Shown here: piece after piece, positions 1 to 64,000 of the stretch
Numbering within the stretch: the stretch's first letter is position 1
How the letters are laid out: each line of letters begins with the position of its first letter
From: Octopus vulgaris
Taxonomy: Eukaryota
NCBI GenBank assembly: GCA_951406725.2
Contig: OX597815.1
Location: forward strand, 89,466,001 to 89,530,000
Length of the DNA stretch: 64,000 bases
Reading direction: 5' to 3'
The notes under the pieces: model-generated
The model's database searches: none
Seen by the model: only the letters and a program-made list of their open reading frames with translations
What the model was told of the DNA's origin: nothing
Made by a program: the position numbers and the translations under genes

Positions 1-95
1 CATGGACCAATAATTACTTGAGTGTATCAGTTATAATAACTTTCGTACTCGAAACGTTACTGAAACATCTAATTAGCTTTGAGAATAACGAGAAT

Positions 96-127
<32 letters not shown>

Positions 128-419
128 ATATATATATATATACTTAATTATACTTAATTATATCAAAGGGAAATGGAAATTAATTTAAATTATAATTTCC
201 AGTGGCTTAACGTGTAAAAGTTTAGTCCAAAGACTATGTATTAGCCATAAAATACAGTGTATATTTAAACACATAAGGAATCCACTCGTGGGATTCAACA
301 CAATAGAAAGCTAAAAAGCTAGAAAGCTATAGAACAGCTAGGTTCTATAACCACAAGATATAGATATAAAATTCGATAGGAACGAAATGAAAAAATAAAA
401 ACATTTTGCCCTCTAGTTT

Positions 420-496
420 CCTGGACCAATTGGTTTCTGATTTTAGTTTAGCAAGCAAATAACCCTTACACGCTAGGTAAAATCGTCTTCAGCAGG
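420..496 (-). ncRNA. Type I hammerhead ribozyme (family A)
   Basis: Minus strand: CCTG-CTGAAGA-C-GATTTT..AAAATC-A-GAAAC-CAATTG-GTC-CAGG. Intact core, stem I CCTG/CAGG, stem II GATTTT/AAAATC, palindromic stem III, GUC site. Confidence 0.8.
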
Positions 497-771
497 TACA
501 CCCTAGATAAATATATAAACACGAGGGGATCAAACTATGTGCCTCTTCTTTATACATCCTATTATCACTGGAAATGATAGTTTTAATTATTTTCCATTTC
601 CCTTTGATATAATTAAGTATTGTAAGTTTTTGGATAATTTTCGGTTTTTAAATGTCGGCATTTTTTTATTGCCGGCGAAGGGTTGCGTCTGCGCAGTAGA
701 ATTTGAAAACTTTAGTATATATAAACAAGAGACACATAGTTTGATCGCCTCGTGTTTATATATTTATCTAA

Positions 772-846
772 GGTTGGAGACGATTTCACCTGGCGGGTAA
801 AGGTTATTTGCTTGCTAAACTAAAATCAGAAACCAATTGGTCCAGG
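772..846 (+). pseudogene. Decayed hammerhead (family A, second arm)
   Basis: Same 3' half (AAAATCAGAAACCAATTGGTCCAGG), but the core reads TTGGAGA and the 5' strand of stem I is lost. Confidence 0.6.
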
Positions 847-1564
847 AAACTAGATGTTAAAATGTTTTTATTTTTTCATTTCGTTCCTGTCGAAATTAAT
901 CCCTAATTTTGTGGTTATAGAACCTAGCTGTTCTTTCTAGCGTGTTGAATCCCACGAGTGGATTCCTTATATGTTTAAATGTACACTGCATTTTATGACT
1001 ATATATATATATATCTGTACAAATATGCCTGAATACATGTATACACGCTCACACATATACTATGGCCGATATAAATTTGGGATATTTGTTTGGTTCTTGG
1101 TTTTCCCCCTGTTACGCTTTACATGAACAATGAGAGAGTGAGAGTAGGAGATTCAAAGAAACAAGAGACCCAAGATGAGTGCATGTGCTGGGCTTGGTGT
1201 CAGCAGTAGTAGTAGGAGGAGGAGGAGAGAGATAGATAGAGAGAGAGAAATAGAGAGAAAGAGCGAGAGAGAGAGTAAATTAAAGAGTAGTTATCAGAAA
1301 CTGTTCAAATTAGAAGTTTTCCTTTACGAGAATTTACCTTAATTTTTTGAAATTAGTATTCATTTCAACATTTTGTACATGCTCCATGAAATTTGATAAA
1401 GTTAAATTATATCTGACAGTACATCTATTAGACTAGCTAGCTGCCTCTCTTCCTGTCTCATTCATTCATTTTATTTCTCTCACATACACGCATGCTGGTA
1501 TGAATGTACGACCCCCACACACAGACGCACAACCACACAGACACACACATATACATATATATAG

Positions 1565-1625
<61 letters not shown>

Positions 1626-1654
1626 ATAAGGGTGGAAAGGAACACACGAGTTGA

Positions 1655-1886
1655 TATATATGAAAAAACAAGTCAAAAATAGAAAATGCTAAGATGATTT
1701 TATAGTGAATCTTTCAGTACCGGTTTCGGTCATTTTGAGACCTTTTCAACTGTAACGATAAAATAATTAAATTTAGAAAAATTGGAAAAAAAGTTTTTTT
1801 AAAAGAATATTTCTGTAGTAGTGTTCAGATATAAGTAGCATTCTGCCTTTCTCTGACTCCCTTGTTTGCACTTGTGTGTTCGAGGT
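1655..1886 (-). mobile_element. Hammerhead repeat family B, left arm of inverted pair
   Basis: Near-identical reverse complement of 5476-5693. Third copy at 61005-61230. Abuts TA repeat. Confidence 0.75.
1715..1752 (-). ncRNA. Minimal type I hammerhead, U3-A8 core variant (family B)
   Basis: CAG-TTGAAAA-GGTC-tcaaaat-GACC-GAAAC-CG-GTA-CTG; palindromic ACCGGT stem III. Confidence 0.65.
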
Positions 1887-1964
1887 CGTACTCGAAACGT
1901 TACTGAAACATCTAATTAGCTTTGAGAATAACGAGAATATATATATATATAATATATATATACT

Positions 1965-2404
1965 ATAGAAGTGGAACCGCAAAGGATGGAACCAAACAGC
2001 GCACACGGGTGTGTATGTTCTACCTGAGAGGTTCCTGCTGGCACGGAAAGGAAGGTGCAGGCTGCCGCTTTGCACATCGGGGACCCTGCCACAGAGACAC
2101 GAGGCAGATGGACAAACCATCAACACAAAGAAAAGGGATGGACTACGCACCACCTGCCCCAAAGCGGAGGTACGCAGATGTTGTGCGCGCCACAAACAGC
2201 CAACATGATGTTGTCGAAAGAGCAGCTGCTGAGCAACAATCTTTTTTGTGCATGGCACAAAAGATTGTACAGCAGCTGACCTGGCTTCATCAAACCCAAG
2301 CCCGCAGGTGGGACTACCCACTATATACCAGACCACCACAGCAAACAGACACAGGATGGACACCGCCGGCAACAACGTACACCTCACCTCGATACTCCTA
2401 CTGA
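1965..2404 (+). pseudogene. LINE ORF1 C-terminal fragment with CCCH zinc finger
   Basis: CMFYLRGSCWHGKEGAGCRFAH (C-x7-C-x8-C-x3-H) at 2012-2077. Ends at TGA 2404, overlapping the ORF2 start. Confidence 0.7.
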
Positions 2405-5350
2405 ACATCAGAGGACTGCAAACACTCAGTAACAGGACAAAGATCCCGTTCCTGAGAGACTTTGTTGCATGCAATCAAGCCTTATGCATAGCACTTACAG
2501 AAACGCACCTGAAACCGGACATAGCAGATGCGGAGTTACACATACCACAGTATGCTGTACTACGGACCGACAGGAAAGAAAGGAGTCATGGAGGTGTTGC
2601 TATGTACATCCGTGAGGACCTCACACCCCAGGTCCTCTTGTCATACTCAAACTCGGTGTGTGACACACTAATTGTACATATTAGGCAACTTGATGTAGTT
2701 GTGTGTGCTACATATCGCCCTCCAGATGTCCCAAGCCATGTGGACAAGTTCGAAGACTGCCTTATAAAAATAGAAGAAATTCTAACCACATTAGAACAAC
2801 ACATAGGTGTGCTTTTTATGGGAGACTTCAATCTGCCCAATGTCAGATGGCCCGAGGGCCTTTCTCTCCCAGGAATGACAAGATGTGAACGAGGACAGGC
2901 GAGGTCCCTCCTGAACCTCATCAACACCCTCATGGAGCAGGTAATACTCCAACCAACCAGGGCAGGTAACACACTGGATCTCTGCTTCACAAATGACATG
3001 GATCTCATCCATAATGTGAAAGTGACACCGACACTACTCTCGGATCACAACATGATAGAGCTGACCATGTACGGGCCAAAAGAGAGCACGGACATGCAGC
3101 CTACAAGAAACCCTCAAAATCTTTCCAGCTTGAACTACCATAAGGCAAACTGGAAACAAATTGAGAAAGAGATCCTCAAACAAAACTGGCCTGAATGTCT
3201 CTCCTCGCCAGACATCGACGTGAAACTTCAACAATTCATGTCTGTAATGCAAGCCATATGCTAGAAATGTGTCCCAGAGAGAAAGGCCACTGTACACAAG
3301 AACAAAATCCCCAGAGAGAGGAAAATTTTAATGAGACGGCGTACGAAATTTTCAAATCGCCTAAACAAACAGATTGAAAGCAGTGAAAAGTCCCGCCTAA
3401 AAATAAAACTGTTGGAAATCGAAAAATGTCTGCAACTCTCCCATGAAAAAGAAAGAGCAGACAAAGAAGCCTGGGCTATAGAAAACATAAAATCTAACCC
3501 CAGAGCTTTCTACAGGTATGCCAAAGAAACAGCTACAGTGCACTGTAGAATAGGGCCACTCCTCGAAAAGGATGGCACACTTACAGGAAAACCAATGAGG
3601 GTAAGTGAAATACTGAATGAGCAATTCAAGAGTGTTTTCACTCCACCCCTTGGGCATCTCCAAATCACCAATCCAACTGACTTTTTTACCACTGCAGATA
3701 TAAAATCAGAGGCGGCGACGATAGATTACATCGATATAAAGGAAGACGATGTAACCAAGGCTATAGATGAAATGAAAACAGACTCAGCTACGGGCCCCGA
3801 TGGATTCCCGGCAATCCTCCTAAAAGCATGTAAGAGAGTCCTAGCAAGACCACTGCAGTTCCTCTTTCAGAGCTTCCTTGCAGCTGGCAAACTTCCAGGA
3901 AAACTGAAGGAAGGTAAAATATGCCCCATTCATAAAGGAGGTAGCAGAGCGGAAGCCAAGAACTATAGACCTATCTCTCTGACCTCACACATCAGCAAGG
4001 TCATGGAACGAATAGTCAGAAGGAAGCTGATCACCTTCCTTGAAGAGAATGACTTGCTGCCCGACACCCAACATGGTTTCCGACCAGGGAGAAGCTGTTT
4101 AACTCAGCTCCTACAACACTATGACTGGGTGCTGAAACGGCTGCTCAACCACTCAAATGTGGAAGTGATATATCTCGACTTTGCAAAGGCCTTTGATAAA
4201 GTCGATCATGGAATGATATGTCACAAACTGCGTGATCTCAACATAGTTGGAAAACTGGGAGAATGGCTTCATGACTTTCTGAAGGATAGAAGTCAGGTGG
4301 TAGTAGCCAATGGGGCCACCTCCATTAACACACAAATAGTGAGCGGTGTTCCGCAGGGCACTGTTCTGGGACCACTACTGTTCATAATGGCCCTCTCAGA
4401 CATGCACTCAGCCACGCAGAGAGCCACGATCACAAGTTATGCAGATGATCACAAAAGTCTCACAGGCAATACAGAACCCTGAGGACACTAAACACCTGCA
4501 ATGTGAGCTGGACGAAATATACAAGTGGGCTGAAAAGAATAGCATGCAGTTCAATGCTGGAAAGTTTCAAGCTTTATACTATCAGCATGCAAAACTGAAT
4601 GCAATACCCAATGAATACACTGGACCCGGAGGGATTGCAATCCCAGAGGCACAATCAGTGCGTGACCTGGGTATTCACATGAGTGATGACGCGACCTTTC
4701 ATGTACATGTTGCTAAACTGACAATGAAATGTAGACGGCTGGCTGGCTGGATTCTTAGAACCTTTAGAACAAGAGAACAAGAAACCATGATGGTCCTCTG
4801 GAAGACACTTGTCCTAAGCCACTTTGACTATTGCTCTCAGCTATGGTCACCATCCAGTGTCAAGTTGATCACAGAACTTGAGGCGATCCAACGAAGCTAC
4901 ACAAAGAAGATAGCCTCTATGCAGAATGTAAGCTACTGGGAAAGACTCAAGAGATTAAAATTATATTCCCGGGAGCGTAGGCGGGAAAGATATGCCATAA
5001 TATACATCTGGAAGATCCTGGAGGGAAGTGTCCTGAACTTTGGCATCGAGAGTTATGCAAATGCCAGAACTGGGCGCCACTGCGTGGTGCCTAGGACTCC
5101 AAACCTGCCATCAAGATGTAGGACAAGATACTGTGATAGCCTGGGCTTCCGAGGCCCACAGCTCTTCAATATCCTCCCGAAGAACCTGAGAGACCTGCAT
5201 GGGGTGGATACAGATGTCTTTAAAATGAAGCTGGATCTCTTCCTGTCAGGTGTCCCAGATGAACCAACTTCACGGCAGGAGGGGCAGATGAGGGCAGCTG
5301 CATCGAACTCTCTCATGCACCAAATAGCAGCTGCTAGAAAGCCTCCATGA
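2356..5350 (+). pseudogene. LINE ORF2 (AP endonuclease + reverse transcriptase) with one stop and one frameshift
   Basis: APE motifs NIRGL, LTETHL, GGV, YRPP, MGDFN, LDLCF, SDHN. RT motifs GPDG, NYRPISL, QHGFR, YLDFAKAFDKV, GVPQGTVLGP, YADD. In-frame TAG at 3262-3264 and +1 shift near 4449. Confidence 0.92.
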
Positions 5351-5475
5351 AGTGAAACCAAGTAGCAACACAAAATGGCGGTGCCCCAGCATGGCCACAG
5401 CTCATAAGCTGAAACTAGAATCAATCAATCAATCAATCATATACTTAATTATACTTAATTATATCAAAGGGAAAT

Positions 5476-5693
5476 GTGCAAACAAGGGAGTCAGAGAAAG
5501 GCAGAATGCTACTTATATCTGAACACTACTACAGAAATATTCTTTTAAAAAAACTGTTCTTCCAATTTTTCTAAATTTAATTATTTTATCGTTACAGTTG
5601 AAAAGGTCTCAAAATGACCGAAACCGGTACTGAAAGATTCACTATAAAATCATCTTAGCATTTTCTACTTTTGACTTGTTTTTTCATATATAT
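5476..5693 (+). mobile_element. Hammerhead repeat family B, right arm (HHR at 5595-5632)
   Basis: CAGTTGAAAAGGTCTCAAAATGACCGAAACCGGTACTG; 3' end runs into (TA)n. Confidence 0.75.
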
Positions 5694-5959
5694 ATATATA
5701 TATTACACATACATGCATCCTACACACACTCACTCACACACCTGTATGTACGCGCACACACATGCACATACACACACTTCCACACACCCACACGTACATA
5801 CATACACACTCATACACATACACACACACACACACACGGACATACATCTATGCACACACATATATACACACATACTCACATACATTTCATCGGACACACT
5901 GACACCCAGACATACACACAGACACACTCACACATCCACACACATACACACTTACGCGC

Positions 5960-6816
5960 ATACTCGCAGGCGCGCGCACACACGCGCTTGCGCCGGTTCG
6001 CGCACGCATACGCGCCGCATGCACCTCGCTCTTGGACCCGACGAGAACTCCCGCTCGTTCCTGGGACCGTCGCTTGGCGTTGGGTTTTCCCACGCCCGTC
6101 TCCGCGGGACCACTCTTCCATCTTCCCCTCAGCTGGAGTCCTTTTTCCTTAACCCCCCTTTTTTGTTACACACACGCGCACACATATACACACATTGCTT
6201 AAATATATACATTACTCTTACACACATTCAATCTACTCGCCATTAATACTACCACGACACTGGACACACACACACACTACTACTCAACACACGCTGGCAC
6301 GCTACATACGCCCCCACCCCTTCCCCTCCCTCCCTTCCTCCTTCCTTCTTTTTCTTACTACTGACCAGTGTCTGCTATGCCTACCACTGTCTCGCCCTAC
6401 CTCACACGCCTACACACAGACGCACACACTAACACATACATATATTTTTTGTTTTTTTATCTCGCCTCACACACACACATACACACACGCACACACTCAC
6501 ACATACACACACATCTGTTGCGTTACCAACCTTGTCTCCACTCTTTTGCCTTTAAAAACCTACTTTGCTCTTGTTATCGTAAACTTCCGCCTTTCACCAT
6601 GTGTAACTCGTAAACACCAGTCGTTTTTTTTTTTTTTTCTCTATCCCTGTTGCCCGCTTTGGGATCTTTCTTTCCTCTCTCTTCCTTCTTTATGTTTCCG
6701 ACGAAGAGCTCCGCTCGAAACGTCATACCCTCCTGCTTCCATTTCCTGAGCGCCTATTAATAATAATACTGTAATTGTTCCATTGTTGTTGTTTTTTTGT
6801 TTTCCCGTTTGGATTA

Positions 6817-6820
<4 letters not shown>
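5960..6820 (+). mobile_element. Penelope-like terminal repeat element, family C (5' boundary approximate)
   Basis: The 3' part (HHR, CCTGAGCG..TAATACT, T-rich end into (TA)n) matches 21255-21430 and 20741-20828. Confidence 0.5.
6694..6728 (+). ncRNA. Minimal hammerhead-like motif, CCGACGA core (family C)
   Basis: GTTT-CCGACGA-A-GAGC-tcc-GCTC-GAAACGTC-ATAC; stem I imperfect in this copy. Confidence 0.5.
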
Positions 6821-6886
<66 letters not shown>

Positions 6887-7639
6887 TATATCTATATATA
6901 TTTACCTATATATATGTGTGTGCGTGTATTTATATATATATAAATGAAAATGCATTAAATGCTACAAACCTAACACGTAGGACAGGCACAGAATGAACCT
7001 AATTCTTCATCAATTATCGACTAAAGTTACTAATACTCAGTTTCGTGCCTTTAACGATATGACTGAGAACTTCGTATATTGGCGGCACCCGCAAGGTTTG
7101 TGTGGGATTAGGACTCGAGCAAACAAGACTATACAAGTTGGGCGTACAAAAGTAAACATATGTAATTTGAAACGATAGACGAAGGCACAATTAATAAAGC
7201 ATTTCGGCCAAACACAAGAATAATGGGTAACGCCTAGAAGACTCTATCTTACTTCTTTCTCTCTCGTTCTTATATTCCTTTTCTAGCATCGCTATCTCCT
7301 CTCTCCCTCTCCCACTCTCGTCCTCTCACATTTAATCGTAGGCTTTTCCCTTCCTTCTTTCTGTCTCTGCCGCGGTGTCACTCTCCCCCTCTCTCTCTCT
7401 GTCTCTGCCACACTCTCTCATCTGCCTTCCATTCTATCTACAGTCCGAACGTTGACAGATAACATAATCCAACATGCATAAAATATCAGAGACATGGAAT
7501 ATGATGTACCATGTACTGATGATGCCCCACTACGACACATTCTGAAGGCAAACGCCAACGTGTTGTGGGTAGCTTGTTAATATTCTATCAAGGCTTCAGC
7601 TTGGACCAATGAGTCGATCATTTCCTTTATATTTCTTTC

Positions 7640-7836
7640 ACATCTTGGCACAAGGTCAGACGCTTCGGGGAAAGAGTAAGTCGATTACAGTACTCCCCTG
7701 CTACTTATTTTATCGATACTTAAACGATGTATGCCAAAGTCGACTTCGGTGGAATTTGAACTCTGAACGTAGAGACAGACGAAATGATGCTAAGCAGTTT
7801 GCTTCGAGTACTAAAAATTCTGCCAGCTCGCCGCCT
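7640..7836 (-). mobile_element. tRNA-derived SINE (family S1), degraded
   Basis: Minus head GGCGGCGAGCTGGCAGAA..GAGTTCAAATTCC; matches 60079-60280. Confidence 0.7.
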
Positions 7837-9069
7837 TACGTCATTCCCTTTATATTGCCATCAGCAATTGCGAACTGAAAGCAAACCACGAGTCCAAATA
7901 AATTGGCTCCATTACCATACCCGATATGTCTTAAGTCTAAGATCAAGAAGCAGATCAGAAGAGCATCAGCAACTCTTGGGAGGGTCAAAGAGTTGGGGAG
8001 AATAGTAAAATAATGAACCAACATCATAGCTGAAGTATATAGAATCTGGGATTTCAGCGCACTGCATTCATGGCACGAAGACTTGAAGCCCCAACTCAGG
8101 ACATGAGCTGCTTCTCAACGTTTTTCACTTCCGCACGATCTGCTTCGAAATGCTTTTCCTTTCCAAATATCAAGTGGACCGAGCAAACAATTATGTTCTG
8201 GCCCGCATCAATTAAAAAGCATTTCATCCTACTCCAAAAATACATTCCTGGTGAACAGGTAACGTACATCACGTTTTCAATTGGCGCGAACGAAATGCTG
8301 CATAGAAAGATGCCCTTCAGTCCGAGAAATGTTCGTATTATTTCAACGTCATTTGCAAACGAGAAAACATCCTGCTTATGAAACCTGAAAGCTGAGGCAA
8401 GATTGCAATCGTGTGCTATATGGAGGTTGGAATTTAGCAGGAATTTCAAAAGACGAGTAGAAAAGCTAAGGGTTGTTGCCGAAGAAAAGTGCATTCGACA
8501 CTAGAAAGTCACTCGAACAGTTAGTGCATTCAAATGCACTCGTATCCACCGTAGCCCTCTCTCTCCTCTGTAGGTCTCAGCAGGCGTAGTAGGTGATGCT
8601 CTATCAATTAGACAGAACTGAAATTTTCTATCCGTAGATCAATTGTATTGTGAGACATGCTGGAATGTACAAATTCTACTACACCTTAGATTCCAATACC
8701 ACAACTCGCTTTCTGAAACTTCAGATTAGTATCTAAATGCCGAATTTGAAACATATTATCATGCGGTAGACTCAAACATGTACCTCAAACTCCTGGAAAT
8801 AGCAGTCAAATTTCATTGCCTTAAACCACTCCATTCTTTCCTAGGTAAATAAAGCCACGCTGAATAATGTTACTCTAATTATAATAAAGATATAGACAAA
8901 TATATAAGATAGTAACTGGGAGACATTAATCCCATGCCTGCTCAAGAAAAGTGATGTTGGGCTAAATAAAACCAACCTTATTACATTTTCATTTCGTTCA
9001 CCATCGAACACACTTCTGGCGAATGAGATATGATATTAAATTGTAATTCGTCTAACTTTTATCTACAAT

Positions 9070-9220
9070 ATTCTCTATTAGTAAAGGGTTGTCGTCCAGG
9101 GTGACCATATATATATTTGACAGTACAAAATGTTTAATCAGGCTAAGAGTAATAGGATTAGAGACATATGACGTGGATTTCGTCTTGATGAAGTTCAATA
9201 TCTTGAATGATATCCAAACC
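9070..9220 (+). pseudogene. Possible highly decayed L1/Tx1 RT fragment
   Basis: AAGGGTTGTCGTCCAGGGTGACC resembles a frameshifted GCRQGDP motif; little other support. Confidence 0.25.
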
Positions 9221-10306
9221 TGACAGTTTATGAATATGTACAGCGCACTCCAAACTTATTTTTACTTCTATCAGTTGATATTGGATCCAATTATATACTC
9301 ATGATTGTCACCATGTCGTATGCGAGGAAATGATAATTAGAGGGTATCGACTTTTCTTTAATATATAAACACTTAAACTGCTGATTGACACAATCATATC
9401 ACAATACTAAATTGATCCCAGGTGCTTTTGATATCGTTAAATAATTTCAGCGGAAAACTTTGAAATAATTCTCGTATAGTTAATGAGATTGCATAATAGG
9501 AAATGTCATGTCACGTTTATCTGAAAACCCTAATAATTTACTAATTGTATGAAAGTTATAATTAATTTATCCTTAATTAGGGTTGCAATATATCGAGTTA
9601 TATATATAAGCGGTATCGAGTTACATATCCGACGTTATTGCGTGTAGAAAATGACATGCAGAATGAATAAGTTAAAAGCGTTAATTGCATCTGACGCTAT
9701 GTTCAATATTTGAATTCCACTTTGATAACAGAGAAATAATACAATTATATATTAACCAACGCTAATTCATTGCTTCGATCGAGATGAAATATTATTATCT
9801 ATCTAGTAGAATGAAAACATATAATTGCTATTAGGGATCTACTTTACAAGTTACTAGTTTTAGAAGTATAGGAAATTCATTTGCAATGTTGTATCATAAT
9901 GATACAACAGATCTTGAGAATCTGTTGTGTCGTTATGATTAAATACTTAGCACTACAAACATTCAGAACGTACAACATTGGTAAATTTCGGCATAATATC
10001 GAAACACATGAAAGAAATTATATATATATATATTAAACGGCGGCGTTTCAGCATGGCTGCAGCTTTGAGGTGTGGCCGATAAGAGAAAAAAATCATACAA
10101 GTGAACTCAAGCTTTTAACAAGCTGTTACTCCTGTGGTTACGTAATTGAAGATTGATTTGAGCAGTTTTCTTGTGTTACAGAGTAAACATGGCCACTCCA
10201 CCGGCACTGTACATTCAGAAAGTGCAGAGATCAGTGACTTAATTTCTATGGTCTGAAGGAGTGTTAAGGGTTTGTGTGTATGTATGCATGTACATATGAA
10301 TGTCTA

Positions 10307-11098
10307 CGAGGTAGTTACAAAACGTTTCCGAGCCGGTTGTGTTTAATAAAAAATAACTTATTTACCTATAAGTTTAAACATTATTTGCCTCGAAACAGTC
10401 ACCTGAAAGTGGTTTTCCGTAAGCAAGTCGAGGACCTTCAGTCTGGATCTCAACAACTGTGTTAAAACGGTATCCTTTGAGCTACCTTTCCATCTTCGGG
10501 AAGAGAGGGAAGTCCGCACATCTGGAGAATAGGATGGATGCGATACCATGTCGTTTTTGGTGAGAGACTCACGAGTGAGGAGGACTCGGTGACAGGGAGC
10601 AGTGTGATCATGAGGAATCGAATACTTCGCGCTCCACAGATACAGGCGCTTTCGTCCGCCCTCAAACGCTTCAAAAGTTTGCAGTATAACTCTCGACTGA
10701 TAGTTTGACCCTACGTTCGTGGCAGGTCTACCAGATCGCTCATCGTCTTCCAGGGCAATTCTTCCACTTTTGGAGCACCTGTGTCACTCGATACATTGCG
10801 TACGACCCATTGCCTTGTGGCTGTAAGCTTACTAAGGCATGCTCAATGACTCTGTAGCAGAGGTCGCAAGTTTAACACAAAGTTCCACGTTAGCTCTTTG
10901 TTCCTGTCCATGACAAAATTGCTAACTACAACATACACGTGATCACAAAAACACAAATTTCACAACTTTGTCAGCGATGTCACTCAGCACACATGCCTCA
11001 CGACGGTCACTGCTAACTCTCACTGCGCACTCAACCGTGTACTTCCATCTTTTGGCGCACTACGAATCTAGCCCAGGAACGTTCTGATACCACTTCGA
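10307..11098 (-). mobile_element. Internally deleted mariner-type transposon
   Basis: Imperfect ~28-bp TIRs. Minus-strand peptides KSGRIALEDDERSGRPA and HPSYSPDV (YSPDL motif). Confidence 0.7.
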
Positions 11099-11224
11099 AT
11101 ATGTAAACATATATATGTGTGTGTGTCAAACATAACAATGTTCATCTGCATTACCTCTCTCTCTCTTCCCCCCTCTCTCGTCTATCTATACCTATATCTA
11201 TATATCTATATATTTGACATTTTT

Positions 11225-11879
11225 GGACTAATGGGCATATGTTCATTTGTGTTTTGAAGTTTTGAGTAGAGTACTGCCACAGATTGGGCTACCTGGTGTC
11301 ATCCGAAGTCGGGGTATATTTCTGTTGGATATACTCCAGTAATTCCGCAGTGTAAGTTGAAATAATGATAAACTGATTGGAAGTGTTATCATGTACATTG
11401 TTTTGTCTTGGTATAAAAGATGGGCTACAGCAAATATTCTGCTCAATACCACAGATTTGCTTGTCAGTTGTTTGACTTTAACCAGTTGAGCATGTCCCTT
11501 AGTGGCTGACGATATGTGCATCTCTGATCACGAGCAGAAGTAGTGGGGGAGCATCATAGCCATCTGTTGAGAGGGATTCTTTTGGGTTTGAATAATTCAC
11601 CTCTGGAAACATGGGTGGTTCTTTCAACATCCTTAAACAACCCTTATTCAGGGACCTTTTGAGCGGGATGGGCTACTCAACCTGAAGAAAATTCTAACTG
11701 GGCCCCACCTGCAAGGTCATGTGCTGTTTATCTTGATATGAGATCACCATGTCGCGCACATATGGTTGTGATGCATGTGCCTGGTGTACCTTTATCAGAC
11801 GGGTAGTCATGATGGGTATATTGGGCTTCGTATATTTTACCCCAGTGTCACTTTGATGGCATGCGCTGCTCTCTCACTC
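11225..11879. mobile_element. GC-richer interspersed repeat abutting (AAT)n, probably a LINE UTR-derived element
   Basis: Distinct composition and a sharp junction into the (AAT)n tract. Family and orientation not established. Confidence 0.4.
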
Positions 11880-11944
<65 letters not shown>

Positions 11945-11957
11945 TAATGATAATAAC

Positions 11958-12052
<95 letters not shown>

Positions 12053-12139
12053 TAACAATAATAACAACAACAATAATAATAATAATAATAACAATAATAA
12101 CAAAAACAACAGCAACAACAACAATAATAATAATAATAA

Positions 12140-12201
<62 letters not shown>

Positions 12202-12202
12202 T
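11880..12202. repeat. Compound (AAT)n/(AAC)n/(GAT)n microsatellite
   Basis: Read directly. Confidence 0.97.
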
Positions 12203-12689
12203 TTTTTTAAGTAACGAGAAAATGGATTTGGTATTAATCTTTATTTTGTACCACGGTCGCTTCGACCCATCCTGTTACTGTCCCATGTGGGCAGGACTCC
12301 GTTCAACATGTGCAGCATCAATTTTGCCCTCTGGAACTCATCAGGTGCATTTATACATAAAGTTGTGTCTCGATAAAGTACATGTTGTTATATGTTTCAT
12401 TTCCGTCTAGTTAGGGAATGAAGCATCACTATAATTTTCAATTACTACTATCTTTCTTCAAATTGTACTGATGTTTCATTCCCTAACCAGACGGGCTTAT
12501 AACAAACTAACACCCGAAACTAAGGATCATTAGCAAGACAAAGCTTTATGTAGGAATGTACCTGATGAAACCCAGACTGCAAAATTGATGCAACACAACA
12601 TGTCGAACGGAATCCCACCCATAAGGACAGTAGCAGGATTAGTAGAAACGACGGTTGTATTATATAAAGAATAGTACTAAATCGAGTTC

Positions 12690-12863
12690 TATATTTAAGA
12701 GATGAGGAATTATGTACATTATTTACGTTATTTACATTCGACGGATATTTGTCCTCATCTTGTTTGTTGTTAACACAACGTTTCGGCTGATATACCCTCC
12801 AGTTTCTTCAGGTGTCTTCGGGAAATTTTGAACCTGGGTTCTCATTCCTAAGGTATTTTTCGA
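12690..12863 (-). mobile_element. Penelope-like terminal repeat with minimal hammerhead at 12772-12816 (family E)
   Basis: Minus: GACAC-CTGAAGA-AACTG-gagggtatat-CAGCC-GAAACGTT-GTGTT; stem I ACAC/GTGT. Confidence 0.6.
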
Positions 12864-12896
12864 GGGGTTGACATTTAAAATCAACTTCACCGTGCC

Positions 12897-13378
12897 TCAG
12901 CATCGGTGTTCTCTTTTTCATTGACATACGTAGGTCAATGAAAAGGAGAACACCTATGCTGAACTATTGAGAAATCTGCAGTTACTCTACCCATATTACA
13001 AGTTCTGGTTTATACCTGTAATTATTGGGGCCTTGGGATATGTAATATACTGCCTAAATACCAATCTTGAGAAGTTAGGCCAAAAACCAAACAGGAGAAA
13101 GCTAATTCGAAGACTACAGATCCAATCCATCACTGGAACTGCAAAAATCTGTAAACGTTTCCAGAAGTTTATCATTTAAATACATATGAGCATGTCAAGA
13201 TTTGCAACTATATGCGTGAGAATACATACATAAAACATACAAATCTGCACATACATACATGCATGCATACATATAAACAAAAATACCCTCTGGTTCCAAT
13301 GTAGGATTCTTGGATCTGGGTTAGAAACCGGCTCTTTCTTTATTGGCAAAAAGTCTTGAAATAAACTGAATAATGACA
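12897..13378 (+). mobile_element. 3' fragment of an RLE-type (R4/NeSL-like) LINE with a 5' inverted duplication
   Basis: Peptide EKENTYAELLRNLQ..FIPVIIGALG..QIQSITGTAKI. Hairpin 12897-12961. 3' UTR ends at CATA repeats. Confidence 0.65.
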
Positions 13379-13469
13379 TACATACATAATACATACAAAC
13401 ATACATATTACAAACATATATAATCATTAGATAGTCGTGACAAATGCGTCTCTGTTTTATATTTTACTA

Positions 13470-13542
<73 letters not shown>

Positions 13543-13682
13543 GTATGTGTGCATGTTAGTGGGTAAAAACAGGGTGGGAGAATCATATGTACATATGTGC
13601 TCATTCATGTTATATTCATACATAGCTAGATATACGTATATGTGAGTATGCGTGTGTGTATATGTGTGCGCGTACGTGTGTA

Positions 13683-13723
<41 letters not shown>

Positions 13724-14469
13724 ATATATATATGTTTATATATATATATATCTGTAGCCGTATATCTTTTTCTGTATCTAATTGTTGATTGCCTCGAGCA
13801 AATAGCTGCGAAATATACCTAGAAGGCAAAACGTGCGACATTTAAATGTTTAGATTCACAATCTGCAAACACTTTCTATTTACTGTTCGAAAAATGTCAA
13901 ATCATTAAATTTAAAGACGTAATTATAATCTGTTATCTGGTGCAAGAATATTGCTTCAGCCCTCGAAAATATTTTTTTATTTATTCAACACATTTCTTTG
14001 TAAGAGAAATCTCATTATTTCAATGGATGTATGACTAACTCCAGGATATTCGGAAGACAGCAAATATTTCTTCTAATGATTCCATCTATACTCCTGTGTA
14101 TGATACGTTTCAAGTGAATATTTCCTCTGAATATCAATAATTCAGCAATCATCTGCCTTACCTGTATAGTTATACTCCTTATGTACCGATTTATTCCTTT
14201 GACCTTGTCGCTTAACCATATAATATGCGAGAAATATGATGAAATAATTTCCAGCCTCATAATAGTATATTTTCCTATACACCATGTCGTATAATATTCA
14301 ATGTGTAATTTTGTACGTGTGTATGTATGTGTATAAGTACACACACACGCATACATACACACATACACGTGCACACACAGTCAGACTGACACACCGGTAG
14401 ACAGACAGATAGACACACACAAACACACAAACTTATGTATATGTGCATACACATAAAATAAAAAGAACA

Positions 14470-14610
14470 AAAAGCCCTTACCGAGCCATAAGCTCATGAA
14501 GCCGGTTTGTAGTATTCTGTGGCGTATACGCATTACTCATTTTTGCTACCTGAGTGGACAGGGGCGACGTGAAATGAAGCGTGTTGCCTACGAGCACAAT
14601 GCATCATCCC
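14470..14610 (-). mobile_element. SINE fragment (degraded)
   Basis: Minus GCATTGTGCTCGTAGGCAACACGCTT..TCCACTCAGGTAGCAAAAATGAGTA, a typical SINE central-domain sequence. Confidence 0.4.
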
Positions 14611-14719
14611 CACCCCTTCACACAAGACAACACGCCTCCACTTCTTTGCATACACACACACACACACACATATATATCTATATCTTCTTTTATGCATATG
14701 GAAATACGAACGCGTTTAT

Positions 14720-14840
14720 GCGCGCGTACGTACCTCTGTCGAAGAGACTTTCCCACTCTTCCCGAGCGTCAAACTAATACACCTGCGTGTTGTTCCCTCA
14801 CCTTTCTTCGTCTTCTGTTTTCTATAAATTTGAACAATAT
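14720..14840 (+). mobile_element. Family D terminal fragment with hammerhead deleted
   Basis: Matches the reverse complement of 24087-24212. Retains CTGTCGAAGAG, then skips stem II/III. Ends in (TA)n. Confidence 0.55.
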
Positions 14841-14907
14841 ATATACTTATATATATATATATATATATATATATACCATATATATAATATATTAATATTA
14901 TATAACA

Positions 14908-14945
<38 letters not shown>

Positions 14946-14982
14946 AACATGCATATATATATATATATATATATATACAAAC

Positions 14983-15045
<63 letters not shown>

Positions 15046-16406
15046 CACACATATATATATACATGTAAATGTAATTACAAGATCCAAGGAACACAGTATA
15101 GGTTGTTTGTAAGCTTCGAGCATTGCGTGGTAAGAATTTTCCCGTATTGAAATGCGATAAACTGGAAAACAAAATTATAGCTGAGTGTTAAAAACTTGAG
15201 TTGCTAAAGAATACGAAGAAAAATCCAAATCGATGGAGTGGAGCGGGTAAAATTCTAGCTACTTATGTTTCCTAGGTAACAGATCCCCTGATGTAATAAT
15301 TACTCAACAAGGGGTACTCAGATAACAATTCATCAGGCATAAGATACATTAATTATTTGAGGGTTACACTGCCATTAGAGAATCTGCAGTCAACTCGCCG
15401 AAGATACAATTTGAAACGAGTGGTGAAGCTGGAAGAACAGCGCATAAAAAGCCACATAGAAAACAAGCGTTTGATGAAATAAGATGGTCAGTAAGTAAGA
15501 AAAGTGAAGCAAGAGGTCAAATATTTGAGAGTGGCGAACAGTATTAAGTTGTTAAGAATAAAGAAAATGAAAGGGGAAAGGAAGACGGGGTATTTGGTGT
15601 TGATGGATGCTAAACTTTAGAGGAAGGGTCTTTGGGAATATTAAACTGGGGTCACTTTACTTTGTCTACAGTAAACAAGTAATTCGGTTCACCATGCGTG
15701 AATGTTTATACAGAACAAAAAAATTAGAAGAGACGAAATGGTCAAGGACAAGCAAAAAAAGGAAAGAAAGAGGTAAAAAGTTTAGGAGTGGGAGTTGGGT
15801 GTTGTTAGAAAAGAAGAGGAGGGGTGAAAGCAAGTGTCAGATTGGAGTTGAAGGGTGTATTCTTTAAGGGAGAACATTGTTGCGATAGTTTTAAGTTGCT
15901 GGCTTACTACTGCACAGTAACTATACGTACTATTCGCGTACACACGTGCGAATGTGTAAACTTACAGCAAGTGCATAGTATCAGCATAGGTTTGTACGCG
16001 CCGAAACACGCATTGGTGTTTCCAAATGCAAAAACGAAGATATAAAGAGATCACAAAGATAATGAGATATATATATATAAAGATAGCTTAAGAAAAGTAT
16101 GTTATAAATGCATTGAAGAAATCCAATAGGGGTGAGAGCAGGGAATTATCTGGGAAGGGAGTATTATTTGTGCCTTAAGAAGGTATTACATAAATTGTGT
16201 TGCTCATTAAAGCAGTCGCAGACATCGTAATTATTGTTATAACAGTTATACGCCAAGCAGTGATTTGTACATTAGTAAATTTAAGTGTGGACGTCTCAAT
16301 GGCCATCGTCGTTCACAACCTCTAACTGGACCAGGTTATTACTTTCTTTCTTCGCTGCTGTCAACAGTATTAGCGCTAAGCAGTGATTGTACCTAACAGA
16401 ATTTTA

Positions 16407-16776
16407 GTCTAGTTAAAACATGTTTATGATATATATCAACTTCTGAAGGCAAATTCATTACAGTTACATTATAGAGAAATAATTCCTTGCAGTCATATTG
16501 TTTTTAGAAGTTGAAATATGTCTCAAACATTTTAACTAACCTTAAGTTCGCTTATGCCTAACCACTGCGTTGATACTGCGGATTTATCCCAAACAAGCGG
16601 TCGAATGGCACAACTTAGTCAATGCTTTTGACTGATATTTAGTTAAGACTAAGGAGCTAGTAAAGCTGCGTGTGGGGTTTCTACATCTACTGCCATAAAG
16701 AATTTTTTCTCCACCGTAACTGCAGTGAATTTACCTTTAGAAGATCAAATATATTCTAAACATGTTTTAACTAGCC
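16407..16776. mobile_element. MITE-like foldback element with long imperfect TIRs and TA flanks
   Basis: CTAGTTAAAACATGTTTA / TAAACATGTTTTAACTAG and TTCTGAAGGCAAATTCATTACAGTTAC / GTAACTGCAGTGAATTTACCTTTAGAA. Confidence 0.7.
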
Positions 16777-16820
16777 TATGCAACACACACACAGAGGCAC
16801 ACACACACACGCGCGCGCAT

Positions 16821-16855
<35 letters not shown>

Positions 16856-16881
16856 GATATATATCTGTATGTATATGTATG

Positions 16882-16970
<89 letters not shown>

Positions 16971-16980
16971 CATATAAACT

Positions 16981-17200
16981 CTTTTACTCTTTTACTTGTC
17001 TCAGTCATTTGACTGCGGCAATGGTGGAGCTCTGCCTTTAGTTGAGCAAATCGACTCCAGGACTTATTCTTTGTAATCCTAGGACTTATTCTATTGGTCT
17101 CTTTTGCCGAACCGCTAAGTTACGGGGACGTAAACACACCAGCATCGGTTGTCAAGCGATGTTGCGGGGACAAACACAGATACACAAACATATACACACA
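16981..17200 (-). mobile_element. SINE family S2, 3' half
   Basis: Matches 63610-63830; tail is homologous to the CR1 3' UTR. Confidence 0.8.
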
Positions 17201-17205
17201 CATAC

Positions 17206-17264
<59 letters not shown>

Positions 17265-17574
17265 GTGAAAACGGAGACTTATACATCACCAAAATCTGAT
17301 TGCTAAAGTATTTAGCGAATAATCCATTCCGATACGTGCCTCTGTGGGATAAGTCTCCTTGTGTCGTTTGATATAGCAATTATGTGCATTTAATTGATTT
17401 ATAATAAATCAATTGCAACGTAACTTTATCTAAAGTCTGAAAACCTTATGCGAAAGGTTAGTCATACAGGTGAAATAAGCGCACTGAAGATTGTAGTATT
17501 AGATGTGTTCCCAAAATTTATTCTGGTTGGTATTATTATTCGAGTTATTACGACTTTGATGCATTAATTGCTTA

Positions 17575-17645
<71 letters not shown>

Positions 17646-17649
<4 letters not shown>

Positions 17650-17909
17650 GCTGGTCACAATGCGCTTCGTATTGTTTTAACCTTCAAATGACGCCACCCG
17701 CTGACTAGGCAAGCAGGCCAAGAGAAGAAAGGGTGAGAGAAAGCCGTGGCGAAAGAGTACAGCAGGGATCGCCGCCACATCCTGCCGGAGCCTCGAGCAG
17801 CTTTACGTGTTTTCACTCAATGAACACTCACAACACCCGGTCTGGAATCGAAGCCGCGATCCAACGACTGCGAGTTCGCATCCCTAACCACTGGGCCATT
17901 GCGCCTCCA
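17646..17909 (-). mobile_element. tRNA-derived SINE (family S3)
   Basis: Minus head GGAGGCGCAATGGCCCAGTGGTTAG (A box) ... CTTCGATTCC (B box-like); ends at (TA)n. Confidence 0.75.
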
Positions 17910-18105
17910 CACACACAGACAGACACAGGCACACACACAGACACACACATACATATTCACAGCAGCATATATATGTGTATACATCCGTTACCGGCAATTG
18001 AAAGTGTTTTTAGTTAAAGCAGCCAACTATGTATCATAGTTAATGATAGACATTCGATATCTATGTAGTTATCTATCTATCTATATACATATATAAACTT
18101 AAATA

Positions 18106-18148
<43 letters not shown>

Positions 18149-18169
18149 ATATATACATATATATATATT

Positions 18170-18208
<39 letters not shown>

Positions 18209-18290
18209 TCTATATATATATATATATATATATTTACATATATATATTCCTATATATATATGTTTGTATATATATATATGCATATATATA

Positions 18291-18321
<31 letters not shown>

Positions 18322-20703
18322 ATATATGTATATATATATAAAGAGTGTATGCGTTTGGAAGTTTTGAGTAAATTGATGAAAATTAGAAAAGAAAATCGAT
18401 TGAAAAATTACGTGGATGGTTTCACAAATGCAAAATTGTCACCATGGAAAAGGTAAATCAATTAGCAACGAATAAAGGTCATTCCTATACTATCAAATTG
18501 ATAATCACATTATATGTGTATTACTTCTTGGGAATTTACATTGGTAATTATGTCAGAAAATGTACCAGGAATTATAATCCCTTGCTGCGTTTCAGAATAA
18601 GTTTCAAAAATGAATATTACATGAAATATGGAATAGAGTGAACACTGAACAAAAGTAATAAATACGTATATCGCAATACATCAAGAATTCCCATATGCTG
18701 TTTGCAATATTTAAATTTCAAGATATCTAATTTCGAATATATCAAATTACGCTTAATTAGCAATAATCTATTGGTTTGTGTTATGTTTTCTACAGCAAAT
18801 GCGATTACTGGAGTGAAATTATAAACATGAAACATACAAATTATTAACCTTGTACAGATAGAAAGAAAAATGTTGAATGAACGAACCGCATCTAGTTTCT
18901 GTTGTAAATTCATTGGACTATTTATTGCAAACTTCAACTCAGTTTTATCCAACCATCTGTATTTGAGTTCTTGTATAATCTATTTATTAATCCACTGTCA
19001 AAATATATGCTAGTCAGTGTGTAATATATCTAATATTAATTCTGACAATTTGTCCCATAAGAACTATCGAAATTCATGTTTGAATCTGACCAAATGTTTC
19101 TAATAATCATTCCTATATAGAAAAATCAGCTATTTTAATGCTATTATTAAATTCATATCTAAAAGTACGCAAACACACACAAACGAGACAGCCTTGGTGT
19201 TTATACGTATATATATATATATATATATAAGCAATTCCAAACGCAATATAGAATTAATACGATGATTAGCTTCGCCTTCAAATTGTATCATCACTTTATA
19301 AGTTTGCAAGTTAAACACACTGAGTTGATATGTTCACTGTCTCAAATTTATGAGGGTGAAGATGTACAATTGCATCTCGTCGATAGAGTGAAATAAAATA
19401 AACTATACCATACACAACCTAGATTTGAGCAATTCAATGAAAGAAAAGCTCAAGTTTAAACTTAGTTAATTTTGATGTTGCTCCTGTACTGAACCAGTAT
19501 TTGTATGGCTGTAAAATATCTTACAGTTGCGACCAACTTTTAGAGATACTTGTTTGCCATTGCAACAATTAGAGTCATTACATAGACCACATCTGCTGAA
19601 CTACAAATTATTTTTGACAGGATATAGAGTGATAAGGTGGCAGAAATTATAGAACGCCGAACCAAAGTTGACTTTTGATTCTATTTTCTAGCCCGCATGA
19701 TTTACGATGCATCAGTTTGACAAAATATGTTCTCTTCACTGTGGAACTACGTTCAGTTATGAGCACATCTTCATTGAAGTGTAAAGTATTCAGTAGTTTT
19801 TAGTACAGATTGTAGTATATACACCATTGTTGTATAATTTGTCGCAGTCAGTTTTAATAAAAAATAGTTGTACTTTAAGCAATTTGACAAACGAAGCAGG
19901 CCGTAAGGCTGGCTCACGTCAGCAGATCTGTTGAAGATGTGAAAATTATATCCATGAAAATAATTTTATGTTTACAGATTAGCCTTCACGTTTCGCTTTT
20001 GTTTTCTTTAACATTTTACTGTAAAGATATATTTTAAGCGTCACGATTTACTAGTGCATGCTTTCTAAAATAAGATGAAGACGGTCCATGAGATTACATG
20101 AATGTAATTAATGTAATATGAGTACAGCAGCCATGACAAAGACATGTTTCTTTTTATAACCAAATCATATCAGAAATATATTTGTATGAACACATAAACA
20201 TGTCAAGATCACAGATATTTATTGCGGAATTTCTTACTTTAATGGATCAACTTCAAATACAAAGTTTAGAAACGTTGTAAGCTTCAGAAAGTTTCTACTG
20301 AAAACTGATGCATTAATATGTCATGTTTGTAACAAATTTAAACCCAAAAGTCGGATTAAATTAATACAACTTCTAAATATAGACCTATGTTTGGATATAT
20401 CTTAAATATTATGACGAATGTCTGGGAACGAATTTTAGCCTACAAATGAACACCCATAGACGCATACACTTGTATGTGCATTTGCATGTGTAAATGTAGG
20501 TCTGGAACAGTAAGTATATATTTACTCACCTACATATACGTTAATGTACGCGCACACATTTGAGGATAAATATGAATTTATATACGAACGCAAATTTGTA
20601 TTTAACTATATCTACATTAAAATTTTTTTAAATATATATATACGGCATGCATACATACATATATATCTCTATATATGTAAATTTATACATACGTATAGTG
20701 TGA

Positions 20704-20740
<37 letters not shown>

Positions 20741-20743
<3 letters not shown>

Positions 20744-20828
20744 CCTTCTTTCCGGAGCGTCCAATAATACTTTATTTGTTCCACGTCCTTGTGTTGTGTT
20801 TTTTTGTTTTCTTGTTTGGATTAACTTT
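20741..20828 (+). mobile_element. Family C 3' terminal fragment between (TA)n tracts
   Basis: GAGCGTCCAATAATACT..GGATTAACTT matches 21345-21430. Confidence 0.65.
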
Positions 20829-21254
20829 ATATATATATATAACTATATTTATATATACGTATAGTGTGAGTACATCAAATTAACTATACGTGTGTGTAGT
20901 ACACGTATCTGTCATTCACATAAGCAGACAGACTTTAAAATACACACACGCCCCCTCCCACATTGGCAGAAATACTTTTATGTCACCTTATAATCCAATC
21001 TACTCTACAATCTCTCTCCTACGTGAAGCATTATAGACTGAATCGACATGGTTAAACTAAGCTAACTCTAAGCATATAACTTCTGAAAGCAGTAGTACTG
21101 ACCCTATATTCGCGCCAATATTCTGACCTCACTTTGCTTATTATAGGAGTTTAACCCTACCTTAAATTTATGATTAAAGGTGCACTAACTTTTGAGAAGT
21201 AACAATTCATTCATTCATCCATTCATTTATTCAGATATGTACATGCGTGTTTAC

Positions 21255-21430
21255 CGTTGGCGATTTTTTCCCCTCTGTCTTCCCTTCTCCTATGTTTCCG
21301 ACGAAGAGCTCCGCTCGAAACGTTAAACCCTCCTTCTTTCCTTCTTTCCTGAGCGTCCAATAATACTATATTTATTCCACGTCCTCGCGTTGTTGTGTCT
21401 TTTTTTGTGCTTTCATGTTTGTATTAACTT
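21255..21430 (+). mobile_element. Family C element with minimal hammerhead at 21294-21328
   Basis: GTTT-CCGACGA-A-GAGC-tcc-GCTC-GAAACGTT-AAAC; stem I GTTT/AAAC; 3' end into (TA)n. Confidence 0.65.
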
Positions 21431-21557
21431 TATATATATACATACATGCATATACATACATGCATACACATACATATGTATATATGTATATATATAAATA
21501 TATACATACATACATATACATATATATGTATATATATATATGCATATATATATGTAT

Positions 21558-21603
<46 letters not shown>

Positions 21604-21920
21604 ACAGACATAATTACAACAATAACAAAACTATACAGGCAAAGAATAACCACAGACAAGGAACAAACAGACCAAAACAACAAAGGGTTTAGGAACAACA
21701 ACAAAAATAAACACAATAATGATCACAAAATATGAAATAGAATGATAAAAAATTGTTAAATGCGCACCTATATAATACACTATCCGGCGTATGGGACCTG
21801 TGCCTTGAAGAAGCCTTGTGTATCCTTTTAGGTAACGAAGACTTGGTATACAAGCATGCTGAGAAAATACCGAGATCTCATCGCGCCAAATAAGCATTTT
21901 CGAGATTCATCACTGTGAAG

Positions 21921-21967
21921 TAACAACAACAACAACAACAACAACAACGACAATAATAATAATAATG

Positions 21968-22026
<59 letters not shown>
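21921..22026. repeat. (AAC)n/(AAT)n microsatellite
   Basis: Read directly. Confidence 0.95.
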
Positions 22027-22269
22027 TAAAACAAACTTTTTATTTATTTATTTATTTATTTATTTTTAAAAAATTATATTTTTATGTATTAGACATTCAC
22101 TAGTACAACATCACCCCCCCCCAAATATATGGGTGAGACTTGGAGCCAACTTATACAGACATAAAGCAAAAGTCAAACATAGAATAATAATAATAATGCG
22201 ACCAGGCCAAAATGCCGTGTATGTAGCAGTAGCTCAACATGTCGTGTATGTAAACAACAAAATGAAACC

Positions 22270-22590
22270 ATTGATATGGCTGTCCCAATCGACATAAATG
22301 TATCAAGACCTACCAAAAACTGAGCAGGTATAAAGATCTTGAAATAGAAATTGGCAAAATGTGAAACTTCAAGACTAAAACAATACCTGTTGTCATGGAA
22401 GCCCTAGGAATGATATCAAAAGGGGCTGATACCTACCTAGCTCAGACACAGGTAAAGCCTAAAATGGCCGAAATTCAAAAGATAGTGCTCATGGAAACTG
22501 CCCATATCCTACGTAAAATACTGTCTGTGTAATCACACATTTTAAAACAAATTCATAATAATTTTCTTATGTTTTCTTAAACATTCTCTA
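22270..22590 (+). pseudogene. RLE-type LINE C-terminal endonuclease fragment
   Basis: IDMAVPIDIN..KLSRYKDLEIEI..KTIPVVMEALG..EIQKIVLMETAHILRKILSV*. Confidence 0.75.
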
Positions 22591-22861
22591 GTTGTATTTC
22601 TTCAGGTTGTCCCCGTTAGTTATAAAATCTTTGACTTCGATACTAACAGATCCATCCGCCTTGTTTGAATTTATTATACCCTGGCAGTTTCATTCCTCTT
22701 GTTATTAATATGCTTCTGCGTGCCTGCTATGAGTGGTATTGGATATATTGGCTACTTATTTTGCTCCCCATGTTAGGCTGCACATGTGAAATTTTATTAT
22801 CCGACCTTCAGTATTCCTTGGGTCAGAGACACACAGAGCCTCTCCTATATATATATATATA

Positions 22862-23653
22862 TATCCGTAATAATGAAGGGTGAAATTAATTAATTTGGAA
22901 TAATTATCAATTACACCAAGTAGTCTTCGGCATGTAAAAGACTCATTCGAGGAAAATTTAAGTAATACTAAGCAATAAAGGGTTTAGCAACGAATTGCCT
23001 TACCACAGACCGAATTTAGAAATAGCAGTCAAAGAGTTATAGCTATTTCTTCTACTAAAAAGGGAGATCTCAGTAAAAAACACAGCAATTGGAAGGCAGA
23101 CACAAACAGGTAAGAGAGAATGAATTGACGGCAATCTATCATACAATTTTAAGTTATCTACGGACGCACGTTTCGAAATCAAGTTTTTAGGAAAGCATAA
23201 GAATTAAATATTAAATAATTCTACGTTACCCAGACTTCTTTTCTCTTCAGCGTAGAATACTATAATCATAAATGATTATATATTGAATTTTGAGATACTA
23301 GAAGGCACCAACTCAACTCAGTATCAGAGCGAGCTAGAATCCGCAACTAGTATCACCAAACTCAAAGTGTGAATGAAAGGATTGTGTCACCAGCCCCTTC
23401 CCACCCGCGTGTAGCCAAAACAAGATGCTATGGTCATCTACTGAGATAAAATATGGTTATCCGTAATAATGAAGGGTGAAATTAATTAATTTGGAATAAT
23501 TATCAATTACACCAAGTAGTCTTCGGCATGTAAAAGCCTCATTCGAGGAAAATTTAAGTAATACTAAGCAATAAAGGGTTTAGCAACGAATTGCCTTACC
23601 ACAGACCGAATTTAGAAATAGCAGTCAAAGAGTTATAGCTATTTCTTCTACTA
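22862..23653 (-). mobile_element. Retrozyme-like element family F, about 1.33 monomers (596-bp unit) between (TA)n tracts
   Basis: 22862-23057 is repeated at 23458-23653 (one mismatch seen). Contains an HHR; no ORF. Confidence 0.8.
23158..23255 (-). ncRNA. Type I hammerhead ribozyme (family F)
   Basis: CTACG-CTGAAGA-GAAA..(long loop)..TTTC-GAAAC-GTGC-GTC-CGTAG. Confidence 0.8.
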
Positions 23654-23924
23654 TATATATATATATATATATATATATGGAAACTGAAAGGATCGAATAT
23701 TAAATACGAAATGAATGATCAATAATAAAGTAAAAATGGACATCCATTAATTCGGTATCCGGCAAATTTGACCTTTTCCTACAGGAAGTATTGAGTATAC
23801 AGCTGAGTAATGAGAACCTGGTAAACAAGGATGATGAGAAAATTCCAAGATGTAACTACCGCGCCAAATATTCACTTTCAAGACGGGACATATAAAAATA
23901 ACAACTGCAATTCATCTATCTATA

Positions 23925-23975
<51 letters not shown>

Positions 23976-24020
23976 ATATCTATCTGTGTGTATGCATATA
24001 TATATGTATGTGTGTGTGTA

Positions 24021-24086
<66 letters not shown>

Positions 24087-24089
<3 letters not shown>

Positions 24090-24255
24090 AGAGTTTACGA
24101 AAAAAACAAAAGCCGAAGACAGGCGGTGTAGAAAACAAACAGATGTATTAGTATAACGCTCAGGAATAGAAAACGTCTTTTACGTTTCGAGCCTACGCTC
24201 GTCTACAGAAAGGTACACAGAAAAAACAAGGAGAGAAATAAGGAGAGAAAAAATG
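24087..24255 (-). mobile_element. Family D element with hammerhead-like motif at 24177-24212
   Basis: CTTT-CTGTAGA-C-GAGC-gtag-GCTC-GAAACGTA-AAAG; 3' end into (TA)n; copy at 44535-44661. Confidence 0.6.
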
Positions 24256-24667
24256 TGTGTATCATGCAGTAGACTGTTACAGAGATCGATATCTATGTGT
24301 GTAATCTGTTTACTTCTAAATTATAGAAGTTTAAACTGATTGTATGAAAAGAAAAAAAAAAACACTGTGGGATCCGTTTACTGTTACATTATGTTTTTAA
24401 TAAAACTTTTACATAATGTATTATATTATGCTGATACAGATTGTTTTTACTTTACTATGAGCTCCTTTTGGCACATTTGCACTATAAACCGTAAATGATA
24501 TTACTCTTTGTTATTGATGCAAATAACATTCGAAACATTTCTAGTTTCCGTTTTATTGATGTGGCAGTTTCCATTCTGTCAAATATATACTTCAAATAAT
24601 TTAATATCTCATGTACAAAACCTGAAAATTAAAATATACAAATTGCGTTACATATGAAAATGTAACC

Positions 24668-24728
<61 letters not shown>

Positions 24729-24736
24729 GTGTGTTA

Positions 24737-24848
<112 letters not shown>

Positions 24849-25706
24849 TGTATGTATGTATAATGTTTTGTTCACAATCGCATTTATTCTTTTTATCTGT
24901 GGTGTCATAATATGTTTATATTTCAACAGAAAAACGAACCAAACTTCCGGGGTTTTGTACTGATCAATAACGATCAGATATATTTTAAATTATTGAACAG
25001 TTTCCCTTAAATGATATGTAGCGTTATTGACCAAAATAAATTTAACAGTTTATGGAGTTTTCTTTTATGTATTCAATATATATTAGCAGTTAAATATTTT
25101 ACAGGAAGTCTGTTGTTTCTCTGGATAAATCTATTATACTTCGGAGTTTATATACTTCTATACACACCAAAATATATACAACTGTGAGATAAGTTAATAA
25201 TATTACGGAATAGATTATATACAAACTTACAAATATAACATCAATCGCTCATCATCATTTTCATCCTCAACTTCAGCATCGTCACCCTGGTCATTAGCAT
25301 TTTATCATCACCAACATCATAATTATCACCATCATCATTGTCATCATTGTCATCGTCACATTAATATCATCATCAAAATCTTGCTGGAGAGATTGCCTAT
25401 TATAATATATTACAATAAGATAAATCTCAGAAATACTGGTGTATTTCAGAAAGTGAGTTTTAATCATATACGTTAATATATCTCTCTCCAGATTGCTAAT
25501 TGCAGAAATCCATATGAATGTTTTAGTTAGAAGCAGGTCTAATAATGTGAGTGTAGCAATATTGATATCCTCACTGTTTGAGAAAAAGATTAGGAATGAT
25601 CTCGGCTGAGATTACAACCATATTAGACTAGTTTAACCATGTTGTGTCCACTGATCTGATTGGTTAGCATCTAGCGCGGTCTAACACTGTACTGTTTTCA
25701 CGCCAG

Positions 25707-26163
25707 TGTGTAAACTGACCAATCACGGCCTTCGGATAGGATCTTTTAATTGAGCCATCTTTACTCCTTAAATAAGCTAGTATTTTCACAATTCATCGTC
25801 TTTCGGCTTTAGACCTTCTAAGGTCTAGTCGGAGACCACAGAGCTACTCAGCCATGTTCCAGTTCGAACAACAGACGACAGCCAGCCAACCATACTATAA
25901 AGACGCTATTGTATACCAGCGACAGACAGAACGTCATTACCAACGTCATCTCCATCTCCGAAGATTTCAACTTGTACACAACAACACAAATACACAGATT
26001 CAACTCAGGCTGTTTGTGTGAAACTATCACCACGAAAAAACAGTTGCAGTATATATATCTGAAAGAACGATCTATATCAAGAGAAACCTGCACAACAAGT
26101 GACTCAACTAGTCTCCGCTTCGAGACCCAAATCTTGTTATAGAACTTATTATCGTGTACCACA
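25707..26163 (+). mobile_element. Possible solo LTR
   Basis: TGTG..CACA ends with CCAAT and CTATAAAG motifs inside; no TSD found. Confidence 0.25.
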
Positions 26164-26931
26164 TGAACTGGTAACTAACTCTATCTTAACTCAATATGCT
26201 GAGACTTCTCTTATGCTCTGTATTTCTGTTGTATTTGCATGCACCTTTATCTGTACCTTCTGTCGCACACACGGACACATAGACACTAATACTATACGCA
26301 TGCATTCATACCACAACACTACGCTAATAGTCACAACTCACTTTGTACACTGTGGATAAAGTCTATCTTCTCTCTCAAACACTAGAACGGCTTGTCGTCC
26401 CTCATTCGTTTCCTTTGGCACTGTATAATATATCCATGTATTATGGTTTCTCTTATTATTATGTTAGGATGCGATCGTGCGGTGTACAAGAGGAGACCTT
26501 GCTACCAACCTCCTTACGTACGGTCGTAACCTACATGAGCATATTACCAAATCAACTAAAAACGAATTCGAATCGCTGGTGTGAAGTATACATATGCAGA
26601 TAGGATAAAATCGATTTGTTGATGTGCAACAGCGAAATAACGATATCCAACGTTACCGTTCATCTACCACATGGAGCAGAAAGGAGGTTTTCGTGGAACG
26701 TTTTTAATGTGATCGAGTTTTTAATCCATCATTCACTGTGGTCCTGTACTTCGTGTCTACTTTCATTTTTATATCACTTCTTTCCACAGTATATAAATGT
26801 CCTAACTAACTCAAGTCGGTCACTTCTTAAAGGAGGAAAAATAAAGCCTTGTAATTCTGGTCATTTTATACGTTCAAAAGCCGTTAATGTAATAAATACA
26901 TAGTTATCCTCATTGAAATAATTTTCGAATG

Positions 26932-27196
26932 TAGAGTGGAAAACAAGTTACCCATTCAGAAACACAGGAAGACTGTTAATTTCATTTACATATTTATTTG
27001 TAATATGGTGTCAAAAAAATTGTCGCTCGAAACTTCGACCTGTTTACTTGCAAAAGAATTTTGCAGCAAAATTGTTTGTCAGTGAACAGGTCGCAATTTC
27101 TAGCGACGAAAATGTTAACACTATATTACATATAAATTAAGTGAAGTTAAAAGTCTTAGTGTGTTTTTTAATGTCAAACGTGTGTCTTCCACGCTG
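26932..27196. mobile_element. Palindromic MITE-like element
   Basis: Whole-length imperfect palindrome centred near 27065, e.g. TGTAATATGGTGTCAA / TTAACACTATATTACA and GTCGCTCGAAAC.TCGACCTGTT / AACAGGTCGCAATTTCTAGCGAC. Confidence 0.7.
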
Positions 27197-27332
27197 TAAT
27201 CGCTTTACTTTCAGCTCAGAATTTCATATCAAAACACTTGCTATGCAAGTATACCTCCGTAAAGATGACGAGTACTTCTGCAAAAGCTAAATCCAAACCA
27301 CATTTTTGAATCGATGTTAGCGAATTACTAAA

Positions 27333-27556
27333 GGCGGCAAGCTGGCAGAATCTTTAGTACGCTGGATTCTAGACAAACACTTAGCGGAACTTCGCCCGAC
27401 GCTACATTCTGAGTTCAAATTCCACCGCGGTCGACTTTGATTTTACCTTTTTGGGTTCGATAAATTAAGTACCTGTGAAACACTGGAGTTGATGTAATCG
27501 AGCAGCACCCACCGAAAAAAAAAATCAGGCCTTGTGCCTATAGAAGAAATGATATT
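27333..27556 (+). mobile_element. tRNA-derived SINE (S1)
   Basis: GGCGGCAAGCTGGCAGAA, GAGTTCAAATTCC, TCGATAAATTAAGTACC core, GGCCTTGTGCCTATAG tail. Confidence 0.8.
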
Positions 27557-29411
27557 AGTGAACTACTATTATGCACTTGACGACACTCACAAGTTTTTGA
27601 TATAATAATACGTATAATTTGTCGACTATTAACCCCTCTCTCCTTCCCCCTCTCTCATATGTATGTATATGTGTGTGAGTATGTATCGAGTGTATACAAA
27701 GCAGAATATTAAGATATTGTAGTCGATAAATATACTCACCGCTGTTCATAAACATCTATGGCAATAGCATTTGAACCCAGAAACAAGAAAATGATTTCGA
27801 TTGACTATAAATAATTTAGTTGATATTCTGCTGTTTTAGCTATCCCCGCCAGCTATTCTTTTATTACCATAACCAGTTGTCCAATGTTTATAGTGTATTT
27901 TACTACTAGTCTCCGAAGATTTCTAACAGCTTTTACACTAAATTGGTTCACTCTCCTCTGTTCCTATTCAACTATATTTCGATTGGCAGTGTATTTTCTT
28001 TTTTTTTTCCATTCACTTCCCTTTTTGATCAATCAATATTTCCCAGTGATTCAATTGCTTAAATTAATTATCGTCTGTAATTGTGATGGCAATAAAGTAA
28101 TTTGTTGTTTTAAATAGGCAATTACTATTTTGACTAATTAGATCTTAAAAAGCAAATGAAATGTTCGGCTATCTGATGAGGGAAACTTAAGTGTTTCTAA
28201 AGCACTAGTCTCAAGTGCATACGTAACCAAAGCTGATTTTCACAAAAGGTCGCGCTTATATCTCTGTCGATAAACGAATATTCTCGATGGGGGAAACAGC
28301 TATAACGGAACCTATTGTCTGAAAGAATTGATTGAAAAAGGAGCTTTATAATGCAATGTTAAATAAATTAAGAGATTTCATATGGACATTTAACATTACA
28401 TTCTATACAATTAATTCCGATATGCGAAGTTATGTAGAATTCCAGTTAGTAATAATGTTACATTTACGCTTGTTTTAATGAAAACGTCTAAATGATAGCG
28501 AAACAATATTAATCGAAATCCTATAATGATTATAGATATTTTAGATATTTAACTTTGTTGGCGTCGCCACAAATAACCGAACTGTAGATCATTTATTAGT
28601 AGTGACGCCAAAATAACAACAAAATATATTACTTTAAGCAGAAGGCAAGCATATTTTAGGAGAGGGTTAGCCAACTCAGTACATGTCAACCCCTGAAGAA
28701 AAAATGGTCAATTGACATCGGTGGGGAATTGAATGCAAAATCAAAAACAAATACAAGGAACTTTGTACAACGTGCCTATGATCCTGACAATCTAGGAACA
28801 TTTAATTTATATACAAATTCAATGTAATTTAGCAATGTCACTGAATACAATCTTGCTGAAGGTAAGCTAAAACTTTACATTCGACGATTACGATTATTTC
28901 GTTTATGGAAATAGTATACGCGTGCAAACGATTACAATCAATTGCAGGAAAAGTATAGAAAAATCAGGTATCTGCTCTTTTTAACCTGTTGAATAGGTCA
29001 CACTGTATTACGTAATCAATTCAAAATATTTTTTTTCCTGCAGATCCGAACTAGTTATACTGCAATATGTATGGAATAAAGAGGATACGAGGTTATATGG
29101 TCAAACAATTAGATACACGTGAAGTTAGTCAACAAAGTTGCATATACAATAGAAAAAAAACCCAACAAGGTTCTTAACAAAAGTAAAAGATGAAACAAAT
29201 TTGGCAAAACTATGACGAAGTTTTCTTCGGTTCCTTTAATTGAGAATTCATATCATGATTCATAATCAAAAGCTTATTTCAAGTCTCGTTAAATGAAGAC
29301 AAGTGGTTTGTAGAACAGAAGGAATTTCGGAATTTAACTCAAAATCATCCCCGTACAGAAACATGTTATCCTAGGGAGATAAGGAAAAATGATTTCCATC
29401 TTTCACACACA

Positions 29412-29469
<58 letters not shown>

Positions 29470-29470
<1 letters not shown>

Positions 29471-30547
29471 CAGGTCATCCCATAAGTTCTGTCCCATTTT
29501 ACCTATTTTAAAATTGAATGAAATTTGATAGTATTTTAGAATGTCTAAGGTAATTAAAAATTATTTTTATGCATTTCTGTATATTTAAACTAATTAAATG
29601 TTTGAAAAATTCAGAAGTGGAGATTTCAGCCTTGAACATGAAGATCGAACAGGATGTCCAGTTGAGTTTGATGATAAGCGCCTTGAAGCATTACTTGAAG
29701 AAAATCCTGCATTATCAGTTGACGAATTGACAGTAAAGCTTGGTTAAAATCATACAACTGTTCATCGTCATCTTCAACAACTTAGAAAGGTTCCTAAACT
29801 TGGAAATTGTCCGAAAGCAACCACAAATCCCGAGTTGACATCTGCTCTTCCCTTCATTCTCGTGAACTCATTTCACCCTTTTTGAATAGATTTGTCACTG
29901 GTGACGAAAAATGGATCTTCTATCGAAATGTTAAACGTCGTAAACAGTGGTTTGGTAAAAGGTAAAAAGTTCAACCACTACCGAGAAGGGAACTTCATGG
30001 AAAAATGTTCTTCTCTCTATCTGGTGGGATTGCAAAGAAGTAATTCACTTTGAATTGTTACCACCTAACGCAACAATCAATGCTCAAGTCTACTGTCAGC
30101 AATTAGAGCGTGTTAACCAAACTTTGAAGAAAAAAAGACCCGCTTTATTAAATCGAAAAGGAATGAAGTTTCATTAGGAAAATGCCTGACCCCATACTGC
30201 AAAGATCACATCACAGAAGATCGAAGAGCTTGGTTGAGAAAAAATTCCTTATCCACCTTATTTTCCAGAACTTGCTACTTCAGACTATCATTTGTTTCGT
30301 AGATAACAGAATCATGTGGAGAACAACTTTCGCAAGCCAGGAGGAGGTCGAAACTGACATTTCAGAGTTCTTCGCTTTGAAACCAAAAGAGTTTTACAAT
30401 GATGAGATTAAAAAGCTTGCAAATAGATGGAAGGAAGTCATAGATAATCAGGGAAAATACATTGATGATTAAATTTCAATTGAATATAATATTTGATCAC
30501 TTGATTTCTTTATTCAAAATTCGGACAGAACTTATGAGATGACCTGA
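29470..30547 (+). mobile_element. Mariner transposon relic with both TIRs
   Basis: TIRs TCAGGTCATCCCATAAGTTCTGTCC / GGACAGAACTTATGAGATGACCTGA. Peptides VTGDEKWIFY, IWWDC, PPYFPELATSDYHLF, LANRWKEVIDNQGKYIDD. Many stops and frameshifts. Confidence 0.92.
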
Positions 30548-30589
30548 GTACATATATATGTGTGTGTATGTTTTATACTATCTTGTGTT

Positions 30590-30790
30590 TTTCTTTTCTA
30601 GTCACTGGATTGAAGACGTGCCAGGTTTCCGCCTTAAGAGATTTAGTCGAACAAATCAACCTAATGCTTATTTATAAATCTGGTGACATATTCTACCGGC
30701 CACTTTTGCCGATTCACTAAGCCAAGAGGCGATAAACAAACCAACACCGGTTATCAAGTTATGATGGAGGAAAACTCCCACACAATGACA
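30590..30790 (-). mobile_element. Degraded SINE S2 3' half
   Basis: Similar to 16981-17200 (CAAATCAAC, CTTTTGCCGA..CTAAG, CACCGGTT.TCAAG). Confidence 0.55.
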
Positions 30791-30803
30791 AAAGCATAGA
30801 GAT

Positions 30804-30859
<56 letters not shown>

Positions 30860-30862
<3 letters not shown>

Positions 30863-31255
30863 TAGAAAAATACAGTGTACATTTAAACACATAAGAGACG
30901 ACCATAATAGGACATCTGAATCACTAGAAAGAGCAGATAAACTCCAAACCACTAATAGTTGTAATTCTGAAAGGGAATGAGAAATAAAAACGTTTACCCT
31001 ATCTTTCCTGGACTATACATAGTTTCGGCAATCTTTTGTAAATAAAATAAAATGATTTTAATTTATAATTGGCGTTGCCATCTTCAGCAAGAAGCCAAGG
31101 CTAATGAGGCGATAAAGACAATGCCTCGTGTTTATATGTTATGACTTTTCAAAATCCAACACGCACGCGCGGTTCATTCGGCATTAAATACAAGTGCCGA
31201 TTTTCTTTCAGAATTTTCCAAAAAACCTTTTATCATTAATTAATAAATCTAAATC
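30860..31255 (-). mobile_element. Divergent family A element between (TA)n tracts
   Basis: Shares AAAATACAGTGTA.ATTTAAACACATAAG, TTTCCTGGAC, CCTCGTGTTTATAT and a CGGCA/TGCCG hairpin with 139-1000. Confidence 0.7.
31007..31091 (-). ncRNA. Type I hammerhead ribozyme (family A, divergent)
   Basis: CTTG-CTGAAGA-T-GGCAA..TTGCC-GAAAC-TATGTATA-GTC-CAGG. Confidence 0.78.
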
Positions 31256-31261
31256 TCTTTA

Positions 31262-31329
<68 letters not shown>

Positions 31330-31581
31330 CGGTGATAACGGAAGTTGTTTAGAAACTTTTGTCAGCGTGCTTCGACACGTATGGTTTTAGTGATGAATTA
31401 TATGTGGTTATATGACGATTTAAAATCTAATTCTCGGCATATTTGGCATAAGAATTTTTTCTGTTACCTTATTTATAAGTTGTTTATAATTTTCATCTTA
31501 AAAGGTATTTTCTAAATATGCTGGCCACTGATAAAATTTTTTTGAAAATTTATCCTATATTAGATATATATAGATATATAT

Positions 31582-33288
31582 CCGCCACCTCTCGTCGCTT
31601 CTATACGTATTGACACTCGAGCCATTATTGCGGAAGCTGGCGACTCTGAGGGGCATCCCGCGAGAACTCGGATGCGAGACGAGCGTGTCTGCATAGGCGG
31701 ACGACGTCACCATCATAGTGTCTAGCCACGAGCACATCGAGCAGGTCGGCGAGACACTGAAAAACTACGAAGCGGTGACAGAAAGCGAAAATCAACCGGG
31801 AAAAGTCAGTGGGCTTGCGACTAGGCACCTGGAGAAGCAAGCCCATGCCATCCACCAGCGCCTCCGCCGTGGGACGCTGGACCGACGGCCCGGTCGAGTT
31901 GCTCGGGGCCTGGTTCGGTCCGGACCTCCAAGTGGAGAAGAACTGGAACGAGATAACGAGTAGGGTGGTCACTCTCGCACGGCAATGGGCCGAGAGGAAA
32001 CTGTCCCTAAAAGGTCGAGCGGAGGTGGCGAACACGTACATCGCGTCCGTCATCTACAACCCCATCACCAAACTAGAACGCATTCTCTTTCGCTTCTTGT
32101 GGAAAGGATGCGTCCCGATGGTCAGGAGATCCATTTACTGTCAACACCCGTTAAAAGGAGGACTGGGTATGCCGTGGTTTATGATGCACAGACACGCGCT
32201 GAGACTGCGACATCTCAGGCTCTTCGTAGACGACGGTGAACAGGTGTGGTCACCATTTGTGAGGCACGCTTTATCGCAGCTCGTCCCCATGACCCAACTG
32301 CAGTCGTGGTTCAAAAAGAGGCCGAGGAAGGGTGAATGGCACCGCGAGTGTCGCGTTGCTCTCAAGCAACTCTGCCGTCCTGGGTCGACCTTGAGTGACT
32401 TCATCACAACCAAAGCATTCTATAGGGGTTTAGTGGAGGGGAGGTTCGACGACGAGCTCGGGGCGAAACTGGACGTAGACGAGGAGTACCTGACCCGCCT
32501 GTTCAGGATGACTTTCGGGTCAGAGCGACGAAACCGTTCTGCACGCACTCGTGCACTGTCCAACAATTTCCGACCTGTGGGCTTATGTCGAACAACTGCT
32601 GTCACGTGTGGGACGAGTCGGTTTATCAGCTGAATCTATCGTCAATATTGTCACGCCTCCCTCCTTCAAACGGGAAGGAAGAGACATTTTCATCATCCTT
32701 GTGGCTATGGCGAAAGAATGTATCTGATGGACGCGTCTGAAAGGATTGGAGACAAACACTTTCCTCTCTCGTCAATCTCTCATCAACTTCTTCAAGTACC
32801 ACTTGAAAAGGAAAGTGAGAGTAGAGAGGCACGTTTTGTCTAACGAATGTTTTAAAAAAAGATGGGTGAATGTAGCAAGGATGGCACGTATGAATGACGA
32901 AGCCACCTTGAGCATAATCCTATGAACACAGAAATTGAAAACAGAGGGTTACCCACTTGCAAACAAATGTGGTAACATATAACAATATTGACCAAGGTTA
33001 CCGTGGTCTTTTTCTTAGGCTTTTCTTCCCACGGATCAACCTTACTTGCTTTCCCCTTTACACCATACATCATAACACTGTGATACACGATCCCTATTGA
33101 TCGTTTTTTTCCCCTTTTTTCTTCTTTTTTCATTTCTCTTTTCCTTTCTTCCTTTTCCTTTTTTTCCTTTTTTTTTCTTTTTTTTCTTTTTTTTGTTTCT
33201 TTTGTTTCTTTTCATCCCCCAAAAGAAAAGCTCTACCTTGTAACTTGTCCCATCTGTGTGCAGCCCTGAGTGGCCAGTAAAGAAAAAT
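31582..33288 (+). mobile_element. 5'-truncated, internally deleted L1/Tx1-clade LINE
   Basis: PLSSLLYVLTLEPLL, SA*ADD, KINREKS, KLSLKGR, FRFLWKG, GGLGMP, DETVLHALVHC zinc-knuckle remnant; T-rich 3' UTR; flanked by TA repeats. Confidence 0.85.
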
Positions 33289-33298
33289 ATATATATAT

Positions 33299-33353
<55 letters not shown>

Positions 33354-33378
33354 TTAGACACATGTATAAGTAAATATA

Positions 33379-33446
<68 letters not shown>

Positions 33447-33457
33447 TATACGTATAC

Positions 33458-33492
<35 letters not shown>

Positions 33493-33493
33493 T

Positions 33494-34346
33494 AATTCCA
33501 GGCCCTTCGCTACCAGAATCCAAAACTGAATATTAAACTTACAGGATACACCGGTCCACAGGGAATTTCAATCCCAGAGCCTAAGTTTGTGAGGGACCTG
33601 GGTATCGACATGTGTGATGATACCTCTTTCATGTGCACATTACCAGGATAGCGACAAAGTGCAGACGACTGGCTGGATCGATGCTAAGAACATTCAGAAC
33701 CAGAAATAAGGAAACCATGATGGTCCTCTGGCGAACATTCGTCCTCAGCCGCCTGGATTACTGCTCACAGCTATGGTCACCCACCAGTGTAAGATTAACA
33801 GCAAACCTTGAAGCAATCCAGAGAAGATTCACATAGAAGATCGTCTCTTTGCAACAGCTCAGCTACTGGGAAAAGTTGCAACAGCTAAGACTCTACTCCT
33901 TGGAGAGAAGACGGGAGAGTTATGCAGTAATATATGTCTGGAAGATCCTGGAAGGAATTGTGCCAAATATTGGCATTGTAAGCTACGCCAATGCTAGAAC
34001 GGGACGACACTGCATAGTGCCAAAGATCCCAGCAATGCCATCACGCTTCAGGACCAGCTTCTGCAACAGCCTGGCTTTCAAGGGCCCACAGCTTTTTAAT
34101 ATTCTCTCAAAGAGTCTGAGGAACTTGCACAAAGTAGATGTAGCGGTTTTTAAATCAAAGCTGGACATCTTCCTGTCGAGAGTCCCAGATGAACCTACCT
34201 CACGGCAAGAAGTGCAAATGAGAGTAGCTATATCAAACTCCATTCTTCACCAAGTGCCACATATTAGAGGAGGTTCTTCGTAATAACAGTGTAGCACAAA
34301 ACGGCGGTGCATCAGTATGGCCGCAGCTCTGAGCTGAAACAACTAA
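33494..34346 (+). mobile_element. Older 5'-truncated CR1-type LINE related to 1965-5438
   Basis: FQALRY..VRDLGI..LDYCSQLWSP..LYSLERRRE..VPDEP; homologous 3' UTR stem-loop; flanked by (TA)n. Confidence 0.9.
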
Positions 34347-34900
34347 AAATATATATATATATATTATAGACATACTTAGGGGCGCTACCAAGAGATGACC
34401 ATATAATATTCTCTCTTGAAACAATGGACAGATTAGAAATGTTTTCAAACGAAAAGCACTTAGATTAATCTTTGTCTTTATTATTAAGCTGAAATAGATA
34501 GATCGTCTAACAACAGATTTCCTTCAAGATATAGAATTGATGAAATTTATTGTATATTACTTTCTCACGTTTTGTGATTGGTGTTTAATTTCTGCTTTCT
34601 ACAAAGGTGTTTACCTTCTCGTCAATAGCATTACACGTAGTTAATTACACATCAACTTAGACGATAAAATATAATCTGAGATACAAGGAGAGCAGGTGAG
34701 AAATTATTGATTCTGTATACATACAAACGTACATATATATAATATATATGTGTGCGTATATATTTATGCATGAACAATATATATTTATATATATATACAT
34801 ACATACATTCATATAATATATGTGTGTATATATTTATGTGTATATATATATATACATACATGCATACATATATATGTGTGTGTGTATATTTATGCATGAA

Positions 34901-34948
<48 letters not shown>

Positions 34949-35265
34949 CATATATATATATATACATACATATATGTATACATATATATACATACATTCA
35001 TATATCTACATATATATATTACATATATATATATATACATACATACATACACACACATATATATATATATATATGCATATATACACACACTCATATATAT
35101 ATACGCATATACAAACATGTATATATACACATGCATACACACAGAAATCAATAAATATACATATATATAATTCATCAATACATCTACAATTTGTAGAAAT
35201 ATAAGTGTGTTAATGTATTCTTCGATCGCTGATGATGTCCTAAGTATTTTTGTTATATATTATAT

Positions 35266-35652
35266 ATTGGTTCATTCCATAAATCATGCGGATTTTTCCA
35301 TTGCATGAACAAAAAATCGGAGAGAGACGGGATAAAATACATGCATCTACTTGCTATAAAAGCACGTAGTAATTTTCTCTTTTTTACCTATTCTTAGTGC
35401 AAGTTTTGAAGAGTGCAGTTCGATTTGAACAGTTATTTTCCAAAGCTATAACGGAAGTGGCAAAGGAGCATATTAGACATATTTTGATTTATGAGTTCAA
35501 TAAAGGCAACAACGCAACGGAAAGTGCGTGGAATATAAATGCACTATATGGGGATCGGACAGTAAGCGTAAAGCCAGTGGTTCCTGAAATTTCAAGCTGG
35601 AAACTACAGCCTAGAAGACGAACCTCGTCCTGCAAGATTTATAGAGCTCGAC
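35266..35652 (+). mobile_element. Mariner 5' fragment (HTH region)
   Basis: KEHIRHILIYEFNKGNNATESAWNINALYG..KFQAGNYSLEDEPR. Confidence 0.75.
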
Positions 35653-37362
35653 TCATTATATAGACACGTAATACATCTTACGATTCCACTTTGATTTTTA
35701 AAAGGTTATTGAGATATTCAGGACTGATTTTGATCGAAAGAATTGTGTAAAGAGAAATAGGAATGTATATTTTACACCGTCTTATTCTTGCTATTTATAC
35801 TTGAAACGTCTTCAATTATAAACCCAATTTTCACCTCACGGATCTACAAAGCAACTGATGAAGGTTAAAGAAACAAGAACATATACACAACAATGACGTC
35901 CCGAGTAACAGCGAGATTTCTTTGGGAAAGACCAACAAAAAACACTACACATTTTTATATATTCATTATCTTGATATGAAACCGTACTAAGTTCATATAT
36001 TGAATAACATGAATATGGAAACGATTCTTGCTGAAGAAGTTTCAGCGTCGATATTTATATGTATCGCTTCGAAATATGGCGTAGCTTTCAATTCGGAAAT
36101 ATAATTTATCATTTAGCCCATGAACACCTCTATAAGATTGGCACAAACAATAGCCGGAACGTAATGAAAGCAATTCAGGATGAGGTCATGTATCAGACTG
36201 AAGTAAAATGAACATAATATAAATTCCTCATCTCGGAAATAAGAATGGCATTGCTATGTCGTCGTTGGAAATTTCTCAATAAACACTGATGCAAGAGTTC
36301 AGTAATGCCGATCTTCTTTTTTTTTTCTTCAAAATTACCTTTATATTCTGTTTGTAAAATATGAATGATTGCTGCTACGTTGGAATGATTTTGATTAGAG
36401 ACTTGCTGTATTCGGTTGGTATTGAATAAGAACAAAACAGTAGTAGCAATATCAATATCTAAATTATTACATGCCATCTTTAGTCCCTCTGACACGTTTG
36501 AATATTATTCATTATATTTTCAATATACTGTTCCCTTTCTTAAATGTTAGTCTAGTAGAAAACCAATGTCTGTTGCATGTAGTTGTAGAATATCATGTCG
36601 TTATCATGGTATAAAGAATCAGGAAACATCTTTAGTCTAGTCTCATTTGAAATATCAAACCAGATATAATAATTTTTATATTGCTGCCTCCAAGTTATAA
36701 TGCACTCACTCATGTCCAGTAAAGGGGGATATGTATGGGCGTGATATTCTCTCTTAATTGTTACTGGCTCTTTATTCTGCTCTTTCTCCATTTTTCATTC
36801 TCTATTTATTTATTCTCTTTGCTTCTCATGCTACCTTTAACAGTTGTTCTTAAGTTGCATTTTACTAAAATCATTATTCATAGATATCCAAATAGAGTCC
36901 TATCTATTTCACTGTTACATTATTTTCAATTAATCATACTGGATATCTCTACAATTTTTATGCTTTCGAGTCGGGGAAATATCTGCTGTACAGTATCTCT
37001 AATTGACAGATTCGGTAATCTTCGTGCGCTCTAGGTTTTCCTCATAGTAAGAAAGCAAAATCAACAAAGTATAATGAAATGTTGTATTTTGTCACTTCTC
37101 ATTTCCCCTTATTACAACTCCCTAGGACGAACTTTGTTTGCCACTAAAAGTATGAATGAAATGTCATTTATCTTGTTGATTTTATGCGTAAAACGTTCCC
37201 TCAAATGTATAACCTTTCTATGTTAAAAATCGTTATTACAACTATTTTGGCCGCAGAAACTTCTGTTTCACATTGCAACAATACTGGTACAAATTGCAAC
37301 AATTATGATATTTATTATTTAATAATGATAGCAAATTATTATTTACTGTTATTATTACGAAT

Positions 37363-37722
37363 AGGTGGCAAGTTGGCAGAATGGTTAGCACACCGGGCAA
37401 TATGCTTTGCTGCGTGGAGCCCGGATTTACGTCCAGAGTTCAAATTGGTGGGCTTGTACCAAATCTTGGAAGCGTCATCATTATTATTACATATAAAGCA
37501 TTTTAAAAAATATTCTTCCTAATTTTGACTCATGGCCAGCAATCTTATGAGTGGGAATAAATCAATTATATTGACCCAAGTACTCGACAGACACTTTATA
37601 TTATTGACTCCGAATTCATGAAAGAAAAAGTTCACCGCAAAAGGATATGAGCTCCAAAGGAGCTGGGAAAATACTGCTAAGCATTTTGTTCGACACGCTA
37701 ACGATTCTGCAAAATGACTGCT
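37363..37722. mobile_element. Two degraded S1 SINE pieces (plus head 37363-37446; minus copy ~37545-37722)
   Basis: GGTGGCAAGTTGGCAGAA..GAGTTCAAAT and GCTAACGATTCTGC. Confidence 0.55.
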
Positions 37723-38423
37723 TTATCTAGTTCGTAACTTTCGGTTTCTTGTTGTATGTTGCTAACTTCCGATATATTTTGGGTTTATTATCTTGCGACA
37801 TCTTTTGGTTAAGTAATCATAGATTTCCATAATCTAAGTTTCTTCGCTAAGTAGTCTTTCATTAAAAAGAATATATTGAAAATAAGATTATCTTTATTAT
37901 TGTAATATTAAAATCTTCATATTTGTAGTTTTGAATTTTCTGGAAGACGGAGATAACTGCTGGAACTCAGAATTAACTCATCTTAGGAATAATTTAGTAC
38001 TGTCTCTTCTTTATATTTACTTAGTATTCAATATTTTGTAGAAAAGTTTGGAATTGAAAAAATGAGAGATTTGAAATTACTAATACAATATTAGCTTTCA
38101 TTTCTGAAGCGGTCAAGAGCAAGTGTTAAACTGAGACCCACAAATAAATATAATAATCATAACTTTTACTATTATGCGGTTTATATCGGTGAATTGTTAT
38201 ACGCTTTGCCAAGTATTTCTGAGTGAATCTTTGAGACGTAGTTACTTTTGGACATACACATAACGTAGTGCCGTAAACTAGTCAAAGTAAAATTCTATCT
38301 CAAGATTAGAAAATCATTGCTCTTGGTCATTGTTTTTCCTATCTTCATGTATTGTAATATGGAACTGAAATTATTATGTTCCAAATCACATTTCGTTATT
38401 AAAAAAAAACATACATAAAATGT

Positions 38424-38637
38424 GGGGAGCTGGCAGAATAGTTATTACGCTGGGCAAAATGGTGAGCGGTATTTCGTCCGTTTTTACGTTCTCAGTTTAA
38501 AGTTCACCAAGGCCGACTTTGCCTTTCATCCTTTCGAGGTCGATGAATTAAGTACCAGTCAAGTACTGGGGTCGATATGATCGACTACTCTCCTCCCCCA
38601 AATTTCAGGCATTTTGCCTATTGTAGAAAAGATTATT
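38424..38637 (+). mobile_element. tRNA-derived SINE (S1)
   Basis: GAGCTGGCAGAA head; GCCTTTCATCCTTTCGAGGTCGAT.AATTAAGTACCAG (Nin/Deu-like central domain). Confidence 0.82.
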
Positions 38638-40499
38638 AAAAATATATACAGTTCAGAATGAGATAAATAGTGGAGGGGTAAAACTTAATTAGGACAATAT
38701 ATATACATAATGTTTAGGTCTGAACAACTTACACTTGACTTTAGCTTTGTTCTATATCAAAAAATATATGCTAGGTATACACTGGCAATGATTCAAGCAG
38801 ATGTGCTTCAGCACTAATTCAGATATTCGATAATGCTCTATTTCGTATCTTTCAGTATCATATAGTAAATTATTATCTTCCGATATATCTTGGTTTTAAT
38901 ATCTCACGGTATCACATGATATGAAATAATGAATTTCCAACACCAAAGCTTGCTCACTGAGCAGTCTTAACTTAAGGTGATAATACTGAAACTAAGATGG
39001 ACATTAAAATTATTAACGTTGCGCAGGTTGACAGAGACTTGAATAACTACAGGTACTGACCTTCGTTCTTTTATAAAAATAGGCCTTTCTTCTGAAGCAT
39101 TTTTTTAACGCAGCGGTATTAATAATCAAAATTAGACCCTAGATACAACTTGCAAGAAGCTTATACTGACATTCTGCAGCGCTGACTGTACAAGAAAATA
39201 AGGAAGATGTTATATAATTTCACAAGTCAGCCTCTTTGTTCAGCTGCAATTATCTTCAACGTAGCTGGACGATATGAGATAAGACAGCGAGTTTATCATT
39301 TAAGAACTAGCACTACATAAATTGTTGTATCCCCATGTGTCCTGAAGTAAAAGATAAAATCTGCTCACCAACAATAATGGACAATTTTCCGTTATATATT
39401 GCCTGACAATTAATTGTTTTGAAGTTGTATAACGTAAAATGGTTCACTATCTATTTAAGGGATTTTATGTACAGCTCTTTTTCTTTTTCTTGAAATATTT
39501 GCTGCTTTGTAAATTAGGTTTCATCGTCATCTTATATAAGCGAATGGAAACTGTATTCGTGTGACAGCATTATAAACTCGTTTAATCATAGGGTTTCTCT
39601 AAATTCGTTTTTGCACTCCAAATGTAATTACCATTTATATAAGAAGGCACTGAACATGCTGGTTGCTTTCAAATGTAAAAGAGACACGGGATAATAACGA
39701 GATATGCTCAAAGGCAAAAGAAAAAATTCTAAATGTTATATAACTAGTATATATTGCATGGCATACGTTAGAGCATACCTCCTTACGGTAAACAATGTTG
39801 ACCAGTTGATAAATAATTTCATTCAAGACAAAGATCTGGCAAAATTAAAAGGTAATTTATGATTCCAAATATACTTTTCGCCATAGATTGCTATTTCCAA
39901 ATTTCTAACGATATTTTTCTGCAGTGTTGTGTGAAATGAAATTACAATATCTCTTAGCAATTATTAGCTTTTATATATAATTTAATTATTTTCGGATATT
40001 AATTTTCATCTAGAGTACAATTGGTAAACTATATAGAACAGTTAGTCAGAATCATGCATAAACAGACTCCTGTACTCATTTTCATACAACCTGATACATG
40101 CATACACCCGTACACATAGATACGTACATACACACATGCATAAATGCGTACATGCACATACGCATATATATATGAATATATATATATATATTCATATATA
40201 TACGCACACATATATATATAAATATGTACATTATATATATATATATATCAATACACACACATACATATATAAATATATATATATATATACACATTCACAC
40301 ACACTCACACACATATATACATACACACATACATATTTATTTATATTATCGTCAATGTTTCTATATGAGAAAAACAGGGTTTATATTTTTATGCCCGTTA
40401 GCAATAAATAACTGGTTACGGTATATCACTACTCAAAAAGTTATCTTCAGTTTCGCACCGACTATTCGGCGTGGCAATATTGATAATACTTCAGACATT

Positions 40500-41454
40500 G
40501 TTGCGTGAAGCTTCCTTTGTGGAAGCGGAGGTAAAAGTTTGAAAAGTTATGATGTGCCGTAGCATACTGCTTCACGATATCTATTTATAGACAATATTTT
40601 TTCCACATTACTTATACATTTTGATGAAATAGTTCACCTTGTTCTTCACAAACACCACCCAAGTTCTCTGGAAACTCACGCAAGTAGCTGTGTAACTAGA
40701 GCGATTTAATACTCACCCTACATCCAAGTGTTTGCAAACTCAAGAGCAGCTGCACCACAATCTCTAGATAGTGGTCAGTTTTCCTGTTTCCAAGGAAATT
40801 CCGCACCACATCAGAGAAGGCATTCAAGCTCTAGCCTCTGTTGCTCTCGGTTCATCAAATATTCCTGCCTTCTTCTCATCACTTAGATTTGGAAAGTTTG
40901 TACATATATATCTGAAGCAATCTCCACTCTGATCATGAGTAATTGCTTCATCATACTAAGTTTCAACAGAAGTTTTGTATACTTCGTAGGGATCCCTGGT
41001 ATTGTTCTGGTTTCCAAGTGCTACTTTAAAGTAAGCAAGATACGCCTTGACAAAGTTATTAACCATGCACATTTGAGCCAATGGAATGAAGTTTCTACAG
41101 ATGTAACAGAGATATCGGGGTCATTACAGCACATTCTTCTTTATGATATTTAATTTACAACTAGATCACCGTGATTCAGTTTACACCTGAATGGAAGAGA
41201 TAGAGTTTTAAAGCAAAACCCCGCTTGAAGATATTAAAAATTAGCATGGCAATCCAACCAAAATTCTTGCAAATAGTGGTGTAAAATTAACGTTTGGTAT
41301 GCTCCAGGTAAATAAATGAATATACCGATGGCACAAACATGTAATATGATAGGGCAAATCTAAGGTTGCTTTTGGAATCAGCTCCCCCAAATTAGTCTAA
41401 AACAACTCTAAGATTTTATGCCAGAAAATAAAAGTTGTATTTTGTTGACCAGTG
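40500..41454 (-). mobile_element. Internally deleted Chapaev3-like (CMC) DNA transposon relic
   Basis: Minus peptides CCNDPD, NFVKAYLAYFKVALGNQ, FPNLSDEK-KAGIFD, VVRNFLGNRK, FPENLGGVCEEQGELFHQ; terminus CACTGGTCAACAAAA. Family name is from recalled motifs. Confidence 0.65.
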
Positions 41455-43030
41455 TAATTTATTATCTAATTAATGCATTGTTGAATATAGATGAACCACT
41501 GTAAAATATGCATTTTTCCATATAAATAAATATAACGGAAAAACATTTCTTCTGATGTTATTGAACAACACCAATCAAGTTCGCATCCATCAGTATGAAG
41601 AATTGGTCACTCTCTGATTATTCAAAGATTATTCTAAAACTGGTGATAGAGCTTATAAAACTAATATCGTCAGCAACACCGCAACCCCCAGAGAATAAAA
41701 GTGGAAATTAAATCAACGTAGAATAGGTTTAGCCAAAGTATTGCAACAAGGAACAACAAACTTCAATAGAAGAATTACTAGATCATCGCTCAGAGAATGT
41801 TGACAGAAAACGTATGGTACTTGATGCAGCTGCGCAAGAATTGCTTTATACCATTTCTTAAACCAGAGTATTCAAAAATAAAATAGATAAAATAAGAAAA
41901 GAAAGTAATGGCTACTTTTACCTCGTTATGTACGTTGTCCGAAATACAGGAGCAAAAGCAATTCAATGGAACCGGAGGGCCCAGGTGCATTGAGGCAGCA
42001 TTGAAAAATTTTGGTCATACATGCAACGCGAAATGCAATTGTCATCTACCCTTTCCGCCACCGACGTAGTGTCTAACATAAAGTCTTCTTATTGCAGTAG
42101 TTTGGTTCACTTCAGATTTAAGTTCATCTCATAGTATCATCGAGTAGCATTTGTATAAAATATATATTATTCATGGACGGAGTTTCACCATCACTTGTAG
42201 CAATGTGAAAATTCTTCAATATAATGTAAATTGTCTTTATCATTCTCCTTGTCACAATGTTTGTTGGATCGAGTGCTGCACTGCAAAGATTAATTATAGA
42301 AAGAAATAGAAAAAGACAGCATGGAAATCTTTAGCATAATAAAACAGACTGAGCTATTACCTTTTAAACAACCATAATTATGTGATGTGATCGAAGATAT
42401 AATAGAAATATTCCACGTAATGAAACTGTTATGAAGATCAATAAATCTATGAAATAGAAGAATATCTTTATAACGTGCAACTTCCACAACTCCGGGTAGT
42501 TTTAATTATTACTTTGTAAACTTGTAACATTGAAATAACTACTGCAGCCAGTTCGATAAGTTTGAAGGGAATTTGAGTGTTTAGAAATGTACTAAAGTCA
42601 GGCTTAAGGAAGCAGAAACAAGAAAGTTAATAAACCGTTTACATATCGAATATTTCATCTCGTAAAATGGTGTTAAATTCGTCGAGAAACTATTGCTCTG
42701 TTTTAACTATTGGCACAATATGTGTAATTGTTATTCGTCAGTTGGAAACTGAGAAATAAAGCATTTTTAACAGCTTGGCAGAACAGTTAAAATGCCATCT
42801 ACATTTGTGAAGTGATATAACGATGACTCATAATGCTTCTTGGCATATATTATCAATAGAAATTTTATATCTCCTCGGAAAAACTTTTGTGCACATAAAA
42901 ATATCTCGTATATAAAGCACATACATAGACATAAGTACACTTGAGCACAAACAAATACATACGCACACTACACACTCACACACACATACATTACACACAC
43001 ATATGCGTGTAAGCCTTTAGTATATATATG

Positions 43031-43090
<60 letters not shown>

Positions 43091-44203
43091 TACAATACAT
43101 GTGTGTGTGTATGTATGTGAATGTAAGCATAAAGTAGGAGAGAGACAGCGAGAGAGAAAGAGCGAAAATGATGGAACAGTACAGAACATAATCTCTTACA
43201 TTTTCTGAGCTTAGTCTCCATAGTTAACGGTGTTCTGGACTATAAGTAGTGATTAGTTTCATTTCCCTTCGTTTATATTTGTTAGAAATGTAGGTGCTTT
43301 AATACTCTTCTGTGCTCGGCTGTAGCAGTGCCAATTATAAATAGTGTTCTTGTTCCTAACCATATTAATTTACGGTGGCTCTCTTATATGAATGTGTTTA
43401 AATACTTACAGGAAATACTGACATTCACTACGTAAACCTTTTAATGGCGTTATCATGCAATAATTGTGTTAGTTAGAATGATACAGTACTTCTTAATTCC
43501 TAGGCTTTTCAATGCAAAATATATCGCCATCTAACGTAATATACTCAGTGATTTGCATTTACAGAATGACTTGTAAACGGAATAATACTGTTTCGATATC
43601 TTTGTTATTCATAGCTGCCAGTCCATACATTAGCGAACAATCAAACTGCGGATGCTATATAGAATACAAATGTATTGAAGCTGCCATGCATCTCATATTA
43701 GCTTTTTCCCTTCGCGTTGTATATATTCTTTGCGGAAAGCTTGTTCTTATTTAATAGTCATGTAAAATGTCAATAAAAAACCCTTAATCGAGAGATCATT
43801 CTTGACTTCTGTAGTCATTATTATTTCTCTTTAAGTACTTCTGTACATTTTTTCGAAAACCGTAGTGACATAGCTTCTGTATATAGCGTTCAGAGCGTTC
43901 AAGTCTTTTATATTGATTATTTTCTCTTATCTAAATTGATATTTATCTTACAACCAACACTGGTCATACTATATCTTGAAAGTTGTATATATATTAGAAT
44001 ATATTCAAGGCAATTACTATCAACTTGATAATGATACAAAAATCCGCAATTCACTTTTGTATTGAAGAATGTTTCTTTTATCTTCGATTAACTTGTCCTT
44101 TATTTGTTTCTAAGCGAGGTAATTATGGATGTACGAAATATTCTGTACGTGGTTATTTCCCCCGTCTCTCTCTTTTTCTCTCTCTGTGTCTCTTTCTTTC
44201 TTG

Positions 44204-44258
<55 letters not shown>

Positions 44259-44339
44259 TCTCTTGTGTTTCAGTCATTAGATTTGACCATGTTGGAGCGC
44301 TGCCTTTCATTTTTGCTTGAAAAATTACCCCCATGACTT

Positions 44340-44470
44340 ATTTTTTTAAAGCCTGGTAGTAATTGTATCGGACTCTTTTGCTGAATCACTAAGTTGCGGG
44401 GATATAAGCACATCAATACTCGACTTCAAGTGGTGATGGGGGATAAACACAGACACAAATACACACAGAC
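44340..44470 (-). mobile_element. SINE S2 fragment
   Basis: CTCTTTTGCTGAA.CACTAAGTT.CGGGGA..AAACACAGACAC matches the other S2 copies. Confidence 0.55.
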
Positions 44471-44534
<64 letters not shown>

Positions 44535-44661
44535 AGAGAAAATTCACGAAAAACAAAAACAAAAGACGAAGACAGGTGGTGTAGAAAACAAACAGATGTA
44601 TTAGTATAACGCTAGGGAATTGAAAAAGTCTTTAACGTTTCGACCCTACGCTCTTCCACAG
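44535..44661 (-). mobile_element. Family D element, hammerhead-like motif at 44630-44661
   Basis: CTGTGGA-A-GAGC-gtag-GGTC-GAAACGTT-AAAG; 3' end into (TA)n. Confidence 0.55.
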
Positions 44662-47600
44662 TGAAATAATTACTAATGGCAATGCATTTTTTCCAAACTG
44701 CCTTTAATAATATTCTGTACTTACACCACTAACAGTAATGGATAGAGAAACAGTGCCTGAATAAGTGATGGGTTAAATGTGATGCTGATGAAAGAGAAAT
44801 AATACTGGATAAATGCATATTTGACTATTTTCGATCACATTCTTTACATAGGCGTATGCGCTAATAAAACGTCGTAACTTGCAGTGCTGCTCCTGAATTC
44901 TGTAGAAAATCTATTGAGATAAATTTTTAAATGTGAGAATATTGCACTGCTAACACAAGATAAGACACAATGTTGACTTGCAAACCAAGAATATAGTTAG
45001 TAGTATATCATGGTTGCAAAACGAAATTCTGTGTCCTTGCCAGCAGTTGATGTTTAATATGTAAATTGGTCTTGCATTTGATGTACACTGCCAAAGTTAA
45101 TGCCTATCTAAGCAAATTGTTCATTAATAGTTAATGAGTTCCATGTGAATGTGATGAAAATGTAATAATTCTTGAAATACACATATACACATATTACCTA
45201 GTTTTCTATCCACGATGGCATTATTTACTTGAGCGTTATCATTTACGGAACGTCATAACTTGCTGTGCTAGCTTTGAGTTCTAGAGGTCATCTCTAGAGA
45301 TAAGTTTAATTTAGCTGAGAACGGATAATTCAAAAAGCTGCATAAGGGCCCATCATTTACTCTGTTTATATCGCTCAGTTCCGTCACATGTTCAGTCTGA
45401 ATTTTCAAGTAACACCAGAGTGTATTGAAATATATTTACAATTGTAAAGCATCAATAGCTTTTTAAATGAAATACTCCCTCTGCATTGATAATGCTCTGA
45501 GTAACTTCTTTTTATATGATGTAGCTATTTCATGAAAGAGATATATGGCGTCTGTAAAATATGCGTACAGGCGTAGAGAACCCGTTTAAAAATGCCTTTT
45601 CGACCGTTTCTTCTATAATTATGCCAACTCTTCCAACCTAAATCACTAACTAGTTTCTTTCTTCTGTAACAAATAAGAGAAACTCCTTTTACATACCAAC
45701 TTAGCGTTCTTCACACCAGATTACAAAGTATATATTATAACACGTGGAATATAGCTTGTACAGTAATTCTGGATTGATAACAACAACACCAACACCAATA
45801 TGAACAGAGTAGTACTACGACACGGGAGTTATTTAAGGTGGTGTAAGTATTCCTCTCACTTCTACCTATTTGTGTTTTGTTGCTTCAACAGCTATTACAT
45901 TCTCAAAAGTAGACAAGTATTTTCAACTCTAAAATAAGGTTGCCACTCCATTTTTTCTAATACAAATATTCTAATACACGTGAAAGAAACATAATCTAGA
46001 AAACTAAAAGAGAATATTTCTTTATTGACACTGCTCTCGCGTGGTGAATATTCTTCCTTTAGCTGTCAATTTTAACTGCTATCATTTTGACTACCGATAA
46101 AAGTTATCTACTATTCTGAGATCAGTATTCTATATCATCAGTTAAATATTCTTAATGGTCACCATTTCCCTCTAGCAATTTCACCTGAAGCTGATGTGCG
46201 CATTTATTCGTACCGAGAGTTCATTCAGTCGCCATCACGAATTACATATAATTTTTTTTTAACGACATTTATTGAATTATGTTTCAGTTGCTGTGAAGAA
46301 TGAAATTGAGAGAAGAGATTGATAAAAACAATAGTTTCAAAAAGAATAATCCCTACATAATGCTGTAAGTACTTAATTTTTTTTTGTGTGTGAATGTGTG
46401 TGTATGTGTTGTATGTATGTGTATGTGTGTGTGTGTATTTGTGCGTGTTTATATGTCTTTTCTTATTTCATGTGCGGTAAGTGCTTCGTTAAATTAAATT
46501 CATTTCGTTTCAAGTAAAAATTTGTTATATCAGTAAAATATGCTTCTTCACTCGTATAGTTGTTGAACATCTCCAATTATTATATACGCGGTAGAACCAT
46601 ATATCGTTGATATATCTCTAACCAAACCTTCCCACAGAAACTTCCTCTCAGCACCATTCATTTCCACGCTTACATCTGTTATTTTACAAATACGCAATCG
46701 AATTTTGTGTCACTGATATTAAATGTATTTACATTTAGTGGAATTAAGCTCTTAGATATAATAATCTTTTAATACCACGTTACTGATAACATGTTGTTAA
46801 ATACACATTTACTAGCTTCCATATTACCCATTAGTAAGTTAATAAGAGTATACTGAGATAAAGGTGATTGGTTATAATATTCCATGTTATATAGTGTTTA
46901 CATTAAATGATTATTAAACAACATTCAACGCACGTCATTAAAGATATGCAATTTGTGGGGAAATTTTATTCACCTCTTTATATACCATATTCATATGAGC
47001 AAATATTATTTTGAACTACTGCTTTCGTTATCATTCTACCAGAGAATGCTGCATTCTTGCCTTCTTATCTTGCTTTATTTCATTTTATTTTGTGCTTGAT
47101 TTGTTAGATCTTTTCTTTTGTGAGCTCTTCCATTTCGTGTTTGTTTTCTTTTCACGTAGGTATTTTGATGTTCCTCCACAACACTATAATTTTCTCTGCA
47201 AGCTACCAGCGGTGTTTTAACTTTATATTCACCGGCCTTTAGTCTAAACGTCAGGTTTGTAAACTCTGAAGTTAAATTATGCTGAGCGTAGAGACATCAA
47301 GCGTTCAGATTTCGCATACATGCATGACATGTAAACAAATCTTAGAAGATTCTGCCAACTATCTTAAGTCAGTTATTAGTCGGCAAACGTAACACAGTAT
47401 GATATATACTTCTATAGATAGAGAAAAAAACACACACATATGCATATTCACCCTGATACTGAAACATGTAAAACACATAAGTTATTTTGGCGCTACCCAC
47501 CTTATGAACGCAGACAACAACACGTACACACATACACACACCCAACACATATACACATACACTCAGGCACACACACACAAACGCACGCACGCAGGCACAT

Positions 47601-47769
47601 GCACACAAACACATAGATACACACACACAAATAAGCACACGTATATTACCATGTATGCCTTGCAAAATATGCAAGTATCCGTATACATTTGTCTGAAAAT
47701 ATATTTATTGAGCATAAAAATATATGTAAATATATACTTCTTATGTTGCACTTGATAATATCAATAGAG

Positions 47770-47907
<138 letters not shown>

Positions 47908-49678
47908 CAAATATATATTTATCCACTCTTTTCTTTTACACGTAATGTGCTTCCCCATTTATTCGTATTTGTGCAGTGATTAACATATTATGCAGTTTAA
48001 GATTTCTACTACCTGTAAAATATAGGTTCTTTTGGTAAATAAAACAAACAAAACATTTGTCGAAGAGAGCACACACAGTGATCATACTTGTGTTGTTAAT
48101 GCTGCCTCTGATGTTGCTACTGTTTGTGATAAAGGTAATAGGGTTGTTGGGGATTGAGGCCTTTCTTGTGGCAATGACGATGATGATGATTATGATGATG
48201 ATGATGGTGGAATCAGTGGGAGTTGGGAAATTTGGGACAGTAGGGAAGGAATGGAAAAATTATCACATGAAGACGATGAATTGAAAAGCGAAAAAGGGTA
48301 AGAAATTAAAGGAAAATAACAAGGACGGAAAAAGCAAGATGAAAAGGAGAACGAGGATATGATTATAATAATAAAGAGGAAAAAGAAGAGAAAAAGCTTT
48401 AAGAATTGAAAGAAGAATATAAAAGAGGTTCGATCAACAGGACGTTGATTAAGAGATAGGATAATAGCATGCTCCAATGGAAACGAGCCAAGAAAACCAA
48501 TTTCGATTTCCTAATATCCAGCAGTTTGTGGCGGCGGTAGAGAATAGTATGAAATATTATTCTCAATAAATAGCGTTGAAGGCTGCCAATGACCTGCGAG
48601 GTCACTATCAATATAACCAGGAAAGTTACAATAAGAGAAATAAAAAAGAAGAAATATAATCGAAACCAGAAAAAAGTATTACGTAGAAAAATATAAAAGA
48701 ATGCTTGGGTGTGTATGTATGTATTTACCTACGTACCTATCTACTGAAACACACACATATATTTGTACGTCGGTACATATATATATATATATGCATGCGT
48801 TTATAACATAAAAATAAAATAAAAGCTATAAGACATAAATGATAAACAGTGACATGAAAATATAATGCAAAAAAACACACCAACTATTGGTAAAATGAAA
48901 CAGAAAAAGGCAGCAGAGAGAGAAGAAGGGTGTGGGGAGTGAAGATATAACTTTCAGAAGCCAAATAAATAAGAACGTAAAAGTTACCAAACGCATTTCA
49001 TGGACAACAATATAAGTAAGAATAACAACTACAGCCACACCAAAAACAACGTGAACAATGGCTGTGATGACAAAGAGACCAACAACAGCTAGAAGATATA
49101 TAGTTCGTTTCGAATATGACTTGTTATATCAATCGTTGTTTGGATAAATACATCTTATTCATTGACGTTTCTGAAAAGTTTACCCATCGCCCCCATCTCA
49201 TAAACTTATACATGTCTATATTCATGTTTAGTTTTTCTTGACTTTTGTTCAATTCGCTATGCTAACCTATTATCTATTGGTTTAAAGTTAATTCTTTCCA
49301 CGTATTCCCACCATCTCTATGTCTTCTCGGTATCATCGAACCTATTCTTGTATTCTTAATAGAATCCAATAGGCACATAAAATTCGCACACTCACATGCA
49401 CACACAAACAAAAACACAAGCACACACACTCTCCCGTTCACATATTTACTTTTCTTTCGCTTTTAAGTAATACATTTAAATTATTCTTCTATCATGATTC
49501 AGAGAATAAATATAAAAAAGTAAACAAATGCAGAATCTGTGAAAGAGATTCAAAACCAATGGGGTTTGATTAATTTAGAAGATTTATGCGGTACAAAATC
49601 GTCTGATATAATAAAAGCAAAGGCTGCAGACATTTACTGCTACAGATGTTGATATGGATATTGGATAGCTTACTAATG

Positions 49679-49743
<65 letters not shown>

Positions 49744-49821
49744 CAGAAAGAGAAACAGAAAGAGAGAGAGAGAGGGAAAGATATATAGATATGCAGGTAT
49801 TTATGCATGTCTGCGTGTATA

Positions 49822-49952
<131 letters not shown>

Positions 49953-50586
49953 GTGTGTGTGTCTGTGTGTATTACAGATAAACTTTCGGCTAATGACAAC
50001 AATACGTATATACAATAAGTGCTTAGGTTGCTTTACCACTAAAACTCCGACTTAAACTGGAATGGTATTTATATTTCAAAGATAGCCGCACAGTTGTTAG
50101 AGTAAATGGGATTAAAATATTGTGCAATAACTTCCTTAACGCTATTTCCAGAGTAGCTGGGCATAAGGTGCATGTATTCGTTAGCAAAATTTTCCATATA
50201 ATACCCGATAATATCCCGTCTTCAGAGACGAAGAATTAAGGAATATTCTTCATAAAGGGATTTTAGTAGTTACCTGTCACATCGCCGAAGAATTAACGTA
50301 TATCCTTTATTAAAGGCATTCCCTAATTCTTATTCCCTAATTCTTCTACTGTGATGATTGAAGTAGTTGGCTTGATATGGAAGTATCAATGAGTTATTCA
50401 CCATATGCGCAGCTACCCTAGAAAGAGCTGTAAGAAACTTTATGCATAACGTCTTACACTCTTATTCTGTAATTACGTTTGAATTAAAAATTCTACGATC
50501 TAAACAGATACTATAATCTAAACAGATACTATATGTTTTGCCTTTTCATTTCTTCTTTCTAACATATATATACATACATACATACA

Positions 50587-50660
<74 letters not shown>

Positions 50661-50663
50661 ATC

Positions 50664-50985
50664 TGTAAATGTAATATGTGACAATTATTCGGTAGCCAAG
50701 ATAAAATTCCGAGTTTCGGATGCCGAGGTGGAAATTCACGCCGCCATCTCTTCAGTTACATATATATATCCCTATTTGGTGGTTTGAGTTTTCTACTACC
50801 CTTTCTAGCACAAGGCATTCCTATTTGGAAGCCTCTTATTGTATTTATACACACACACATATATATATATATAGCGTTGTTCCAATGGATAAATGAAGAG
50901 GTGGCAGCGTGAATTTCCACCTCGGCATCTGAAACTCGGTGATTTATCTTGGCTACCGAATAATTGTCACATATTACGTTTACAA
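50664..50985. mobile_element. Inverted pair of decayed hammerhead-bearing fragments (family G)
   Basis: 50664-50754 is the reverse complement of 50893-50985. Minus copy: CTGAAGA-GATG..CATC-C-GAAAC-TCGG. Confidence 0.55.
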
Positions 50986-51606
50986 ATAAATTCCTCTATA
51001 CACATACTATCGAGGTTTCTTTCTTTCTTTTGTTATCTCACCGTTTTTATCAATATATATATATATATATATATCACAATCAAGGAACGGCCATAATAGG
51101 CCATTCACCCACTAGAAATAACAGCCAAAGCTTCAACCGCAAAACAATATTAATTCCCCAAACCAGGAGAAAATTAAAAAAACATTTACCCTGTAGTTTC
51201 TTATACGATGCACCGTTTCATCTATTGTTTAATGGCAAACTAACCTGATTAAATTAAATCAAGCTAGTCTTCCATAGGCCGATAGATTCGTCAAGTAGAA
51301 CAGCCAGATCGGAGCAGATATTTTACACGAGGCACTTCTATCCCTGCCTCGGCAATATCTGACCTAAAATTTTCAAATCATCGCACTCGCGCCAAATTTA
51401 TCGGCAGCAAATATAAGCCGCCGATTCCATTACGGAATTAACCAGAAAATTCATAATTAATCAATATAGGGTGGCAAAAAATTTCGTAGAATTTTTTGCC
51501 ACCAGCGGCCTAGTGGGAAAAAATTAAATAGTCATAGACCATTTATAAATTCAACATCACAATCAAGGAACACAATTCTACGAAATTTTTTGCCACCCTA
51601 TATTGA

Positions 51607-51648
<42 letters not shown>

Positions 51649-53121
51649 GAGACATTTGTATTCGTATCCTCGGACATGTAACAACGCACAAATACATGCG
51701 TCCTACAATTCTATGTTATATCACACACGTCTGTTAGGAGAGTTAATTTCTTCCGAGGGTATTGCGTCGCTGAAAAGCATCCCACGACCGAATGTACTTG
51801 AACTTCTTCAATATTACTTGACTTATATACATACAGAAACACTCACTCACTCATGCACACACACACACATTTAGGAATTATAGTCCCGGGCACAGTGGTG
51901 GATATGCAAAATTCTAACAATAGAAATACCTTTGGCTGTACTTCTGCTTCTCTGGAGCTGCTAAGCAAAGCAGCAACAAAAGAGAACGCCTATCTCCAGA
52001 CATCTTTCATAATAGAAATCATAGGCCACCTCTTGCTCACTTCTCATCAAATAATCTTCATAAGTAAAGGGGTTATAATGAGTACTACGCTTAGAGATAA
52101 TCTACGCCGAAAAACTGTACTTCATTCGGTCATATGTTTTGCCAATCAGGGAGGATAACGGCATAAACGAAATAGCAGATTTAGTATTGTCGAATCCGTC
52201 ATCGTCCCATAGTAAACGTTAAAAATGATATTAGGAGCATATAATATTTATTACAGTATTCTTGAGTTAGGAAAATGTACAAGGACAACGTAGAACTCAT
52301 ATCAACATGACAAAGTGAACTCAAGTAAAAAATAAACACAGTGGACGACCCCAACCCGGAATATATTTCATATGACCGAACACTAGAAAAAATTTCATAA
52401 GATATAGTCATAATAAAACAGACTTAGCTATTATCCTTTCAGCAACTATATAATATTCAATTTTATCTCTACAGGTTTTCTATAAAAGACACTGCCAGCG
52501 TTGAAAGTTACGACGTTTCATATACAAATACGTTTGCATAAACAATGGAATCGGAGATAGAAGAAATTAGTAATGGGTGTATACGCATATTTCGAGAGTT
52601 ATTGCTATTTCATCAGCACCACATCCAACCCAACAACAATCCACAAACCCACTGTGTATATACCTACAAAGTTTAGTGCTGCAGCGCTATTGGATAAACA
52701 AATTTACATATTAAACGCATTCCTGGAAGCTGGTTAATAAACATCAATAGCTAGCAGGGATACAGTATTCCGTTTTGCAATCATAATATACTAGCACTAT
52801 ATCCAAGATTTACAAGTCAATATTGTATAGTATTGCGCATGTGTCCGACCGCGAACACGAGTGTAAAGTCCATTTGTAAAACTTCAATACATCAGGTAGT
52901 ATATTCTGCCTACAAAGTAAAAAGTGTCCTTCTTAGCAATTTAAACATAATATTTAAATGAGCTTACTTTATTAATGGTGTCGATATCTGAACAATATAT
53001 CATTAATAACAGCTACATAGATAAAATAACACAGCTTATTCTCGACTTACTGACACATTGGTATATTATATCCTCTTTACAAAAACATATTTCTTTCTGG
53101 GTTCAGTTAGCATACGAGGCT

Positions 53122-53126
<5 letters not shown>

Positions 53127-53207
<81 letters not shown>

Positions 53208-53563
53208 AGCCCTAGCTCTATCCCTCTCTATCTATTTATCTACTTATCTATTTGTCTGTCTGTCTATCAATCTACCTGTCAATGTATGTTTGCGCATATA
53301 TATATTTCTGCCCGTCTGACCGACAGTGTGGTTCTATATCTATAAATTTCATTTTCTAACTCTAGTACACCGCCCCCCCCACACAGATACACACACACAC
53401 AAGTGCACATATATGTACACACACACGGATACGCACACAAACACGTGCACATATATGTACTCACATACACATATGTATCTTTATACATGTGCACATGTAT
53501 ATATATATATATATATACATATACGCATACATATATATATACATATACACACACACATATATA

Positions 53564-53617
<54 letters not shown>

Positions 53618-53837
53618 AAAATACATACATATATATATACGCATCCATACATAGATGTATATATATATACACATACATATATATATACATATACATATAT
53701 ATATATATGTACATATACATACATATACATATATATACATATGCATACATATATATATATACATATATATATATACATACATACACATACATACATATAT
53801 ATATATATACACACATACATACATACATATATATACA

Positions 53838-53925
<88 letters not shown>
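53127..53925. repeat. Long compound (CT)/(TA)/(CA)/(CATA) low-complexity tract
   Basis: Read directly; source of several spurious ORFs. Confidence 0.9.
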
Positions 53926-53930
<5 letters not shown>

Positions 53931-54996
53931 TATAGGGTGAAATTAATTAATTTGGAATAATCATTAATTTCACCAAGTAGATTTCGGCATGTAAAAGCCT
54001 CATTCGAGGAAAGTTTAAGTAATACTAAGTAATTAAGGGTTTAGCAACGATTTGCCTCACCACACACCGAATTTAGAAATAGCAGTCAAAGAGTTATAGC
54101 TATTCTTTCTACTAAAAGGGAGATCTCAGTAAAACCACAGCACTTGAAAGGCAAACACAGACAGGCAAGAGAGAAAGAAATGACGGCAATCTAAAACTTA
54201 ATTTCGAAACGTACGTCCGTAGGTGACTTAAAATTGTATGATAGATTGCCGTCATTTCTTTCTCTCTTGCCTGTCTGTGTTTGCCTTTCAAGTGCTGTGG
54301 TTTTACTGAGATCTCCCTTTTAGTAGAAAGAATAGCTATAACTCTTTGACTGCTATTTCTAAATTCGGTGTGTGGTGAGGCAAATCGTTGCTAAACCCTT
54401 AATTACTTAGTATTACTTAAACTTTCCTCGAATGAGGCTTTTACATGCCGAAATCTACTTGGTGAAATTAATGATTATTCCAAATTAATTAATTTCACCC
54501 TATATTATTACTGATAACCGTATTTCATCCCAGTAAATGACCACAACATCTTGTCTTGGCTGCACGCTGGTGGGAGGGGGTTGGTGACACAAACTTTCAT
54601 TCACACTTTGAATTTGGTGATACTGGTAACGGCTTTAGCTCGCTCTGATACTGAGTTGAGATGATGCCTTCTAGTACCTCGAAATTTAATATACAATTAT
54701 TCATAATTGTAGTGTCCTACGCTGATGAGAAAAGAAGTTGGGTAAGACATAATTATCTAATTCTTATGTTTTCCTAAAACTTAATTTCGAAACGTACGTC
54801 CGTAGGTGACTTAAAATTGTATGATAGATTGCCGTCATTTCTTTCTCTCTTGCCTGTCTGTGTTTGCCTTTCAAGTGCTGTGGTTTTACTGAGATCTCCC
54901 TTTTAGTAGAAAGAATAGCTATAACTCTTTGACTGCTATTTCTAAATTCGGTGTGTGGTGAGGCAAATCGTTGCTAAACCCTTAATTACTTAGTAT
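53926..54996 (+). mobile_element. Retrozyme-like family F, about 1.4 monomers (583-bp unit) plus a 268-bp inverted 5' arm
   Basis: 54191-54413 equals 54774-54996. 53926-54193 is the reverse complement of 54242-54509. Both ends lie in (TA)n. Confidence 0.82.
54716..54806 (+). ncRNA. Canonical type I hammerhead ribozyme (family F)
   Basis: CCTACG-CTGATGA-GAAA..TTTC-GAAAC-GTAC-GTC-CGTAGG; predicted cleavage after C54800. Confidence 0.87.
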
Positions 54997-55001
54997 ATAT
55001 A

Positions 55002-55073
<72 letters not shown>

Positions 55074-56112
55074 GTATCATTCTTAAACAAAACTATTCAC
55101 ACTGCTTTCGAAATATCGGCCAGTTAACCCACTGTAGGTTTGCAATGCATTGAAGTTAATCTGTAGTCTCTGTTGTGATGATATTTTCAACGGGTATACG
55201 AGTTTGAGCGGTTTGGTAATTAGTTGAGTTGTGATAGAGAGTTGTAATCATAACCCCAAATTATAGTGTAACCCTTCAGATTAATGTAAACTTCTCTTTA
55301 TCAAAAGTAAACATAGAAGCTAACGATACTACACACGTGAATACATATTTACCCTCAAATATAAAACTATGTTTTCTTCTTTTAACCATTATTCCTTCTG
55401 CGTATGAGTTTTCTTCATTACGGTACGAAAAATGCCATTATCCTAGCATAATATCTACAAATGCATGGGGGTATGTGATGGACGACAATAACTTCTTATG
55501 ACATTGTGTAAAAGACTTTTCAAGCGTGAATATGGATCTTATCCACTGATACAAAAAAATGATTGTATAAACATACAAAACATACACTCACTCAGACGCA
55601 CAAACAAACATAGACACAAAGACGCGAGCACGCACAATCATACTCACTTTCATAGAAAGGCCTTTATAGCGACAATTGTTTTAAAACAGTGTATTTTAGA
55701 CGTCATGTTTTAAATTATGTTTTCAGTGTTCCCTATCCAAAACAATGCAGTGGAAAAGAAAAACAAAAGCAAAACAAACAAGCACTCACACATTCACGTT
55801 CTACATACATATGCATATACAAACTAGCTATTAGATGCACTTATTAATAATTTCCACAGAATATCTTAAAATTAGTCGGTTAACTGAATATACGTATTTC
55901 CTCAAGATTGTTCCAGTACTTGAAGAAGCTTTACGAAATAGTTTTTTGAAATTATTTTTTAGTAATGTGTCGATGAAAGTGAGCATATTTGAAAGCACCA
56001 GCAATGCAGTTTTAAGTAACAAATAATTTATTCATTATCTTTTTTAAAGTTTCAAGCACGAATGTACTTTTATAAATGAAAATGTAAGAGAGACAGGAAA
56101 AACAAAGTGTGT

Positions 56113-56154
<42 letters not shown>

Positions 56155-56159
56155 TTTAT

Positions 56160-56382
56160 AATTAGGGTTCAGCAAAGATTTGCTTCACCACATACCGAAG
56201 TTTAGAAATAGCAGTCAAAAAATCTTAGCTATTCCTTCTTCTTTAAAAGGGGCTCCCAGGAAAACCAAAGTACTTGAAAACAATCCACGCAGGCAACCTT
56301 ACCATGAAATGGTCTTTTTCATGCCGAATTCTACTTGGTGAAATTACTGATTACTTCTTAATTAATTAATTTTACCCTTTGT

Positions 56383-56388
<6 letters not shown>
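56160..56388. mobile_element. Diverged family F fragment with internal inversion
   Basis: 56160-56297 is in one orientation (TTTAGAAATAGCAGTCAAA) and ~56315-56388 in the other (CATGCCGAA..CTACTTGGTGAAATT..TTACCC). (TA)n on both sides. Confidence 0.7.
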
Positions 56389-56440
<52 letters not shown>

Positions 56441-56797
56441 TACTTCAGCGTTCGCTATTTTACCCTCCTTCTGGTCTGACGACCCTCCATATTTGCTTTC
56501 GTTCGGTTTCCTTGTGTGTCTCCACTGTCCTGTTTTTATTCCCAAATTTGACCCGGCATAAATCCTAAATTTCATTTTGGTACTTATGAGAGAAACTGTG
56601 TCCGAAGACTCATATTGTCGTTCAATGCTCGAAATGAGGAGTAGAGAGGCAGCCGACAACTGATGAAGAGTCGTTCTTTATGTTACTTGTCGTGTTCTCC
56701 ATTTGTTTCTCTCGTTGTTTGCGTATTGAACTCATTTGTTTTCGTATTCCATGTTGTTTACTGTTGGTGACGTCCTGTACCCATATATACATATAAA

Positions 56798-56840
<43 letters not shown>

Positions 56841-56843
56841 CTA

Positions 56844-56886
<43 letters not shown>

Positions 56887-56953
56887 ATATATATATATGT
56901 GTGTGTGTGTGCATATATATATATATATATGTGTATATATATATATATAATAT

Positions 56954-57226
56954 ATATGAGAAGTGCGATATATATAAATATAAAGACAAGAATATATAAG
57001 GATATAAACGAAGCAGAAAATTTAAATTTTAACTAGTGAATAAGTAGTATCATAAGGACATATAATATATGGGTACCACATTCAATTGTTCATTAGATGA
57101 GATGAAATCTGAGGTATAAATATTACAAGGGGTGTAGAATCATTTATATCTAGTTCATTTGAAGTATGAAGAATACGAAAACCTATTTGAGTACTAAGAA
57201 GTAAAAGTTGAGGTGGTATGTATGTA

Positions 57227-57306
<80 letters not shown>

Positions 57307-57628
57307 CATACATACTCACCTCAACTTTTACTTCTTAGTACTCAAATAGGTTTTTCGTATTCTTCATACTTCAAATGAACTAGATATAAATGCACTTCTA
57401 CACCCCTTTGTAATATTTATACCTCAGATTTCATCTCATCTAATGAACAATTGAATGTGGTACCCATGAGCATTATTATATGTCCTTATGATACTAACTT
57501 ATTCACTAGTTAAAATTCAAATTTTCACCTGCTGTACAGTGTTGACCGATCCGTTACACTTTTACTATATTCTTGTCTTTATATTTATGTCTCTACACTC
57601 ATCAATGACTACCTCGCACTTCTCATAT
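56954..57628. repeat. Fold-back inverted duplication centred on a (TA)n tract
   Basis: ~57015-57228 is the reverse complement of ~57305-57527; homology continues outward with deletions in the left arm. Confidence 0.85.
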
Positions 57629-58692
57629 GATAATCCAACGATTTCTAAAATGAATTGGGTTTTAGTTCTATTCTGATAATTCCAGCCTAGATATATCTAT
57701 ATTTTTCGATAAATTTTAACTTTCAGTATCACGTATGTACTACATAACTTATATCACGACTTCCCTTTCTTGAATCTGACTCCTGCCGAAGCTGTCCATT
57801 CATTTATACAATTACTCAGTCTCCGTCACCGCTACAACAAACATGGGCTCCGTTGTAAATCAAGCAAATAACATTTTTTTTCTTTCCTGTTGTTACTTTC
57901 AAGATGTTGGTTACAATGTTTCTGCCTTGCAATGGGCTCAATCCACAGACGGAAGTGCTGCACTCATACTTTATAACGCACTCCGGAGAAGGCATTATTT
58001 GTTTTTCTCTTTTCACATTACATCCTGCTACTCGACGGCTTCAATATATTTTCCTTCGTAATTTTTACTCTGTTCAAGAAAGATACGACCTGAGACTGGC
58101 TCTTCTGTGGTTCGATTTCCATCATTGAAAAGAGATACAATTATATTTATCACGCATTCTGTTTAGTATATTTTTCATCTCAAGATACATTCAATAAGGC
58201 ATTTCTAAGTGTCCCAACTGCTATCTCTTCGTTTCCTTTTCATACATATATAGAGAATAAATACGCTAACTCCAAAATTTCCCAGCTCTATTACAAATCC
58301 CTACCAATCATAGTTTGCAAGCTAAACAGTATGCCATACTTCAACGACACCAGTTGGTGTTTGAAGGAAACGTGTCATTAGCATTGATCGCACGTTTATA
58401 ATAATGCTCAGAGAGGACTCAATACAACTGGCCAAATATCCTACCAGTAATCAATTTGTAGGGTAGGTTTGACTGGAATGTATGCTAAATGTAAAAGCCA
58501 AGTCTTTAATCTGTGAAACAGCATATCGACTTAACTTATCCTATATTTATTTGTAATAATTCATTCTCTCTCTCTCTCGCTCTCTCTTTATGTTCTCTAA
58601 TTACATTTTTGTGTCAGAAATATATAATTCTGTATGTCATTTCCATATCATGAGAAGCTCTACGTCTACACACGCGCACGCTCACGCACACA

Positions 58693-58771
<79 letters not shown>

Positions 58772-59609
58772 CGCACACATAATTCTAATACTATTACTTC
58801 ACATATTGCATATAATTTTAATATAAACTTACAATATCTCTCTCTCTCACACACATTCTCTCACTTTCACTGTCTTCCTTTTTATATTTCTCTCTCTCTC
58901 CACTCTCTCTCACTTTCACTCAATTTCTTACTTTCTCCCTCTCTCTCTCCGGTACATACTCAAACACGCGTCCATTGGGAAATGTAATTGTTGCTATTCG
59001 AAGTTTGAAATACTGATGTTGACTCATTATTTAGTATTATGTAAGACTTATTAGGAATTAGATAAACGTTACAGTATGTGTGGTAAATTCTCTTATGTAA
59101 TGGCAATGATGTTTATTGAAATGTAATTAATGTACACGTGTTAGTCATTTTTCAATGAAACTGTTATTTTGTAGTGTCACAATAAGGAAAAGGAGGATTT
59201 GTTTCATAGAGTAAATTTCAAACATATGAACATTCTCTTTCGCTCAGTCAGTTTTAATAATTTCATTTATTATTTGTCAATTCGTAGTATTTAATTGAGC
59301 TCCAACGTACCAATAGTAATCATAGTGTGTGTTTTGCGATGGCTGTTCATTATATGATATTTGTATTGGTATTTGCATTGAAATCGATTTTATAAAGTAA
59401 TCATTTTATATAAATATATTGCAATTTAGAAGTTGACAGTTTATATAAATAATTCACAATTTAATATTTGACAATATCGGAAATTAAAGTTAGGAAGTTA
59501 GAGGGTAATAAATTAAGATTAAAATTTAAATGGTTGTAACAACTATATGATCATGTGAAGTGCGCATTCAAGATAGAAATATAAGAATATTGGTATAATT
59601 AATTTTTTA

Positions 59610-60065
59610 TTTTGGCACAGTGCCAGCTATTTTCCTGGGTGTTTGTTAGTCGATTTCATCGTCCCCAGTGCTTAACATGTACTTTATTTTATCAATAATA
59701 AAAGGATGAATAGTTAAGTTGAACTCAATGGAATTTGAACATCCAATGTAAAGAACAAAATCAAGTGCAAATATTTTGCCCAACATTCTAACGAGTCATT
59801 CAGTTTTCAGCGTTAGTATACGTTAATAAAATCTATATTTTATTGATATGGCTAATAATAGCCGTTAATTTAGGTACAAAACAAACAGCCTTGCGGGGAG
59901 GCGTTCATTAATGGGACGCCAATACTTGAATGGTTATTATTTTAGCGACAAAGAAAAGATGGGAATGAATTTTGGCTTCGACGAAATTTGAACTCGAACT
60001 GTAAAGCGTCGTAACTGCGTAATGTGAAGCTTCTTTCCCGACTGGTCAACAGTACTACAGCTCCT
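59610..60065 (-). mobile_element. Two old, degraded S1 SINE copies
   Basis: GGCACA..,CCCCAGT..GTACTTTATTTTATC.., GGAATTTGAAC and GAAATTTGAACTC remnants. Confidence 0.5.
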
Positions 60066-60078
60066 CCGTCATTGATAT

Positions 60079-60280
60079 TTTTTCTACTCTAGGCACAAGG
60101 ACCGAAATTTTTGAAGAAAGGGGCCAGTCGATTAGATCGTCTCTAGTACGCAATTGGTACTTAATTTATCGACCATGAAAGGCAAAGTCGACCTCGGCTT
60201 TTGAAATCAGAACTTAAAGACATACGAAATACAGCAAAGCATTTCGCCCGGCGTGCTAACGTTTCTGCCAGCTCGCCGCC
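60079..60280 (-). mobile_element. tRNA-derived SINE (S1) with TSD
   Basis: Minus head GGCGGCGAGCTGGCAGAAACGTTAGCACGCCGGGCG; flanking TCCGTCATT(G/A)ATATT duplication. Confidence 0.85.
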
Positions 60281-60939
60281 TTTCCGTCATTAATATTCGT
60301 CAAAACGAAATTTAAACAGTATAAAAATAGAGAAGGTGAAGTTTTCTATCAGTCGCTCTAAGGTTTGTGCCGATTCGCTTCATCGGTAATGATATTCTTA
60401 AAGAATACATATAAGACCATAATGATTCATAAATATAAACTAAGTTGTAATGCACATATTTACACAAATTTGTGTATATACGAGACAGATATTCATACGT
60501 ATACATAAAGGTAAACAGATGTATATATTTATAAATAAATGATTAGTTTATATTTATGAATTATTATGGTCTTATATGTATTCCTTAAGAATGTTAATGA
60601 ATTTCGTGATATAAAATACATACTGATTACAAATAATGAAAACACACAATATTCATTAGATATGCATCAAGTAAAAAATTGGTTCAGGTGGTATTTTGCA
60701 TGAGGATCGCACATAAATTTTATCTCACAAAGTCGATGAGGGAGGATTGCAGTGTATAATGTAAGGAGGTGTCAGCATTTGTGTCAGGGTATGATATTGT
60801 TTACAGCGTTTAAATATATTGTCAGTTTTGCACCTCAAGTACGGCATGTTTTTTTTGTAAAAAGATCCGCAGACTTCATGGCGTAATACACATTATATCG
60901 TAGATTTGTTGTTGGACTTCATTTTACAATGTGTGTATA

Positions 60940-61004
<65 letters not shown>

Positions 61005-61010
<6 letters not shown>

Positions 61011-61296
61011 AAACAAGTCAAAATAGAAAATGCTAAAATAATTTTATAAAGAACATTTCAGTACCGGTTTCGGTCATTTTGAGACCTTTTCAACTGTAAC
61101 GATTAAGTAATTAAATTTAGAAAAATTAAAAGAAAAGTTTTTTTAAAGGAATATTTGTATAGTGTTCAAATATAAGTGGCATTCTGCCTTTCTCTGTCTC
61201 CCTTGTTTGCACTTGTGTGTTCGAGGCCGTTGTGAATTCTTGGTAGGGTAGAAGAAGAAGGTTGATGAGGAGAGGGGGTGGAAAAATTTGGGAGTA
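61005..61296 (-). mobile_element. Family B third copy, HHR at 61059-61096
   Basis: HHR identical to 1715-1752 while flanks carry substitutions; (TA)n at both ends. Confidence 0.75.
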
Positions 61297-61472
61297 TATA
61301 TATATATATATACGGCTGGCCGCCGACAGATTTTTCTGCAAAATATGGATAGTTTATCCTGTTCAGGCTATATTATTAGCATTATCCTGCGTTTGAGAAT
61401 AAAATTATTTCCTTATCTGTATCTTTCAATATATCTAAATGCTTCTAAAGTAAACTTTGTTGACTTCAACGT

Positions 61473-61513
<41 letters not shown>

Positions 61514-61868
61514 TCAAAAATATTTTAAGTGTGCTTTTTTCGGACTTACGTTCAAGTGAACGATAATTTAACTTAGATGAGTTAGATACGTTTCACCCAC
61601 AGATTGGTGTGTTTTGGGATAATTGTAAACAAAATACGACCTGTTGACGAAAAGAAATTGGGTTTCTGGGAATTTATATGCTGTGATCCTGAATTGTGAA
61701 TTGTGAATTCATCCATTCAACCTTGGATGCATTCTGAATCTAATGTTAAGATTATTCGTGCAACGTTGGTGATATAATCTGCACATTGTTGAAAATGATG
61801 TTCTGATGGCGGCGCTAGAGGAATAAAGATAAAAAACTTTAAGGTAATCTCAATAATCAAGATCAGTC

Positions 61869-61924
<56 letters not shown>

Positions 61925-63238
61925 ACATATGTTTGCGTATGAATGTGTATGCATATATTTTGTATTATCAAAGGCAAAATGTCTTTCCTTTATAAGGTAC
62001 TTCTAATCTGTTGTTAAACTATTTTGTGTTTGCGTATGTGTGTGAGAGTCTCAGTATGTATGAGTGCATGTGTGTATAAGCATAAATATATTTCTCGCAC
62101 TGAGTTATCATACTAATTGAAAGATTACCTGTTTCGTACTGTATACTAAAAAACATAAATCTCATTTCCGTTCGGTAATACAGTCATTGCCTACAGTACT
62201 AGCTAAATTACTTCCTAACCATCTGAGAAATATACACAAATTTACGGAACTTATCATTCTTGGTCGAAGTTAACAGCCATATTTTAATCTCCATATCACT
62301 TAGCCTAATGTATTTTCGAAATAGGGGATTATTTTGTATATTAATATAATCTTAAGCAATCTCACATAGGATATATGAAACTGTAATCCAGTAACTATCT
62401 AAAAATCATGATTTTAAGTTTCAGAGGTCTCCTTGTAAAGCCGCATAGATATATTCATTCTAACAATATAATTCAAAAAGGTCGTTGCTGTTATGTTGAA
62501 GCAGTATCTTTGACAGATCTATGTTAGATCACAAGACTATTAAAACTCTACAGAATTACGGAAATGTTATTGCGGTTTCGCTGATTTTAATCCGAATGGT
62601 AAGTTTTGAGCTAAACGTCTTGAAGTTGTCACGGAATTTATCGATTTATGGATATGTAATCGTGGTAAGACTATTCCAGTAGCATTTTCTGGTCTGATAT
62701 GTTTAATGGTTATCGCAGTCCACAAATGTAGCGCGTATGGTAGTGAATAGTAAAGAGAACACTTTCATTGAATTTCCTGTCTAGCAAAGTGCTATTTTTA
62801 CTCTTAACTCGTTATCGTATAAGAATGGAGTAAAATGCATTTAACCCAGCAAGACTAATCGGTGAACGTCTTACTTTAAATTAATGAAAATTGGAATATC
62901 AATGCATTTAGAATGCATCCTTTTAAATACACATACACACACGTAGTTATATGCATGGGCTCGCGCATACGCGTGCACACAAGATTGCGAACACGCCACC
63001 AATATAAACCGTACACACCCATACGCACACATGCAAACATTTATACATATATACGTACGTCTGTGTGTGTATACACAAGTGTATGCATATACAAGTTTTG
63101 CGTGTATTACTGACTCGTCGTGTATGTGTGAATGGGTGTGTTGATGTCTGAGTGTGTTTGTGCGTGTGTTTGTGTGTGTACGTGCGTGTGTATGTACGTG
63201 TGCGCGCGTGTGTATGTATACACACATATATTGATATA

Positions 63239-63461
63239 CAGTAATACCTCGACTATCTCGGCTGTTGAGTTCCAAGCCCGCACCCCGTGAAAGGTGAGAA
63301 TCTGCGAAGTAGAAACAGTATTGTACTGTATATTTCTTATTATTTTTGTAATTTGTATATATCTATTTTATTATAAATGCAAAAGAACACCACGGAGGAA
63401 TCAACGTAAGCTTAAATAGTAAACTATTGTAGCTGAACCGCGATATGCTGAGAGATTGTCG
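63239..63461. mobile_element. Tigger/pogo-like MITE
   Basis: TA-CAGTAATACCTCGACTATCTCGG and a degenerate right end CCGCGATATGCTGAGAGATTGTCG-TA. Confidence 0.4.
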
Positions 63462-63609
63462 TATATGGTAATGAAACCAGATATGTACAAGTACTTTATA
63501 AAAAGACATTGAAGGCTTCACTAGGTAGTACATAAAACAAAGGATGTAAGTTCTTTCCCGACCCATAAGTTCTTAAGGCCGATTTCACAGATTTTGTGGC
63601 CTCTCTGTT

Positions 63610-64000
63610 TTACACTTTTACCCTTTTACTTGTTTCAGTCATTTGACTGCGGCCATGCTGGAGCACCGCATTTATTCGAGCAAATCGACCCCAGGAATTA
63701 TTCTTTGGAAGACTAGTAATTATTATATCGATCTCTTTTGCCGAACCGCTAAGTGACGGGGACGTAAACACACCAGCATCAGTTATCAAGTGATGTTAGG
63801 GGTACAGACACACAAACATACATCACACACACACGCATATATATATATATGTATATATATACACATATACGACGGGCTTCTTTCAGTTTCTGTCTACTAA
63901 ATCCACTCACAAGGCTTTGGTCGGCCCGAACCTATAGTAGAAGACACTTGCCCAAGGTGCCATGCAAGGGATATTACTAAGAGACCACATTTGAAATGAG
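63610..64000 (-). mobile_element. SINE family S2, head running to the window edge
   Basis: Tail matches 16981-17200; body has CACTTGCCCAAGG and TTTCAGTTTC.GTCTAC. Confidence 0.82.

Follow-up and report, generated by a model that had tools for sequence, protein, structure and literature searches.

A 583-nt hammerhead-bearing repeat of Octopus vulgaris with two fixed 3' ends, very probably a non-LTR retrozyme dependent on Penelope-like elements

General structure of the insertion

Examination of positions 53926-54996 of the window, as we call the whole 64,000-nt stretch of Octopus vulgaris DNA that was analysed, revealed an inverted arm and a forward arm of one repeat unit, joined head to head and set between (TA)n tracts. 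The left flank (53498-53925) is a (TA)n-rich microsatellite that forms the target site, and the right flank (54997-55077) is a (TA)n microsatellite. The forward arm (54191-54996, plus strand) is 806 nt long and amounts to 1.38 copies of a 583-nt unit (U361-583, then U1-583, where U1-583 is 54414-54996), hence an exact 223-nt direct repeat with a period of 583, whose first copy occupies 54191-54413 and whose second occupies 54774-54996, both on the plus strand. This repeat had been reported in a first-pass annotation made from the letters of the DNA and was borne out, as was the absence of an open reading frame: round the circular unit, no stretch free of stops exceeds 48 aa on the plus strand or 69 aa on the minus strand. 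The span then given, 53926-54996, does contain the forward repeat; it also contains an inverted arm of 268 nt (53926-54193, minus strand) that had gone unmentioned. The inverted arm is 100% identical to the unit, overlaps the forward arm by 3 nt (CTA) and has its outer (3') end at a site termed E2 (U96); the 3' end of the forward arm is at a second site, E1. One whole hammerhead motif and one half are present, the first copy of the direct repeat holding the 3' half only, with its cut site at 54217, and longer arrays elsewhere carry one motif per unit. On the plus strand, a hairpin at 54461-54502 is followed by an internal copy of E2 (U92-111; feature 54461-54524), and a small hairpin at 54962-54975 is followed by E1 (U569-6; feature 54962-54996). 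The former hairpin is present in single folds of three families and missing from the RNAalifold consensus, and covariation in the E1-E2 region is weak (double-sided changes in 4 of 17 predicted pairs, covariation term -0.24).

Two related insertions lie in the same window. The copy at 22862-23653 (minus strand) has one arm between (TA)n flanks, with its 3' end at E2 (22862), a hammerhead core at 23250 and a cut site at 23163. It had been taken for the same unit at 596 bp; the period holds (195 of 196 positions match), but the copy is on the minus strand and belongs to a sister subfamily, B, about 88% identical to the focal unit (subfamily A). A short reading frame at 22400-22531 that ends just before this copy bears what we take to be a resemblance to the C-terminus of a restriction-like-endonuclease LINE. 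The insertion at 56151-56387 is short and two-armed, belongs to a related family, E (82-88% identical), and has one arm ending at E1 and the other at E2.

The unit is dispersed and present in high copy number in the genome searched (2.8 Gb, 227 contigs). A local retrotransposon protein has its named relatives in Octopus sinensis and Argonauta hians, as would suit an octopus host. First-look candidates number 2,532 for the 583-nt unit and 1,834 for subfamily B; 40 were scored in each case, and neither figure is a copy count. Five related non-coding families, B to F, are 62-88% identical over shared parts and have periods near 545-596 where measured. Among the mapped insertions there are monomer, dimer and multimer copies in continuous tandem arrays, with no paired LTRs.

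The hammerhead motif and its conservation

A type I hammerhead with a predicted cut after C54800 was recognised at 54716-54806 (plus strand). It comprises a stem I of 6 bp (54716-54721 with 54801-54806, CCTACG/CGTAGG), a core made of CTGATGA (CUGAUGA in RNA, 54722-54728) and GAAA (54789-54792), a stem II region of 60 nt, and a palindromic stem III (ACGUACGU), the palindrome ACGTACGT at 54792-54799 lying just before the predicted cut site. A strict hammerhead descriptor found two motifs in the 64-kb window, this one and the minus-strand motif of the sister copy (23250), and none in 100 dinucleotide shuffles. A search of Rfam gave nothing at the gathering score and no hammerhead family at E<=5, probably because of the long stem II. 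The earlier label of canonical hammerhead therefore suits the core, stem I, the palindrome and the cut site, and does not suit stem II or the Rfam result.

The monomer RNA predicted between the two cut sites (54218-54800, plus strand, 583 nt) should be strongly folded, with a predicted energy of -158.6 kcal/mol for the linear form (z -5.2; 0 of 100 shuffles as good) and of -153.9 kcal/mol for the circular form, as against -120.3 +/- 5.8 kcal/mol for shuffles. Less favourably, the active hammerhead fold is predicted to be 3.3 kcal/mol less stable than the minimum-energy one. A possible GT-AG intron of 70 nt, picked out by eye at 54806-54875 following the hammerhead, had no matching joint in contigs of presumed-RNA runs.

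Stem I reads CCTACG/CGTAGG, TCTACG/CGTAGA, ATTATG/CATAAT, GTTACG/CGTAAC or CCCATG/CATGGG across the families, family D being compared through one copy only, and TGAG/CTCA (4 of 6 pairs) in most copies of family F. All six families keep the stem, 5 of its 6 pairs having changed on both sides, stem III is palindromic throughout, and of 969 core and stem I positions in A copies 2 differ. To judge from these compensatory changes, the hammerhead appears to be maintained across the six families. The core of family C (L177-L196) is mostly TTGATAA, a swap at U3-A8 that we presume to be compensatory. The same TTGATAA core was seen in a hammerhead-like motif of a Neptune-type element (L063:5376-5512).

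Two fixed 3' ends, one for each arm

The ends of the insertions were mapped in four samples. An end-blind sample was obtained with a query (U460-577) located upstream of both E1 and E2, and consisted of 36 distinct insertions behind 40 matches. The end windows, E1 (U569-6) and E2 (U92-111), are about 100 nt apart and cover 7% of the unit; they were set after the first sample had been looked at. In the end-blind sample, 53 of 57 3' ends fall in these windows. The corresponding counts are 58 of 61 for 39 full-unit A copies, whose insertions partly overlap the end-blind sample, and 54 of 63 for 36 subfamily B insertions and 49 of 51 for 29 insertions of family F, a 545-nt relative, the query having contained E2 and thus favouring it in these last two samples. 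The 5' ends are scattered over the entire unit, as in ordinary variable truncation. Two-armed insertions combine E1 with E2 rather than the same site twice, at ratios of 16:1 (end-blind A), 19:0 (full-unit A), 18:2 (B) and 20:0 (F), while 4, 3, 7 and 2 further two-armed insertions of these samples have an end outside both windows. The focal insertion and the short one at 56151-56387 both obey this pairing. In the end-blind sample a TA flank adjoins 55 of 57 ends, 15 of 36 insertions are one-armed and 14 of 57 arms are longer than one unit; where two arms occur, they are joined head to head, usually over a few overlapping bases.

These counts bear directly on where reverse transcription starts. 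The first-pass annotation had seen variable permutation in the copies and proposed that synthesis begins at arbitrary points of a circular template. The scatter of 5' ends and the arms of more than one unit would suit such a process, but the confinement of nearly all 3' ends to 7% of the unit and the pairing of E1 with E2 refute variable permutation of the start points, and we give arbitrary starts almost no credence. It had also stated that its two copies, at 53926-54996 and 22862-23653, start and end at different points, which is right for the 5' ends and wrong for the 3' ends: the difference between the two comes from the use of E1 in one and of E2 in the other. Since the 3' ends are fixed and the 5' truncation is ordinary, the permutation argument for a circle fails. 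As the pattern that would count against its reading it had named fixed termini inside an ORF-coding element; the termini are indeed fixed, but no linked ORF occurs at the family loci sampled. Its broader claim of a non-coding, head-to-tail hammerhead unit moved through RNA is supported, arms longer than one unit running past the cut site.

We also considered an ordinary minisatellite or a foldback DNA element, propagating with no RNA step and carrying the hammerhead incidentally. Its inverted arms would be likened to terminal inverted repeats, and DNA-level duplication does act on the arrays (see below); such an origin nevertheless sits badly with strand-polar fixed 3' ends, variable 5' truncation, the many insertions with one arm only, compensatory changes in the hammerhead and a motif that no shuffle reproduced, and we hold it to be very improbable.

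The insertions instead display the features of Penelope-type insertions, namely partial tandems, 5' truncation, an inverted arm, a tail at one end and a microsatellite target. Published Penelope-like insertions are described as partial tandems whose inverted arm is truncated at the 5' end and whose tail, of 30-40 bp, is often one-ended (PMC8557442). The E1/E2 end pattern is this Penelope "tail" signature, although the tail measures about 100 nt in the unit and 118 nt in local Hydra families, against the published 30-40 bp. The present data contribute three points: each arm was measured to use one start site, the tail is three times as long as published, and autonomous Hydra-type elements follow the same rule. 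In family D (L197-L216) the E1 site itself holds a (TA)n tract, like the target, which hints at annealing between primer and template at the start site.

Penelope-like elements of the genome and the search for a partner

Intact Neptune-type ORFs of 781 aa, with RVT_1 and GIY-YIG domains, are present in the genome. Hydra-type Penelope ORFs measure 842-1091 aa and contain, as read by eye, the RW[RK], DKT, CxCX5C, CxxC and CxH motifs given as diagnostic of the Hydra clade in PMC8557442; Pfam recognised no family in the two that were tested. This clade is very large, with 16,572 first-look candidates. Intact Hydra-type ORFs with asparagine-rich inserts occur at L157:900-4172, L158, L162, L164, L166 and L247, and elements of this type are longer than the under-3-kb elements described. 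Local Hydra-type elements with ORFs of 976-1091 aa carry hammerheads with a long stem II and a palindromic stem III, and have two ends about 118 nt apart. All nine of their two-armed copies with both ends readable pair one end of each kind, and in three more one end was called.

A partner was sought with the GIY-YIG family and with two Hydra-type and one Neptune-type protein as queries, and the loci found were compared with the unit. The search took in about 196 Penelope-protein loci, partly overlapping, and thereby a small fraction of the Hydra-type candidates, which exceed 16,000. None of these loci yielded an autonomous element whose 3' end is homologous to the unit's, the matches at L114, L116, L234 and L238 having been read in part. 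Matches to the unit at L038, L057, L169 and L175 were rejected as partners, being separate TA-flanked insertions, and L217 proved to be the same place as L027. The unit's end region resembles the sampled Hydra or Neptune 3' ends at shuffle level only (best 114 of 500), and the resemblance that the E2 region seemed to bear to Hydra ends was discarded as not significant on the same 114 of 500 shuffles. The RT and GIY-YIG ORF of an autonomous Hydra or Neptune element is absent from the unit, and no ORF is linked to it at the family loci sampled, where tblastn with Penelope proteins matched unlinked neighbours only.

The copies might be pseudo-LTRs, derived as 3' pieces from a Penelope element with an ORF, the insertion layout being that of autonomous Penelope elements and the partner search having taken in a small part of the Hydra-type clade. 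The arms, however, run continuously round the unit, up to 3.0 times for the 583-nt unit, 5.3 times for the 596-nt unit of B and 9.8 times for the 545-nt unit of F, with no ORF, and the tblastn result is equally at odds with this origin, which we judge improbable. We retain a non-autonomous unit as the likely reading. As no shared 3' sequence was found among the loci compared, its tie to Hydra is one of architecture only, and by analogy with the local Hydra-type elements that clade is probably its mobiliser.

The RNA template

If a cut linear monomer were copied, arms started at E1 would be expected to stop 196 nt upstream, and those started at E2 299 nt upstream. Stops within 4 nt of the cut site were found in 2 of 44, 1 of 64, 1 of 107 and 1 of 113 encounters in the four samples; so few of them indicate that the cut linear monomer is not the template, which leaves a ligated circle or an uncut multimer.

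Copies within one insertion diverge by 0.99% (A) and 0.36% (B), less than the between-insertion means of 2.6% and 0.93%, and private variants common to all copies of an insertion number 24, of which 13 extend across both arms. These figures favour the circle, as do arms of up to 5.3 units in B and 9.8 in F. Against it, divergence within an insertion is roughly matched by that from the closest other insertion (0.95% in A, 0.35% in B). By analogy with the retrozymes of mussel, coral and axolotl, which form RNA circles (PMC7229834), the template may have been a ligated RNA circle, and we put this at about an even chance.

The same element and the same two-site priming could also have operated on linear transcripts that read through tandem arrays and stay uncut, with the number of units restored by DNA tandem duplication and the hammerhead acting elsewhere or sometimes. 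We regard this as a real possibility, although not the reading that we adopt. The rarity of stops at the cut site fits it equally well, and unprocessed RNA is reported as the dominant substrate of the Poseidon element of Anolis (PMC11167929). Three insertions (L023, L105 and L332) carry a private variant that is common to both arms and absent from some units, which one monomer circle does not predict. Long arrays point the same way through arm-specific higher-order periodic variants: in L420, L421, L424, L412 and L413, very young 545-nt arrays of family F with 6-10 units, such variants recur every 2, 3 or 4 units and are best explained by DNA-level duplication after insertion. These variants weaken the case, considered at first, that arms 8-10 units long prove rolling. 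A linear template nevertheless leaves unexplained why an intact hammerhead is conserved in six non-coding families. Other points against it are that discordant sites in insertions with at least four copies are mostly singletons (50 vs 6), that 13 private variants are present in all of at least three copies, and that the related retrozymes just cited make circles.

RNA editing was examined as proof of a circle and rejected. A first sample had A>G in 10 of 25 shared private variants vs 14 of 192 singletons; a larger one had 11 A>G and 12 T>C among 42, with no strand bias. The excess persists in subfamily B only, where 6 of 7 cross-arm private variants are A>G, and is absent from A and F. In the B loci concerned (L329, L331, L333, L334 and L443), the cross-arm A>G changes fall on positions predicted to be paired; three have a UAG context, two lie within hammerhead stem I, and A-to-I editing is a possible cause.

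Contigs of six runs of guessed RNA or unknown kind and of two large unlabelled runs cover the unit. The head-to-tail joint occurs in the contigs of three runs; tandem genomic copies would be expected to give the same joint, and contigs reveal neither ends, nor strand, nor circles.

Discussion

Together, these observations lead us to classify the 583-nt unit as a non-autonomous non-LTR retrozyme, a parasite of Penelope-like elements, with a probability of about 0.9. Judged by its genomic sequence, the unit has the characters of a non-LTR retrozyme. With metazoan representatives of this class (PMC7229834; bioRxiv 10.64898/2026.07.22.740005), as far as these are described there, it shares tandem units that are non-coding and carry a single type I hammerhead, a GC content below 50%, a highly self-paired monomer, monomer, dimer and multimer copies, and co-occurrence with Penelope-like elements, from which such elements have been argued to derive (bioRxiv 10.64898/2026.07.22.740005). 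It had been thought longer than metazoan retrozyme monomers, which does not hold, since 583 nt falls within the published range of consensus lengths, 51-972 bp (bioRxiv 10.64898/2026.07.22.740005); units of 545-596 nt do exceed the circles of about 170-400 nt shown by experiment (PMC7229834). The sections of these papers at hand describe neither two fixed 3' ends nor inverted second arms nor (TA)n targeting, and the 60-nt stem II region is a further difference. Homology to the pLTR of an autonomous Penelope-like element, a character of the class, was not found among the roughly 196 loci compared here, which sample such elements in part.

The element itself thus likely belongs to a known kind, the animal retrozymes. 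No account of this family came up in our literature search, outside which lie Repbase/Dfam and the supplementary files of the retrozyme papers, where the unit may be present. The words ribozyme, retrozyme and hammerhead are absent from the main text, as available to us, of an octopus repeat annotation (PMC13282606), whose repeat library may likewise hold it.

Closer parallels are found among Penelope-like elements. The Hydra clade, as presented in PMC8557442, shares with the unit (TA)n targets, a hammerhead, partial tandems with an inverted 5'-truncated arm and a tail at one end, and its supplement records a (TA)n preference for Hydra-1_Obim. Hydra-type elements of the present genome share in addition the long stem II and the rule of one end each, but they code for proteins, whereas the unit is non-coding and its DNA is not significantly similar to the Hydra 3' ends sampled. 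For Poseidon PAc of Anolis carolinensis, the protein is reported to cut and extend both target strands, the tail being the stretch between two internal starts (PMC11167929). Internal starts of reverse transcription at two sites downstream of a hammerhead, AT-rich targets and genomic ends that coincide with start sites are common to that element and ours (PMC11167929). PAc differs, according to the same account, in being autonomous, in having start sites 30-40 nt apart in an AC-rich stem-loop, compared with about 100 nt here, and in using the same start sites on both strands in vitro, compared with one site per arm here.

The return of retrozyme RNA into DNA has been proposed and not demonstrated in the available text of the retrozyme papers (PMC7229834; bioRxiv 10.64898/2026.07.22.740005). 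For the present unit, tandem copies would be transcribed through, adjacent hammerheads would associate via their palindromic stem III and cleave at 54800, and ligation of the monomer would follow. A Penelope protein with RT and GIY-YIG domains would then nick both strands of a (TA)n tract. Priming would take place at E1 for one nicked strand and at E2, about 100 nt away, for its partner, a mechanism suggested by the genomic pattern. Each arm would end at a variable point, mostly past the cut site as seen in the insertions, before the two are joined head to head. Taken as a whole, this path of mobilisation into (TA)n by a Penelope-like (probably Hydra) element from a hammerhead-cut and re-ligated RNA circle seems to us as apt to be right as wrong. 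That an RT dimer with two active sites engages one nicked strand each, at E1 and E2 of the same circular RNA, is a more tentative idea that we rather doubt.

Published results on cleavage bear on the early steps. A short palindromic helix III is held to imply that cutting depends on a dimer (PMC4209133). Two findings tell against these steps: 8 of 9 retrozyme dimers tested are reported to have failed to cut (bioRxiv 10.64898/2026.07.22.740005), and the hammerhead of a Poseidon element is described as not needed in vitro (PMC11167929).

Young, abundant families such as these record the integration step in their ends, and the start-site rule common to the unit and to Hydra-type elements points to a candidate enzyme and to exact priming sites. 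If the idea of an RT dimer acting on one circular RNA is true, the Penelope tail and the inverted arm would be products of one coordinated double-priming event, and the RNA circle would serve directly as template for rolling integration targeted to TA tracts.

Finally, positions 1654-5693 of the window contain a LINE-type coding region, with an AP endonuclease at 2233-3261 and an RVT_1 domain at 3265-4479. It is flanked by 218-nt inverted repeats (1654-1871 and 5476-5693) that are 99% complementary, an arrangement unusual for a LINE.
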